DNA of 64,000 nt from Methanobacteriota archaeon (GTDB lineage Archaea; Thermoplasmatota; Thermoplasmata; SG8-5; JAGLSY01): assembly GCA_020696385.1 (NCBI GenBank), contig JAEHCQ010000002.1:96001-160000 (forward strand). Direction: 5' to 3'. This document shows positions 1 through 64,000 of the stretch, in pieces (position 1 is the stretch's first letter; each line of letters begins with the position of its first letter). The notes below the pieces were generated by a model that did not search any database, was not told the DNA's origin, and saw only the letters and a program-made list of their open reading frames with translations. The translations under genes and the position numbers were made by a program.

Positions 1-2
1 TA

Positions 3-419
3 TTTCCACCAGGATGTAAAATAATATCCAAAGCCAAGGGTCTGGAAATGTTGAAACCTGGTCAGATAGTCTTCTGTGTAATTGCTGAAAATGCATCAAA
101 TGAACCGAACCGCCTTATGGCCGCCTCCATTGGTGTCGCGATCCCAAAGAAGACAGAGCATTATGGGTATCTTAGCGAGCATCATTCCTTTGGACAGAAA
201 GATAAAGTGGCTGGAGAATACGCCGAGGATCTGGCAGCTGAAATGCTGGCTTCCACTTATGGAATAACCTTCAATGTCGATGCCAGCTACAATGAGAAGA
301 AAGATTTCTTCAAAATAGATGGCAGGATAGTCAATACAAGAAATCATACCATATCAGCAGTATGTGATAAGAATGGATTGTGGACGACTGTCATATCAGT
401 CGCGGTTCTTGTACTATAG
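3..419 (+). CDS. pdaD: Pyruvoyl-dependent arginine decarboxylase (5'-truncated by window edge)
   Basis: Frame is open from the window start (FPPGCKII...). Motifs NEPNRLMAASIG and YGYLSEHH and a C-terminal WTTVI are typical of PvlArgDC. Confidence 0.85.
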   Translation, partial: FPPGCKIISKAKGLEMLKPGQIVFCVIAENASNEPNRLMAASIGVAIPKKTEHYGYLSEHHSFGQKDKVAGEYAEDLAAEMLASTYGITFNVDASYNEKKDFFKIDGRIVNTRNHTISAVCDKNGLWTTVISVAVLVL

Positions 420-496
420 AATATCTGTGAAATACCAACTCTGTAAAGTATCAACATCATAGGGGTCTGGCTTTTCGAAGTCGAACTTTGTAAGTT

Positions 497-1867
497 TCAA
501 CTTCTCAAAGTTCGAGTTATAGCGAATTCTTTGTTCCTCAAGGCTACAGGATGATATGGATTGATCTTCAATACCTCTTCATAACACTGTATGGCCTCGT
601 CGAACTTTCCTTCAGATTGTAAAAGAGCGGCTTTATTGAGCCAGACCCCGATATCCATCTTATCGAGTTGCAGGGCTTTGTCATAGCACTCCAGAGCATC
701 CTTATTATTACCAAGCACCCTGTAAGTGACGCCGAGATTTGACCAAATTCCGGGATCCTTCGGGCTTATATCCAGGGCCTTACGATACCATGTTATTGCT
801 TCATCGGTCTTGCCCAGAGTTCTGAGTAAAATACCTTTATTGGACATCAGATCAGCATCATTTGGGTTCAATTCGAGTGATTTGTCATAGCACAATAAAG
901 CCTCTCCCAATAGTCCCAGACGATGCAGAGATACGCCTTTGTTGAACCAGGCCCAGGAATCATTCGGGTTCTCTTCCAAAGCCATATCAAAGCATTCAAC
1001 AGCCTGTTCACTCTTGCCCATTTTTTCCAATGCCACCCCTCTATTGAACCAGGAATCATCCTCTGGTCTTGTATTGAAATCATATGCTGATATTTCATCT
1101 TTTGTTAGATCAGACATAGGCTTCCTGGTCTCAGATAATCTCTTCACAGGCGGTTCCTCGGCCTTTGGTGGCTCTTCCGGCTCTTCCGGTTCTTCTGGAT
1201 CAGCCTCATCATGAGTTGGCTCTTCTGTTTTCTTCGTCTTGAGCTTTCCAGATATCTTTGCTTCATGCCTTGAAGGAATTACCTTTTCATCGGATTCCAA
1301 TGATGGTTTTACATGATCTGCTTTGAACTCATATCCGCAGATATCACATGTATCTACATCTGTGTGCCACATGGCACCGCATTCAGGACATTCTAGCTTA
1401 TTTCCAGTCAACATTATATTTCGCACATCCTTTATCTGATCGAATTTTCTGGCCAATGCATTTGAGATCTCCTCATTTATGGATCCTGGATTCAGAGGTA
1501 CTATGAGACTGGAGCCGTTTTTAGCCGCAAATTTACCTAGATCTGATAGGAACTCTTCCGTAACATCATATCCGTTCTCCAATATTAGATATTCGACCTC
1601 GTCTATCATCACAATGCATTCTTTATGGCTCTTCATGAACTTTTTCAGGGTTTTGAGAACCTCACCAGTGAGGGCTTTGGGATCCGTGGGGTCTGAAAGC
1701 CAAATGAATTTCGCCTTCTTAAGGTTATACTCTTTCTTCAGCTTGCGCGGTAATTTGGTTGTCAGGCATATGCATGGTATTCCATGCTTGTCGAACTCTG
1801 CGAAGAGCTCGAAAGTGAAATTCGTTTGTGTTTCGTATATTAGATGATTTTTCCCTCTCTCTATCAT
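497..1867 (-). CDS. DUF835 domain + zinc ribbon + TPR repeat protein
   Basis: N-terminal CLTTKLP/IWLS/IDEVEYLILENG (DUF835-like), CPECG..CDICG ribbon, acidic linker, multiple WxNKG TPR repeats. Confidence 0.8.
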   Translation of the reverse strand: MIERGKNHLIYETQTNFTFELFAEFDKHGIPCICLTTKLPRKLKKEYNLKKAKFIWLSDPTDPKALTGEVLKTLKKFMKSHKECIVMIDEVEYLILENGYDVTEEFLSDLGKFAAKNGSSLIVPLNPGSINEEISNALARKFDQIKDVRNIMLTGNKLECPECGAMWHTDVDTCDICGYEFKADHVKPSLESDEKVIPSRHEAKISGKLKTKKTEEPTHDEADPEEPEEPEEPPKAEEPPVKRLSETRKPMSDLTKDEISAYDFNTRPEDDSWFNRGVALEKMGKSEQAVECFDMALEENPNDSWAWFNKGVSLHRLGLLGEALLCYDKSLELNPNDADLMSNKGILLRTLGKTDEAITWYRKALDISPKDPGIWSNLGVTYRVLGNNKDALECYDKALQLDKMDIGVWLNKAALLQSEGKFDEAIQCYEEVLKINPYHPVALRNKEFAITRTLRS

Positions 1868-1889
1868 GCTACCTTCCCCATATTAAATT

Positions 1890-3650
1890 CTACACCAACC
1901 CTCGCCTCTCCAGTTCCTTCAAAGCGATCTCCCTGTTCTTGACTGCGAGTCTTCTACCAGGGTCTATCTGCATCGCTTTGTCATAACATTCTATTGCCTC
2001 CTTCAAGAGGCCCATACTGCCAAGGACAACACCTTTATTGCTCCAAACTCCCGCATCTCTTGGATTGATCTCTATGGCCTTATCATAAGCTTCTATGGCC
2101 TCTTTTATCCTTCCAGCACTTCTCAAAGCAATACCCTTATTGCTCCAAATACTTGAATCACCTGGATTGACCTGAAGACCCATATTGTAAGAATCAATAG
2201 CTTCCTCAACACGACCCAATGTTCTCAGTGCGATCCCCCTGTTACCCCAGACCTCACTATCATTTGGATTGATCTGAGTGACAAGATCATAACATTCAAG
2301 AGCTTGTTCTATCCTTCCCAACATCTGAAGTACAACACCCTTATTGAATAAAGATTCGGCATGAGCTGGGTCTATGGCAAGAGCACTGTCATAATGTTTG
2401 ATAGCGTCCTCGAACTTCCTCTGTCTTCCAGCGGCAATGCCCATATTGAATTTTTCACTGACCTGGGCCTTCTCTGTTGGTGAAAGACGCCTTTTCACAA
2501 GCCTTCCTTTGATATGCTTCTCCATTGCATCGTTTATATCCATGGATAGAGAATCCAGATTCTTACGGGAACCTCGGAGTTTGCTTACATCTCCATCATA
2601 ATCACTGAGCACATTTTTATATTGGTCTTCCACACCGCTGATATTCTTATGCAATGCCTCTTTGATGTCGCCCATTATCTTGTGCAGATATTCCTCGGCC
2701 TTGCCCGAAAATATCAGAGCAACAGATACATATTTCCCATCTGCAATGAGGATGATATATCCTTTCACATCTATTCTGCTAAATTCAGATGATTCTTCAG
2801 ATGCGAAGGAATTGTTTATGAAGTCCAGAATTGCCTGTAACATGCCCCCGATGAGATCTGGATCGATAAGATCCTGGTCTCTCCAGGTTTTCCTCTGGAT
2901 CAGTGTTCCCGTGCTCCTGTGAATGAGATATATATCCTCGATCTCCAGGTCTGGAAGGTCATCATCTTCCATAGGTATCTCCTGGGTGGCTAATGGGTCA
3001 GGTGGGGCATCTATCCTCAGATCCTGCGGTGTGGACATTGCTGGCTGGGATTGCGCAGCAGGAGTGTATGAAGTTGGAGAGGGAGTATATGATGCAGGTG
3101 TAGGGGAAGGCGCAGGAGCCGGCGCGGTTGGCTGAGGTTGTGGAGCTGGCTCTGGCTTGCCCGCGATCTCATTTATTGTTCCAACCTTGTCAAAATCCCT
3201 AGAAAGAGTTGTCACTGTTTCCTTATTGAATGAATTGGGATTAATGGCTATCATGACGGTTCCGCCATTCATGGACGCCAGGTCATTCGTGCGTTTTATG
3301 AACTTCCTTACCTTGTCATATTCATTCTCCAGGGTCAGATAAGCAAAACCATCGAGCAAGAGTACTGATTCTTCATGTGCCTTCAGGAACTTGTTTATCA
3401 CCCTTGTTATTTCGAAATCCAATCTTGTGGGAACAAGAGTATCGGGCTCATTGCTGGAGTCCGATAGCCAGTATATCTTTGCCTCTTCAGATAGACCATA
3501 TATTTTCTTCAATTTCTTTGGATATAGGGTCGTTATACAGAGACCTGGAACCCCCGATTTGACCACTTCGTCAAATAGTCTAAAGGTCTCATCGGTCTTG
3601 TCCTCGTAAATAAGATAGTTCAATCCTGTGTCAATAGCCGTTTGCCTCAC
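1890..3650 (-). CDS. DUF835 + longin/roadblock-like domain + TPR repeat protein
   Basis: GLCITTLYP/YWLS/LLDGFAYLTLEN (DUF835-like), Pro-rich linker, IEDIYLIH...GGMLQAI domain, C-terminal TPRs. Confidence 0.8.
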   Translation of the reverse strand: MRQTAIDTGLNYLIYEDKTDETFRLFDEVVKSGVPGLCITTLYPKKLKKIYGLSEEAKIYWLSDSSNEPDTLVPTRLDFEITRVINKFLKAHEESVLLLDGFAYLTLENEYDKVRKFIKRTNDLASMNGGTVMIAINPNSFNKETVTTLSRDFDKVGTINEIAGKPEPAPQPQPTAPAPAPSPTPASYTPSPTSYTPAAQSQPAMSTPQDLRIDAPPDPLATQEIPMEDDDLPDLEIEDIYLIHRSTGTLIQRKTWRDQDLIDPDLIGGMLQAILDFINNSFASEESSEFSRIDVKGYIILIADGKYVSVALIFSGKAEEYLHKIMGDIKEALHKNISGVEDQYKNVLSDYDGDVSKLRGSRKNLDSLSMDINDAMEKHIKGRLVKRRLSPTEKAQVSEKFNMGIAAGRQRKFEDAIKHYDSALAIDPAHAESLFNKGVVLQMLGRIEQALECYDLVTQINPNDSEVWGNRGIALRTLGRVEEAIDSYNMGLQVNPGDSSIWSNKGIALRSAGRIKEAIEAYDKAIEINPRDAGVWSNKGVVLGSMGLLKEAIECYDKAMQIDPGRRLAVKNREIALKELERRGLV

Positions 3651-3902
3651 CCCTGAGTCAATTACTTGAATACTATGACGGTGTTATATGGCTTTACCAT
3701 TAATATCTTTTTGGAGAATAAGAGGATCAAAAGCTGAAAATGGGGTCGGTTAGAGCATTATGCAAAATATGACCTCTAAAGATCATCAATATATTGCCGG
3801 ATGTATGCTTAGTATTCTTTGCCATATATACATTATTATAGTTAATTATGGGTAAACAATAAATAATACATTGTGCAATCAGTAGCCAGGTGCTAAAAGT
3901 TT

Positions 3903-5204
3903 ATGAAATTGGATAATCACCCAAAACCCAGAACCATCTACATTGTTGCCATATTCACATTGGTAGCTTCCATAGTTTTAATATCTGGGATATCGGATTC
4001 GGTGGTTTCGGCCGAGCAGACCAGGGCTATAACATCTCAGGAAAGGTATGAGACCTTGCCCTTCAGTCCAGGCAGCCTGATAATTCCGATGGATGAGAAA
4101 CAGAATGAGAAAATGCATGCCTTTGGCATGCTTCATGCTCTTTTAAGAAATGAGACCGTATGCTACAGGCTCATCGGACCTCCAGCTTCTTTCATAAACA
4201 CCATACAATTTCCAAATGGGACCAATTATTCCGGTGGCCCAATGATCCTATTGGAGTACAATATCACATTATTTGATGAAATAAAGGATCAATTTCCCCT
4301 TGTTACCATTCATGAAGTTTCAGAGACCTTTGTTGGCCAGAGGGTGTACAAGATAGAGGAACCTACAAAGGTATTGATAATAGGTAGAGAGGGCACAGAC
4401 TATCAGGAAAGCCTGTCTGCGGAACTATTGAATGATATGAAGATACCTTACAAGGTCAAACAGATATGGCATATCTATCCAGATTCGACTGATTTCCTGG
4501 ATAATGATCTCATAATTATCGAAGACCCAGGTGAGAACGGAGAAATGAGGAGCTGGAAGAGAGACATGATAAGATCCGCTGTGGGTAGTGGTCGGAACTT
4601 CATATTCATTGGTAAGGCCGTCAAGGACCTTCCAAAAATATTTCCCATGAGTGTGAGTCTTTATGCTGTCAATGATAAGATCAACTTCCAGGCCACATTT
4701 GACAATATCGGAGAATCTCCATCCCAATATCATGGATCTGATATCGTCAATGTGACCACCAGTAACTCGATAGCCACAACTCCCATGTTCGAAGATATGA
4801 AACCCATGCTCTATGCAGAGGGGTTTGATGCCCAGATACTATTTGCATCATATTTCAGATATGGAGATGGGACCGTGGAGATATTCTCCTTCGATCCAGA
4901 GGACCAAGTGGGAGAAATGAGAGAGATGGCCTCCATATTCCTGGGTAACAGGTTCGTACAGGCTCCCCCGGCACCATTGAAAGCGCCATTGCCATTGGCT
5001 CCGTCCGCAATGCCAGTTCCGGCTCCAACTTTACCACCACCACCACCACCGCCACCACCGCCGCCTCCAAGCGTGCCGATGGCGACGGCCATACCTGCGC
5101 AGTATCTATTCGCAGGTTTTGCTGGGCTTGCATTGGGTGACAGGATAAAGAGCAAGACCAAGCCTAAAGTCGCCGTAAGGCAGAAGATCAAGATAAGTAC
5201 ATGA
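3903..5204 (+). CDS. Secreted/membrane-anchored hypothetical protein with poly-proline stalk
   Basis: N-terminal hydrophobic segment, long Pro run near the C-terminus, then a hydrophobic segment and a basic tail. Confidence 0.7.
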   Translation: MKLDNHPKPRTIYIVAIFTLVASIVLISGISDSVVSAEQTRAITSQERYETLPFSPGSLIIPMDEKQNEKMHAFGMLHALLRNETVCYRLIGPPASFINTIQFPNGTNYSGGPMILLEYNITLFDEIKDQFPLVTIHEVSETFVGQRVYKIEEPTKVLIIGREGTDYQESLSAELLNDMKIPYKVKQIWHIYPDSTDFLDNDLIIIEDPGENGEMRSWKRDMIRSAVGSGRNFIFIGKAVKDLPKIFPMSVSLYAVNDKINFQATFDNIGESPSQYHGSDIVNVTTSNSIATTPMFEDMKPMLYAEGFDAQILFASYFRYGDGTVEIFSFDPEDQVGEMREMASIFLGNRFVQAPPAPLKAPLPLAPSAMPVPAPTLPPPPPPPPPPPPSVPMATAIPAQYLFAGFAGLALGDRIKSKTKPKVAVRQKIKIST

Positions 5205-5207
5205 GGG

Positions 5208-6323
5208 TTGAATATGAAAATAATAAGAATGCTAGGATTTGCGATCGTGATGTCATTCATCTTCAGCATGGCATTTAGTGCCGTATGCTGTCATGATAAT
5301 GATGGAGCCAATATTCATGATGAGGCAATAGCTCAGACAGAAGGAACAAGACAGGGATTTGTAGGATGGCAACATGCTAGCTTTGATGAGAATCTGGAAG
5401 TGGACTATGCGCCCGTCAACCCCAAGCCCACGGACCCGATCAGAATAACTATCAGGTCACTTGAACCGGATGTCACCATACAAATGGCCTATGTAGATAT
5501 CACTGTCACCTATCCGCAGGGTGGAGTAGCCACCGGTGGAAGGACATTCCTCAGAGTTACTGAAACAGAAATGAAATGCCTGATCGGCCCCTATGATGTT
5601 AATGGAACCACGGTGGCCTTCTTCATAAATGCTTATGATTACAACAATGTGCCCATGCAGTCTCCAGTATACACCATCAATGTCATGGGAGAAGAGAGAA
5701 CAGGTGGCTGGAACAGACTGACTTTCGATGATAATATAAAACTCACACAAACACCCGTATCACCAAATGCCAGTGAAGCCGTCAATATAATAATTGAATC
5801 CAGAGATAGTATCCCCATAGAGGGAGCCAATCTATACTTCCTTTACAAACCGATCGGAGGAGCAGTGGAGTCTGGAGGATGGGCCTTTGACAGGGTGAAC
5901 ATGACTACAATGGAGAGGGAAATACCCGCTAATTTCCATCCAGCTGGCGCGAATATATCTTACTGGATAGTGGCGTGGGATGAATACAGTAATCTGACAA
6001 AGTCAGAACCCATGAATTATTCTGTTCCTGGTATAGTTCTATTCAATTATCCCTTCGAGTATACGATAAAAGAACCAAATGGGGATGTGGATAATTCAAA
6101 ATGGTACCCGGACAATATCACACTTTTTTCCCTGGCTGGGATAGGAATAATAATGATCCCCCTCCTTGCCTATCTGAAGTCCGAAGAGAATAAGAAGATG
6201 AAGAAGAAGGATGACCTTATCATAAAGGAAAAGGATAAGGAGATACTGGGTGGAATTAAAGAAGAAGAAATTGAACCCGATAAAGATGATGATCCAGAAA
6301 CAGATGAGGAGGGTTCAATATGA
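5208..6323 (+). CDS. Secreted protein with two internally repeated Ig-like domains and C-terminal TM
   Basis: Signal peptide; duplicated motif GW..xFD.N....P..P......I.I.S; C-terminal TM and acidic tail; operonic with neighbours. Confidence 0.7.
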   Translation: MNMKIIRMLGFAIVMSFIFSMAFSAVCCHDNDGANIHDEAIAQTEGTRQGFVGWQHASFDENLEVDYAPVNPKPTDPIRITIRSLEPDVTIQMAYVDITVTYPQGGVATGGRTFLRVTETEMKCLIGPYDVNGTTVAFFINAYDYNNVPMQSPVYTINVMGEERTGGWNRLTFDDNIKLTQTPVSPNASEAVNIIIESRDSIPIEGANLYFLYKPIGGAVESGGWAFDRVNMTTMEREIPANFHPAGANISYWIVAWDEYSNLTKSEPMNYSVPGIVLFNYPFEYTIKEPNGDVDNSKWYPDNITLFSLAGIGIIMIPLLAYLKSEENKKMKKKDDLIIKEKDKEILGGIKEEEIEPDKDDDPETDEEGSI

Positions 6324-8992
6324 ATGCGCAAACTGAAATGGCAAAGCCATCAATGATATTTGGACTTACCAATAATCTGAGAAAGATAGCATCGGAGGAG
6401 TCAAAGCATCCGAGATTCGTCATAGTCCTGATGTTCTTCATCCTGGGATTGTTCGGGGCATCGTGGATACCCTTCCTCCCATGGTGGATGGCGATCATCG
6501 TGGCTTTCATCATTGCCGCGATATCATATGGTTTTCCATTCCTATCAATGGTCGTGCTCAGTATTTTCGTAATAGGAGCTGCTGGATATCAGACCGCGGA
6601 GTTCGGACTGTTCATGATGCTCTTCTCCATGGTGGTATTGATAATATCCATGTTCGATTGGAAACTGGGATTCCTGGTATTCCTTTCGATATTCCTGTCC
6701 AGGTTCGGGCTTTCATTGATGGTGCCAATGGTGGCAGCCACATTGTTCCCTCTATTATTGTCCCTATCCACCATCGTGCTCACAGGGGTGTTCCTCACCT
6801 TCATGACCACATGTGGAAACTTGACAGTCGCGGGTATGCTGGTTGGCCCAGTACATGATACCAGCTTCATAGCCTTTTACAAGCCAGTAGTTACTAACTT
6901 CGTACCTTCTGACCTTGGTTCCGCCCTGGGCTCGATCCAGAACGCGGAGATGGACATGATGGGGCAGGTCATAGGTGATAATCTTGGCCTTTCAATAATG
7001 CCCATAATCCAGGTAATATTATGGGGATTCGTGGCCTTCCTGGTATACTGGTTCTTCAACAGAAAGAGATCACATGGCAAGAAGTTAGATGTCAAGATGA
7101 CACTACTGCCAGCTTCAATAGCCGCAGGGGTCTTCATCGGATCTTTAAGCTTCATGCTCACACCAACCACAAATGGAATACTGGCAGGCATCATAATCAT
7201 TCCAATGGTCATGGCCTCCATCCTTCTTGGGAAGGCAGGACATGAGTATTTCTTCACTTACTTTGTCAATCTGGAGATCGAGACCAATGTCGGAACCAGG
7301 ATATCGGAGATGGATAATCTGGGAGAAAGCAGTTTCCAATTGATCGGGGGTCTGGATGATGTTAAAGAAGATATCAAGGAATCCATCATGATGCCGCTTT
7401 TGATGAGCGATATAACTGCCAAATATGGCGTGGAAGCTCCTCATGGTATCCTTCTCTTTGGTCCACCAGGTTGTGGAAAGACAATGCTGATGAAGGCACT
7501 GGCCAATGAGCTCAAGGTGGAGATGATCACCATAAAATGTTCCGATATCATGTCAAAATGGTATGGGGAGAGTGAGAACAAGCTCGCGGACTTATTTGAA
7601 ACTGCAAGGGAGAGAAGGCCATGTATCATCTTCTTTGATGACATGGAAGCAATGGCCAAGCACAGAGACCTGTACGCTGGAGATGATGTCACACCAAGAC
7701 TTTTGAGTATCATGCTGGCCGAGCTTGACGGTATGGATAATGCCGCAGGCATCATACTTGTCGGAACCACGAACAAGCCAGAGCTTATAGATCCGGCTCT
7801 TCTCAGGCCTGGAAGGTTCGACAAGATCATATACGTACCACCGCCAGATGTCGATGAGAGAATGGAAATCCTCAAGGTCCATCTGCGCAACAGGCCGGTA
7901 GAAGAGAATATCGACATGCGCCTTGCTGCATTGAAATCAGAAAGGTTCTCGGGAGCGGATCTTTCAAACCTTGCCAAAGAGGCCGCGGTCATCGCGATGA
8001 GAAGATCTGTGGAGAGTGGTGAAGATTCAGTGATCACTGGAGAGGATCTTGTAACAGTGGCCACGACAGTCAAACCCAGTATCAATCTGGCCATGCTGAA
8101 AGAATATGAGCTTCTCAAAATGGATTATGAAAGGAAGATGCATCATGGCGAGAGAGATGAGAAATGGCAGAAGATCAAATGGGAAGATGTTGCAGGCGCG
8201 GATAGAACAAAGAAGGATATCCGCGGATATATCGATATCCTGACCAAAGAGCCTAAGATATTGGAAGATTTCCGCCTGAAGACAGGACGTGGGATGTTAT
8301 TGTTCGGACCTCCTGGTTGCGGAAAGAGCCATATTATGAAGGCCGCGGCCAATGAGCTGAAGATACCTTTGCAGGTCATAAGCGCGCCCGAGATGATAGG
8401 AACTGGTTTGGGAACCATGCCAGTTAATCAAATATTCTTCCGGGCGAGGGAGAACACGCCGTCAATTCTGATGATAGAGAACATCGATGCCCTGGGATCA
8501 AGAGAATCATTCGAGAATCCAGAGGCTTTCAATGTGATATCCCAGATACTTGATGAGGTCGACAATGTCGAGGCCAGGGAGCATGTGCTTATAGTGGCAA
8601 CCACCAATGATCCGGACAGCCTTCACCCCAGCTTGATGAGGCCAGGTAGGTTCGATAAGATATTCCTAGTACCACCACCCAGCTCCAAGGCCAGGAAAGA
8701 GACCTTTAAGATCTATCTGAAATACATACCAATAGCATCCGATGTTGATGACGAACTACTGGATATACTGGCGATGAAGACCAGTGGATACAGCAATGCG
8801 GATATAGCCGCCATAGTCGATGAAGCAAAGCTTACAGCGGTCGTCAACAATGATCCAGATGGTGAAGTGTGTGAAAGAACTGTGTGCAAGGACCATCTAT
8901 TGAATGCGCTAAAAATGGTGGAGACATCCATCACGAAGGAATATCTGGAATCGACAAAGAAGTTCATGGAGAGATACAAAGTGAGGAAGTAA
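6320..8992 (+). CDS. Membrane-bound CDC48/VCP-like double AAA+ ATPase
   Basis: About 300 aa of multi-TM N-terminus; two GPPGCGK Walker A motifs; two RPGRFDK second regions of homology. Confidence 0.9.
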   Translation: MNAQTEMAKPSMIFGLTNNLRKIASEESKHPRFVIVLMFFILGLFGASWIPFLPWWMAIIVAFIIAAISYGFPFLSMVVLSIFVIGAAGYQTAEFGLFMMLFSMVVLIISMFDWKLGFLVFLSIFLSRFGLSLMVPMVAATLFPLLLSLSTIVLTGVFLTFMTTCGNLTVAGMLVGPVHDTSFIAFYKPVVTNFVPSDLGSALGSIQNAEMDMMGQVIGDNLGLSIMPIIQVILWGFVAFLVYWFFNRKRSHGKKLDVKMTLLPASIAAGVFIGSLSFMLTPTTNGILAGIIIIPMVMASILLGKAGHEYFFTYFVNLEIETNVGTRISEMDNLGESSFQLIGGLDDVKEDIKESIMMPLLMSDITAKYGVEAPHGILLFGPPGCGKTMLMKALANELKVEMITIKCSDIMSKWYGESENKLADLFETARERRPCIIFFDDMEAMAKHRDLYAGDDVTPRLLSIMLAELDGMDNAAGIILVGTTNKPELIDPALLRPGRFDKIIYVPPPDVDERMEILKVHLRNRPVEENIDMRLAALKSERFSGADLSNLAKEAAVIAMRRSVESGEDSVITGEDLVTVATTVKPSINLAMLKEYELLKMDYERKMHHGERDEKWQKIKWEDVAGADRTKKDIRGYIDILTKEPKILEDFRLKTGRGMLLFGPPGCGKSHIMKAAANELKIPLQVISAPEMIGTGLGTMPVNQIFFRARENTPSILMIENIDALGSRESFENPEAFNVISQILDEVDNVEAREHVLIVATTNDPDSLHPSLMRPGRFDKIFLVPPPSSKARKETFKIYLKYIPIASDVDDELLDILAMKTSGYSNADIAAIVDEAKLTAVVNNDPDGEVCERTVCKDHLLNALKMVETSITKEYLESTKKFMERYKVRK

Positions 8993-8993
8993 G

Positions 8994-9335
8994 ATGGAAA
9001 CATTATCCTGGATACTGATCATATCCACAATAATCTTTGCCGCACTTGGGATCTGGGGAATACGATACCCCAGATCGGCCAAAGATTGGAATAAAGATAG
9101 AGCGGAGACCATGTCCTTGTTCTTCAGTATGATGATTTTCCTGGTCTTTTTCCTTTTGATGTGGTACGTGGTCGGGGTGATCGACTGGCCAGATTCCATG
9201 GATCTCATTATCTGGAGCTCGATCATAATATTCCTGTCACTTATCCTGGCAGCCATATTCTTGCCAAAAGGTACGATGATGAACTGGGGCAAGAAGGGTA
9301 AGAAGGTGAAGACCGCGGACGACGATGACGATTGA
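8994..9335 (+). CDS. Small 3-TM membrane protein
   Basis: Three hydrophobic helices; starts 1 nt after the AAA stop codon. Confidence 0.7.
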   Translation: METLSWILIISTIIFAALGIWGIRYPRSAKDWNKDRAETMSLFFSMMIFLVFFLLMWYVVGVIDWPDSMDLIIWSSIIIFLSLILAAIFLPKGTMMNWGKKGKKVKTADDDDD

Positions 9336-9363
9336 TAATAAACATCTAAATTATTAAAAATGA

Positions 9364-9396
9364 AGATCCAGGGGTGTTTCAAACACCCCTGGATCT
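9364..9396. terminator. Perfect inverted repeat between convergent genes
   Basis: agatccaggggtgttt-c-aaacacccctggatct (16-bp arms). Confidence 0.65.
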
Positions 9397-9437
9397 ATTG
9401 TTTAGGAATTGGCTCATCACCTATGATTAATATTGAT

Positions 9438-10697
9438 TCATCTGTGGTGAAGTTCCTTCGCCGCGATAACACTCAGACCCTTCTTGGTCAAAGCATCTGC
9501 CGTCTTGTTAACAGCCAAGTGCTTGTCCATGTAATTCTGGGTTAGGTCATCCATCATCCCGTTCTTTATGACATCTTCCTTGGGCAGGAAGTATTCCAGT
9601 ATGTCAGATGGATGGCTTCTTGACTCCTCGATGTCCATATCCCCGCCCTCGTGCTTGGCACTGATGTTCGGAACGGTCTTGGCAATATGCATCAATTCAT
9701 CACGACGGTCGTATGGCTGGCGCACGATGCTCTTGTATGATTCGAATATATGATGTTCGAATCTGACCACATCGTCCAGGTTCATGGCCTTTCTGATCTC
9801 CGCACTTATCTCGATGGTCTCATTATTCACCGAATTGGAGAAGTTGAAACCAATAAGGGAAGTTGTGCCGTCCCCTCTGCTGAATAATTTGGCAGCCATC
9901 AGGGTCCAGAATATGGAGTATGGATTGTCATTACCCATGAATACCGATATTTTAAACTCATTGTTCACACCCAGCTTGTGAAGCATGTAGGCCAGCATCA
10001 CAGTTCCTGGGTTGACATTGAGCACCTGGTTAACACCGTAATTTGTGTAATAATACAGGAACTCGTCGATCCATTTTAGTCCATAATCATTTGGCTGGCC
10101 CACACCACCGAAATAACCGGTGATGGTCTCCGGACCGCCAAGATGGACATTGGATCCGTCCGTTCCTTTGGTGTCCAGTGTCTCACAAACACTGGCGCCA
10201 ATGATCTTCATCGCGGCCTGAACCGCCAAAAGATCATTATCATCTTCTTGCTCCTTCATCATTCGAACACGAATGAAACGACCTGGCATCAATTCCTGAT
10301 TGGCTATTGCCTGTCTGGCTTCCTTCATGAAGAAAGGAAAGTACTGAAGAGCACTGATCTCAAGAGTTACGGCGATGTCATCATCGAACTCCAGCCCAGC
10401 AGCATTATCACCCACTATCTTCTTCTTGTAATCCTGAATACTGATGAAAGCTCCATTGTCCCTCTGTTCTATCAGCCATTTAAGATCCGCAAGGTATGGT
10501 GAGTTCTTGGCTTCCAGCTGGCCAAGGAGATTCTCCAGCTTTCCAGCCTCCTCCGCCTTCCTGTTTATCTCATCCACTCCGCCATACTTGTCAATGATAG
10601 CAAGGAGATCATTGACCAACCTGTTATCTGGATCCATTAGAAAATCATTTATCTCATTCAATCTTTTATCAGATATCTTTAACATTTCTCTGCTCAT
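9438..10697 (-). CDS. Conserved hypothetical soluble protein (probable enzyme)
   Basis: Long ORF. ATG at 10697 preceded by GGAGG is preferred over 10814. Conserved-looking motifs ETLDTKGTDGSNVHLGG, FEHH, AKHEGG. Confidence 0.75.
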   Translation of the reverse strand: MSREMLKISDKRLNEINDFLMDPDNRLVNDLLAIIDKYGGVDEINRKAEEAGKLENLLGQLEAKNSPYLADLKWLIEQRDNGAFISIQDYKKKIVGDNAAGLEFDDDIAVTLEISALQYFPFFMKEARQAIANQELMPGRFIRVRMMKEQEDDNDLLAVQAAMKIIGASVCETLDTKGTDGSNVHLGGPETITGYFGGVGQPNDYGLKWIDEFLYYYTNYGVNQVLNVNPGTVMLAYMLHKLGVNNEFKISVFMGNDNPYSIFWTLMAAKLFSRGDGTTSLIGFNFSNSVNNETIEISAEIRKAMNLDDVVRFEHHIFESYKSIVRQPYDRRDELMHIAKTVPNISAKHEGGDMDIEESRSHPSDILEYFLPKEDVIKNGMMDDLTQNYMDKHLAVNKTADALTKKGLSVIAAKELHHR

Positions 10698-10795
10698 ATT
10701 TTTGCCTCCCGATATATAAAACGGTATTGAAATAGGGTTAATAAAGATTGTGAAATTCAATAAATACTTTAAGCATTGAGACCATATTAGATATT

Positions 10796-11191
10796 GTGGA
10801 CTATGAGAAGACACTGGAGGATATCCAGGAAGCCCTGGAGCTATTAGCCAGTCAGCCCGATATTCCGATAATCGTGGAAGGCCGCAAGGATGTCAGGGCC
10901 TTGCGGGAGCTTGGAATTGAGGGGGTCATAATAATTTTGAATGATGGCAATTCGATAATAGACACCTGCACGAGTTTATCGAAAGAACACTCAAAAGCCA
11001 TAATCCTCACCGATTGGGACAGGAAAGGTGGACAGCTGGCTCGCCTGCTGATGGAAGCACTGGAGGCCAATGACATGAAATATGACACTGATATTAGAGC
11101 GACGATATCCAGGCTGTCGAAAAAAGAAATAAAAGATATTGAGTCATTGCCGAAATACTTAGCCAGGCTGGAAGAGAAGGTGAGAGGATAG
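10796..11191 (+). CDS. Small TOPRIM domain protein (UPF0292-like)
   Basis: IIVEGRKD and ILTDWDRKG TOPRIM motifs. Confidence 0.9.
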   Translation: MDYEKTLEDIQEALELLASQPDIPIIVEGRKDVRALRELGIEGVIIILNDGNSIIDTCTSLSKEHSKAIILTDWDRKGGQLARLLMEALEANDMKYDTDIRATISRLSKKEIKDIESLPKYLARLEEKVRG

Positions 11192-11236
11192 ACCGCAAGT
11201 CTAATATGTGGGACTTGCGATTCTCAGTGTAGAGGG

Positions 11237-11818
11237 TTGAGGGTGGACACAGAAAATAAAGATGAATATTTTGAATTCCTGAATAATAAAAAGCCCCAGG
11301 CAAACCTATTTTTAAAGTCTGATAAACCTTATATTTGGAATGATCTGCATAAACAATTAATGAGCACTGCCATTATCGGCATAGTGGTCTTTTCTATAAC
11401 TCATATTTTGGGAGTTCTATTTCCAGTTGGATCTGATACATTTTCTTTAGAAGGGTTTTTTACGAACTGGGCATGGGTATTTGTAGTTCTGGGATTCATT
11501 TTGATCATAATGGCGATGATCTCTTTGAGAAATACTGGCTATTATAGATATGTGGTTTTTTTACCAGGGGAAATTCCAGAACAATATGAATCCATATTGG
11601 AAGATAAATTGAAAGATATTGGGGCAGATTTATTAATTATCAATCAAGGAGATCCCTTCAATAATGATCAAATTAAACCTAATTTGGTGATGATTGGTAA
11701 AGTCAGCGCAAGACCTGTTTTAACAGTTTATGTAGAGATCGAGTCTCATCAGGAGGATTTTGCAATCATTCGAAAACCTATTGACGAGTCCTTTGTATGG
11801 ATAGAAAGTAATGTTTGA
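11237..11818 (+). CDS. AT-rich hypothetical 2-TM membrane protein
   Basis: Two hydrophobic helices; visibly more AT-rich than its neighbours. Confidence 0.55.
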   Translation: MRVDTENKDEYFEFLNNKKPQANLFLKSDKPYIWNDLHKQLMSTAIIGIVVFSITHILGVLFPVGSDTFSLEGFFTNWAWVFVVLGFILIIMAMISLRNTGYYRYVVFLPGEIPEQYESILEDKLKDIGADLLIINQGDPFNNDQIKPNLVMIGKVSARPVLTVYVEIESHQEDFAIIRKPIDESFVWIESNV

Positions 11819-11848
11819 TCAAAAACATTACCTCTGCCCAAATTCCAC

Positions 11849-12160
11849 ACCCGGCTTAACAAACTATTCTCCCAACAAGGGTGGGTCTCAGTGTGTTGTC
11901 AGTGAGGTGGGGGCCTGGAAGGCGGGAGATACAATAATATGCAGAGCGATAATTATGCGAACATGCCCCGTCTGGATGATTCATATAATATTTAGCAGGG
12001 CGGGGTACTATATTCGGTGATGATTCAAGTGACAGTTGCGATGTGCCAGTAGGAAAATAAACTCCTCGCTCAAGACAAGTCTAAGTTCATATTTCTAGCC
12101 TTGTTCAAAATGCGAGGAGGAAAATAAAGCCCCGCCTCGATCAAAGCAGGGGCGGGGTCC
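11849..12160 (+). repeat. Dispersed palindromic intergenic repeat, copy A
   Basis: Contains acccggctt..caagggtgggtctcagt, catgccccgtctgga..cagggcggggtac and aagccccg..gggcgggg; homologous to 27336-27610, 37525-37778 and 63661-63965. Confidence 0.85.
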
Positions 12161-12278
12161 TTATCCTCACCCAACATAACAAACGAACACGACACACCTC
12201 CGCCCTAGCTTATCAAATACTCATTTCCCACCACAAACCCTTTTATTCCCCCACCTCAATGTACAAATGGTGGAAAAA

Positions 12279-12764
12279 ATGGAATTATTAACCGTCAAAA
12301 TAAACAACCCGGATGAACTGAACATCATCATAGGCCAATCGCATTTTATCAAGACCGCGGAAGACATCTACGAGGCCATGGTGAACACCGTGCCCAATGT
12401 GAAGTTCGGTGTAGCTTTCTGCGAGGCCTCGGTCAATCGCCTGGTCAGGGTGGAGGGAAATGATGATGAATTGAAAAAACTGGCTGCGGAAAATGCGTAT
12501 GCGATCTCCGCCGGTCACATATTCTTCCTCATCATGAGGGACGCGTTCCCTATCAATGTCCTCAGGTCGATAAAGAATGTACCTGAGGTCTGCAATATAT
12601 TCTGCGCCACTGCCAATGCCGTTGAAGTGATAATTGCGGAAAGCGAGCAGGGGCGAGGTATATTGGGTGTCATAGATGGCCAGCCCCCACTTGGGATCGA
12701 GGATGCGGAAGCAGAGGCCACGAGGAAGGAATTCCTGAGGAAGATCGGATACAAGCGATCATGA
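12279..12764 (+). CDS. Adenosine-specific kinase / DUF355 family protein
   Basis: GQSHFIKT, FCEAS, CATAN, GRGILGVIDG and C-terminal IGYK. Confidence 0.85.
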   Translation: MELLTVKINNPDELNIIIGQSHFIKTAEDIYEAMVNTVPNVKFGVAFCEASVNRLVRVEGNDDELKKLAAENAYAISAGHIFFLIMRDAFPINVLRSIKNVPEVCNIFCATANAVEVIIAESEQGRGILGVIDGQPPLGIEDAEAEATRKEFLRKIGYKRS

Positions 12765-12838
12765 GTGTGATCAATCCTTTGTTTGGCATAAAATCATAAA
12801 ACCAAATACCTAAATATCGATGACCATTTCTACCCCTG

Positions 12839-15124
12839 ATGGTAGAGGAAAGCCAGCCTATTAGTGATACGAAAGTCGAGGTCAAATTGAAGAGAGACCT
12901 CGGTCTCTTCAGTATTTTGATGATCGGGCTTGGGCCGACACTTGGTTCCACCATCTTTCTTCTTGTAGGATTTGGCCTTGAGATCGCAGGACCTGGGCTT
13001 GTGCTTGTTTTTGTCCTGAACTTCATTGTCACGGTCTTCACAGCCATGGCCTATGCCGAGCTCAGTAGTGCCTTCCCTGATACTGGAGGAGGGTATCTGT
13101 GGGTGAAGGAAGGAATGCCACAACCTATTGGTTTCCTGGCGGGCTGGATGTCCTGGTTCGGGCATTGTATCGTGACAAGTTTCTACGTCTTTGGTTTTGG
13201 AAAAGGAGTTATGTGGATACTGGAGGCTAATGAGATCGCCATACCCTTTGACGCAGACCTTCTTGTGAAATCATTGGCAGTCGCAGTGTGTTTGGTCTTC
13301 ATTTTGATCAACTACAGAGGGACAAAAGAAACTGGTAAATCCAGTATCTATATCACACTTGTTCTCATCGTCATTATATCCATATTCATCATTTCTGGAA
13401 TTATCTACATAATTCTAAATCCTGGAGCGCATGGAGGGGATGTGACCTCGGTCGTCAGCAATCCGATACCAAATGGCTGGGGTTCTATCCTGATAGCCAT
13501 GGGATTCACATTCATTGTTTTCGAGGGTTATGAGATAATCTCTCAATGTGGAGAGGAATGTATCGATCCTCTCAAAAATGTGCCAAAGGCAAGCTGGCTA
13601 TGTATCATCATATCCACCATCATCTTCGTCCTGGTGGCCGCTGTTTGTACAGGGGTGATTGACTGGACGACCATCGGGCACACGGTTGCAGGAGATGATG
13701 TTGTGGCCCACGTGGCAGACATCACTATTCCCAAATACGGTATACTTCTGGTAGCCACAGGTGTTATCCTCGGAACACTGGCAGCTATCAACTCCACCTT
13801 ATTTTCATCATCCAGGGTGTCATACGCCATGGGTCGTGATGGAGCCCTTCCTGATGCCTTTGGCACACTCAGTAAAAAGAAGAACACGCCTCATGTGGCC
13901 ATATTCACCAGTGGAGCCATCGTCATAATGATGACATTGTTCCTCCCAATCGAGGATATCGCAGCTTCGGCCGATATCATGTTCCTTCTGCTCTTCTTCT
14001 TCGTGAACCTGGCTGCCATCACTCTCAGGTATAAAAGACCGGATATCAAACGGCATTATATGATGCCATTCTTCCCATGGGTCCCGATAATCGGTATTGG
14101 AACTAAATTTGTTCTGGCCATAGGATTGTGGTGGGAGTTCCCCATGGCCTGGGTAATTGCCGTCGTGTGGATCGAGATCGGCCTGATGGCCTTCTATCTG
14201 TATGGTGGAAAGGAGAAGATCGAGAAGACCGATCACCCGGATGAAGTAGCTGAAAGGGCAAGCAAAAAGAAGGGAAAGAAATACAAGATCCTGGTACCTG
14301 TTACAAGCGATGAGCAGAGATCTCTTGTTAAGTTCGCCGCCCTGGTCGCCAGAGTGGAGAATGCGGAGATATACCTGGTTAAGGTGATCGAGCAGGCAAA
14401 GGGTGAGCCCGTGGATTCGATGGCCTATAAAGAACTGGCACCTCATATCAAGGTAGTGGACAAGCTGAAGAAGATACTTGACAGAGAGCAGATAAAATGC
14501 CACAGTAAAGTCCTGATCTCCAGGCTGGCTTCCGATGCGATACTGGATCTCATAAATGAAGAAAAGATAGATCTGACGATAATCGGATGGAGAGGACAGA
14601 CAAAGCCTGGTCAGATCTTTGGACACAATATTGATGAAATGGTCCAGAAGGCGAACAGTGATGTCATCGTGTTCAAATCCAAAGAGATGAGCAAGGAAGT
14701 GAAGAAGATACTCGTGGTCTCCACCCCCGAGTGGCATTCCAGTTATGCGACCAATTATTCGATTCTTATCGCGAAACAGGATTATTCCCACATCACGATA
14801 TTCAGCGCAAGCGCGACCGAGGCTAAAAGAATTGAGGAAGACAAGTATGCGGACAAATTGACGCAGTTATGCCACATTCATGATGTCGAGTATACGAAGA
14901 AGGTCATCATGGTCGATAATATCGAGGATGCCATAGTGAAAGAAGCCGCTGATCATGACCTGGTTGTCTTCGGAGCCGCAGAAGAATGGACATTGAAGAA
15001 GTATGCCTTTGGCAGTATGCAGGACAGGATGGCGAAAAGTATACAGAAGCCAATACTCATGGTGAGGAAGATCACACAAAGATCCAACATATCGGATGAT
15101 CCAGTATCTGATAAAGAGGATTAG
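12839..15124 (+). CDS. APC-family amino acid permease with C-terminal universal stress (USP) domains
   Basis: AYAELSSAFPDTGGGY, FEGYEII and SRVSYAMGRDG motifs; about 12 TMs; two USP-like domains. Confidence 0.9.
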   Translation: MVEESQPISDTKVEVKLKRDLGLFSILMIGLGPTLGSTIFLLVGFGLEIAGPGLVLVFVLNFIVTVFTAMAYAELSSAFPDTGGGYLWVKEGMPQPIGFLAGWMSWFGHCIVTSFYVFGFGKGVMWILEANEIAIPFDADLLVKSLAVAVCLVFILINYRGTKETGKSSIYITLVLIVIISIFIISGIIYIILNPGAHGGDVTSVVSNPIPNGWGSILIAMGFTFIVFEGYEIISQCGEECIDPLKNVPKASWLCIIISTIIFVLVAAVCTGVIDWTTIGHTVAGDDVVAHVADITIPKYGILLVATGVILGTLAAINSTLFSSSRVSYAMGRDGALPDAFGTLSKKKNTPHVAIFTSGAIVIMMTLFLPIEDIAASADIMFLLLFFFVNLAAITLRYKRPDIKRHYMMPFFPWVPIIGIGTKFVLAIGLWWEFPMAWVIAVVWIEIGLMAFYLYGGKEKIEKTDHPDEVAERASKKKGKKYKILVPVTSDEQRSLVKFAALVARVENAEIYLVKVIEQAKGEPVDSMAYKELAPHIKVVDKLKKILDREQIKCHSKVLISRLASDAILDLINEEKIDLTIIGWRGQTKPGQIFGHNIDEMVQKANSDVIVFKSKEMSKEVKKILVVSTPEWHSSYATNYSILIAKQDYSHITIFSASATEAKRIEEDKYADKLTQLCHIHDVEYTKKVIMVDNIEDAIVKEAADHDLVVFGAAEEWTLKKYAFGSMQDRMAKSIQKPILMVRKITQRSNISDDPVSDKED

Positions 15125-15163
15125 TTCTCACTATACCTGTTAATATTGATGAAGTATTTTGAA

Positions 15164-16531
15164 TCAGTTGAAGGATGATAGTGCTATTCCATCCTTCTTC
15201 AATCTCTCATGGATGGCTTTGATAATCTCAGAGCGTACTATATCACCCTGTGATGGATCTAAAACCCAGGCATTGACACGGTAGATCGATGTATCCTTTG
15301 ATATGGACAATAATCGGATAGTGATTGGATATTTCGGATCCTGGCCAGAAACACCTGCAGAGGAAGCTGTGATTACATCCTCAATAACCTTGAATTCCAC
15401 CTCGGAGCTTATTGGGATATCTATGTCCAGTCTAAGACCATCTACTGTAGTGAAGTTGTGAATGGTGGAGTCCATGACCTTATTGTTTGGAATGTCCATG
15501 AAATCACCGAAATTGGTCCTCACCCTTGTGAAGATCAGGTGCTGTTCGACTACCTCTCCAACATCCTCATCACCCAATTTGACCCAATCTCCCTTGTTTA
15601 TACTGTCTGTAAGCAGAAGGATAATTCCAGATATCGCATTTTTCATACCTGGTGATGTTCCGATAATTAGTAAGATGCTGATAGTTAATCCTATTATGAC
15701 AAAGACAACAAGTTCCAAATGTGGGAATCTCAGAATATCCAGGATGATCATAAGGGTGACGACAAAGGCCAGCCAATAAAGCAAATACCTGATCAAGGTC
15801 CTCACCAGATCAATAAGCTTGTTGGGGATCTTCGTGGGCTTGGATTTGAAATCATCCAGCATCATCGATGTAAGTTTTCCTACCAGGTATAGCACTACGA
15901 GAATAGTGATAAGGGAAAGAACCTCCTGCAAAAGCAGAGAGCCATCCATTCCAGCGAATCCCATTACATTGAATATCTGGTCCCTGACTTCTTGGTTCGG
16001 GGTGGTCAGCAGACCTACCAGAAATGCTATGACTATTCCAAAGAACAATAATATGTATTTCACAAAGCCTTGTGCGAAATCCAAGATACCGGATTTCATC
16101 ATCGCGTCAGGATCTTGCTTGGCCTCTGCTCCTTTTATGGATATCCACACTGAGCTTAACTGAGCAAGCAACAGGAAGCTGAAAAAGGTCACTCCCGCCA
16201 TCAATATGAAGATATAATCAAGGGTGAATTCAAAAAGCGTGATGAAAATATCGATATCCAACATCGCGCCAGCATAAAGAATGGATATCAGGATGAAGAT
16301 TATACTCATCACCCTTACAGCCGAGAATACAGAGTCCAGTGTTCGATCATCCACATAGGTTCTCTCTTTCAATTTGAGGAAACTTATGTATCTCGATAGA
16401 TGAGAGAATATGAAAAGTAATACCGTGAATAGGACTATCCCTATTACCACTAGGAGCGCGTAATCTTCCGGCCCTGCTTCATTCATGATGCCGGTCATTA
16501 TTTTCGAACTGCTTGCCAACATGTTATCCAC
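15164..16531 (-). CDS. MscS-family mechanosensitive ion channel
   Basis: NAISGIILL..SINKGDWV..GEV..T.VRT..G....IPNN MscS core, with extra N-terminal TMs. Confidence 0.85.
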   Translation of the reverse strand: MDNMLASSSKIMTGIMNEAGPEDYALLVVIGIVLFTVLLFIFSHLSRYISFLKLKERTYVDDRTLDSVFSAVRVMSIIFILISILYAGAMLDIDIFITLFEFTLDYIFILMAGVTFFSFLLLAQLSSVWISIKGAEAKQDPDAMMKSGILDFAQGFVKYILLFFGIVIAFLVGLLTTPNQEVRDQIFNVMGFAGMDGSLLLQEVLSLITILVVLYLVGKLTSMMLDDFKSKPTKIPNKLIDLVRTLIRYLLYWLAFVVTLMIILDILRFPHLELVVFVIIGLTISILLIIGTSPGMKNAISGIILLLTDSINKGDWVKLGDEDVGEVVEQHLIFTRVRTNFGDFMDIPNNKVMDSTIHNFTTVDGLRLDIDIPISSEVEFKVIEDVITASSAGVSGQDPKYPITIRLLSISKDTSIYRVNAWVLDPSQGDIVRSEIIKAIHERLKKDGIALSSFN

Positions 16532-16593
16532 AATGGGATGAAATAATCGATTATTTATATTTATGCACAGAAGCTGAAGAATTGGTATGAATA

Positions 16594-19500
16594 TTACTGG
16601 GATAGGGATACTTTCCTCTTCCTACGAACAATACTGAATATGACCATTGGCATGAAGATGACAAATGCGAATGTGCTGTATTCGGATATGATTATGACCA
16701 TCGTGCCAGATGCGAACATCACCCATGTTATTCCGGCATTGGTATTACTGCCTGCTGTGTAATGAGGTGCACCGATCAGGACATCGTTCTTGCTATTACC
16801 ATCCAGGTCGCCCACCTTACACACGGACCAACCGAAATGAGAACTGGCATTGTATGAATAGTTGACATAATCCGCATTGGAGGCACTGATGGTACTGGCC
16901 ATGGTGGCAGAGCCATTGAAAATATACACCGCTCCTTTTCCACTACTGTAATACGGTGCTCCGACGATGACGTCGTCATATGTGTCGCCATTGAAGTCAT
17001 CCAGACCATGGACGGAGTAGCCGAATTTGTCGCCTGAGGATTCGCCTGTAATTGTGACATTGGCCGAGGCAGGGCAATAATACTCGATAGAAATACTATG
17101 TAAAACAGGGGTGGCAGAACCATTTCCATTCATCTCCACTTTGTATCTGAGCTGGCTTCCGGCTGGTTCTCCATTGCTAAATGAATATTCGGAGCCAGAA
17201 GTCAAAGACGGGCTGTAGGTGGTACCTCCATCCCTGGAGACTTTGACTGTCATGGTTTGGCTATTAAGAGTCGCACTCCATGTGGGTGTTACCGATCCGA
17301 CATAATCACCTGCTGTATATGTGTCTGATTCCACATATCCATACGTGTCCACGATATATGTGCTAAGTTTAACATTATCAAGATAGGCCACGGTCGCAGC
17401 TGTTCCAGTTTGGAAAGTAATTATTCCAACATCAACATCATTTATCAGTTCAGCACCGGTTGCTCTGGAGACACCATCAATATAAATGTCATATACAGAT
17501 GGCGTTGCCGAGCAATCAACATCAAGCTGGAAATGATACCATTGATTAGCATTATATGTCTGCAATACCTGAATAGCGCCATCGTAGTATATTATTGTGC
17601 CATCAGTGTAAAACAACATTTGTATGCCAGCTGTATAATCAGACTCTGGTCCAAGAATCTGGAACCAGCCAGTTGTTGTGGTGACACGAGCATCAAATTC
17701 TATAGTGAATGTTGTTGAAAGAGGCATGGACGTCTTGGTAATGTTCACCCTATCAGTGGTGTCTGTGAATTTGACACTGTTATATCCGGAAACACTTTGA
17801 TCATCACTTACTTCAATGGAGCCGCCGGTTTCAGTCACTGTCCATCCACCAGGGTCATCTGAGATTGTTTGAGCATCGAAGTTCTGTGGATTGGTCAAAT
17901 TTACATCCCCAGCGGAAACAGCAAATGTACTGTTGAGGTCTCCGGTATTGAAATCTGCCTGAGTGGTGTTTGATATAGTGCTGGAAGTGAGTCCCATAAT
18001 TGGACTTCCGTAATAGATATAGGCATTTCCATTCGCGGTCCCTGGTGAGCCTATGATGACATCGTCATTTCCATTATTATCAACATCTCCAGCATCAGCC
18101 ACGGACCATCCGAAATGTGTTTTGATAGACGCGCCAGAGACTCTGAGGTACATGTGATCAATGTATACTGTGTCGAGATTAGAATCACTAGTGGATGCAT
18201 CAATCACACCGATATAGAGTGTACCTGTAAAGGCATCCAATGTAGCATCTGAGAAAGATTGGTAAGAATCATCATCGCTTGTTTTTGTGACATCTAACAT
18301 TTTTGTCCAGGAGCTGACGAGACCACTTCCTGTTGTGGAATAGTAAAACTCCATATTCTCTGAATCCTGATTGGTTCTATTGGCCTCCAGATAGAATCTA
18401 GTATCAGTTCCAGTAGTAATACCGGCCATGGTCCATTTATGTTCCAATCTAGTTGAAGCGACCGTTAAGGTGGTGTTCACGCACATATAGTCGATTTCCA
18501 GAGTATCTGCCTGGCTGCCATCAGTAGAGACATTGTCAACAACACCCACATAAAATGCCCCTCCAATGAATCCATCCGCGTCAAGGTCGAATGTGTAGGT
18601 TGTCTGTGCCTGGGCATCGACCGAGAACATGTATGTCCATGCGGCAGTTCCGACATCTCCAGAATTTGTTTCAGCATAATAGAACATGAACTCATCATCC
18701 GGTGTGCCTCCAGAATCCCAGCCAGCGCGAAGCTGGAATTCGTACTGTAGCGCAGAAGATGGGATCGTTGTAAATGTCCATTTGTGCTCGAGGCTGTAGT
18801 GAGATGGGATTGTAACAGACATCGTTACATTTACATCATCCAACCAAACAGCTTCCCCATTTGAACCATGTGCACGCCACTGGATCTGGAAAGCACTATG
18901 CAGATATTGTGAATCGGTTATCGTCTCTTGATAGTTATACCAAGTATCCTCAGTAGATTGCAGGGTTGCCAAATCCTCTATGAGATCCCAAGTTCCAGTG
19001 TTATCATAGTAATAGAGTCCATATTCAGTTGCATCTGCATCATCTTCGCGCCACCAGAAGTCAACAGTGATACTGGTTGCAGATGCTGTATCCATTGATG
19101 GTGATTGAAGGGTACCAGATACACCTGCACCAGTGGAGCCATCAAAATCCGCAGAGTACGTACCGGTATTTGCATAATCGGTTTCCGGGTTCCAAGCCGT
19201 TCCTGCGGCTTCGGTCCAATCGGCGGGCCAAGAGGTACTCTCAAAGCTCTCTGTGGGGATCAAAGTAATAGTACTGATCCCGCCAGTCACCAGTGCCTCT
19301 ACAATGTCCTGTGTTGTACCATCCAGATTCGCCGTTTCTGTATAATCATTCACATTGGATCCAGTATTTGATTGGTTGTAGGTTTCAGATGTGGCAAAAT
19401 CCTCATCATAGGTCGCAGCTGCGCTGACCTCGGTTATGCTCTCATAGCCATCATTCTGGGTCTGGGTACTAGTATGTGTGTTCGTCACTGTTCCAGTATC

Positions 19501-22500
19501 AGCGATGTCCGCTCCTGTGGTGAAATCTGTGGATGCAAATTGAGGTATTCCAGCGATCACCTTGTATGGCGTTGATACAAAGTACATGTGATCCACATAT
19601 AGGGTATCATTGACCGTATTACCCGTGCTCCTATCCGCATCAATGACCCCCACATAGACAATTCCAGAAAGGCCAGATAATGTATCATCTGTGTAAGATT
19701 GATATGAACCATCGTCAGTTGTCTTTGTCACTGTGACCATCTTGGTCCAACCAGAGGAGCCTACTGTCCCAGTGCCAGCTGTGGAATAATAGAATTCGAA
19801 ATTATCTCCTTCTGTATTGGAGGTGTGGTTTGCCTCAAGGTAGAATGTATTCTGTGATTTGGATGTCAAAGATATGTTCCATTTATGCTCCAGACTACTT
19901 ACTTTCGGAACATAGGTCACCACTACATCATCTACATAAGCATCTTCATTGAGAGAGGTTCTGTATAGATAGAAGCGTATTGCCAGATTTGGATTGTCAT
20001 TGGCAGAAGCTGGCAGGAGGAAAGATTTATCCGCATAGGCTAAATCTCCAGTTAGTTCTTCAAGTATGACATAGCCAGACCCGACGTCATACTCTGCTCT
20101 GAAATAATCCACTCCCGAATCCAGCCCATTTGTGGCAACGGAATAAGATAAAGTTATACTGTCTTTTCCAGTTGAATCTATTGTTCTGGCGATCGAATTT
20201 GTAGTCACTGAATTCGCGCTTCCCAGATCGCAAGAATAAGTACCTGTATTAACATTCTCAGTACTGGCAAGAGGATCGCCAACAACAGTCCAGCCACCGG
20301 TTGTCAGATCGCCACTTTCAAATCCGTCACTGAAGAATGATGTTCCGCCTCCAGATCCTCCACCCCAAATCTCTTCGATCTCCTCATACCCATCATTACT
20401 GGATTGGGTGCTTGTGTATGTGTTGGTGAGAGTTCCACTAACTGACCAATCAGTGTCCGCGGTCTCACTTGTGGGTAAGCTGAACACATAGGCCTTCTCG
20501 TTCCCAGGCTCCCCGACTATGACCTCGCTTCCAGCACTTCCATCAGTATTTCCTGCTGTGGAAACCGAGAAGCCGAAATTACCATTGGACACAGTTCCGT
20601 TCAATGATACATCTGCTGTTGCGGCTGTAGTTGGTATACTGCCATCACCGTAGAATATGTATGCTTTACCCTTGCCGGAATTGGCATATGGCGCGCCCAC
20701 TATGACATCTGAATTTCCTGAATTGTCATAGTTGCCAGCACCACTCACGCTCGCTCCAAAATCATCACCACTGGCCGCCCCTGTCAGTGTGACATTCGCG
20801 CTCGTAGTTCCTAGGTCCCAACTGCCATCACCGGTAACCTCCTCCCAGTTGAGACCCTTTCCATAGAATATGTACGCATTGCCATTTGTCGTATCTGGCG
20901 CGCCCACTATAATATCATCAAAACCATCATTATCCACATCACCAGCATCGCTCACATCCCAACCAAAATGATCACCAGATGCAGCGCCTGTTATAGTGAC
21001 ATTGGCGAATGCCGCCTGCATGTAATTGCTATTCGATGTGTTGAAACCGTAATATCCAAAGAATACGTAAGCGCGACCTTCATTACCACTGGCACCAGGA
21101 GCTCCCACCACCACATCCGGGTAATTGTCATTATTTACATCTCCAGCATATGAGACATTCCATCCAAATAGATCACTGGCCGCTGATCCATTACCAGATG
21201 TGACCTCGGCCAACTGTAGCATATCCCCGGCCATTGGGGAATCAGATTCTGATCCGGATCGAGTAGCTGGTAGTGTCAGAGGAGTGTCTTCCTCCGTGGC
21301 TGTATCCGAATTCTCATTCCAGGAGATCGTCTCGAAGCTGGCAGATATATCACCCGTAGTCTGTATATCCAGCATGACCTCCAATTGTTTTGAATCATAT
21401 TGGAAATCAGGCATTGTGATCTCGGTCCAGTCCCATTCTCCCTGTGATCGGCCTGTGAACTCCCTGGTCGATGATGATTTTATATCACCATATTTGCCAG
21501 TGAATTCAATTACGTAATCCACACCCAGTCCAGAGCGTGAGTATCCCGTGGTCGTGTCATTGTCCGCATCAACATATATAATGGATCGATCATAGCCATT
21601 CAATGCCGGCACGGGGTCTTCTGGACCTATGTATCTGGTCACCTTGGTATCCTCATTATAGAGTTCTTCGTCAGTTCCACCAGCATTGTAGTCGATCTCA
21701 CCATCACCATCATCATCATTGGAATCCGTATCCAATATGCCATCATTGTTGAAATCGAATTCATAGCCCGGTTCATACTGATCCAATATGCCATCACCAT
21801 CACTATCCACCTGAGAAGGAGTTGTTGATGGAGGTGGAGGTGTGGAAGAAGGTGCCCTGGTACTGGCTGTTATAGGAACACTGGCCCCTCCCATGAAATC
21901 GCCATTTGTCCTTAAGTAAAAGGCTAATTTGGAGCCATCATTGTATGCTCCATATTTACTGATATCGATGGAAGGATTTGAGCCAGTAGTGGGTTCTTCT
22001 ATCTCATCATTCGAGGATGAGGACCAGTCACTGAAACCTCCATCTATCATCACCCCGATCGGAACAACATCAATGTATCCCAGATCATGACTTGAGGAGC
22101 CCGTAGTAAGTGATGCAATCCCTCCAGTCACTGATATCCCTGCGGAGCTGGTTATCTGTGCCCCTATTGTGGTTCCAGAGCCGGCAGATGCAGAAATGTC
22201 CACAGCGACCGTGAAGCTCTGTGTTTGTCCCGCGGGTATGGTGATACCGCCCATATTCAGGTTTATAGTGGATGATAATTGTGAGGTCTCGGCTACGGAA
22301 CTACCCGCACTGTTCAATACCCTGGCCGAAGTTATGGATGATAATGGGGCCGTGCCCTTGAAAGCGATCTGTATGGATTCCAGAACAGCATCTATTTCCG
22401 TCGCTGTAGCATCAAAGCCGAGAAGTGACTGGCCTGCACCGGAGAGTGTCTCCGAACACACACTTCGCTGGTCTATACTAAGAATAGCCAGGGAATTACT

Positions 22501-25221
22501 GACTAGATGATCTGATTTGTCATGATATCCATCATATGATTGTGAATGTACTGCGACCGTGACTGGGCCTGGATCCACCATGTCCAAAGCGGACCAGGCT
22601 ATTTGAGTCTCGACAGTCTGATCCTGTGATCGGGAAACTATGTTACCAACAGAAGTGTAACCATGCCAATCATCATTGTCACTGCCTCTGAATGTGTATA
22701 ACTGGGATCCGACAACATTTCCATTCCAGCCTTTGATCTCCAGCATGAAATCAGCTCCCATTCCTTCGAACATGTAGCCGGTTGTATGATCCTGATCTGT
22801 ATCTAGGAACAGGTGGAACACGTCCATAAGACCAGCATCAGTGACAGGCTCCCCAGCCATTATCTGGCCATTATCAACCACACTGATATGGAAAGAAAGG
22901 TATTTGTCATCATTATTTTCCACAGCAACGCCGACAATATCGATATTTGGATTGAAATCCACACCCTCTGATTGGGATGTTGTCTCGGCGACTCCTTCCC
23001 AATCGGAGAATTCTCCATCAATGACTATGCTGTCTGCTTCGACTGGGGGTGGTGAAAAGGACACCATCGGTATGAGCAGAAGAAGAACAGCGACCAGAGG
23101 GATGATGTATAGTTTCCATTTATTTCGACGAGCCTCACGATTGAACCTGGCCCCTCCTAAACCATTGGTCATTCCGGTCCCATTTGTAAGGCCATTGGTC
23201 ATACCATTTCGTAGTGTCCGGAGACCATTCGTAAGGCCATTGGTGACACCAGTCCCATTTGTGACACCGTTTGTAAGTCCATTGGTTATTCCATTTGTAA
23301 GACCGTTGGTCATGCCATTAGTGCGACCAAGACCATTTGTAAGGCCGTTGGTCATGCCATTAGTGCGACCAAGACCATTTGTAAGGCCGTTGGTCATGCC
23401 ATTAGTGCGACCAAGACCATTTGTAAGGCCGTTGGTCATGCCATTAGTGCGACCAAGACCATTTGTAAGGCCGTTGGTCATGCCATTAGTGCGGCCAAGA
23501 CCATTTGTAAGGCCGTTGGTCATGCCATTAGTGCGACCAAGACCGTTTGTAAGGCCGTTGGTGACACCATTGGTCATACCGTTGGTTCTTCCCTGACTAC
23601 CTTTAGCCAGACCATTTGTCAAGCCTTTACGGACGCCGTTGGTCATGCCCCTATCCTTCGCCACAGGTGGTTGGGATCGGAGTGGTTTGGTAACGGATTC
23701 TATCTTTCTTGCATCGTCCTCAGAGATAGGCTCTGGCTTGTGAGGCATAGCCTCCGCACCCTCTGAGAAGAGATGAGCCAGTTCATCTATCGCCGCTTCA
23801 TCATCCTCAGATATATCTGGAGCAGGAGCCTTGAAAGCCTCTGGCTCTGAATCTAGAGGCTTTACTGTTGATTCGATCAATCCGATCTCATCATCATCCA
23901 GATCCAGGGAATCCAGATCTTCGGAGAGATCAAGATCTAATGAATCCAGCTTATTCGTTATGCTATCCAGAATATCTGATTCTTCATCAGATACCTCATG
24001 GATATGACCGGGCATATCCATGTCTTTATCATCCAGATCCAAAATATCGTTCTGGATCTGCCTCTGCTTTGCCAGCCAGACCTCCTTATCCACCTCGGTG
24101 TCATCCTCTACGGATTCCAACTCGAGGAGCAGGTCTTCCATTTCATCATCGGTTTCAGTAATGGCTGTTGTCACACCAAGCTCCATCGCCCTTTTGTAGC
24201 AAGATGCGGCTTTCTTATGTTCGCCCATTTGTGTGAAGACCTCGGCCTTCATATTCCAGACCCCGGGATAATTGGCATCCAATCTGGTGATCTCATTCAG
24301 GGCCTCGATAGCCTCCTCGTTCCTTTCCATTTTTGACAATACTTCGCCTTTCAGGAACCATTGCTCGATATCCGAAGGATCTGATCGGATCCTGTCCTCG
24401 ATATCATTTAATTGTAAAGTGAGGTCATCATCAATAGCACTTTCTGCCTCATCCTTGAACTTCATACCACATTGATAGCATACATTGTCCCCTTTTTCCA
24501 ATATCGTGCTACATAATGGACAGGCGAACTCCTCGACGGCTTCTTCTATATGCAATTCATCAATGACTGGCTGGCCGATACCCTCAGACTTCTCATCCAG
24601 TGTGACGATTATCTTGATCTTCTGGGCGGATTTAAGGGCTATACCTTCGACAGATAATAGCTCCTCCACACTCGCATCTCTCAGATCATCCACAGTTCTG
24701 AATCCTGCATCGTAGAGAGCCTTGGCCTTTAGAGATCCCAACCCTGGTACGGTTGTCAATAATTGAATGGCCTTGGTCTGTCGCTGCCTGCTGGGGTTTT
24801 CCAATTCCTCGACCTGCATCTGCTCCAGTATCTCATTCACGCTTTCTTTTGATCCCAGAATACTATTGAGCGGGTGGTCTTTATCGGGGATTGCATTTTT
24901 AAGATTATTAAGAAGAAGGTCACTGGCACTATCAAAATTACCAGTTCCAGCCTGGGCTCTGGCAATATTCAAAGTAAGTCCAGGAGTACTTGGAGCCAGA
25001 TCTTTGACTCTGTTAAAGCATTTGATCGCATCTTGATCCTTGCCAAGTGATAAAAGGGTCTCTCCATAAGCCATCCACAGCCTTGGATTATTGGGATTGG
25101 AATTGAGTAGTCTCTTTTGTCTTTCCAAAAGTGACTCACCTACTTTGGCAGGCTTGGAATCTGAGGCTTTTCCCCATTTGGAGATGAAGTCCTCTGTGAA
25201 CCGTTTCTTATCTGGCGCCAT
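16594..25221 (-). CDS. Giant membrane-spanning surface protein: TPR/HhH/Zn-ribbon/TNG repeats, TM, FG-GAP propeller with inserted beta-sandwich domains, C-terminal TM
   Basis: Single ORF of ~2,880 aa (ATG 25221 after AGGGAG preferred). VPGLGSLKAKALYDAGF HhH; CPLC..CYQC; TM LYIIPLVAVLLLLIPMV; seven FG(W/Y/A/F)xV..GD..D...D.IVGAP-type repeats; C-terminal ISEY-TM-RRKRK. Confidence 0.85.
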   Translation of the reverse strand: MAPDKKRFTEDFISKWGKASDSKPAKVGESLLERQKRLLNSNPNNPRLWMAYGETLLSLGKDQDAIKCFNRVKDLAPSTPGLTLNIARAQAGTGNFDSASDLLLNNLKNAIPDKDHPLNSILGSKESVNEILEQMQVEELENPSRQRQTKAIQLLTTVPGLGSLKAKALYDAGFRTVDDLRDASVEELLSVEGIALKSAQKIKIIVTLDEKSEGIGQPVIDELHIEEAVEEFACPLCSTILEKGDNVCYQCGMKFKDEAESAIDDDLTLQLNDIEDRIRSDPSDIEQWFLKGEVLSKMERNEEAIEALNEITRLDANYPGVWNMKAEVFTQMGEHKKAASCYKRAMELGVTTAITETDDEMEDLLLELESVEDDTEVDKEVWLAKQRQIQNDILDLDDKDMDMPGHIHEVSDEESDILDSITNKLDSLDLDLSEDLDSLDLDDDEIGLIESTVKPLDSEPEAFKAPAPDISEDDEAAIDELAHLFSEGAEAMPHKPEPISEDDARKIESVTKPLRSQPPVAKDRGMTNGVRKGLTNGLAKGSQGRTNGMTNGVTNGLTNGLGRTNGMTNGLTNGLGRTNGMTNGLTNGLGRTNGMTNGLTNGLGRTNGMTNGLTNGLGRTNGMTNGLTNGLGRTNGMTNGLTNGITNGLTNGVTNGTGVTNGLTNGLRTLRNGMTNGLTNGTGMTNGLGGARFNREARRNKWKLYIIPLVAVLLLLIPMVSFSPPPVEADSIVIDGEFSDWEGVAETTSQSEGVDFNPNIDIVGVAVENNDDKYLSFHISVVDNGQIMAGEPVTDAGLMDVFHLFLDTDQDHTTGYMFEGMGADFMLEIKGWNGNVVGSQLYTFRGSDNDDWHGYTSVGNIVSRSQDQTVETQIAWSALDMVDPGPVTVAVHSQSYDGYHDKSDHLVSNSLAILSIDQRSVCSETLSGAGQSLLGFDATATEIDAVLESIQIAFKGTAPLSSITSARVLNSAGSSVAETSQLSSTINLNMGGITIPAGQTQSFTVAVDISASAGSGTTIGAQITSSAGISVTGGIASLTTGSSSHDLGYIDVVPIGVMIDGGFSDWSSSSNDEIEEPTTGSNPSIDISKYGAYNDGSKLAFYLRTNGDFMGGASVPITASTRAPSSTPPPPSTTPSQVDSDGDGILDQYEPGYEFDFNNDGILDTDSNDDDGDGEIDYNAGGTDEELYNEDTKVTRYIGPEDPVPALNGYDRSIIYVDADNDTTTGYSRSGLGVDYVIEFTGKYGDIKSSSTREFTGRSQGEWDWTEITMPDFQYDSKQLEVMLDIQTTGDISASFETISWNENSDTATEEDTPLTLPATRSGSESDSPMAGDMLQLAEVTSGNGSAASDLFGWNVSYAGDVNNDNYPDVVVGAPGASGNEGRAYVFFGYYGFNTSNSNYMQAAFANVTITGAASGDHFGWDVSDAGDVDNDGFDDIIVGAPDTTNGNAYIFYGKGLNWEEVTGDGSWDLGTTSANVTLTGAASGDDFGASVSGAGNYDNSGNSDVIVGAPYANSGKGKAYIFYGDGSIPTTAATADVSLNGTVSNGNFGFSVSTAGNTDGSAGSEVIVGEPGNEKAYVFSLPTSETADTDWSVSGTLTNTYTSTQSSNDGYEEIEEIWGGGSGGGTSFFSDGFESGDLTTGGWTVVGDPLASTENVNTGTYSCDLGSANSVTTNSIARTIDSTGKDSITLSYSVATNGLDSGVDYFRAEYDVGSGYVILEELTGDLAYADKSFLLPASANDNPNLAIRFYLYRTSLNEDAYVDDVVVTYVPKVSSLEHKWNISLTSKSQNTFYLEANHTSNTEGDNFEFYYSTAGTGTVGSSGWTKMVTVTKTTDDGSYQSYTDDTLSGLSGIVYVGVIDADRSTGNTVNDTLYVDHMYFVSTPYKVIAGIPQFASTDFTTGADIADTGTVTNTHTSTQTQNDGYESITEVSAAATYDEDFATSETYNQSNTGSNVNDYTETANLDGTTQDIVEALVTGGISTITLIPTESFESTSWPADWTEAAGTAWNPETDYANTGTYSADFDGSTGAGVSGTLQSPSMDTASATSITVDFWWREDDADATEYGLYYYDNTGTWDLIEDLATLQSTEDTWYNYQETITDSQYLHSAFQIQWRAHGSNGEAVWLDDVNVTMSVTIPSHYSLEHKWTFTTIPSSALQYEFQLRAGWDSGGTPDDEFMFYYAETNSGDVGTAAWTYMFSVDAQAQTTYTFDLDADGFIGGAFYVGVVDNVSTDGSQADTLEIDYMCVNTTLTVASTRLEHKWTMAGITTGTDTRFYLEANRTNQDSENMEFYYSTTGSGLVSSWTKMLDVTKTSDDDSYQSFSDATLDAFTGTLYIGVIDASTSDSNLDTVYIDHMYLRVSGASIKTHFGWSVADAGDVDNNGNDDVIIGSPGTANGNAYIYYGSPIMGLTSSTISNTTQADFNTGDLNSTFAVSAGDVNLTNPQNFDAQTISDDPGGWTVTETGGSIEVSDDQSVSGYNSVKFTDTTDRVNITKTSMPLSTTFTIEFDARVTTTTGWFQILGPESDYTAGIQMLFYTDGTIIYYDGAIQVLQTYNANQWYHFQLDVDCSATPSVYDIYIDGVSRATGAELINDVDVGIITFQTGTAATVAYLDNVKLSTYIVDTYGYVESDTYTAGDYVGSVTPTWSATLNSQTMTVKVSRDGGTTYSPSLTSGSEYSFSNGEPAGSQLRYKVEMNGNGSATPVLHSISIEYYCPASANVTITGESSGDKFGYSVHGLDDFNGDTYDDVIVGAPYYSSGKGAVYIFNGSATMASTISASNADYVNYSYNASSHFGWSVCKVGDLDGNSKNDVLIGAPHYTAGSNTNAGITWVMFASGTMVIIISEYSTFAFVIFMPMVIFSIVRRKRKVSLSQ
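23291..23542 (-). repeat. Coding tandem repeat, 6 x 42 bp (LGRTNGMTNGLTNG)
   Basis: Near-identical 42-bp units without spacers, inside the giant ORF and flanked by degenerate TNG units. Confidence 0.9.
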
Positions 25222-25406
25222 GGTCTCCCTAAATCCCTTTCTATACAAATTGGTAAATACAGTAACTGCCCAGGTTTATACTTACCATTATTGCATAAAC
25301 AACAATTAATTAGAATGCGAGGGGTATATATGAATGTTCTATGTAAAAATATACAACCACTGTATTATAGTATAGTTAGTATATTACAAAATAGTTTTAA
25401 CGATAA

Positions 25407-26114
25407 TTAGACCAGTGCTCTTTCGATCGGATGATAAGGAATCTCCAAACGCTCTTGAGCATTACCAATATTTATTGTGATAACAAGTCCCCTGCCCTTT
25501 ATCTCCTTGATCTCGGGTTTGAGATGCTCGGCCTCCATCCTTTTTATGAGGCTGGCCCTGAAAGATTTTAGATTTGATCTTTCAGTCTTTGACAATTCCT
25601 TTATCTTGCTTGTCGGGTAATACCTCAAATGTCTTCCATCCTTCAGCACGGATATCAGACCAGAATCTTCCAATCGATCGAGTACGGACCTCGAGCAGAT
25701 CTTATCCCCCATGGCCAATTTCAATTCCCCAGTGCTTGATCCAGGTTCCTTGATTATCTGCTTGAAGACAATATTGTGTGAAAGATCATTTAATAGGCTT
25801 ATAGCTCTTTTCGAATCATCCTCTTTCAGCATGCCAGTTGGAAAATACACGGCCTTGTTGAAAAAAACCTTGCTCTTCACATATTCCCTCTCCTCGAGAA
25901 CATCCAGATGCCATATCACGGTCGGCCTGGAAAGTGAAAGTTCTGAAGAAATGCGGGAAATACTGATGCATGGTGTCAGGCATAGAAGCTGAAATATATC
26001 CTTCCGATTAGAATTCGAGATCACACTGGCCTTTCTTCGGGACCTTGTGTCTTCCTCCTTATCCGGGAGCTTGTCCTCCACCACCCTTTTCAATGCATCT
26101 CCTATCTTTTCCAT
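25407..26114 (-). CDS. Winged-helix (ArsR-like, double HTH) transcriptional regulator
   Basis: NRKDIFQLL..PC.SISRISSELSLSRPTVIWHLDVLE, plus a second wHTH (LEDSGLIS..KDGRHLRYY). Confidence 0.8.
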   Translation of the reverse strand: MEKIGDALKRVVEDKLPDKEEDTRSRRKASVISNSNRKDIFQLLCLTPCISISRISSELSLSRPTVIWHLDVLEEREYVKSKVFFNKAVYFPTGMLKEDDSKRAISLLNDLSHNIVFKQIIKEPGSSTGELKLAMGDKICSRSVLDRLEDSGLISVLKDGRHLRYYPTSKIKELSKTERSNLKSFRASLIKRMEAEHLKPEIKEIKGRGLVITINIGNAQERLEIPYHPIERALV

Positions 26115-26124
26115 TGGAGATCAC

Positions 26125-27048
26125 CTAATTCTCATCTATCAGTTCATATTCTGATAGTATCTGTGTCAGTATATACTCGGGATCCAGATGGCCGATATCC
26201 TCCTGGGATATTTTATTGATGGTCCTTATTAGGCTCTGTCTGACCTTGGGAGTTAGCTTTGCCCTTTTTTCTTTTGGTAATTGCTCAAATATCCCATTCA
26301 ACAATGAGGTCATGTCCACGACATTTTTGGGAACTTGACTGGCAAGCTTGGCCTTTTGAGCGATTATGCCACTTCCTCTAACGATAGTGTATGGGTGCCA
26401 GAATCTGCTGTGCTTGCTACTTCGGCACTTGATTATCTTCATCTCTCTTTTTTCCGGGCTGTCATGACTTCTGTATCTGAGATGAATGACATTATCAGCC
26501 AGATACATCGGAATTACCAATTCTGGACCTGACAGGTCACCAACAACACCGTGTTCTTCCAGGGTGCACACCACTGTTCCAATATTTCTCGTTCCTCTGA
26601 GAAGTGAGGAAACTAAGTCCCTTTGCTCATATTTGTCCTCAGTGGACCAGAGCACGGGCGTGAGAGGATCGATGACTATCCTGGCATTGTATCCTTTCCA
26701 TTCATCAACAAAGCCTGCCAGTTCTGTCTTGATAAAATCCGAGAACTCACGACCTCCAGCATCGACGAAGATCAGCATTCCCTTATCGATATAATCTTCA
26801 ACATCTTCCCAACCCATCTCTATCACGCCTTTGATGATCTGCTTCGGGCTCTCGTCCAGGGTGATGAAGATAGCATCCTCTCCCAGTTCCAGACCTCGCT
26901 TCAGGAAATAAGTTGCGAAAGTGGTCTTTCCAGCACCAGAAGTACCAATAACCGCAGTTATCGTATTCTCATTAATACCCCCATCCATCAGACTGTTCAG
27001 TCCATAAACACCGCTCTTGATCTTTTTCAAAGGTATGTGGCTCACCAC
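26125..27048 (-). CDS. KaiC/RAD55-like RecA-superfamily ATPase
   Basis: SGVYGLNSLMDGG, GTSGAGKTT Walker A, FITLDE, RIVIDP, IIKCR. Confidence 0.9.
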   Translation of the reverse strand: MVSHIPLKKIKSGVYGLNSLMDGGINENTITAVIGTSGAGKTTFATYFLKRGLELGEDAIFITLDESPKQIIKGVIEMGWEDVEDYIDKGMLIFVDAGGREFSDFIKTELAGFVDEWKGYNARIVIDPLTPVLWSTEDKYEQRDLVSSLLRGTRNIGTVVCTLEEHGVVGDLSGPELVIPMYLADNVIHLRYRSHDSPEKREMKIIKCRSSKHSRFWHPYTIVRGSGIIAQKAKLASQVPKNVVDMTSLLNGIFEQLPKEKRAKLTPKVRQSLIRTINKISQEDIGHLDPEYILTQILSEYELIDEN

Positions 27049-27257
27049 CCAAGGGAATCCAATTTCTTTTCCTTCTTCGTGGCCTTCTTAAATTCCTTGT
27101 AGTGTTCCTTGCAGATCTTGACCTTGCTACCACTGCCAGTCAGACTGTGGTTAAGTTCTTTATCCACCTTCTTCCTTGATAAGGATCGGGCTGATTCGTT
27201 CTTGCAGTTGGAGACCTCGCACATGACGATCTCATCTGCTTTTCTTTCTTTGGCCAT
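27042..27257 (-). CDS. Small basic zinc-binding protein
   Basis: CEVSNC...CKEHYKEFKK; overlaps the KaiC-like gene start. Confidence 0.7.
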   Translation of the reverse strand: MAKERKADEIVMCEVSNCKNESARSLSRKKVDKELNHSLTGSGSKVKICKEHYKEFKKATKKEKKLDSLGW

Positions 27258-27335
27258 GGTATTCTTTAATCATGTATGGATATTAAAATGTATCGAAGAT
27301 AATTAGAGGCGAATACGATGGCCAAAGATTAAGAA

Positions 27336-27610
27336 CCCGCCATCGTGTTTAGGATTTCAGAAAGATTGATCTCCCCGCCCATCGTTGAACTCCTGACGGG
27401 GCTTCAAATCTCAGAGCACTCTGTATTTGTCACTCGCTGGGTCATCGAATATAGTACCCCGCCCTGATGAATGCTCTATGAATCATCCAGACGGGGCATG
27501 CTTGAATGCAAATGCCTTGCAGAGATTCAGATCAGTTTTATCCAACCCAGCTTGACAAGCTATTCTCCCATCAAGGGTGGGTCTCAGTATTTTCTCAGTA
27601 TGGTGGGGAT
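27336..27610 (-). repeat. Dispersed palindromic intergenic repeat, copy B
   Basis: Core module (27336-27500) is the reverse complement of copies A/C; accessory module (27545-27610) is in + orientation. Confidence 0.85.
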
Positions 27611-27640
27611 CGGAAGAAGGGCACGGTCATAGTTTATGAT

Positions 27641-28081
27641 CTACCTCTGCTCTTCGTCCATTATCTCTCTCAAAAATGTATCGGCCGCTTCCATCGCATT
27701 CTCTTTATTGGCCGGATAAGCCCCTGTCTTTAGGGAGCAATTTATGATATTCTTATTGTTCGCGAGTTTGATCTGGCCTTCATAAGCCAGATCTTTGCTT
27801 ATCCTGATATGTAGATTACAATTATCATCCATTCTGTCATCCATCTTTTCAAGCATTTCCTCAATTATTCCAGTGCCCTTCAATTTTTTGAGGAAAGCCT
27901 TGATGTCTCGATTTCTGGATATCGTGGCCTCCAAGATAGTGATGGGATTGCCAAAATGGCCTTCTGTCCGGATCTCTGATATCTCCGCATCGTCTATCAG
28001 GAAGGTCAGTGCTTTCCTGACCTTTTCCTCGGATTCCGTTGCCTGGATGAATGTTCTTAAATGCACTCGAAGGAACGCCAT
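27641..28081 (-). CDS. RNA-binding protein, DUF54/UPF0201-like
   Basis: ATESEEKV, GHFGNPI, LHIRISK, AYPANKE. Confidence 0.8.
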   Translation of the reverse strand: MAFLRVHLRTFIQATESEEKVRKALTFLIDDAEISEIRTEGHFGNPITILEATISRNRDIKAFLKKLKGTGIIEEMLEKMDDRMDDNCNLHIRISKDLAYEGQIKLANNKNIINCSLKTGAYPANKENAMEAADTFLREIMDEEQR

Positions 28082-28176
28082 TGACCCATAATGATACATG
28101 ATGTATCTAAAACTTAGCACTAATTATCACTTAATTATAAAAAGCAGTTCTTATATCCCCATGCGGGTGAGGCAAA

Positions 28177-28722
28177 ATGATCGAAATAAGATTTCATGGT
28201 CGGGGAGGCCAGGGAGCAGTTATTGCATCCAATATTCTTGCTGAAGCAGCATTCCTTGAGGGGAAGTCAGTTTCAGCTTTTCCATACTTCGGTGTGGAAA
28301 GAAGAGGAGCCCCGGTCACCGCGTACACGAGAATAGATGATAAAGAGATCAGAGTGAAGTCCGGTATCTATGAGCCAGACTATGTCGTAGTGATGGATCA
28401 ATCGCTTATCAAAGCAGTTGATGTGGTTGCTGGATTGAAGCCGGGTGGAAAGGTCATAATCAATACCACCAGGAGTCCTGGTGACTTTGATCTTGGAGAT
28501 GCGGATGTTTACACTGTCGATGCTACTGGCATCGCCATAGACAATCGCCTTGGAAGCAAGGCGGCTCCTATCGTGAACAGTGCTATTCTTGGTGGTTTTG
28601 TCAAGATATCTGGCGTGGTGGAGCTTGATTCACTCCTGAAAGGCGTGAGGTCTCTTGCTCCTGTGAAGAAGGAAGAGAATGCGACCGCGGCCGATCAGGC
28701 ATATTCAAAGGTGGTGGAATAG
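28177..28722 (+). CDS. porG: Pyruvate/ketoisovalerate:ferredoxin oxidoreductase gamma subunit
   Basis: [20 protein letters not shown]. Confidence 0.92.
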
Positions 28723-28727
28723 TGGGA

Positions 28728-29003
28728 ATGGAAAAGTACAAAGGCTACAAGGACCTGCCAATAATGCCGATAACTGACACCCCGTCAACGGTCAACCAGA
28801 CAGGTTTCTGGAAGACTTTCAAGCCAATTTTCGAGATGGATAAATGTATTAAATGTAACATATGCTGGAAATTCTGTCCCGAGCCCGCGATAACACTGGA
28901 TGAAGAAGGATATCCAGTGATCGCATTATTCCACTGCAAAGGATGTGGGATATGCGCGAATGAATGTCCAAAGGACGCGATCAAGATGGTAATGGAGGAG
29001 TAA
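28728..29003 (+). CDS. porD: 2-oxoacid:ferredoxin oxidoreductase delta subunit (2x4Fe-4S)
   Basis: TGFWKTFKP, CIKCNICWKFCP, CKGCGICANECP. Confidence 0.92.
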   Translation: MEKYKGYKDLPIMPITDTPSTVNQTGFWKTFKPIFEMDKCIKCNICWKFCPEPAITLDEEGYPVIALFHCKGCGICANECPKDAIKMVMEE

Positions 29004-29005
29004 TC

Positions 29006-30196
29006 ATGGTGAGATCAGTTATTAGTGGAAATTCAGCATCTGCCTACGGTGCGAAGATTGCAAGGGCCGAGGTCATTGCAGCCTACCCAATTACACCGCA
29101 GACCTCCATAATAGAGAAGATCGCCAATTTCGTGGCCAATGGCGAGTTCAAGACCGAATTCGTCAAGGTGGAGAGCGAGCATAGCGCGATGGCCGCGTGT
29201 GTGGCCGCCTCACTTACAGGAGCAAGGACCTACACGGCCAGTTCCTCCCATGGTTTACTATTAATGCACGAGATGCTGATATGGGCATCTGGCGCGAGGA
29301 CACCCGTTGTGATGTCCAATGTCAATAGAGCGAACGGCCCACCCTGGAGTGTGTGGGCGGATCAGCATGACACGATGGCCCAGAGAGATACTGGGTGGAT
29401 GCAAATTTACTGTGAGAGCAATCAGGAAGTGCTCGATTCGATATTGATGCAATACAAGGTCGGGGAGTCCCCAGACATAATGATACCATCCATGATAATC
29501 GAGGATGCTTTCATTCTTTCACATACAGTTGAGCCAGTTGATATCCCGGATCAGGATGCGGTGGATGATTTCCTGCCTCCTTTTGCCCCGGAAAAGAAAC
29601 TGGATCCAGATGACCCGCATGGCTTCGGAAGTCTCGTGATGCCCGAATGGTATATGGAATTCCGGTACAAGATCGCGGAATCCATGGACCTGGCCCGAGA
29701 CAGGATCAGGGAAGTGGAGAAGGACTTCGAGAAAAGGTTCGGAAGATCATACGGCGGCTTGATGGATTTCTATGAAGTTGAAGATGCGGACGCTGTCCTG
29801 ATGATAGGCGGCAGCGTGGCCAGTACGGCCAAGGAAGTCATTGACAAGATGCGCAAAGAAGGAAAGAAGGTTGGATTGGCGCGTGTCAGATACTTCAGAC
29901 CCTTCCCAGTTGACGAGGTCAGATGGCTGGCCAAGAAAGTTAATCGAATAGGAGTGGTCGACCGCAGTTATTGCTTCGGTCATGGTGGACCGATCGCGGC
30001 CGAAGTTTACGGCGCGCTCTTACCCACTGGCGACAGACCGATAGTTAAGAATTTCATCGCCGGCCTTGGTGGAAAGGACATAACCCCAGAGGTTCTGGAG
30101 AGACTCTTCAACAAGATGCTGGTCACCAATGAGAGTGGTACGGAGAAAGAGATCGAATGGGTGGATGTCAAAGGACATAGCTTGGGGGTGGAATGA
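29006..30196 (+). CDS. porA: 2-oxoacid:ferredoxin oxidoreductase alpha subunit
   Basis: AYPITPQT, VESEHSA, YFRPFP, GLGGKD; ATG 29006 after GGAGG. Confidence 0.92.
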   Translation: MVRSVISGNSASAYGAKIARAEVIAAYPITPQTSIIEKIANFVANGEFKTEFVKVESEHSAMAACVAASLTGARTYTASSSHGLLLMHEMLIWASGARTPVVMSNVNRANGPPWSVWADQHDTMAQRDTGWMQIYCESNQEVLDSILMQYKVGESPDIMIPSMIIEDAFILSHTVEPVDIPDQDAVDDFLPPFAPEKKLDPDDPHGFGSLVMPEWYMEFRYKIAESMDLARDRIREVEKDFEKRFGRSYGGLMDFYEVEDADAVLMIGGSVASTAKEVIDKMRKEGKKVGLARVRYFRPFPVDEVRWLAKKVNRIGVVDRSYCFGHGGPIAAEVYGALLPTGDRPIVKNFIAGLGGKDITPEVLERLFNKMLVTNESGTEKEIEWVDVKGHSLGVE

Positions 30197-30249
30197 ATGC
30201 GAGAGCAAAGCGATTGCATTTATAATCCCGAAATGAGATGGAGGGATTC

Positions 30250-31161
30250 ATGATGGCGAAGCTAACGATTCCAGAAGAAGAACTGATGTACCCCGGACAC
30301 GTAGGATGTCTGGGCTGTGGAGCGACACTGGCCATGAGATACACACTCAAGGCTCTGGGACAGAGAACGATCATCAGTGTGCCCGCATGCTGCTGGGCCG
30401 TCATGCCAGGTGTGTTCCCGCTCACCTGTCTGAAGATCCCCATGCTGTACACGGCTTTTGAAACCACTGGAGCCTCGATATCTGGCATCAGGGCCGCACT
30501 GGATGCAAAAGGTATCGATGATATCACTGTCGTCGGCTGGGCCGGGGATGGTGGGACCGCGGATATCGGTATCCAGGCATTGTCCGGAGCTGTTGAGAGA
30601 GGTACGGACGTGATGTACATAATGTATGATAATGAAGCTTACATGAACACGGGCGTGCAGAGAAGCTCCGCAACTCCAATTGGAGCATGGACGACCACCA
30701 CGCCAGTCGGTACGACCAAGGACTGGAAGAAGATGCCGAAGAAGGACATGGTGGAGATCATGGTCGCTCACAAAATACCATACACCGCGACGATGAGCAT
30801 CAGCCATCCAGAGGACATGATCAAGAAATTGCAAAAGGCCCAGAAGATCAAGGGCCCGAAGTTCATCCACATCTATGCACCTTGCCCTACGGGATGGCGC
30901 ATGGCCCCGGATAAAACAGTGGAAATTGCGAAGATGGCTGTCGATTCAGGTGCTTTCCCACTTTATGAGGTGGAGGATGGTATCTACACCATCACCAGGA
31001 AGCCGAAGGAACTGAAGCCAGTCATGCCATATTTGGCAATGCAGGGCAGATTTAGACATCTTCCCCAAGAAGAGCTGGATGGCATACAATTGGGCATTCA
31101 GAAAAGATGGAAAAGACTTCTCAAGCTTGAGGAGTTCACAAGAGATTTGGAGGGAGAATAA
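30250..31161 (+). CDS. porB: 2-oxoacid:ferredoxin oxidoreductase beta subunit
   Basis: GHVGCLGCG, GDGGTADIG TPP motif, YDNEAYMNTG, PCPTGW. Confidence 0.92.
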   Translation: MMAKLTIPEEELMYPGHVGCLGCGATLAMRYTLKALGQRTIISVPACCWAVMPGVFPLTCLKIPMLYTAFETTGASISGIRAALDAKGIDDITVVGWAGDGGTADIGIQALSGAVERGTDVMYIMYDNEAYMNTGVQRSSATPIGAWTTTTPVGTTKDWKKMPKKDMVEIMVAHKIPYTATMSISHPEDMIKKLQKAQKIKGPKFIHIYAPCPTGWRMAPDKTVEIAKMAVDSGAFPLYEVEDGIYTITRKPKELKPVMPYLAMQGRFRHLPQEELDGIQLGIQKRWKRLLKLEEFTRDLEGE

Positions 31162-33044
31162 TGGCAATGCACCCGGTACTTGACAAGGACGTGAACAAGA
31201 AGATATTCCTACTTGGGAATGAAGCTATCGTCAGAGGCGCTCTTGAAGCTGGACTTGATATCGCGGCCGCTTACCCAGGAACACCATCATCGGAGATCGG
31301 TAATACGTTTGACAAGATGGGCGAAGATGCGGGAGTGTACTTCGAATACTCCACCAATGAGAAGGTGGCCATGGAAGTGGCTGCCGCCGGAAGCGCATGT
31401 AATCTCAGAGCCATGACCTTCATGAAGCATGTGGGACTCAATGTGGCAGCGGACGCGTACATGACCATCGCCTACACAGGTGTTAGAGGCGGTATGGTGA
31501 TGGTGTGCGCGGATGACCCTTCATGCCATTCGAGCCAGAACGAGCAAGATAATCGTTACTATGCCAGATTGGCCAATATCCCCATGCTGGAACCTTCATC
31601 ATGCTCCGAGGCAAAGGAGATGACCAGGCTGGGCTTCGATCTTTCTGAAGAGATCGAACTTCCTATACTTCTAAGAACGACCACCAGGATCAATCACATG
31701 AGAGGGATCGTGAACCTCGGACCTCTTGTACCTGGGAAGGGAAAGGGTTATTTCGACAAGGATCCGGGCAGGTTCGTCACCATACCCGCCCATGCCAGGA
31801 CTGGCCACATCAACCTTCTGAAAAGAATGGAGAAGGCGATGGAGATATCGGAAAACTCGCCTTTCAACAAGGTCATCGATCTCGGAGGGGACGAGATCGG
31901 CATCGTGGCCTCGGGAGCGGCTTACAATTATGTGATCGATTACATGAAAAGCAATGGCATCAAGGGAAAAGTGCTGAAGCTCGGAATGAGCCATCCAGTG
32001 CCTGTGAAGATGTGTGCGGATTTCATGGCCTCGGTCAAGATGGTCGCTGTCGCGGAAGAGGGAGAGCCACTCCTGGAGAACGACCTCAGCAAGATCGCTT
32101 ATCAGAAGGAATTGAAGGTCAAGATCTACGGAAAGAACACGGATCATTTCTCAAGGCGAAACGAGTACAGCCCAGATACCATCAAGGCTGGACTTGGCAA
32201 GCTCCTGAACATTCCAGTTAATGATAATAAGTTGGTTCCAAGAGAAGTGGAACTTCCAACCAGGCCACCAAGCCTGTGTCCGGGATGTCCACACAGGCAC
32301 ACTTACCATGCCCTGAAGAAAGCACTGGGGCAGAAGTTCAAGGAAGCCATTTATTCTACAGATATCGGATGTTACACTTTGGGTATCCAGTCACCTCTTA
32401 ACAGCGCGGATTTTCTGCTATGCATGGGATCCAGCGTGGATGCGGCCGGTGGGTTCTCAAAGGCCACCGATCAGCCAGTACTGGCCTTCCTTGGAGATTC
32501 CACCTTTTTCCATTCTGGAATTCATGGATTGATCAATGCAGTTTGGAACGAGCACAAATTCGTTTACACCATACTGGACAACCGAACAACAGCTATGACC
32601 GGCCACCAGCCAAACCCAGGTATGGGCAGGCGCGGAGGCGGGGCACCCAGCAAGGGCTCGGACATAGAGAGCATTGTCCGAGGTTGCGGCGTGGACTTCA
32701 TCAGAGTTGTTGACCCTAATGATATTAAAGCAACAACCCAGGTCTACAAGGAAGCACTTGCATATGATGGTCTGGCAGTCGTGATCACCAAAAGGGCGTG
32801 CGCTTTGCTTGAAGTACGCGAGTGGAAAAAGAATGGCACTTACACACCATACCAGATGGATCAGGAAGTATGCAGGAAGTGCAAGGTGTGCATCAACACA
32901 TTCGCCTGCCCAGCCATCGAGCTTAGTAATGACGGGGTGGTATCCATAAATGAAGAATATTGTAATGGATGCGGTGTCTGTGTCCAGGTATGTCCATTTG
33001 GTGCCATTGGCCCAGCGAACAGGGAAATGGAGGTGAAGAAATGA
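31161..33044 (+). CDS. iorA: Indolepyruvate:ferredoxin oxidoreductase alpha subunit
   Basis: GNEAIVRG, YPGTPSSE, NEKVA, KHVGLNVAAD, RPPSLCPGCPH, GDSTFFHSG, C-terminal ferredoxin domain. Confidence 0.95.
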   Translation: MAMHPVLDKDVNKKIFLLGNEAIVRGALEAGLDIAAAYPGTPSSEIGNTFDKMGEDAGVYFEYSTNEKVAMEVAAAGSACNLRAMTFMKHVGLNVAADAYMTIAYTGVRGGMVMVCADDPSCHSSQNEQDNRYYARLANIPMLEPSSCSEAKEMTRLGFDLSEEIELPILLRTTTRINHMRGIVNLGPLVPGKGKGYFDKDPGRFVTIPAHARTGHINLLKRMEKAMEISENSPFNKVIDLGGDEIGIVASGAAYNYVIDYMKSNGIKGKVLKLGMSHPVPVKMCADFMASVKMVAVAEEGEPLLENDLSKIAYQKELKVKIYGKNTDHFSRRNEYSPDTIKAGLGKLLNIPVNDNKLVPREVELPTRPPSLCPGCPHRHTYHALKKALGQKFKEAIYSTDIGCYTLGIQSPLNSADFLLCMGSSVDAAGGFSKATDQPVLAFLGDSTFFHSGIHGLINAVWNEHKFVYTILDNRTTAMTGHQPNPGMGRRGGGAPSKGSDIESIVRGCGVDFIRVVDPNDIKATTQVYKEALAYDGLAVVITKRACALLEVREWKKNGTYTPYQMDQEVCRKCKVCINTFACPAIELSNDGVVSINEEYCNGCGVCVQVCPFGAIGPANREMEVKK

Positions 33045-33643
33045 GCAAACAGTTAAGGATCGTCATAGTCGGCGTCGGAGGCCAGGGTGTGCTTTCAGCC
33101 GCCAAGAACATAGGAGGAGCCGCACTGGAGGCTGGACATGGTGTCGTCATGTCCGAGGTCCACGGAATGGCCCAGAGGGGCGGCGTGGTCGTCTGCAACA
33201 TATGTATCGGGGATCTGGACAGTTCATTGATAGGCAATGGAGAAGCAGATGTGATACTGTCATTCGAGCCCATCGAGGCCTACAGGGCGCTCAATCTGGC
33301 TAATAAAGATACTATCATAATCACCAACACCGCACCCGTGATACCAGTGACAGCATCGATCGGCGAGATGAAATATCCTGATCTGGATGATATCTTCGCA
33401 GCGATTGATGAGGTCAATTCTAACTTGATTAAGGTGGCTGCCACGGAACTGGCCAAAGAGGCAGGAACTGCTTTGGCCGCCAATACCGTCATGCTCGGAG
33501 CTCTGGCCGCCACTGGTAAGATGCCTGTAAGTGCGGATGATCTGAAGAAGTACATGTTGTCCAAGGTACCACCGAAGACCGTGGAAATGAATGGCAAGGC
33601 CTTTGATATGGGCGTAGAAGCCTGCAATACGGGCAAATGCTAA
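33041..33643 (+). CDS. iorB: Indolepyruvate:ferredoxin oxidoreductase beta subunit
   Basis: GVGGQG, SEVHGMAQRGG; ATG 33041 after GGAGGTGA. Confidence 0.95.
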   Translation: MSKQLRIVIVGVGGQGVLSAAKNIGGAALEAGHGVVMSEVHGMAQRGGVVVCNICIGDLDSSLIGNGEADVILSFEPIEAYRALNLANKDTIIITNTAPVIPVTASIGEMKYPDLDDIFAAIDEVNSNLIKVAATELAKEAGTALAANTVMLGALAATGKMPVSADDLKKYMLSKVPPKTVEMNGKAFDMGVEACNTGKC

Positions 33644-33677
33644 ACTGGCTAGATAAGGGATAAAGTAGATGAAATGA

Positions 33678-33705
33678 CAGAAAAAGTAAATCATTACTTT
33701 TTCTG
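33678..33705. terminator. Hairpin at the left boundary of the AT-rich islet
   Basis: cagaaaaagtaa-atca-ttactttttctg. Confidence 0.6.
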
Positions 33706-33797
33706 ATTATCTTCCATCAAGCTCTATCTCATAATTAACAATATCCATGAAAATGTAACCTAGCATATTAGTAGTACGTGGATTCTATGCCTAAAAC

Positions 33798-34292
33798 TTA
33801 TTTTATTAAACACATAACAGGATCTGATTCTTCTTTCTGAGAGGCACTTAATTGTATAGTCGAGTTAATTTCAGAGAGACATATTGCTAATTCATGAAAG
33901 TTATTGACTATTCTATTTTTTAGTGCACCGATAATCATTGGGTTGTCAAGATTATCCATAAAAGTTCTGCAGTCTGTTTTCAAACCTATGCATTCCTTCC
34001 CTAATGAAAAGGCATATCCTAATTCAACACATGCTCCCTCATCTGGAACACGCCCATCCGCAATAAAAATTAAAATATCACATTTTTTAACTTCACTAAT
34101 ATCGAGTTTAAAAATTTCTTCCATTATTTCTATTTTTTCTTTCTCATTCGATATAAATTTAGATAATTCATGTCCATCATGCTGTGGGAGAAATGTTTGA
34201 TATCCCAAATTTATTAAAAACTTATTCAGTTTTGTATTGAATTCTCTCTCGGCTTCAGAGAATAATGGACCTGCAATGTATATTTTTTTCAT
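33798..34292 (-). CDS. Nucleoside 2-deoxyribosyltransferase family protein
   Basis: KIYIAGPLFS, FLPQ, D....CD, DGRVPDEGACVELGYA. Confidence 0.9.
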   Translation of the reverse strand: MKKIYIAGPLFSEAEREFNTKLNKFLINLGYQTFLPQHDGHELSKFISNEKEKIEIMEEIFKLDISEVKKCDILIFIADGRVPDEGACVELGYAFSLGKECIGLKTDCRTFMDNLDNPMIIGALKNRIVNNFHELAICLSEINSTIQLSASQKEESDPVMCLIK

Positions 34293-34327
34293 TGTTATCA
34301 GTCCTACATTACCTCATATGATTTAAA

Positions 34328-35548
34328 TCATCCTGGGGGGGTTAGTGAAAGTACTGATTGTTTTGAATTATTATTATCGAATGAAGTAATTCGATTAGGA
34401 ATTATTATTTGCTTAAAAAACATGTCAAAATACCTGTCTGTCATTCCTGCGATATAATCTCTTGTTTTTTCGGCATTATTTGCTTTTGCTAAATAATTTT
34501 TATCTATCCATTTTACCAGCATGAAATTAGGGTAAATTGTTGAATTCGTATTTTTACTATCTAAATCGGTTATTAATTTATTAAATATTTGTTCATACAT
34601 GAATTCAATTTTTGGACTTTCTAAACGTAATCGTTCATTGAGATAGATTGCCTTGTAATTAAATTCTTTATATTTTTGTAAAGCATTCGCTGTTTCTTGG
34701 GAAAACGATATATATTCTTCATCAAAACTATTCTCGATAATATCAATAATTAACGAATTAATAATATCGGCATTATTTTCACCAATAGTGTTTTTAAGAT
34801 TTTCAGGAATTGACTCTTCTGAAATCAATTTTACTTCCAAAGCATCCTGTATATCCCTCCCAAGATAAGCAATAACATCTGAAACTCGAACAACACAGCC
34901 TTCTAATGTCATTGGCATGAAATCAATTTTTTTGTTAGAAATAATTTGAGAAAATTCCTTATCAAAAATATCCCATGTCTTTGTATAATTTGGCTTTAAC
35001 TGTTTTTTCACAACTTCTCCATTATGGCTTAAAATTCCATCCAATACTTGAAGTGTTAGGTTAACATTTTCTACCTTATCTAAAAATTGGATGCTCTGTG
35101 CATTATGTCTAAAATATCCTATTTCATTAGCTAAACAATGGTTGGATAGATAATCTTCCCCGAGATGTCCATATGGAACATGACCTATATCATGGCCTAA
35201 AGAAATTGCTTCTATCAAATCCTCGTTTAACTTAAGGGCACGACCAATTGTACGAGCGATTTTTGACACTAATTGAACATGCAAAACCCGGTGTGTGATA
35301 TGGTCATTATCAACTAAAAAGAAAACCTGTGTTTTGTCAACATATCTTGAATATGCTCTAGTGTGCAGTATTCTATCAGTATCCCGGGAATATTTTGTTC
35401 TTGCATCTTCTAATTTTTTATCTTTTTCCCTTCGAATTCCATCAATACTTTTTGATGCATTTTGACATAAACATTCAGATTCACGTTTATTATTTTGTTC
35501 TATAATTTTCATTTTTAAACTGGGGTTCATTTCTTTCTTATATGGCAT
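34328..35548 (-). CDS. dGTP triphosphohydrolase-like HD-domain protein
   Basis: RDTDRILH, KTQVF, R.LHVQLVS, HDIGH.PYGH.GE, DYIAGMTD. Confidence 0.9.
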   Translation of the reverse strand: MPYKKEMNPSLKMKIIEQNNKRESECLCQNASKSIDGIRREKDKKLEDARTKYSRDTDRILHTRAYSRYVDKTQVFFLVDNDHITHRVLHVQLVSKIARTIGRALKLNEDLIEAISLGHDIGHVPYGHLGEDYLSNHCLANEIGYFRHNAQSIQFLDKVENVNLTLQVLDGILSHNGEVVKKQLKPNYTKTWDIFDKEFSQIISNKKIDFMPMTLEGCVVRVSDVIAYLGRDIQDALEVKLISEESIPENLKNTIGENNADIINSLIIDIIENSFDEEYISFSQETANALQKYKEFNYKAIYLNERLRLESPKIEFMYEQIFNKLITDLDSKNTNSTIYPNFMLVKWIDKNYLAKANNAEKTRDYIAGMTDRYFDMFFKQIIIPNRITSFDNNNSKQSVLSLTPPG

Positions 35549-35704
35549 CTTCCTCACACCTAAGCATACCTAATCATTTAGGACTATAAAGTTTATTCTT
35601 AGAACTTTTTAGCATGCTAAAAAACACTATCCTCTATTAGTGAGAAATCTACAGTATATTGAATCCAATTAAGTCTGGTGCAATTTTCCTGCATAGGAGG
35701 AGTC

Positions 35705-35739
35705 GGAAAAAGTAAAGTAAAATTCACTTTACTTTTTCC
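35705..35739. terminator. Hairpin overlapping the paaK stop, right boundary of the islet
   Basis: ggaaaaagtaaagt-N7-actttactttttcc. Confidence 0.6.
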
Positions 35740-37030
35740 TATTATCTTCCACTCTCTTTGCCTTGACAGTGGTCTGTACGATTGAACCTGGATCCAGAAC
35801 ATTCACTGTTGGACCTAGAGTTATGACCGCCTTTATCCCGATTGCCAGAGTCTTGGCCAGTGCCTCGCGATCTGACTCGGGCATGATCTTTTTAGTTTCC
35901 ACATCCACGCGCATCTGATCCATGATCCCCTCTGTGGAAAGTATGATCTTGTAATTGGTACCCACGGCGTCATTACCCATGAGAACGTGCTCGATCTGGC
36001 TCGGGTATATGTTCGTGCCTCTGATGATGATCATGTCGTCGCTACGGCCCTTTATGGGCGCGTGCTTGACATGCGTACGACCGCACTCGCATCCCCCATC
36101 GTAGATGAATGACAGATCGCGAGTTCTGTATCTGAGGATCGGCATGCCTTCCTTGGTTATGGTGGATATCACCATCTCGCCCTCTTCCTCGATACCGACT
36201 GGTTCGCCAGTTTTCGGGTCAATTATCTCAAGCAGGAAATGATCCTCCCAGAGATGAAGTCCATCATGCTGGTCGCAGTCCGTGGAAACTCCTGGCCCAC
36301 ACATTTCCGTTAATCCGTAAATATCATGGACGTCCATATTCCATGTGTCGCATAATTTCTTTTTAAGGCCGGATGAGAACATCTCGGCTCCGAATAGACC
36401 ATTACGAACTTTCAGATCCTTATCTGGCTCCATGCCCATGGAAAGTGCTTTCTGGCCCAGATAAGCCGCGTATGAGGCGACACCCGATACGAAAGTGACG
36501 CCGTAATCTTTCATCAATTGCAATTGGCGTTCGGTCTGGCCGCCGCCTGAAGGAACTACCATCGCGCCCACTTTCATGCCTCCGTAGTGGAAGCCGAAAG
36601 CTCCTGTGAAGAGTCCGTAAGGGATTGGGTTTTGGAAGATGTCTTTCTTGGTAAGACCGCTCATGGAAAGGCATCTGGCCATTACCTCGGACCAGACATC
36701 CAGATCATGCTGCGTGTAGCAGACCGTGATAGGATTGCCAGTGGTTCCGCTGGATGCATGAAGTTCTATACAATTCTCCAGATCAGTTGCCATCAATCCA
36801 AAAGGATAATTATCTCTAAGGTCGTTCTTGACGGTGAAGGGTATCTTCTGAATATCCTCCAGAGTTTTAATGTCGCTGGGCTTCACGCCAACTTTATCAA
36901 GGCCATTTCTATAAAATGGAACATTGTCATAAGCGTGCTTGACAACTCCCCTCAATTTCTCTAACTGAAGTTTTTTCAGCTCCGGTCTTGGCATTGTTTC
37001 CAGTTTCTTATTGAATATGAAATCCGACAT
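35729..37030 (-). CDS. paaK: Phenylacetate-CoA ligase family protein
   Basis: LRDNYPFG, HASSGTTG, YGLFTG, YGLTEMCGPG, RYRTRD, GRSDDMIIIRG. Confidence 0.9.
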   Translation of the reverse strand: MSDFIFNKKLETMPRPELKKLQLEKLRGVVKHAYDNVPFYRNGLDKVGVKPSDIKTLEDIQKIPFTVKNDLRDNYPFGLMATDLENCIELHASSGTTGNPITVCYTQHDLDVWSEVMARCLSMSGLTKKDIFQNPIPYGLFTGAFGFHYGGMKVGAMVVPSGGGQTERQLQLMKDYGVTFVSGVASYAAYLGQKALSMGMEPDKDLKVRNGLFGAEMFSSGLKKKLCDTWNMDVHDIYGLTEMCGPGVSTDCDQHDGLHLWEDHFLLEIIDPKTGEPVGIEEEGEMVISTITKEGMPILRYRTRDLSFIYDGGCECGRTHVKHAPIKGRSDDMIIIRGTNIYPSQIEHVLMGNDAVGTNYKIILSTEGIMDQMRVDVETKKIMPESDREALAKTLAIGIKAVITLGPTVNVLDPGSIVQTTVKAKRVEDNRKK

Positions 37031-37160
37031 CTTATTCACTTCCACTCACTAATCATTATATGCTATAGTAAACTCAACGGTAATAGATGAACATGGATTT
37101 AAAAACTCTGTATTTTGAACTAATAATGAAGACTGGCACAACACCACTAAAGTGATATTG

Positions 37161-37468
37161 TGCCAGGCACCGAGCTTGTCGCCCGCACCACGCACTGGTT
37201 AGTCATTGACCTTCTCGGTTCCGCAACCCTGAGAGCGTCGGTAATATGTGGTAAGGCTGCTCCCGTCAGGGCCTGACCCGGTCTCCACAATCAAGGAAAT
37301 AATGCCGCCCTCCGGCTGCATCATTTTCCACTTCCAACCCCAAAGGACAGAACCTCATGGTCGGACAATGGTCCAACACGGGGCCGGTTACGCCGCACTC
37401 GGCCGTCACCCCTGCTAAAGACGATTTCAGTGTATAAGGGGACGCCTACCCCCCCGGTTAGCCTAGCA
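37161..37468 (-). ncRNA. ffs: Archaeal SRP (7S) RNA
   Basis: Minus strand: 5' tgctaggc pairs with 3' gcctggca; helix 6 gcc-GGAG-ggc; helix 8 gggtcaggccc-TGAC-gggagcagcc; ~308 nt; TATA-like ttttatatat about 25 nt upstream. Confidence 0.92.
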
Positions 37469-37524
37469 AATCTGGTTAATAAAGGCAGATATATAAAACA
37501 ATCGAAGAATATTCAAAGCAATTG

Positions 37525-37778
37525 CCAACAAGGGTGGGTGTCAACAATGTCTCAGTGTGGTGGGGGCGGAGCCAGGTGGGGGCAATGTGTTAACAGAGCA
37601 ATTATATTCGAACATGCCCCGTCTGGACCATTCAAAGAACATTCAGCAGGGCGGGGTACTCTCAGTGATGTGCTAGCGAGTGACAGTCACAGAGTGCTCT
37701 GATATTCGAAGCCCCGTCCAAAGGGCGGGGAGGTCAATCTCTCTATAATCCTAAACACGATAGGCGGGAGCCAGGTGG
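37525..37778 (+). repeat. Dispersed palindromic intergenic repeat, copy C
   Basis: caagggtgggt..ctcagt, catgccccgtctgga..cagggcggggtac, gcgagtgacagtcacagagtgct, gaagccccgtccaaagggcggggaggtcaa. Confidence 0.88.
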
Positions 37779-37799
37779 ACACGATGTAGCATACCAGCA

Positions 37800-38777
37800 C
37801 TACCGCCAAACAACATCCACATCATCAGTACGAAATCTCTGATCCACCTTTGTCTCGCTGATGTCATGTGCCACCCCGGCCTGGTTCATCAACAGACCGG
37901 TCCAGGCTATCATGGCCCCATTGTCCGAGCATAGAGGACCGGGGGGAACGAACATAGTGGCATCTCTCTCACTGGCCATTATCGTGACCATTTCCTGTAA
38001 CCGCTTGTTCTGGGCCACACCTCCGCCCAGAAGTACTTCCGATGTGCCGAGATGCGCCATCGCCCTCTCGGTGACCTCGACCAGCATTGCGAAGGTAGTC
38101 TCTTGAAGACTATGGGAGATGTTTTCAATTTTGTGTTTATCCTTTTTGGACAGCGCGGCTGTCAAAATACCTGAAAAAGCAATGTCCATACCCTTGACCG
38201 AATAGGGCAGGTCAAGGTATTTGTCTCCATTCCTGGCCATCTTCTCAATGGTCGGGCCTGCTGGGAATGGCATGCCCATCTCTCGCCCGAACTTGTCCAG
38301 CATATTGCCGATGCCGATATCGAGTGTTTCTCCGAAAACTCGATATTTTCCATTGGCAAAAGCGATCACCTGGGTATTGCCTCCAGACACATACAAAAGA
38401 ACTGGATCCTGACAGCCGAACATTCCACGGCCAATTTCCAAGTGAGCGACACAATGATTCACTCCCACTATTGGCTTTTTCAGGGTGAGTGATAATGCCC
38501 TGGCCATCGTGGCCCCGGTACGAAGACACGGGCCCAATCCCGGACCTTGGGCGAAGGCCACCACATCGACTTCCTGCTTGGATATGCCAGCTTTCTCCAT
38601 GGCCAGCTTCAATACACCTGGACCTTTGTCCGCATGATGGTTAGCCGCCTCTCTGGGATGAATGCCACCCTGCTTCGGGCTGTACATGATGGTCTCATTG
38701 GCAAGTATTCGGCATTGATCGTCCACAATGCCCACTCCAAAGCTATGGGCGGTGGATTCGATTCCCAAGCATATCAT
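37800..38777 (-). CDS. kae1: tRNA N6-threonylcarbamoyltransferase Kae1/TsaD
   Basis: LGIESTAH, GGIHPREAA, GPGLGPCL, VNHCVAHLE, DNGAMIA. Confidence 0.95.
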   Translation of the reverse strand: MICLGIESTAHSFGVGIVDDQCRILANETIMYSPKQGGIHPREAANHHADKGPGVLKLAMEKAGISKQEVDVVAFAQGPGLGPCLRTGATMARALSLTLKKPIVGVNHCVAHLEIGRGMFGCQDPVLLYVSGGNTQVIAFANGKYRVFGETLDIGIGNMLDKFGREMGMPFPAGPTIEKMARNGDKYLDLPYSVKGMDIAFSGILTAALSKKDKHKIENISHSLQETTFAMLVEVTERAMAHLGTSEVLLGGGVAQNKRLQEMVTIMASERDATMFVPPGPLCSDNGAMIAWTGLLMNQAGVAHDISETKVDQRFRTDDVDVVWR

Positions 38778-38812
38778 TGGACTTGGATAACTCTAGTCGG
38801 TTAAAAAACTTC

Positions 38813-38931
38813 TTGAGAGTTTGTGGAGTTTGATGAGTTGGAGAGTTCGTAGAGTAACTCTAAGAACTCTATAAACTCCATGAACTCCATGAACTCCATG
38901 AACTCCATGAACTCCATGAACTCTATGAACT
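38813..38931. repeat. 9-bp tandem repeat (aactccatg) with an inverted degenerate arm
   Basis: Eight aactcYakg-like units at 38856-38927, preceded by about five ..gagtt units in the opposite orientation. Confidence 0.85.
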
Positions 38932-39182
38932 TATTTACCAATATTCGCTATATCCAGCATTCTGTTCTTGATATTGATCGCACCCTCGGTGGCGACATCA
39001 TTGTGAACGAGTATCGGCATATCCTTCTCTATAAGCTCGTAATAAGCTCCATGAGCCATACCATCCACCGTGGTCATATCCATTATCTGGACATCCAGAC
39101 CATCAGGTATCTTTCCCTTCAGATAGTCGCATTTCTGGCAACCGGGTTTTGTAAATAAAAGTACATCCTCTGTCAAGTGCAT
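38931..39182 (-). CDS. Glutaredoxin/thioredoxin-like redox protein
   Basis: LFTKPGCQKC CxxC motif; 83 aa. Confidence 0.75.
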   Translation of the reverse strand: MHLTEDVLLFTKPGCQKCDYLKGKIPDGLDVQIMDMTTVDGMAHGAYYELIEKDMPILVHNDVATEGAINIKNRMLDIANIGK

Positions 39183-39273
39183 CCCTCTTCAGAAGAGGTA
39201 TGTGAAAAAGGGATAAAAAGCTTTGGTTTTCCTTTGATTTTTCTTTCGTTTTTATGAGATTGTATCACGTATT

Positions 39274-39990
39274 TCAAGGTACCAAAAATATGTCCGCTTC
39301 ATCATCCATGAACACCTGCCAGCTTCCAGTTCCTGAATAGTACTGGAAGGTGCCAGTCACCCGAATCAATGAACCTGTATCGTGATCTCCAATCATGTCA
39401 TTGTCGAATACCACACATACCAATCTATGTGTCGTATTGTCATGGATCTCCTGGAGTTCAAATCCCATGCCTTTTGTGCCATTGGAATCCGATATGATAT
39501 ACGGATCCTCGATCGTTCCCTCAACCCAGACCGTCATGCCATCGAATATTTCAGGGGACAGGAGCAATTGATGGATAGGTATCAGAGCCTCGCCAGCAGC
39601 CTCTATCTTGTAAATATCATTGGAGGAAGATACCACTAATTCGAATACATCTTGATAGGTTTCTATAACCCCGGTGAACTGAAATACAGCCCCAGGAGAT
39701 GGTCCAGGCTCGTCATTGACATAGTCATTATAAACATCCGACTGTACATAAACAACAATGCTGGCATTGGTTTCTGGATCCACGAGTTCGCATGACATGG
39801 ATCCGTCCTCCATGATCCTCACCTCTTTTACAGTGCCACTGATCCTTGCAAGATAGCCCACATCCTCATGCCCGATGTCCGCGATATTCATATCCTGAGG
39901 TTCGATGGTCGCTGCATAAAAATAGAGAGCGATGACCCCGGTGACAGATACAGCAATGGCGAATGCCAGTAGCTTTCTATTATCCAGCAT
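39274..39990 (-). CDS. Membrane-anchored double OB-fold protein
   Basis: N-terminal TM; two OB-like repeats (ISGTV..G.IETYQ..FEL; VEGTI..GTFQYY). Confidence 0.7.
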   Translation of the reverse strand: MLDNRKLLAFAIAVSVTGVIALYFYAATIEPQDMNIADIGHEDVGYLARISGTVKEVRIMEDGSMSCELVDPETNASIVVYVQSDVYNDYVNDEPGPSPGAVFQFTGVIETYQDVFELVVSSSNDIYKIEAAGEALIPIHQLLLSPEIFDGMTVWVEGTIEDPYIISDSNGTKGMGFELQEIHDNTTHRLVCVVFDNDMIGDHDTGSLIRVTGTFQYYSGTGSWQVFMDDEADIFLVP

Positions 39991-39994
39991 GTGA

Positions 39995-41194
39995 TCAACC
40001 CAATCCGCGAGACTTCAACAGACTTCGAACCTTGTCAGCTAGCACAGTGGATGGAATGTCAGGAAGTGATATCAGGGTCGTCTTTCCAACATGACCCTTG
40101 CCAGATATTCTGAGGCTCAATAATCCATGACCATCCAGCTCCTTTAGATATTCCCAGAACCTGGTATGTGCCCGAGGAGTTTGTTCAAATTCCTCGGAGG
40201 CCAAAGCGTATGCCTTCTCAGCCTCACTGGTCGTGATATAGGCCTTGGATCTTATGGCCATGGATATCCCTAATAATGTCAGAAGTTTGTGATCGGACAA
40301 CGGGGTCATGATGGATTCAGTTATCACCGAATGTGTCATGGCTTTTGCAGATCTGATGTGATCCGGATAGATCATATCAGAACTGCCCTCACTGGCGATC
40401 ATGCCGGAATTCTCCAAAAGTTCTATTCCAAAACGGGCATCGCCCCATTCGGAAGAGATGTCCGCGATAAGCTCCACTGTATCATCCTCGATGGTTCCCG
40501 GATACAGGGCCAGTTCCACCCTGTCCCTTAGAATGTCCCATAATTGTTCCTTATCATAATTATCGAATTGGATCGTGTTGGTTCGCTTGAAAGTTGATAA
40601 TGTGGCCGGGTCGAGGAACTCGTAGATCGGTCTCTGGGATATCAGAAGAAGTGATAGGCGATGATCACCGCCCATATTCTCCTCGTCGAACCTGGATAGC
40701 GCATAAAGAAGATCTGTGCCAGATCTCTTAATCAGAACATTGATCTCATCGAGAACGACGATGAGATTGACATTTCTCTTATCGATGTGTTTTCTCAGTA
40801 TCTCCAGCATCTCCGTGGTCGAGAAGCCGCGATCCGGAAAGCCCTTGTCAAAATGATCGATTATTTTCAGAAGCACGCTGGCGGCCGTGTTCCTCGCACG
40901 GCAGTTGACCACCACGAACTCCAATCCCTTGTTCTTCTCATTGGCCCATTCCTTGAAATCAATGCAGAAACGCTTGGACAGAACGGATTTACCAGTACCC
41001 ACATTGCCTGTGAGAAAAGCACGCTGGCTCATATTTCCCTCTACTGTTTGGCGGAATATGGAGAACAGGCGTTGCATCTCCTTGTCCCTGTGCACCAATG
41101 ATTGTGGGACGAATTCAAAGGATAGCTTGGCTGGATCCTTGATTATCTTCTGCTGATACTCGTCAAAGGGAGGCATCTCACTCAACAATATCAT
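39995..41194 (-). CDS. cdc6: Orc1/Cdc6 replication initiator
   Basis: LVHRDKE, GNVGTGKS, VVLDEIN, GDARFGIELL, C-terminal wHTH. Confidence 0.92.
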   Translation of the reverse strand: MILLSEMPPFDEYQQKIIKDPAKLSFEFVPQSLVHRDKEMQRLFSIFRQTVEGNMSQRAFLTGNVGTGKSVLSKRFCIDFKEWANEKNKGLEFVVVNCRARNTAASVLLKIIDHFDKGFPDRGFSTTEMLEILRKHIDKRNVNLIVVLDEINVLIKRSGTDLLYALSRFDEENMGGDHRLSLLLISQRPIYEFLDPATLSTFKRTNTIQFDNYDKEQLWDILRDRVELALYPGTIEDDTVELIADISSEWGDARFGIELLENSGMIASEGSSDMIYPDHIRSAKAMTHSVITESIMTPLSDHKLLTLLGISMAIRSKAYITTSEAEKAYALASEEFEQTPRAHTRFWEYLKELDGHGLLSLRISGKGHVGKTTLISLPDIPSTVLADKVRSLLKSRGLG

Positions 41195-41306
41195 GCTTGT
41201 ATAAAGAATATTTCTTGATATGGTGATGATATAATGATTATGATATGATGATAAAGAAAAAATATGGATGATAGATCAATCATTGATATGATATAAAATT
41301 GATAAA

Positions 41307-41546
41307 TCAATCATTTATGTTGAGAGCTATCAATGTTTCGGTTGATTTGATCCCCTCAACAGCTCTCACATCATTCACTACTTGTGAGAGCATGGTGGCA
41401 ACATTGTCGCCAGTGATGGTCACAATAATATCATAGGTTCCAGTGACGACATCGACATGACCAATCCCTTCCAAGGTCTTGACTATATCGACCACTTCCT
41501 CCAAATGGCCAGTTCCCACTTTAATTAGAACGTATATGGTTTCCAT
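41307..41546 (-). CDS. Stand-alone Lrp/AsnC ligand-binding domain protein
   Basis: YVLIKV..G, VTGTYDII, GIKSTETLI; start METIY at 41546. Confidence 0.85.
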   Translation of the reverse strand: METIYVLIKVGTGHLEEVVDIVKTLEGIGHVDVVTGTYDIIVTITGDNVATMLSQVVNDVRAVEGIKSTETLIALNIND

Positions 41547-41577
41547 TATCTCACTTCCAAACAGAATATTGAGATAA

Positions 41578-41748
41578 TCATTCCATGGAGATCGCGGTGC
41601 TTGGGCACTCGTCAACGCAGATTCCGCAATCAATGCATGAATCAGCATCCACTTTGGCGACATCGTTCATGGCGATGGCTCCTTCTGGGCAAGCATCGAC
41701 ACAGATACCGCAAGCGGTGCAATCTTCTGATTTTACAACAGCTGGCAT
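41578..41748 (-). CDS. 2x[4Fe-4S] ferredoxin (56 aa, absent from the ORF track)
   Basis: Manual translation MPAVVKSEDCTACGICVDACPEGAIAMNDVAKVDADSCIDCGICVDECPSTAISME; AGGAGG upstream. Confidence 0.93.
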   Translation of the reverse strand: MPAVVKSEDCTACGICVDACPEGAIAMNDVAKVDADSCIDCGICVDECPSTAISME

Positions 41749-42094
41749 ATTCATCCTCCTATACTATATTGAACTGAACCATGATATGATAAGGGGTTTA
41801 AATTCCTTGCGCATGGGTGTAGCTGATATTGTTACATATTATGACATACTATCATAAATATGCAGAAATATTTGATAAGTAAGCGGTTGCCGTAAGATCG
41901 ACATTAAATGAATGATTTACCGCAGCGAGTGTACCGCTGCGAATTTGATCTTATGGCCTGGAATGTGAACTTTCAGATCCGTTATAATACGATTTAATAT
42001 CTTTAGGATCTGATAGTTCGCAGAAGATTATTTATAATGCAAAATGGATAGCTTTCATGGAGCGAATTCGGTGTTCGTTTCGGAGGAGTAGAAC

Positions 42095-42343
42095 GTGGGC
42101 ACAATAGATAAGTATAGCTTAGACAGGTTGAAAGGAGCGAGGATCGAGATCTCTTTTGACTGTCCGCAATGCAAAAAACAGAGAATCGATATGATCGCGG
42201 ACGGTGATCTTGACTTCTGGGATGGAGTTAAGTGTAGAAAATGTGGCGCAAATATAATCCTGGATAGCTTCAGCCTCGCTGTCATCAAGGAGAATGGCAG
42301 ATCGGTAGCCAGTAACCCGAGTGAGACTGCGGCTGTGACCTGA
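42095..42343 (+). CDS. Small zinc-ribbon protein
   Basis: CPQC..CRKCG; GGAGGAG upstream of the GTG start. Confidence 0.7.
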   Translation: MGTIDKYSLDRLKGARIEISFDCPQCKKQRIDMIADGDLDFWDGVKCRKCGANIILDSFSLAVIKENGRSVASNPSETAAVT

Positions 42344-42481
42344 ATTAAGCATATATCGAGTCATTTAGAAGATAATTGACAATTTATCTTAGATAGAGAT
42401 GACCATCTCGATTTTTAATGACAATCTCGATATCAAAGGTTATCCGATAATCATAAGTCAGCGTAGTTGATACCATCAGCC

Positions 42482-43489
42482 ATGAGACTCTTGATCGAAT
42501 TATCCGGAGAACAGCCAGCCATGGCTTTGTCCGAGGCCATGGGCGCGTGCCGTTCTTTATCATTAGATAAAGCCACTGAACTGGTAGATCAAGATGCTGG
42601 AATGGCGGTCATTGATACGAACGCCACACCAGAGGATCTCGCTTCTCGTCTGGCTCTGTGCTGGAACATATCGGAGTATCTTTTCTCCTTCATGGATGCG
42701 GACATTGACGAGCTCTTCGGAGCAATGGATCTCGATGGTAGATCTTTCGCCATCAGGGTGAAAAGAACCCACGATATATGGATCCCCGAGGACAGCCAGC
42801 ATCTCATAGACAGGGTTGGCCAGGTGCTTGGAAAGACTGGCCATGTCGACCTTAAGAATCCGGATGTCACACTCAGGATCATCATGGGTAAAAGACTTCA
42901 TGTCGGTTTGCTCCGACATGAAATCGATCGCAAGAGCTTCGAGGCCCGGAAACCCAAGGATAGGCCCTTTTCCCACCCGATAAGCCTGCATCCGAGGTAT
43001 GCGAGAGTACTGGTGAACCTCGCGCATGTGCATGCTGGCGACAGGTTGCTAGATCCCTTCTGCGGCACTGGAGGCATACTTATTGAGGGGGGACTGGTCG
43101 GAGCTGAGATCATGGGCTCCGACATAGATGCGAGGATGATCGAGGGGTGTGAGATGAACCTCAAGCATTTTCTCGGTAAGGGGGGGGAATTCCAACTGCT
43201 CAAATTGGATGTGGCAGATATTGAAAAGTTCGGAAAGGTGGATGCGATCGTGACCGATCCACCATATGGACGATCTGCCAGCACTGCGAAAGAAGACGTG
43301 GAAGAGCTTTACATAAGAGCCTTCGAATCTTTTGTAAAGGTATTGAAACCTAGTGGGCGTTTGGCAATCGTGTTCCCCGATATGGAATTCGTGAAGCTGG
43401 CGGAAGAATACCTGAACCTTTTGGAGGTCCACGATCTCTTCGTCCATGGTAGCCTCACAAGGCATTTCTGTGTTTTCGAAAAGAAATAA
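42482..43489 (+). CDS. tRNA (guanine-N2) methyltransferase Trm11/TrmG10 (THUMP + MTase)
   Basis: RPFSHPISLHP, LDPFCGTGG, TDPPYG, VHGSLTR. Confidence 0.9.
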   Translation: MRLLIELSGEQPAMALSEAMGACRSLSLDKATELVDQDAGMAVIDTNATPEDLASRLALCWNISEYLFSFMDADIDELFGAMDLDGRSFAIRVKRTHDIWIPEDSQHLIDRVGQVLGKTGHVDLKNPDVTLRIIMGKRLHVGLLRHEIDRKSFEARKPKDRPFSHPISLHPRYARVLVNLAHVHAGDRLLDPFCGTGGILIEGGLVGAEIMGSDIDARMIEGCEMNLKHFLGKGGEFQLLKLDVADIEKFGKVDAIVTDPPYGRSASTAKEDVEELYIRAFESFVKVLKPSGRLAIVFPDMEFVKLAEEYLNLLEVHDLFVHGSLTRHFCVFEKK

Positions 43490-43498
43490 TTTGAAGAT

Positions 43499-45070
43499 CT
43501 AAGAATTACTCAGTTCCAGGGATATCGTAAGCTCCTTCATGAACTCGTCCTCAAGACCCTGCGAGTTCTCCCTGGCATAGACGCGAATGGTCACATTGCC
43601 AGCTGAATTTGGTGGTATGGTGATCTGCAGTGTGATATTGACCGTATTTTGAAAGCCTGGCTCGATGATCAATTCCGTACTGGGATCTGAATTATCGCCC
43701 TCAAGCCACATTGTGACATCTGCCAGACTGTGATTCGTACTGGTGACCCCGATGGATACATTGGAATTCACATTGCCATTGTATGATAATAATATCATTT
43801 CTGTTTCATTCGTCCATTTTGTGGGGGATGTGTATTTTTCAATGGATCTGGAATCTGTTAGATTATCGTCGATCCCTACCAGATGGAATTGCATATCGTA
43901 GTGAACTGGCTCATAGCTAAATGGAATGGGGACAAAGCACATCACGAGTATGAGGGCGGTCGCCACCCCCAGTGCCTTCCTCTTGCCATCCAATTTCGTG
44001 ATATCGTTCAATGGTGGCGGATGTCTCAGGCCCATCATCATTATCAGCATGGCGAAAATTATCCAGCCAGTGTACCACAATCCCAATATCAGCATGAGAC
44101 CAAAGGCCGCGTAACTGGCATACCTCGCTTTGTCACCCAGAACAGCCCGGGCTATATGTCCGCCATCTAACTGGCCAGCAGGAAGAAGATTAAGAGCGGT
44201 GACAAATATTCCCATCCAACCAGCGAAGGCCAGTGGATGGAGAACTATATCTTCGGGAATGAAAAGAAGGGTCCTGATCATGAGGAAGAAGGTGGACTCG
44301 CCTATCATCCAGGAACCACCGCTGGCATCACCGTAGCCAGCGGGTATGGAGATGTCCGCCGACAGGATAAGTCCTATCGCGGTGATCGGGATAGCAACGA
44401 GGAAACCCGCGATGGGGCCTGATATTCCGATATCCAGCAATGCCTTCTTATTTGGTATTGGTTCCCTGATACTGATAAATGCGCCCATCGTGCCCAGTGG
44501 GGGTATGAATATCGGGGGTACGGGGATGAAGAAGGGAAGTGAGGCGGCCACACCATGTTTCTTGGCAGCCCAATAATGAGCCATCTCATGCACGCCCAGT
44601 ATGAGCATCAAAGGCAGGGCGAAAAACACTGCCCCATTAGCCAGATTGCTGAAAGTGAATATATCCGTGTATGAAGTGAAGCCAATGGAATTCTCCGGGA
44701 TGAGGATTATCCAAAGAATCGCGCCTGCCAGTATGGTGGTGATGATAGTCGCGAAGAGCATGATGATATTGATATTCTTGCTCTTGAACTTCATTTCCGG
44801 TTGCTTCACGACATGGATTATGTATTCCCCACCCTTGTATTTCAGAATAGGTATGAAGTTACTGGATTTCATCTCCACCCGGAGGGCTTCGAAGCCACCC
44901 TCCAGTTTATCTGCCTCGATATTGCAGGACAATGAAATTGTATTGAACTCCACACGTACTTCGTATATTGGAAAATACTTGCCCACGATACCCTTGACTG
45001 TCTCAAGATCATCTGGAAAGCTTTCTGGCCTCGGTGGTGGAGGTAAATTGGACCAACTATCCATATACAT
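43499..45070 (-). CDS. Site-2 protease (peptidase M50)
   Basis: HEMAH, GPIAG, NLLPAGQLDGGH; C-terminal extracellular extension. Confidence 0.92.
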   Translation of the reverse strand: MYMDSWSNLPPPPRPESFPDDLETVKGIVGKYFPIYEVRVEFNTISLSCNIEADKLEGGFEALRVEMKSSNFIPILKYKGGEYIIHVVKQPEMKFKSKNINIIMLFATIITTILAGAILWIILIPENSIGFTSYTDIFTFSNLANGAVFFALPLMLILGVHEMAHYWAAKKHGVAASLPFFIPVPPIFIPPLGTMGAFISIREPIPNKKALLDIGISGPIAGFLVAIPITAIGLILSADISIPAGYGDASGGSWMIGESTFFLMIRTLLFIPEDIVLHPLAFAGWMGIFVTALNLLPAGQLDGGHIARAVLGDKARYASYAAFGLMLILGLWYTGWIIFAMLIMMMGLRHPPPLNDITKLDGKRKALGVATALILVMCFVPIPFSYEPVHYDMQFHLVGIDDNLTDSRSIEKYTSPTKWTNETEMILLSYNGNVNSNVSIGVTSTNHSLADVTMWLEGDNSDPSTELIIEPGFQNTVNITLQITIPPNSAGNVTIRVYARENSQGLEDEFMKELTISLELSNS

Positions 45071-45112
45071 TGATATAAAACGGGGTACTTAATAAGATTA
45101 TGCAAGAATAGT

Positions 45113-47824
45113 TTATTCATCCTTGGCTGGCTTCTTCTTTTTGGATTTTTGTGCCAGTTCGATAGCACGCTCTCTCATCTCTCTGGCTTTTTCAGGGTCT
45201 TTACCAGGGACTGATACCTGAGCGAAATCAGGCTTCCCACCACCGCCAGTCTTGAATTCCTGGGCAATTAACTTAGCTGTGGATCCACAGTCGATCTCTC
45301 CCGATGAATCAGTTATATAAAGGACAGGTGGTTTTTCTTCAATGTTCAGGGCTGCGAAGGAATTGGGATATTGAGATATCAACATTGAGGTGTTCTTTGC
45401 CATTGCGATTGAGCCAGGCACTGTAGTATTGATGTAAAAAGTACCATCCACTTCTTTTGCATTTTCTCTGATCTTATCAACCAATTCTGTTGAATCCTTC
45501 TTCTCATCCTTCTTCTGAGCCCTGGATTTCTCCTTCCATTCTTTGTGCATGTTCTCCACGGTCTCGGTGATCTTCTCATGGCTGACACCCAATATCTCAC
45601 TGGTGGTGGACACCGTATCATGATGAGTCTTCATCCATTCATACAGGGGACGGCCAGCAATGAATTCCAATCTTAGAACCCCATCCTGAATTCTCCTGGT
45701 TCTCAGTAACTTGATGGGGCCGATCTCAGTTGTTCGGGAGCAGTGAATTCCACCGCAGGCTTCCACATCAACACCTCTCACATCGATTATCCTCAGCTCA
45801 CGGCCAGGCACCGCACCGCCCTGGTACAGCCTCATACCGTACTTCTTCTCGGCATCGGTCCTGTTCATGATATAAGAATCAACTGGAATGTCCGCTATGA
45901 CATAGGCATTGGCCTTTTCCTCTATCTCCTGGAACTGCTCCGGAGTTAGGCTGGCATAGTGTGTGATATCCAATCGAGCCATGTCCTCGCTCTTGTGCGC
46001 GCCGCTCTGCCAGATATGGTTTCCCAGAACCTCCCGAGCCGCGGCATTTATCAGATGCACCGCTGTGTGATGGCGCATGAGCTGTCTTCGGCGTGGCCAG
46101 TTCAATTTTCCTGTAACTTCCATGCCTTCAGTGATCACATGGTCTTCGGTGTCGATCGTATGGACCACCACATTTCCTATTGCCTGAACATCGGTTACCT
46201 TATATCCGCCCAGGGTGCCAGTATCATTCTCCTGGCCACCGCCTTCAGCATAGAAATATGTCTTATCCAGGACTATGTCCTTTCCAATGACCTTGATGGC
46301 CTTGGCCTTGAAATCATGAATGTGGGAATCCGTGTAATATCCTAGCTCCGTGGGTGGAGCATCGATCTTCCGGATCTCGCCAGCATCCTCCTTTTTCTCG
46401 GGGGCCTCATGCCTTGTGGCAACAGCCTGGTAGAAATCATCGGGTATATCAAAATCATAACTGGCAAAGTCCTGGACCACCTCGGGATTCAGTCCATGAG
46501 AATCGTAAAGATCCACTAATTGCTCGGTGCCAAAGGTCTTGTTCTCGACCTTCATCTTCTCCTCCAACCTGGCAATCAGGGAGTGCCCCTTCTTCAAAGT
46601 CTCCTTATATTTCCTGGATTCCACCTCTACCAATTCCATGATGTCCTGGCCATTCTCCTTGAATTCCGGGAACTCTTCCTTGAAATAGTCAATGTGGGAG
46701 GAGACTATCTCCACCAATGGTATGTCAAGGTTCAGGGCGGTGAGGGCGCGCGTGGCCCGTCTCACCAGTAGCCTGGCAAAGTAGCCGGCCTTTACATTGG
46801 ACGGTACTATTCCATCATTGAGCATGAATGTGAGCGCGCGTGTGTGATCGCATACGACATAGATATTCTCCATCGGCTTTGTCTCAGCCTCCAACTGTTC
46901 GAGGGTCAGATCCAGTCGATTGGCAACCTGCTGTCTGAGCTCTCGCAGGCTACCAGTATTATCTATGTTCAATAGACCGGAAACCCGTGAGAATTCGCCA
47001 AGGATCTTGGTATCTGGCTTGATACCTGTGAGTGTTTTCAATTTATCCAGTGGTGGGCCGAAAACAGCCTCGTATGCACTGGATGTTCCCTGGGATATCC
47101 AGGACAATCTTTCCAGGCCATAGCCAGTATCGACCACCTGCATGTCCAGCTTGGTCTTATTTCCACCAGATTCGGCATACATCATGAAAACCAAGGTTGC
47201 CAGTTCGACACCATCTACCATGACCTCCAGACAGGGGCCAGAATTTCCACCGCCCTTCCAATCAGCCTCAATATAGCTCAGCCTGTCATCTGGAATTCCA
47301 AAATCCTCCCTATACAGCTTATCGCAAAGCTCGACAGTCCTGTCCTTGAAATAAATGAATTTGTCCTGTTTATTGAAGACATGATGAGCCATCATCTCGA
47401 ACATGGTGAAATGACTGCCAGTCCTTCCCACATTGTCTATGTCATTGAATCTGACGCATGTCTGGGATATCGTAAGTGGATTGGCTGGTGGTTCCACAAC
47501 ACCACTTATAACCCATGGTTGAAAACCATAGATGGAAGCCTGGGTGAAGAAAACATCGTCTCTCCATCTGGCAGTGATCGGATATCTCTTTATCCTTGTG
47601 TGATCGTGCTTTTCGAAGAAGCTCAAATACTTCTCCCTGGTCTCATGTAGCGAGTGTTTTTCCTTCGTGGGGGGATTGCCTATGAAGGAATACTCTATGC
47701 ACGGAGATTCGCCGCAAAGGTCCCTCTCGGTCCTGGCCCAGAAGAAGCGGCCGCACTTGCCGCACTGCTGCCTGATGAAGTCTTCTGTCTTGAAGAAATC
47801 CAGTTCGTACTCGCTCGCGGTCAT
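45113..47824 (-). CDS. alaS: Alanine-tRNA ligase (archaeal type)
   Basis: N-terminal Zn motif, ARWRDD, FEMMAHH, DTGYGLER, HTAVH editing site, CGGIH, GGGGK. Confidence 0.97.
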   Translation of the reverse strand: MTASEYELDFFKTEDFIRQQCGKCGRFFWARTERDLCGESPCIEYSFIGNPPTKEKHSLHETREKYLSFFEKHDHTRIKRYPITARWRDDVFFTQASIYGFQPWVISGVVEPPANPLTISQTCVRFNDIDNVGRTGSHFTMFEMMAHHVFNKQDKFIYFKDRTVELCDKLYREDFGIPDDRLSYIEADWKGGGNSGPCLEVMVDGVELATLVFMMYAESGGNKTKLDMQVVDTGYGLERLSWISQGTSSAYEAVFGPPLDKLKTLTGIKPDTKILGEFSRVSGLLNIDNTGSLRELRQQVANRLDLTLEQLEAETKPMENIYVVCDHTRALTFMLNDGIVPSNVKAGYFARLLVRRATRALTALNLDIPLVEIVSSHIDYFKEEFPEFKENGQDIMELVEVESRKYKETLKKGHSLIARLEEKMKVENKTFGTEQLVDLYDSHGLNPEVVQDFASYDFDIPDDFYQAVATRHEAPEKKEDAGEIRKIDAPPTELGYYTDSHIHDFKAKAIKVIGKDIVLDKTYFYAEGGGQENDTGTLGGYKVTDVQAIGNVVVHTIDTEDHVITEGMEVTGKLNWPRRRQLMRHHTAVHLINAAAREVLGNHIWQSGAHKSEDMARLDITHYASLTPEQFQEIEEKANAYVIADIPVDSYIMNRTDAEKKYGMRLYQGGAVPGRELRIIDVRGVDVEACGGIHCSRTTEIGPIKLLRTRRIQDGVLRLEFIAGRPLYEWMKTHHDTVSTTSEILGVSHEKITETVENMHKEWKEKSRAQKKDEKKDSTELVDKIRENAKEVDGTFYINTTVPGSIAMAKNTSMLISQYPNSFAALNIEEKPPVLYITDSSGEIDCGSTAKLIAQEFKTGGGGKPDFAQVSVPGKDPEKAREMRERAIELAQKSKKKKPAKDE

Positions 47825-47892
47825 TGATTGGGAGAATAAGAGGGCGTTAATAAAGTTAATTAGTAAGTTATGATAAGAATATAATAATATAT

Positions 47893-47981
47893 TGGTGCAC
47901 GAACCACAATTGGGAAAATAATAGGGTATGGTGTATGAACCACAGAATGGAATACACTGAGATATTGGTTAATACACCACA
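47893..47981. promoter_or_regulatory. Three TGGT-N6-ACCACA boxes, putative operator array
   Basis: tggtgcacgaaccaca (47893), tggtgtatgaaccaca (47929), tggttaatacaccaca (47966); spacing 36-37 bp. Confidence 0.55.
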
Positions 47982-48222
47982 TAACCTCTGTTGATTATTG
48001 ATTTTATTCGGTTATATGGTGTATTCCCCGGTTATAACCAAACTCCGTTTATATAGGATAATTGACAATTGTCATAATGGGCAGAATAATAGGCAGGAGT
48101 AAGAGGAGGCACCAAGACCTGACGGGCAATGAGTAGATAGTCGGGTCTAATATGACATAGTGAAGGGTCTATCCAGGTTCTTAACAGTGTCAAAGCCTAT
48201 TGGGTCACCCAGGAGGGTGCGA

Positions 48223-48441
48223 ATGAAAAAAGAAAAGGGATACGAATACGAACTATACATCACCAACCTCGATCCGGAAAGGAAGAGGACGAAAAGCATT
48301 GGGCTTAGTTCTAACGTTAGCTTTTCATCGGATACTGGCATGGATTTCTGCAATCTGGGGTTCTGCAATATCCGATTAAAGGGGACATTCAAACCAGAGG
48401 TGACCCGATTGCCCACACACAAAAATGTCATGATCGCTTAA
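48223..48441 (+). CDS. Small hypothetical protein
   Basis: ATG (MKKEKG) preceded by AGGAGG and followed by a hairpin; no recognisable domain. Confidence 0.4.
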   Translation: MKKEKGYEYELYITNLDPERKRTKSIGLSSNVSFSSDTGMDFCNLGFCNIRLKGTFKPEVTRLPTHKNVMIA

Positions 48442-48478
48442 GCATGACATGTATTATTCAAAATCAATATCAAAAATG

Positions 48479-48517
48479 ATTGTTTAGCTTGAGCCAAAAA
48501 AAGCTCAAGCTGAACAA
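48479..48517. terminator. Hairpin between convergent ORFs
   Basis: ttgtttagcttgagc-N8-gctcaagctgaacaa. Confidence 0.65.
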
Positions 48518-48548
48518 TTAAAAAAAAGCTAGAAAATTAAGCTTTCGT

Positions 48549-49874
48549 TTAGATCACTTTCTTTTTGGCAACCTTTTCCTGCTCGATCTGAGTTCCGCAA
48601 GCATAGCACATGACAGCGTCTCCACCGATCATCGTACCACAAGATGGACAAGCAATCTCTTCATCGCCGTCACCGCCAGCTGCCTCTTCTTCAGCAGGTG
48701 CATCATCGCCGCCAGCATCTTCGATCTGGGTTCCACAAGCATAGCACATGACTGCATCATCGCTGATCATAGTGCCACAAGATGGACAGGCTTTCTCGCC
48801 GTCGCCGCCAGCTGCCTCAACTGCCTCTTCTTCAGCAGGTGCATCATCGCCGCCAGCATCTTCGATCTGGGTTCCACAAGCATAGCACATGACTGCATCA
48901 CTGCTGATCATAGTGCCACAAGATGGGCATCCTTTCTCGCCTTCGTCACCAGCTGTTTCTTCAGCTGGAGCTTCTTCAACAAGCTCTACCTCGGGCTCCG
49001 CTGGGGCTTCCTCGGTTGGCTCTTCTTCTGCTGGGGCTTCTTCCTCTGCTGGAGCTTCCTCGGTTGGCTCTTCCTCTGCTGGGGCTTCTTCCTCTGCTGG
49101 GGCTTCTTCCTCTGCTGGGGCTTCTTCCTCTGCTGGGGCTTCTTCCTCTGCTGGGGCTTCTTCCTCTGCTGGGGCTTCTTCCTCTGCTGGGGCTTCCTCT
49201 ACAGGTGCTGCCTCGACTGGAGCCGCCGCGGCCTGTGCGGCCATTCCTCTAAGCGACTCTTCTTTCTGAAGGAGCTCCTGCTCTCTCTCCATCAGGCTTT
49301 TACCATCTGCGATGATCTTTTCCTTATTGGAGTTGAGATCCTCCTCTTCCTTGGCCAATGTCTTCTCTCTCTCGAGAAGCTCTTCGCCCTTGGCCATGAG
49401 TTTGTCCACGATTCCCTTTAATTCTTCGTGGGCTTTTACCTGTTCCTCCTCCCTGGTTATGATAACGTTCCTTTTCTCGGCGATCTCGCCCTCGACCTTC
49501 TGGATATCCTCCATCTTTGAGTATATCTCGGTCTCTCGAGTGGCCAGGTCCTGCTGTTTGGTGTTTATCTCAGTCTCCCTGGTCGCGAATCCATTTTCCA
49601 GTTCCTGGATTCTCGCCTTATCACTTTCGAACGCTTGTTTATCTGAATCAAGCTGGCTCTTCATCGAATCTACTTCACTCTTCATTGATTCGATCTCGCT
49701 TGTCTTAGAATTGAGCTCATTTTCTTTAGCCTCAAATGAAGACCTGAGCTCATCAACTTCTTTCTCTTTCTCAGCTAGGCTATTCTCTTTGTTTCGCAGT
49801 TCCTCTTCCTTGCTTTTGAACTGCTCGGCCTGCTTTTGCATGACTTCCCATAGTGATGGTTCTTCTCCGCCCAA
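48549..49874 (-). CDS. Coiled-coil + acidic EEAPA repeats + three double-zinc-ribbon domains
   Basis: About 200 aa heptad-rich region, 18-bp tandem repeat (49020-49200), 3x CPSCG..CYACG; TTG start after GGAGG. Confidence 0.85.
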   Translation of the reverse strand: MGGEEPSLWEVMQKQAEQFKSKEEELRNKENSLAEKEKEVDELRSSFEAKENELNSKTSEIESMKSEVDSMKSQLDSDKQAFESDKARIQELENGFATRETEINTKQQDLATRETEIYSKMEDIQKVEGEIAEKRNVIITREEEQVKAHEELKGIVDKLMAKGEELLEREKTLAKEEEDLNSNKEKIIADGKSLMEREQELLQKEESLRGMAAQAAAAPVEAAPVEEAPAEEEAPAEEEAPAEEEAPAEEEAPAEEEAPAEEEAPAEEEPTEEAPAEEEAPAEEEPTEEAPAEPEVELVEEAPAEETAGDEGEKGCPSCGTMISSDAVMCYACGTQIEDAGGDDAPAEEEAVEAAGGDGEKACPSCGTMISDDAVMCYACGTQIEDAGGDDAPAEEEAAGGDGDEEIACPSCGTMIGGDAVMCYACGTQIEQEKVAKKKVI

Positions 49875-49995
49875 ATCAATTCCTCCGATATTTTAGTTTA
49901 ATTGCCCAACTGTGCCCAGTAAACATCTGATATATTAAGTAATTTTTGCACGTATTGAGGTGTTAACATACTTAACATACTAAATGAAACTGTTC

Positions 49996-50706
49996 TTACA
50001 TCTCCGTATCGAATATAGGACCCAGCACGACAATACCGCCCTTTCCTATCTCGATCGCATGTTTCTCCATACTGTGATGGCTCGCTCTCATCTTCTCAAC
50101 CTGGAGATATCTGATAAGCTTGCCCCGGTTCCTGTCCAAGCCAAGCATTATGATCCCGTCGACCAGGAAACCTTCATTTCCCAGCAAATTGGATTCCCCG
50201 CCAAGGTTTCTCTCCATTATTGCGAAACAGATAAGGTTATTATCCCTTATCATTTTGAAGAAATAGAACATTTTCTTTCTCATACTGGTAGTGTCCTCCA
50301 TCAGTGAATAAAGAGCACCCAGTGAATCGAGGGCAAATACAGTGAACTTCTCTCCATGTTTTTTCTTGAAATGGACTATCATCTTTTCCAGGAATTTCAG
50401 ATAATCTGTCTCGTCCCCACCTTCGACCACCCTGTCAATCTCACGCAGATCTGTGAAATCACTTATCTGCATATTGGTGGAAAGGTCGAAGCCCAGGCTC
50501 TCCATGTTCCTGACATGGCTCTGTACGGTCTCTTCCAATGTCGTGTATAGACCAAAACCATCCGTATCCTCAAGATATTTGGATATGAGGGTATAGCAGA
50601 AGCTGGTCTTCATGGATCCCGGTGGACCGGTGATCAATACTATTGCTGGTGCCTGTATGTCTGTCCTGAATACTTTATCCAAGCCACTGACTGAATTCTT
50701 GAACAA
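49996..50706 (-). CDS. KaiC/RAD55-like ATPase
   Basis: SGLDKV, GPPGSMKTS, YTTLEE, LDSL, VEKMR; probable TTG start at 50706 after GGGGTGA. Confidence 0.88.
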   Translation of the reverse strand: MFKNSVSGLDKVFRTDIQAPAIVLITGPPGSMKTSFCYTLISKYLEDTDGFGLYTTLEETVQSHVRNMESLGFDLSTNMQISDFTDLREIDRVVEGGDETDYLKFLEKMIVHFKKKHGEKFTVFALDSLGALYSLMEDTTSMRKKMFYFFKMIRDNNLICFAIMERNLGGESNLLGNEGFLVDGIIMLGLDRNRGKLIRYLQVEKMRASHHSMEKHAIEIGKGGIVVLGPIFDTEM

Positions 50707-50867
50707 TTTTTCACCCCTTTTCAAATACAGGAGATAACAATTAGACATTTATATTTACCCATTGTGGTATCGAAGTATGTGTTCGGGTTCTTATTTTATT
50801 TCATATTTATTGTATTTACTGACACAAATGAGGAATAATTAGGCTTTTGATCATGTATGTCCCATGA

Positions 50868-51995
50868 TCATTTGTGCATGAGCTGTGCCAATTCTTTTAT
50901 CGTCATCCAGTCCGCATCCGTGCGAAGGCCTTTTGTATCATAATGGACAGTGGAAGCATTGAATCCTTTTTCCTTTAGAGCCTCGACAAAAAGTTTGGTG
51001 TTCGGGGGATGGACCTTGCATTTACTGGCTATCTCGTCGGTCATGTAAACATAAGGGGGTGAGTGAATCTCCGCCTTCAAATCATGGAGCAATTTGATCG
51101 TATCTGGCGATATGGCCATATTCGATCCTTCGGATTCGGAGATCATATCAGTCAGCAAGTCAGTATCATTGAGGGATCCCAGCCACAATGGACCTCCATG
51201 AACCTCTCCTTTCTCTGGCCTGGATTCTATTTTGTAGCCTTCGTCCTTGGTCCTGATGATGAAACCAAATTGCTTGAGCAGGGCGTCTGCTGGCTTCGCC
51301 CCTCTCTTCATCCTGAAATAAGATCTGAAATAATGACCGGAGAAGTAAGAAAGTATGGGTATCGCGGCTACATCGAAGACGGCCGCTCTCCTGATGGTGT
51401 TTCCTACCAGTATTCTCAGGCCAGTATCGTGCATCGTTCCCGAGTGCAGGGGTCGAGATCCATATCTTCTGATACAGGTGGTTGGATAAGTGCCGCAAAG
51501 TGGAGCTGTGTCTGTCGCGGTTATCGACAATATTCCCTTGCTCTTGACAGCTCTGATCGAACCATCCAAAAAGTCTACTGGCGACCCAAATGGATCTATA
51601 TCCACCCAATTGTATTTCTTTTCAGGGAGCAGGCCATGAAGGCCACGTCTCGATGGGGTTATCCTGTCGCCTCGATCCCAATGTTCCGTGTTCTTATGGA
51701 TGAGATCGAAAGCTTTCGGGCTGTGATCATTGATGACTATGTCACAATCGTGTTTGCCTTCTTCATAAAGTCGCAGACCCTTTGCTCCCGATGCGGCGAG
51801 ACCATCCAATATGTTCCAGCCATCCTCCGCTATCACCCTTTCGAAAAGAACTGAAACATCCCGATTGTCCCTCATGGCGGGATTGTAGAACACAGGCTCG
51901 GATCTGGCCATAGGGCCATTGAGATGTTTGGTCGAAGGGGTGAACATGGCTGTCGCTCCTTCAATTATCTCAATATAATCATCGGCCTGAGTCAA
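50868..51995 (-). CDS. trm1: tRNA (guanine26-N2) dimethyltransferase
   Basis: VFYNPAM..NRD, DIDPFGSP, TATDTAPLCG, GPLWLG. Confidence 0.95.
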   Translation of the reverse strand: MTQADDYIEIIEGATAMFTPSTKHLNGPMARSEPVFYNPAMRDNRDVSVLFERVIAEDGWNILDGLAASGAKGLRLYEEGKHDCDIVINDHSPKAFDLIHKNTEHWDRGDRITPSRRGLHGLLPEKKYNWVDIDPFGSPVDFLDGSIRAVKSKGILSITATDTAPLCGTYPTTCIRRYGSRPLHSGTMHDTGLRILVGNTIRRAAVFDVAAIPILSYFSGHYFRSYFRMKRGAKPADALLKQFGFIIRTKDEGYKIESRPEKGEVHGGPLWLGSLNDTDLLTDMISESEGSNMAISPDTIKLLHDLKAEIHSPPYVYMTDEIASKCKVHPPNTKLFVEALKEKGFNASTVHYDTKGLRTDADWMTIKELAQLMHK

Positions 51996-52008
51996 GTCGA
52001 GCCCCCGT

Positions 52009-52602
52009 TCAGAGAAGCTCTCCTTTGATGAGCTTCATTATCTTGTATGGGAGAAGATTTCGATTGACTGGAGTGACTTCCAGTATCCGAACATCGTCCC
52101 TGCGTCGGATATCCTGTAAAAGAGGATTCCTGGATTTCTTGTGGAGTGTTAATAACATCATCTTATCAGAATCAAGAGCATCTTCGACAGCCTTTACAAA
52201 ACCCGGGCTCTCGACCTCCATCTTACCGACCTCGTCGATGATGATCATATCCGCATCCTTGATCGCAGCATTGATCGCCTTCACACCCAGGGATTCCAGG
52301 GCTTTCTGATCAACCCCATAGGGTCCGACAGATAGAGTGGATTCTATATTGATGTGAGCGAATTTTTTCTTCTTGCCAGACATCCAATCTTTGATGTAAA
52401 AACCTACTCTTTTATTCCTGAAAACAATTGGTTCGGTCACCATTCCGCCAACAATAATGTCCTCGGCTTCGACCATCTCGATTATTTTCAAAAGTGTTTG
52501 TGTCTTCCCCGAACTGGGTAGACCCGTAATGCCTATTTTTACTACCTCGGATGCTTTCACATCCTCTTGCCCACTATCATCTGTACCCATAGGGATATCC
52601 AC
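52009..52602 (-). CDS. Nucleoside-triphosphatase THEP1 family
   Basis: ITGLPSSGKT, RVGF, IIDEVGKME. Confidence 0.92.
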   Translation of the reverse strand: MDIPMGTDDSGQEDVKASEVVKIGITGLPSSGKTQTLLKIIEMVEAEDIIVGGMVTEPIVFRNKRVGFYIKDWMSGKKKKFAHINIESTLSVGPYGVDQKALESLGVKAINAAIKDADMIIIDEVGKMEVESPGFVKAVEDALDSDKMMLLTLHKKSRNPLLQDIRRRDDVRILEVTPVNRNLLPYKIMKLIKGELL

Positions 52603-52706
52603 CGTACTACTACTATAGCCACAGGATATGGTTTCATCCTTTATAATATATCGTGTTCTATAATAATGGTAAATAATAGTTCTGGAGCATGATGAAAAAT
52701 AAGGTA

Positions 52707-54170
52707 TTATTCATCCCTGGCTCGGAGGATCATTTCTCCGACCATCTTGTCAGCGAGTTGAAGGAACTCGTCCTCCTTACCGGCCTCGATGGTCGCACCG
52801 GCTGCGACATTATGCCCACCGCCTATGCCTCCGATCTCCTCGGTTATCTTGCTCATCAACTCGGAAAGGTCAATACCCATGCCAGCTAACTCGTCGGTCG
52901 ATCTACCAGATACCTTGACCCCATCCTCCGCATCCGAGAAAGCGAATATCGGCATGTGCTTGGGTATTTTACCAGACCCGAGCACCATGCCGGCGACTAT
53001 CCCGATCACACTATCCAGTATCCTGTCTCCAGCTTTCACATACTGGATATTATCCATTGTCTCGATGCCCAGCTCTTCTATCACCTTCATGGACTGCACC
53101 AGATACTTTTTATGGCCGCCCTGAAGATCAAATGCTTGATTCAAATATGTCGCTCTGTCACCCTTGCAGACCTCGAAAGCGATCTCCGCCTTCCCATACC
53201 TTCCGCATGAATTTAGAACTGTGGAGAATTCCTTGGCCTCATGAAGTGATGTGCCTGGCTTCTCATTGACAAATAGATAAATCTCAGATAATAATTCCTC
53301 TCGCGAGGCGAAATTGCTCAGTGCGGAAAGAAGACGACGTTGTTCCATCCTATCCAGATCGGACCACGATCTCCATTTTTCCCCGGTCTTGAGATCGATA
53401 TCCAGACTCATTAGGAAATTCATGCACGCTCTGTAGTTCCCACTCAGGCCTATGAGCTCGGGATCTGAGCAATACTGGATGAGCTTGTAAAGAGGGCGCG
53501 TTTCCCTTCCATAAAGCCCGAGATCCACAATTGCCTCCATTGCTCCGGACTCGATAGCATCCTCCAGTATCTCGCGATTGGTTCCTGTTAATTTCCCTTC
53601 ATTGCGATCCTGAAGATCCCCCACAGCTCCCACGATCGCGATACTGGCCAGCCACTTCAATTCTGGAGCGAGCTCCCTTGCCACGAGATAGGCTGTTCCG
53701 GATCCACTGATGTCCGTGGAACCGTCCCGCCCCACAAGGTGCGGATTCACTTGCAAGATATTGGATGGAATAGAAGTGTTCTTACTGGATGCCTCGGAAA
53801 AATCAAATAGAGTTTTGGGAGAAGATGAGGCTGATGTTCCCACATCTTCCTTCTCCTCAGCTGGCTCGGCCTTCACTTCTGATGGCACATGGTGATCGCA
53901 AATAACGGCATTGAGGTTACCCAGCATGTGGATATAGCCACTACCAAGATCCGTGAACCATATCAATTCATGATTCCCATCCTCGAGATCGGCTATGAGT
54001 TTCTCATCCAGCTTCTTGACAAAGCGTGTTTCGTTCTTGATCCCGATGTGATCAAGAACGAAAGAAGCGATGCTGCCCGATGATATGCCATCAGCATCAA
54101 TATGGCTGATAATCAGTACACTGGATGCATCCCTTAGCCGTTCGGCGACCTTCTTCGCAGCTTCCTTCAC
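52707..54170 (-). CDS. RecJ-like DHH/DHHA1 exonuclease (GAN/Cdc45-related family)
   Basis: HIDADG, TDLGSG, DHH, NPHL, GAVGDLQ, GGGHNVAAGA. Confidence 0.9.
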   Translation of the reverse strand: MKEAAKKVAERLRDASSVLIISHIDADGISSGSIASFVLDHIGIKNETRFVKKLDEKLIADLEDGNHELIWFTDLGSGYIHMLGNLNAVICDHHVPSEVKAEPAEEKEDVGTSASSSPKTLFDFSEASSKNTSIPSNILQVNPHLVGRDGSTDISGSGTAYLVARELAPELKWLASIAIVGAVGDLQDRNEGKLTGTNREILEDAIESGAMEAIVDLGLYGRETRPLYKLIQYCSDPELIGLSGNYRACMNFLMSLDIDLKTGEKWRSWSDLDRMEQRRLLSALSNFASREELLSEIYLFVNEKPGTSLHEAKEFSTVLNSCGRYGKAEIAFEVCKGDRATYLNQAFDLQGGHKKYLVQSMKVIEELGIETMDNIQYVKAGDRILDSVIGIVAGMVLGSGKIPKHMPIFAFSDAEDGVKVSGRSTDELAGMGIDLSELMSKITEEIGGIGGGHNVAAGATIEAGKEDEFLQLADKMVGEMILRARDE

Positions 54171-54243
54171 GTCATGGTGTATGGACTTCCAGTAATAAGT
54201 AATTGCGCTGGGGTGGGTGAAAGTATACGGATCCTGACTTGTT

Positions 54244-54930
54244 TCAGGTAATGAGATCCAGTTCTATTCGTCCATCCTCGACCATGATGATGCGGTCCGT
54301 TCGCTCCGCGATCTTCCTGTCATGGGTAACGATCAGTAAAGTGGTGCCATATTCCTCATTTATCTGTCGCAGAAGCCGATAAACACTGTCGGTCGTGTCT
54401 GTATCGAGATTACCTGTTGGCTCATCCGCCAGTATCAATTTAGGATTGTTTATCAAGGCACGGGCAATTGCCGCCCTCTGTTGTTGACCACCTGACATTT
54501 CTGTTGAGAGATTGTTCTTCACTGCCTCCAAACCCACAAGTCCCAGCAATTCATCCACCCTGTTCTCGATCTCCGGAGTGGTCTTTCCATGTTGGATCAG
54601 ATACGGCATTAGCACATTCTCACGAGCGGTGAACTCCGGCAATAGATGATGAAATTGGAAGATGAAACCAATGCTCTGATTTCTAAGACTGGCCAGCTGA
54701 TCCTTGGTCATCGTGTCCGTTCTCTGACCGGCTATCTCCACAGTGCCTTTCGTAGCCTTATCCAGCGTGCCTATGATATTAAGAAGGGTGGATTTGCCAC
54801 TACCAGATTGGCCGACCAGTGAATTGAAGCTACCTTCCTCCACCTTCAGATCTATATCGAAAAGAACCTGGGTCTCGACAGCTCCCGAGTATATCTTGCT
54901 AACTTTTTCCATATTTATCATATCAGCCAT
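54244..54930 (-). CDS. ABC transporter ATP-binding protein (LolD/MacB-like)
   Basis: GQSGSGKST, FIFQFHHL, SGGQQQR, ADEPTGNLD. Confidence 0.95.
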   Translation of the reverse strand: MADMINMEKVSKIYSGAVETQVLFDIDLKVEEGSFNSLVGQSGSGKSTLLNIIGTLDKATKGTVEIAGQRTDTMTKDQLASLRNQSIGFIFQFHHLLPEFTARENVLMPYLIQHGKTTPEIENRVDELLGLVGLEAVKNNLSTEMSGGQQQRAAIARALINNPKLILADEPTGNLDTDTTDSVYRLLRQINEEYGTTLLIVTHDRKIAERTDRIIMVEDGRIELDLIT

Positions 54931-56077
54931 TGCGTATCACCTCGATAGGGTCAAGTTTTCTGGATTTGATAGCTGGCAACAGGGAAGCCACCGCCGATGC
55001 GATGACCGCGATGAGGCCAGACATTATCAGGAAAGAAACATCAAAGGAAGATGATATTATCGAATCACCACCACTGGATATGGCCTGGATGAAACCATAA
55101 AAGAGAACTCCACCAAGCGCGACACCCACTATGGCCCCTCCAATTCCCAGAAGTAAACCCTGATATAGGAAAATAAGACTTGACTGGCTATCCTTGATGC
55201 CCATGGCCTTGAGTATGCCTATCTGCCGGGATTTCTGGACCACAGTTATCGAAAGTATACTGGCTATGCCGATGACCACCGATAGCAGAACAAAGGTCTG
55301 GATCATGTAACTGGAGGCTCCCTGTGATGCCAGTGCGCTGAAGAAATCTGGATTGTCATCCTTCCAGTTATTTATTTTCACAGGAGTGGCACCTAAAGCG
55401 CTCCTGACATCCTCGGCTGTCGCGTCTGCTGTGAATATGTCCGTTGTCTGGGTCTCTATAGATGTGATATTATCTCCAAGGCCATAGATCGTTTGGGCCG
55501 AGGCAATGTTCACAATGACCCATCTCTCATTGACAATCGCCGATCCCAGATCGTAAATGCCAGACACCCATAATGTGAAAGTATTCTGGGATGGGGTTAT
55601 GATGCCAATATCATCCCCTACAGAAAGTCCCAGACCTTCAGCCAGCTCCTTTCCAACAAGGACCTGGGAATCATTTGTCGGAACTGTTCCTTCATAGGTA
55701 TTCTCGGACAGCTCATATATGTCATCCGCAAGCTCCATGTCCAGGCCTCGCACTTGCACAGATCTCGATTGATCAGATATCACGATAAGAGCGGGGGAAT
55801 CCACGGCAGGAGATACTGCCGTGATGCCATCGATATCCTGGATACTGGCCACCATGCTTTCCCAATTGTCTATCACGATCTCATCCTCTGCCGGGAATAC
55901 CGTCACATGGGACGCGTTCCCAGTGGTCTCTTCCAGAAATCCTTCCTGTAGATTTGTGAGAAGCTGGCCGACAAATATCTGTACCGCAATTCCGACAGCC
56001 AGACCCATGATTATCAAAAGGGTCTGCATCTTGCTGGACTTGAGAAATCTAAGAGCTATCCTGAAGGAGACCATCAT
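54923..56077 (-). CDS. ABC transporter permease (FtsX/LolC-E-like)
   Basis: TM, large extracellular domain, RQIGILKAMG, LPA..LDPIEVIR. Confidence 0.92.
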   Translation of the reverse strand: MMVSFRIALRFLKSSKMQTLLIIMGLAVGIAVQIFVGQLLTNLQEGFLEETTGNASHVTVFPAEDEIVIDNWESMVASIQDIDGITAVSPAVDSPALIVISDQSRSVQVRGLDMELADDIYELSENTYEGTVPTNDSQVLVGKELAEGLGLSVGDDIGIITPSQNTFTLWVSGIYDLGSAIVNERWVIVNIASAQTIYGLGDNITSIETQTTDIFTADATAEDVRSALGATPVKINNWKDDNPDFFSALASQGASSYMIQTFVLLSVVIGIASILSITVVQKSRQIGILKAMGIKDSQSSLIFLYQGLLLGIGGAIVGVALGGVLFYGFIQAISSGGDSIISSSFDVSFLIMSGLIAVIASAVASLLPAIKSRKLDPIEVIRNG

Positions 56078-56718
56078 TCCACCGCCAACTTGGATATCTC
56101 CTCGATGGTCTGCATCTCCATATCCGCTCCTATCTCTCTGAATAAATTTGGCTTGTCTAAAAACGCCTGGCCCCCGACGATCACTGTGATATCGGGATAA
56201 GACTTTTTTATCAAAGATATAACTTTCTGGGTAGCCATCAAATTGTAGGAATTTGTAACGCTCATTGCCACGTATTTGGGCTTCTCCACCTCGATGGCGG
56301 ATATGATCGAGGTGAGTGGGGTATTGGCTCCGATTAATGTGACCTCGAAACCACTGAGCGTGAAATAATCAGCGACCATCCTGGCACCGATCTCATGAAG
56401 CTCCCCCGTGGGGCAAACGACCATCGCTCTTGGACCTTTAAGAACTCCGAACTTCCGCTTGCTGGCTCCAGCCACCCGAAGATAGCAGGATTCGATCACT
56501 GTCCGAATGATCGAGCTGCGGACATGCTCTTTCCATATGCATTCGGCCTCTGGCACATCACAGAACATCTCACAAAGGGCAGGTTTGAGTATATTCTGAT
56601 ACAATTCCACTATACCTGGAACCTTACCAGAATCAAGCCAGTCATTGACAAGCTCTATACATCCGGCCTTGTCGTTCTTCTCTATGAGTCCGATGAATTC
56701 TCTCTTTAGCTCCTCCAT
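56074..56718 (-). CDS. Cobalamin-binding domain protein
   Basis: Helical cap with WKEH; GELHEIGARM, GANTP, SVT, VGGQA. Confidence 0.88.
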   Translation of the reverse strand: MEELKREFIGLIEKNDKAGCIELVNDWLDSGKVPGIVELYQNILKPALCEMFCDVPEAECIWKEHVRSSIIRTVIESCYLRVAGASKRKFGVLKGPRAMVVCPTGELHEIGARMVADYFTLSGFEVTLIGANTPLTSIISAIEVEKPKYVAMSVTNSYNLMATQKVISLIKKSYPDITVIVGGQAFLDKPNLFREIGADMEMQTIEEISKLAVE

Positions 56719-56779
56719 GAGGCTGAATCGGATAGGTTACTGATAAATCTTCTTCCTTAATTTTCTGTGAATGAAAGGG

Positions 56780-57280
56780 TTATCTCCCAGGAGCCTTGCC
56801 CTTCCTGGACTTCACTGGCCTTTTAGGGTTATTGTGATCCCGAGTGGAATTGTACTTATTCGGCTTCTGGCCCTGCTTCTGGCCATGTTTCTTATCCTGC
56901 TTGGAGCCCGGCCTGATCTCGTATGATCTGCAGATAGCCTTGTTCCCACTGTCAATGCCTTTTTTATTGCAAAATCCTTCTATCCAGTATGTGCAGTTGG
57001 AGCAATTGTACGCGCTTTCTTCCAATTTCCTTTCTACAGTGGTGAAGGCAATGGACACCATGCCGGACCCCACACTGTATCGGAAGGACTGATAGGGGAT
57101 GTTCTTCCACTTGCAGTAGATGGTGGAAGCTGATGGAGGATCGTATTTGTCATAATATCCCTTGTCCGGGTCCTCGCCACCCCTGGCTGCCAATAGGGAT
57201 GTCATGGATCTACAATCGGGGCAGAAAATTGCCTGGCCAGTCTCGACCATCGATCTACATTTTGGACAATATCGCTTCAT
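56780..57280 (-). CDS. Cys-rich hypothetical zinc-finger protein
   Basis: CPKC..CPDC, CSNC..C..C, basic tail. Confidence 0.6.
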   Translation of the reverse strand: MKRYCPKCRSMVETGQAIFCPDCRSMTSLLAARGGEDPDKGYYDKYDPPSASTIYCKWKNIPYQSFRYSVGSGMVSIAFTTVERKLEESAYNCSNCTYWIEGFCNKKGIDSGNKAICRSYEIRPGSKQDKKHGQKQGQKPNKYNSTRDHNNPKRPVKSRKGKAPGR

Positions 57281-57419
57281 CGTGTCACTTCTATACCTTC
57301 TATGATGTTATAGGATTTAATCATTATCCGGCCAAAGGAGTTCTCGCACCATATATTGGAAATGGGAAAAGGATTATAGAACAAAGCGCGGTTGTGTTAT
57401 TAAAGATGGAGAGAGATCG

Positions 57420-57923
57420 ATGAAAATATGCCTAGCTTATGCGTCAAGGACCGGGAATTCGGAGCTTATCGCCAATCAATTGATATCGAGACTGAAAAAA
57501 AGTGGAAATTCGATAGATGTCATTAAGATCGAGCCTGAAACAATGCCAAGGTTCTTTGGAGCCGGAGCCAAGAGCATGAAGCAAGAGGAAATGAAGCTGA
57601 AGAACACGGAGACTGATATTGGCCAATACGACCTGTTCATCATCGGGGGGCCAGTATGGGCCGGCAGGCCATCGCCTTTGTTCGCGTCCTTCTTGGAATT
57701 ATTAAAAAATACGGAAGGAAAGAAAACGGCTTATTTCATCACCCAGATCACTCCTATTGGAAAGAATAAAGAAATGCCAGGTGTGATGAAAAACAACCTG
57801 AACAAGAAAGGTTTTGACATGATAGGTGAGCCATTGATCCTGCGAATGAAGAAAGGTGATTTCCTCGAAGGCGAAAAGAATATTGATGATTTTGTGAAAA
57901 CCATTGAGGAACTGGATAATTGA
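57420..57923 (+). CDS. Flavodoxin family protein
   Basis: YASRTGNSE, YDLFIIGGPVW. Confidence 0.88.
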   Translation: MKICLAYASRTGNSELIANQLISRLKKSGNSIDVIKIEPETMPRFFGAGAKSMKQEEMKLKNTETDIGQYDLFIIGGPVWAGRPSPLFASFLELLKNTEGKKTAYFITQITPIGKNKEMPGVMKNNLNKKGFDMIGEPLILRMKKGDFLEGEKNIDDFVKTIEELDN

Positions 57924-58014
57924 ACCTTTGTGTAGAAGGAGAAGTTCTATCGATGCTACATGTAGCCTAATTCTATGAGTCGCGAGTATATACACTTGCA
58001 CGATTTTAGGCATC

Positions 58015-59787
58015 ATGACTCCCATAATGTTGCTAATCGCCATCATGGTCTTCACCCTGATCGGCTGCGGCTTCGGAATATTGACCGGACTGATACCAGG
58101 TATCCATGTGAACAATGTCGCTCACATGGTACTTGTCTCCCAGACCATTATCATATCACTGGCCACCATGCTTTTCGGCTGGGCTAATCCTGAAACAAAA
58201 GACATTATCATCATCATATCCAGCTTGATAATCGGGACCGTCGTCACCCATACTTTTCTGGATTTCATTCCCTCGGTCTTTCTCGGAGCGCCAGATGGTG
58301 ATACCGCGCTTTCCGTCCTGCCAGGCCACAGGATGTTGATGGAAGGTCGTGGGTTCGAGGCCGTCAAATGCTCGGCCACTGGCAGTTTCGGGGCAATGAT
58401 ATTCGCCCTCGTCCTGTTGATCCCCTTGAGGCTTTTCATAGGCGAGCCAGTCAATGCGTATTCCGCGATGGAGCCCTTCATCCATTTCGTCCTGATCTGT
58501 GTGAGTACTTTTCTAATTCTTGGAGAAACAGCCAGCACCAATGAGGAATTCAACCTGAATGACATCGAGATGGATGGTTTCATCATGAGTGGGAGTGTGG
58601 GCGTGGATGATTGCGCCCACACTTCGATGATCAAGCCCGGCATGGGGAAGCTGGACAAGGATGGCGGAGAGATGAACGCCATCCATGGCACTGTGGAGAA
58701 CGTGCTGGTTGGTGATGGGGAAGGGGAAGAACAGAAGACCATCATACTTTCCCGAGGCAGCAAATTCGGGAAGGTGAGGGTCAAACTCCACAAGTGGAAT
58801 CATCGAGTTCCCGAGGTGGGCCAGGAGGTTGTGGCCATCGGGGATACAGTGTCGAAGGTGACGTGGAAGGACCACATGCTGAAAAGGAGCATGGCGATGG
58901 GCGTGTTCCTGCTGTCCGGTGTCTTGGGAATGATATTGCTGGCCCCCAGTGGTCTGGTCGGGGAGAATGTCTATTTGATAAAATTCGCTTCTTCGGACAC
59001 TGGCATCATCTTATTGTTCCCCATGTTCACCGGGCTTTTCGGACTTTCCACCATGTTGCTCAGCCTGAAGGACAAGCCAGTCATTCCAGAGCAGAATACT
59101 GAGGAAGTGAAGATAAATGTCACCCCCAGGAGGCAGTTGAAAGCAATAATTTCCGGAAGCCTGGCTAGTGTTTCTTCGCTATTCCCGGGGATATCCAGTG
59201 CGATCGCCACCATGATCGCTGTCAATATGCATGGGAACAAGGACAGCGAAGGTACGAAGGGTGGCAAAGGGCAGAAGGGGAAGAAAAATCGCAAAGGCAA
59301 AAAAGGCGAAAATATGCAAAATGATGAGGCCAGTGAGTTCATCATTTCGGTTTCGTCGGTCAATACATCCGTGGGGATAATCAACCTGCTGGCCTTGTTC
59401 ATAATCATGAAATCCAGGAGCGGGGCGATGAAAGCGGTTGAAGCGATCATGGGCGACCAGGTGACCGCATGGGCACCGATCTCCAATATCCCGCTGGAGC
59501 TGGCTTCACTTTTAGTCGCAGCAATAATCGCGTCAATTGTCGCTCTCTGGCTAACAATGAAGTTTGGAAAGTTATTCGCCAAACATTTCTCCAAGATCGA
59601 TTATGAAAAACTTGTCTGGGTGGTCATCATTTTCCTGATCGTCATGATCGGCGTCTTCTCTGGAGTTCTTGGTCTAGTGATACTGGGCATAACCACCTTC
59701 ATGGGACTAATTCCGCCATTAGTAGGCGTAAAAAGGGTTCATCTGATGGGGAGCCTGGTGTTGCCAGTCATCATGTATTTCATGTGA
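58015..59787 (+). CDS. TctA-like (DUF112) transporter permease with inserted soluble domain
   Basis: GLIPGIHVN, HTFLDFIPSVFLGAP, SVLPGHR, TGLFG, RSGA, VKRVHLMG. Confidence 0.88.
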   Translation: MTPIMLLIAIMVFTLIGCGFGILTGLIPGIHVNNVAHMVLVSQTIIISLATMLFGWANPETKDIIIIISSLIIGTVVTHTFLDFIPSVFLGAPDGDTALSVLPGHRMLMEGRGFEAVKCSATGSFGAMIFALVLLIPLRLFIGEPVNAYSAMEPFIHFVLICVSTFLILGETASTNEEFNLNDIEMDGFIMSGSVGVDDCAHTSMIKPGMGKLDKDGGEMNAIHGTVENVLVGDGEGEEQKTIILSRGSKFGKVRVKLHKWNHRVPEVGQEVVAIGDTVSKVTWKDHMLKRSMAMGVFLLSGVLGMILLAPSGLVGENVYLIKFASSDTGIILLFPMFTGLFGLSTMLLSLKDKPVIPEQNTEEVKINVTPRRQLKAIISGSLASVSSLFPGISSAIATMIAVNMHGNKDSEGTKGGKGQKGKKNRKGKKGENMQNDEASEFIISVSSVNTSVGIINLLALFIIMKSRSGAMKAVEAIMGDQVTAWAPISNIPLELASLLVAAIIASIVALWLTMKFGKLFAKHFSKIDYEKLVWVVIIFLIVMIGVFSGVLGLVILGITTFMGLIPPLVGVKRVHLMGSLVLPVIMYFM

Positions 59788-59802
59788 GATATGCATACAG
59801 TT

Positions 59803-59970
59803 TCATGATGATCTCTTATTTTTCTTAATTATGAGACGATTTCTTCTATCAAGACCCAAAGTGATAGAATCGCTCTTGTTCATATCCCCCAATATCTTAA
59901 TGGGTTTAGGAATTACAATGTATAATGAGCCATCACTTTTTTTTCTAATTGTTGATTGTAACTCTATTCT
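59803..59970 (-). CDS. AbrB/SpoVT-type small DNA-binding protein
   Basis: IRKKSDGSLYIVIPK...D.I.L....LII; GGAGGTG upstream. Confidence 0.7.
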   Translation of the reverse strand, partial: RIELQSTIRKKSDGSLYIVIPKPIKILGDMNKSDSITLGLDRRNRLIIKKNKRSS

Positions 59971-60511
59971 CATTATGCCCACCTCCATTATTACAATTAT
60001 GAAGATAAAGATATTGGATCAAAGACCTGGAATAACAATTCCTTTGAGCTATTATCTCTTTGCCATCAGATGCGTCGATAATTACCAGATCTGCTTGATT
60101 CAACCTTATCTCATTGCATTTGGCATCCGTTTCATTGTTCACATACACATTCAAAGTATGCTTCTGATGCCCGTTTATGATCTTCAAATGGCCCCCGGGT
60201 TCCAGATGCATGGCTTCCATCATCTCTTCCGATAGTAATGCTGTACCTCTGGCTGTCTCAATAGCCCTTCTTGCCACTAAACATCTGGACTCATCGTATT
60301 TCTTGGCAATTTCTAGATCTATGTTTCTCAACAATCTCAGTTCCTCAAATACAACAGATCTGATCTCACTCGTGGTCCCGCACTCCTTATCAGAGACCAT
60401 TTGTGCAATCTCTTTAGCTGTTATTTCATCCTCACCAGCATTTTGAAGAGATCGCTTGACCTTCGCTATATTAAACTCCTCACTTTTCCCGTTTCTCTTT
60501 GTTATCCTCAT
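59945..60511 (-). CDS. ATP-cone domain protein with a C-terminal beta-barrel-like region
   Basis: MRITKRNGKSEEFNIAKV..TTSEIR ATP-cone pattern. Confidence 0.75.
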   Translation of the reverse strand: MRITKRNGKSEEFNIAKVKRSLQNAGEDEITAKEIAQMVSDKECGTTSEIRSVVFEELRLLRNIDLEIAKKYDESRCLVARRAIETARGTALLSEEMMEAMHLEPGGHLKIINGHQKHTLNVYVNNETDAKCNEIRLNQADLVIIDASDGKEIIAQRNCYSRSLIQYLYLHNCNNGGGHNENRVTINN

Positions 60512-60693
60512 ATTACAACCTCGACAGTGTGCCTCCTTGCATTAGGGCAGGGGTACAGGGTTAAGGAGAACAATGACTCGGAGAGTATATCTGATTATTT
60601 CAAAATCAGACATAAATTTGTTAAAAATTTCATACAAATTGGGAGTGATATCTTACCTTGGTAAATTTTATCAAGGGTGGTTTCGGCTTTTCA

Positions 60694-61353
60694 TTACTCT
60701 TTACCAGTGGCATCCTTAATATCGCAATTGTTTATCAAGATACAATAGCCAATTATTTTTTCATCTTCGTTTTTAAAGTTTGTAATGGACACTATTGTTT
60801 CCATTACATTACCAGACTTGCAAATGCATTTGATATTTAGATCCATTATTTCATTACCTTTTACAACCTTTCTTATGATCTCTTCGAAATAGTCCATATC
60901 CTCAAAGATATCAATGTGATTGCCCAATATCTCATCTCGACTGAAGCCCAATAATCTTTCAACTTTCCTATTCCAAAAAAGATTGATGCCACCGTTATTG
61001 ATGATAATGATCCCGTCACTGATCTGTTCAACGATATTATGAAAGAAATTCGGAGATTCCGTAATATCTGTTAGTTTTCTCACCACCTCATTGTAATGGT
61101 CCATATTCTCTTCCATCTCGGGAGTTAAGAAATACACATGTCCATAAGCATCCAATTCCGAAGCATAGATCATGTTATACTTTTGGAGTTTGTCAGTGTG
61201 ATATTTAACAGTGCGGTAATTCAAATTTAATGCTTCAGACAACTGATTGGTATTGTATGCGCGATCTTTAAGTAGCTCGATTATCCGCACTCTGTTTTGT
61301 CCACCCGACTCTCCCAATAGTAAATATGAGATCGTTTGCTTCAAATTTGACAT
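60694..61353 (-). CDS. ArsR-like HTH + PAS domain regulator
   Basis: GGQNRVRII..NTNQLS..LNYRTVKYH..YG..YF; PAS motif DGIII..WN..ERLLGFSRDEILG. Confidence 0.85.
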   Translation of the reverse strand: MSNLKQTISYLLLGESGGQNRVRIIELLKDRAYNTNQLSEALNLNYRTVKYHTDKLQKYNMIYASELDAYGHVYFLTPEMEENMDHYNEVVRKLTDITESPNFFHNIVEQISDGIIIINNGGINLFWNRKVERLLGFSRDEILGNHIDIFEDMDYFEEIIRKVVKGNEIMDLNIKCICKSGNVMETIVSITNFKNEDEKIIGYCILINNCDIKDATGKE

Positions 61354-61446
61354 CTTGCATTCACACGATATGGAAGTGATTTTACGATTTAATGATTTTC
61401 TTGGTAAACTGTAGCTCCCTGTTTCCAGATCTGGTATTGCCAGTTA

Positions 61447-62298
61447 TCAATCAGTGTGGACCTCGACAATCTGCAAACTCAAATCACTGGCCCTGGCGCT
61501 GTGGGTGAGCCAGCCCAGAGAGATCACATCCGCGGACTTCGCATATTCCACTATGTTGTCTGGCGTGATACCGCCGGATATCTCTATCACGATATCCGGA
61601 TCTATCTTCCTAACTTCCTCAGCAACCGCCTCGACCTCGAAGGGTGCCATATTGTCTAGCATGATGATGTCCGGACCCGCCTTGGCGGCTTCAATAGCTC
61701 CGCCCATGTCAACAACTTCGACCTCGATCTTGATACGCTGGCCGCCCGGTCCCGGATTACTATCCGAGTATGACTTCGCCTTCTCGATGGCGAAGGTTAT
61801 GGACCCCACCATCATCAAATGATTATCTTTGATAAGAATTTGATCGTAAAGCCCAATACGATGACTCACGCCCCCGCCCAGGACGACCGCTTTTTTCTCG
61901 TATTCTCTGAAGCCTGGCGTGGTTTTCCTTGTGGCCGATATTTTGACTTTCGGATTGATCAAATGGCACTTGTCTATCAGATCACGGGTGGTGGTGGCGA
62001 TCCCGCTCATCTTGCACATGAAATTCAGTGCAAGTCTTTCAGTTCTCAGAAGTTCGCGAGCCCCACCAGTTATGCTCAGCACCTCCTGGCCATCTTTGAC
62101 ATGGTCCCCGTCCCGGAACTTGGGAATCACTCGAAGACCCTCATTCTCGAAGATCTTCACCGCTTCCTCGATGCCAGCTATCACGCAATCTTCCTTGGCG
62201 ATTATCCTTGCCCCGGCTCGCTCGTCCTTCAGAAGCGCATTGCTGGTCACATCACCTGCACCCAGGTCCTCTGGCAGAAAATCATAGGGCTCCGTCAT
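61447..62298 (-). CDS. nadC: Quinolinate phosphoribosyltransferase
   Basis: ERLALN, TRKTTPG, HRIGL, LIKDNH, EVEV, MLDN, SGGI. Confidence 0.95.
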   Translation of the reverse strand: MTEPYDFLPEDLGAGDVTSNALLKDERAGARIIAKEDCVIAGIEEAVKIFENEGLRVIPKFRDGDHVKDGQEVLSITGGARELLRTERLALNFMCKMSGIATTTRDLIDKCHLINPKVKISATRKTTPGFREYEKKAVVLGGGVSHRIGLYDQILIKDNHLMMVGSITFAIEKAKSYSDSNPGPGGQRIKIEVEVVDMGGAIEAAKAGPDIIMLDNMAPFEVEAVAEEVRKIDPDIVIEISGGITPDNIVEYAKSADVISLGWLTHSARASDLSLQIVEVHTD

Positions 62299-62381
62299 AC
62301 TGATGTCTCCGTCATACTGATGACCTCATCATGCTGTCTGTCATGTTATCCATGATAAAAAAGGTTTGTTCGGCAATCGGT

Positions 62382-63023
62382 CTAATGATTGCCGTTGTGG
62401 ATCTTTTTAACAATCCTTCGGGATCTGGCTATATTGATGGCCGCGTCCTTATCGGATTCCATGTTCTTGGTCAGCTTGGTGGTCCGGAACTCGTCCATCA
62501 CCTCCACGACAGTGAAGGAATCGGCCACATGATCCAGGATGAAATCCCTCGACTCAGGGGCCCCATTACCCAGCTTCAGCCTAGATGTCCTGAAAATATA
62601 GCTATCCAGCATATGATGAATTATCTCCACACATTTGTCCCATGACCTGGCCTGGCTGACCTCCAGAACCTCATTGTTGACAAGGACTGCTATTCCGGGT
62701 TCCTTGCCCGGATCCACTCCGATGACGAGTTCCTCGAAGATCTCTATCCCGGTCAATGCCTGGAATGCCCGTCTTATGCCTTTGTAAATATCGTCCACGG
62801 GGATGATCGGCATGGAGCTCCCCCAGGCAGTCCTCTCCACTTTATCCACATCGTACTGGCTTGTCAATATCACGCCTATGTCCATCGGTGGTGCTTCTCC
62901 AAAATTCAAGCTTCTGAAGGGTAATCCTCTGAATCGCAGTTCCTTTACCAAATCGAAAAAAAGTCTGGAATCACTGGTAAGCAGTCCGATTATATTCTTT
63001 TTATCGGATATGTGATTGCTCAA
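62382..63023 (-). CDS. Hypothetical protein with RNase H-like (YqgF-like) domain
   Basis: IGVDPG..PGIA, LGNG, VMDE..T, D.DAAINIA; probable TTG start at 63023 after GAGGAGG. Confidence 0.7.
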   Translation of the reverse strand: MSNHISDKKNIIGLLTSDSRLFFDLVKELRFRGLPFRSLNFGEAPPMDIGVILTSQYDVDKVERTAWGSSMPIIPVDDIYKGIRRAFQALTGIEIFEELVIGVDPGKEPGIAVLVNNEVLEVSQARSWDKCVEIIHHMLDSYIFRTSRLKLGNGAPESRDFILDHVADSFTVVEVMDEFRTTKLTKNMESDKDAAINIARSRRIVKKIHNGNH

Positions 63024-63033
63024 ATGATCCTCC

Positions 63034-63576
63034 TCATTTAATTTGATCCATAAGTGAAAAATCGAACTCGCACATCGGGCAAGCGGTCGCATTCTCATCC
63101 ACTGGCGCACCGCATAATTGGCAATGAATAGCCTCATCGAGTATATTCGAATCTTCATCGACACATATCAACGGGCACAGCAGGTCCTTGGTCCCCTCCC
63201 AGATGTCCATATCCCCATTCCAATCCTGGGCCCGGTGGCCGTATTCCTTCTCGATAAGTTCCATGGACTTGGCAACATTGTGGTTCATCTTGGCAGTCGC
63301 CTTTCCAGAATACACCACGGCCAGATAGAAGTTATTTGCCAGCTCGATCATGATATTCTTGTTCTCGAATTCGAGTTTCTTAAGCGACCATTTACCGTCT
63401 CCGAAAGCGTCCTTCACAAAAGACTGGACGGCAGTCAGCATACCGATGGTGACATCGTAATCCACCTCAATGTTCTGCTCTATGTTCATGAACTCGATAA
63501 GACATCCGCTCTTGTGTACGAGGAATACTTCTTCGATGACCGGGGTATTATCTTCTGAGCCCATGTATTGATCCAC
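63034..63576 (-). CDS. Longin/roadblock-like domain + zinc ribbon protein
   Basis: IEEVFLVHKSGCLI..GMLTAVQSFVKDAF; CQLCG..CPMC; alignable to the central domain of 1890-3650. Confidence 0.75.
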   Translation of the reverse strand: MDQYMGSEDNTPVIEEVFLVHKSGCLIEFMNIEQNIEVDYDVTIGMLTAVQSFVKDAFGDGKWSLKKLEFENKNIMIELANNFYLAVVYSGKATAKMNHNVAKSMELIEKEYGHRAQDWNGDMDIWEGTKDLLCPLICVDEDSNILDEAIHCQLCGAPVDENATACPMCEFDFSLMDQIK

Positions 63577-63660
63577 CTGAACTAATCATGAATATGCGAG
63601 GGGGGATAAGTAGATTTTGGGGAATAGAATGGATCCGCAGGACCGAAAGGCGCATGGAAA

Positions 63661-63965
63661 GTTTGGGATTACAGAAAGATTGACCTCCCCGCCATTTTGG
63701 CAGGGTGTCGAATATCAAAGCACTCTGTGACTGTCACTCGCTGGGTCATCGTTGGGAGTACCCCGCCCTTGCGTCCCTCAGGATTGCTCCGTCTGGCACT
63801 GAAATATAGAATGACTTCGCAACTCTCGATTTTCTGATCACTCACATCGAATCCAGGACGAAAATCTTCGAGCGGGGCATGTTGTAGGGAGCATACTGAG
63901 ATTCAGTAGGCTGTTGTCATGTCGATTAGGCCTTTTGATCGGGCAACATAGTCACCCAGCTTGAA
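63661..63965 (-). repeat. Dispersed palindromic intergenic repeat, copy D
   Basis: Reverse complement of the core (attgacctccccgcc, gcactctgtgactgtcactcgctgggtcatcg, gtaccccgccc ... cggggcatg) with an expanded loop; acccagcttga at 63954. Confidence 0.85.
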
Positions 63966-64000
63966 AACACCAACCGAGATTACTGCGAAGACGATCGTGC

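Follow-up and report, generated by a model that had tools for sequence, protein, structure and literature searches.

We have identified a family of modular, hairpin-forming intergenic repeats that is specific to one archaeal lineage, occurring in two families of a single order of Thermoplasmata. The window, by which we mean the whole stretch of 64,000 nucleotides that was analysed, carries four copies, designated A to D; the source genome (G000) comprises 2.28 Mb in 50 contigs with 45.5% G+C, and a sister species (G002) is available for comparison. In all copies the motif CATG is followed by a hairpin (H1), the motif GTAC and a linker whose last nucleotides are GAGTGACA. The unit of the element is a GC-clamped hairpin of 8–10 bp, with two such hairpins, H1 and H2, standing in the same orientation and joined by this linker, and with an optional hairpin (H3) and interchangeable leaders and tails completing the structure. 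Taken as a whole, the family is best explained as a lineage-specific, modular mosaic repeat of a REP/BIME-like kind that acts in single-stranded form, a tentative reading to which we give not far short of an even chance.

Four homologous, non-coding intergenic elements had been noted in the window by an earlier sequence-only reading. Both rereading and a scan with R1, a covariance model of the element core run with filters off, agree with this, the scan returning exactly four copies and one partial match on the second hairpin of copy A. R1 places the cores of copies A, B and C at 11962–12035 (+), 27427–27500 (−) and 37613–37686 (+), respectively, each with 81–88 bits, and that of copy D at 63731–63801 (−) with 27 bits, the low score being caused by the 117-nt loop of its H1. 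The four had been described with one common layout, which holds for copies B, C and D but not for copy A. The former are of the short build, in which the linker runs straight to H2 and then into a tail beginning AGGTCAA, whereas copy A represents the long build, having an extra hairpin (H3), a different, C-rich tail and an end at ~12205. These are the two main builds of the family, which in addition has several tails. Copy A, consisting of leader, H1 (from 11962), linker, H3, H2′ and tail type 2 with an extension, occupies 11930–12205 (+), a stretch missing in its entirety at the orthologous site of G002. It is preceded at 11849–11929 (+) by a motif resembling tail 2 and by a G-rich module, M0, the latter being common to G002, where copy A is absent; M0 is therefore a separate module. 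Copy B, of short form with H1, linker, H2 and tail 1, lies at 27343–27500 (−; R1 87.6 bits) and is accompanied at 27544–27610 (+), in the opposite orientation to its own, by a tail-2-like motif and M0 that are conserved in G002. Copy D, also of short form, lies at 63664–63881 (−) and its 117-nt H1 loop is a structured insert. M0 consists of two G-runs around a CTCAGTG-like direct repeat and adjoins copies A, B and C, at 11877–11890, 27573–27586 and 37530–37543 (+), respectively; the exact 14-mer AAGGGTGGGTNTCA is found within it at 37530 and recurs at 11877 and 27573. A motif related to M0 is also observed 5′ of an IS200 tnpA gene.

Copy C illustrates the layout of the short form on the forward strand. 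M0 occupies 37525–37579, the last 15 nt of which (37565–37579) form the first unit of a direct repeat, and is followed by an A/T-rich 5′ leader with a TTCGAA motif (37580–37612), one of two leader types that recur 5′ of H1 at a variable distance from it. H1 extends from 37613 to 37658 (R1 81.4 bits) and comprises CATG and, as predicted by RNAalifold, a 10-bp stem, arms 37615–37624 and 37649–37658, around a 24-nt loop. The conserved linker (37659–37710; 52 nt) is unpaired, no consensus structure being predicted by RNAalifold, and contains at 37678–37686 the motif GAGTGACAG, which is conserved across both element-bearing families. H2, also predicted by RNAalifold and having a short loop, lies at approximately 37711–37730, tail type 1, starting AGGTCAA, at 37731–37762, and the second, 16-nt unit of the direct repeat at 37763–37778. 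The direct repeat noticed beside copy C in the initial reading is thus located precisely; its units measure 15 and 16 nt and both are kept at the orthologous locus of G002, the second with changes. An archaeal SRP RNA (37161–37468, −; 161.8 bits) adjoins copy C and is transcribed away from it, its promoter region sitting between the SRP RNA and the G-rich module. Genes for Kae1 (37800–38777, −) and Orc1/Cdc6 (39995–41194, −) are situated just downstream of copy C, and a replication origin may therefore lie nearby, the GC skew being too weak to tell. Judged by the Kae1 protein, the host is an archaeon of Thermoplasmata type, its best named relatives, MAGs of Thermoplasmatales and Methanomassiliicoccales, being no more than 65–69% identical.

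The stems of H1, H3 and H2 are upheld by compensatory change. When copies are anchored on CATG and GTAC with no pairing assumed, the H1 stem is seen in six or more versions, all fully paired. In an alignment (A3) of 30 cores, taken from five genomes of family f4 as well as from G000 and G002, 98.3% of H1 cells are paired and three pairs show double changes, the covariation score is reached by none of 500 shuffles, and pairing falls to 47–58% when the partner is displaced by one to three columns. The covariation that a covariance model had been proposed to examine is therefore supported by both the double changes and the shuffles, R1 being the model built. RNAalifold predicts H1 and H2 alone in 16 short-form copies, leaving the linker unpaired, and H1, H3 and H2′ in eight long-form copies, in which 10 of 34 pairs, found in all three hairpins, show double changes. 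Stems are GC-rich and 8–10 bp long and loops range from 3 to 126 nt, the conserved stems and variable loops described from the window copies being confirmed over the aligned copies. Folding is strand-specific: three H1 pairs in A3 are of the G·U type, pair 4/46 being G·U in 30/30 copies, 10/40 U·G in 22/30 and 12/38 U·G in 23/30. Only one strand therefore folds well, A·C mismatches arising on the opposite strand, and the earlier suggestion that G-T pairs favour one strand is upheld by these three pairs. Since the element folds on one strand, a purely duplex role is excluded, and the pattern fits either RNA or single-stranded DNA. In family f4 the hairpins are minimal in form, and 23 of them, though diverse in their stems, all have TGTGAG or TGTAAG as the loop, which corresponds to a GNRA-type tetraloop with U·G as its closing pair; three scrambled versions of the loop, used as controls, gave 0–2. 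Single sequences fold only slightly better than shuffles, with z of −3.0 for copy A and of −1.8 (+) and −1.1 (−) for copy C. Pairing of the leader with the region preceding H2 in a closing helix was considered and rejected, as the TTCGAR motif involved is a direct repeat, RNAalifold predicts no helix there and pairing fails in most copies.

BLAST with the four window copies against G000 returned 139 matches in 50 loci, many further copies rather than few thus emerging from the genome-wide search, and an nhmmer profile of the H1-linker junction detected 42 core copies. A family size of four is therefore correct for the window but an understatement for the genome, which contains ~42. R1 detects 38 copies in G000 (E up to 0.001) and 36 in G002, the highest number being 45, in G010, and CATGCCCCGTCT, with 24 occurrences, is among the commonest non-simple 12-mers of G000. 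Among relatives, BLAST detected the element in 10 of 41, and R1 detected it in 17 of the 22 genomes of the order at 1 to 45 copies per genome. By family, positive genomes are 4/4 in f1 besides G000, 12/13 in f4 and none of two in each of f2 and f3. With stricter filters, R1 was positive in 14 of 151 genomes sampled across the class, all from f1 or f4, the 27 other families in this sample having no element. A 15-base pattern gave 81 stretches in viral contigs and R1 confirmed none of the 80 loci passed on, for which reason these matches are attributed to chance. Metagenome contigs gave nine stretches with a 24-base pattern, none near enough to G000 or G002 to provide a pair of empty and filled sites; the only match was 80% identical over 1148 nt. 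No catalogued family was recognised by Rfam either: in the window the SRP RNA alone passes gathering, and in permissive scans of copies C and A the best scores were 12–21 bits against cut-offs of 50–75, so that neither copy comes near threshold. G000 contains a second, unrelated dispersed repeat of ~65 nt with the core AAAAGAAAAGGCTTCC, present in ~21–24 copies and often near copies of the hairpin family (for example L001:1020-1110, C11:632370 and C48:76535). Other abundant 12-mers of this genome are TCACTGCCCAGAC (21 copies) and ATTATTGTAAATATC (about 20 copies), which could represent CRISPR repeats or additional families of repeats.

Loops and tails are swapped or nested as whole units. H1 and H2 draw on one common loop repertoire, a 57-nt double hairpin occurring in the H1 loop of two copies and in the H2 loop of three others; an H1 loop insert of 115–117 nt is common to five copies and one of 125 nt to two. 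Each element contains three to four TATTCGA-like motifs. Copy B has tail type 1 in G000, and its G002 ortholog lacks this tail and has a different one, tail type 1 behaving as a block that is either present or absent as a unit between the two. The stretch beyond TCAA, whose conservation had been taken to argue against a simple IS end, is accordingly a conserved, separable tail module, and the argument stands. A C-rich module of ~60 nt ending in CCTGCTCGGAGTGG (L139:3950-4010 on G000:C44; G003:C90) is shared by G000 and G003 and not by G002; it occurs without the hairpin element in G003 and is also found 3′ of long-form copies. At the same G000 locus, the tail of a copy (L139:4230-4250, corresponding to G000:C44:138230-138250) falls, when aligned, on the TATA-like box that the downstream gene has in G002 and G003, so that in this case the tail may contribute a promoter or overlap with one.

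The best pair of paralogs is 92.2% identical over 218 nt and the next 88.8%, most pairs ranging from 75 to 89%; judged by this divergence the copies are old, with no sign of a recent burst. Contig C22 of G000 is collinear, at ~85% identity, with a G002 contig from 100 to 482 kb. Within this region G002 has a copy at each of the sites of B, C and D, no element at the sites that correspond to copy A and to two further G000 copies, and one copy that faces an empty G000 site, three further G002 copies falling outside the count. Two more G000 copies, located on another contig, are also absent from G002. Thus, three of the eight G000 copies checked are present and five are absent at the same G002 site, and copies come and go between sister species. 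Mobility is suggested by presence and absence alone, a pattern that deletion could also produce. The comparison of empty sites that had been recommended succeeded to the extent that these five absences were found, but the ends of the element could not be read from it, spacers at filled and empty sites being too diverged to reveal either exact ends or target. Segments that differ between G000 and G002 often exceed the element and include the C-rich module or a lineage-specific ORF. Two such ORFs, of 193 aa (window 11237–11818, +) and 252 aa (G002 L107:205-963, −), have hydrophobic stretches and adjoin element copies in an arrangement that looks cassette-like.

In orthologous copies the stems are unchanged and whole loops are replaced. 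Copy C has an H2 loop of 3–4 nt in G000 and of 14 nt in G002, the linkers of the two differing by a single mismatch, and copy D has an H1 loop of 117 nt in G000 and of 27 nt in G002, its H2 loop also differing. Identity between orthologs is 92.6% for C, 89.6% over the 53% of D that is aligned and 69% for B, as compared with a background between these genomes of 80% in aligned intergenic and 84.5% in coding sequence. Conservation above the intergenic background is therefore not clearly seen for the shared copies B, C and D and, with identity so uneven, extra purifying selection on whole copies is not claimed.

The copies prefer the 3′ ends of genes. Context was scored with crude ORF calls of at least 120 aa, by which 39 of the 42 copies have two called neighbours; apart from overlaps attributable to the crude calls, all copies lie between called ORFs, and many start 20–60 nt past a stop codon. 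Of the 39, 18 are in convergent, 12 in tandem sense, 4 in tandem antisense and 5 in divergent settings. Convergent spacers make up 266 of 1526 (17%) of all spacers, and the excess of elements in them is significant (p about 3e-5). Orientation can be judged in tandem settings only, where the sense bias is not significant, being 12 sense to 4 antisense in G000 (p=0.08) and 14 to 9 (p=0.40) when pooled with f4, in which 2 sense and 5 antisense were recorded among 20 loci. Replication-strand bias was also not detected, the GC skew being weak, following gene strand and bearing no relation to element orientation. Genes for KaiC-like ATPases lie beside copies at five distinct loci in five genomes (window 26359–27021 (−); L163, L165, L170 and L190). 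A link between these genes and the element was rejected, since G000 has ~25 such genes (30 domain matches) and only two or three of the 42 copies adjoin one.

Searches for Y1, TnpB, tyrosine recombinase and reverse transcriptase revealed no mover linked to the element. The sequence-only reading had proposed a REP/PATE-like, non-autonomous element, or a structured ncRNA such as a stand-alone RNA resembling omega RNA. The corresponding rival is a PATE-like, non-autonomous derivative of IS200/IS605, or an orphan guide scaffold of TnpB or IscB, that would be moved as single-stranded DNA by a Y1 transposase. Two similar imperfect hairpins on one strand with G·T pairs and TCAA 3′ of H2, together with the lack of terminal inverted repeats and of target duplication and the single-copy Y1 gene present in 16 of the 22 genomes of the order, are in keeping with such an origin. 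The Y1 gene itself is not: it is present in all five genomes that lack the element and in only 11 of the 17 that bear it, and the single Y1 gene of G000 resides on a contig other than that of the window. Its product scores 119.5 bits as a plain IS200 transposase and 28.2 bits with the RAYT model, for which the cut-off is 80. The hairpins to be sought beside a tnpA(Y1), RAYT or tnpB gene were found at none of the 12 tnpA loci inspected (G000 and 11 relatives), the best nhmmer match to the family core having E=0.14; BLAST of the flanks gave three weak matches, one of them from an unrelated repeat in the query flank, and the Y1 flanks are not repeated elsewhere in G000. The TnpB domains PF07282 and PF01385 are absent from G000, and PF07282 exceeds its cut-off in one of the 22 genomes, which lacks the element, leaving the omega-RNA suggestion without a TnpB partner in G000. 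Sequence is conserved past TCAA, and an "empty" joint, with leader and tail directly adjoining, was not encountered in G000. We therefore regard the proposed link to IS200/IS605, PATE or omega RNA as unsupported and very unlikely; the remainder of that reading, a multicopy, non-coding structured element of REP type in kind, is retained. The tnpA gene of G000 (L001; G000:C50:510-3857) encodes 143 aa and lies beside two tRNA genes of 87–88 nt, with a 104-nt local duplication (97%) and a further, incomplete copy of the 3′ end of tnpA. Y1 is mostly single copy where present in the order, which is unusual for an insertion sequence. Reverse transcriptase was detected in 2 of the 22 genomes and tyrosine recombinase as four matches in G000. 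None of the Y1, TnpB or tyrosine-recombinase matches is inside the window, which bears out, for these searches, the statement that it has no transposase. Terminal inverted repeats, reported as lacking, are indeed not shared by any of the four window copies, and this, with target duplications that do not exceed the control, stands against a classical MITE moved by a DDE transposase. A MITE, or a set of double-stranded binding sites for a DNA-binding protein, would be multicopy, intergenic and variably present, with TATTCGA-like motifs repeated within each element as seen here, but compensatory changes in stems and G·U pairs on one strand would be useless in duplex DNA, and we regard either as highly improbable. 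We assign a slighter chance still to attC-like cassette recombination sites or tyrosine-recombinase attachment sites. Conserved structure around a variable H1 centre, a lineage-specific ORF beside the element at two polymorphic sites, direct repeats of 12–16 nt flanking copy C and one other, and a possible resemblance of tail 2, on its other strand, to the GTTRRRY core would agree with such sites. The copies are single, scattered among core genes and not in arrays, empty sites contain no partner site, and flank repeats (a 12-nt exact repeat in 2/42 copies) are no more than expected, the distribution of longest shared lengths being that of mismatched-pair controls.

The main rival proposes ~40 independently transcribed genes for structured sRNAs that start at H1 and end past H2, the linker and loops having copy-specific functions. 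GNRA-type loops, strand-specific pairing through G·U, the single mismatch in the copy-specific linker of the C ortholog and the persistence of the family over two families of the order with no visible transposase are all compatible with sRNA genes, as are A/T-rich, TATA-like motifs 5′ of H1 in many copies and T-runs past the last hairpin in some. Nine copies, the 4 in antisense tandem and the 5 in divergent settings, would in addition receive no sense transcript from flanking genes. Against this, the distance from the TATA-like motif to H1 varies, judged by eye, between the two leader types and in f4, and a promoter at a fixed distance from H1 was rejected on account of this inconsistent spacing. 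Many copies begin only 20–60 nt past a stop codon, families of RNA genes do not usually show block exchange and nesting of modules, five of eight copies are missing from the sister species, and B and D are conserved no better than intergenic background, so that we consider sRNA genes a doubtful explanation. Known sRNA classes were also inspected by eye and rejected: box C/D, as the gap from GAUGA to CUGA is only 27 nt, terminal pairing is absent and CUGA is missing in seven short-linker copies, and H/ACA and short-peptide readings because of spacing and inconsistent frames. A bolder proposal is that the copies are neither junk nor ordinary transposons and that each host genome has, since the two families split, kept some 40 structured modules, of RNA or of single-stranded DNA, with a conserved protein that would read the H1-GAGUGACA scaffold and new hairpin modules that would be written into hairpin loops without a known transposase; we hold this, too, to be rather unlikely.

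We return to the modular mosaic repeat of REP/BIME-like kind as the preferred explanation. The element most likely acts as RNA hairpins within read-through transcripts of the flanking genes, where the hairpins could provide a barrier at the 3′ end or a module that stabilises termination and the linker would be a putative binding site for a conserved factor. Spread would be rare and would proceed by hairpin-directed recombination or single-strand insertion rather than by classical cut-and-paste transposition, and could include small twin-hairpin modules inserted into hairpin loops. Because of the placement at 3′ ends, the old copies, block exchange, nesting and patchy presence, we regard the element as an archaeal counterpart in kind of the REP/BIME, BOX and NIME mosaics and not as a member of those families.

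The REP and BIME elements of Enterobacteria and Pseudomonas are described, in the parts of PMC3733652 that treat them, as short, GC-rich imperfect palindromes of high copy number that are extragenic and mostly downstream of coding regions, with conserved linkers that join units into mosaics, variation between related species and a proposed role as RNA hairpins. The archaeal element resembles them in its short GC-rich palindromes, 42 copies, extragenic location, linkers, mosaics and variation between species. It differs from BIMEs in that H1, H3 and H2 are in direct and not alternating orientation. The REP superfamilies of Di Nocera et al. (2013), as summarised in PMC3733652, have a GTAG or CGTC tag, stems of 8–9 bp starting with A-T and loops of 4–5 nt, unlike the CATG/GTAC frame observed here, in which GTAG or CGTC is never terminal, CGTC occurs only inside the 5′ arm and loops are 3–126 nt. 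A further difference is the long linker, which is the best conserved part of the archaeal element. In the portions of PMC3733652 and PMC2817692 that concern them, the REP families and RAYTs described belong to bacterial phyla, and the listing of REPs in the former is of bacterial phyla only. The present host is an archaeon, and the REPIN-RAYT arrangement is also lacking, there being no RAYT and only a Y1 protein far below the RAYT cut-off, with the repeats absent from its flanks.

The PATE elements of Haloquadratum are miniature derivatives of IS200/IS605 with twin subterminal hairpins on one strand that include non-canonical pairs. Twin one-strand hairpins, non-canonical pairs, no inverted ends, no target duplication and an archaeal host are features common to these and the present family, which differs in having no tnpA or tnpB with the same ends, modules beyond both hairpins, and old, diverged copies. 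The BOX elements of Streptococcus pneumoniae and the NIME and Correia mosaics of Neisseria are intergenic and built from start, optional middle and end modules. Modular build, strong predicted folding, intergenic location and the lack of a recognised mover are shared with them; in contrast, the sequences are unrelated, the host belongs to another domain and modules are here nested in hairpin loops. Integron attC sites have conserved stem bases, a variable centre and one functional folded strand. The conserved stem bases, variable centre of 20–130 nt and single folded strand of the archaeal element are similar, the absence of arrays and of a link to an integrase being dissimilar. Among the repeats named in the sources as consulted are dRS3 of Neisseria (PMC3733652) and, in the relevant part of a 2024 review (PMC10969869), PATE elements and archaeal MITEs, the latter only for Sulfolobus, Halobacterium, Haloquadratum, Desulfurococcus and "several other" genomes, with none named for Thermoplasmata. 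Such an element in Thermoplasmata was not found in the literature on archaeal MITEs and intergenic repeats, in a survey lying mostly outside subscription journals.

REP/BIME-type repeats are a staple of bacterial genomes, where their effects extend to the stability of mRNA, to termination, to nucleoid proteins and to domesticated transposases. Structured repeats of this type have barely been described in archaea. For annotation R1 is available as a ready covariance model, and in these metagenome-assembled genomes the family gives rise to mis-assembly and broken contigs. The archaeal family provides a test case for the origin and persistence of such repeats in archaea and, if the reading as host-kept modules were true, would represent a new kind of archaeal repeat biology.
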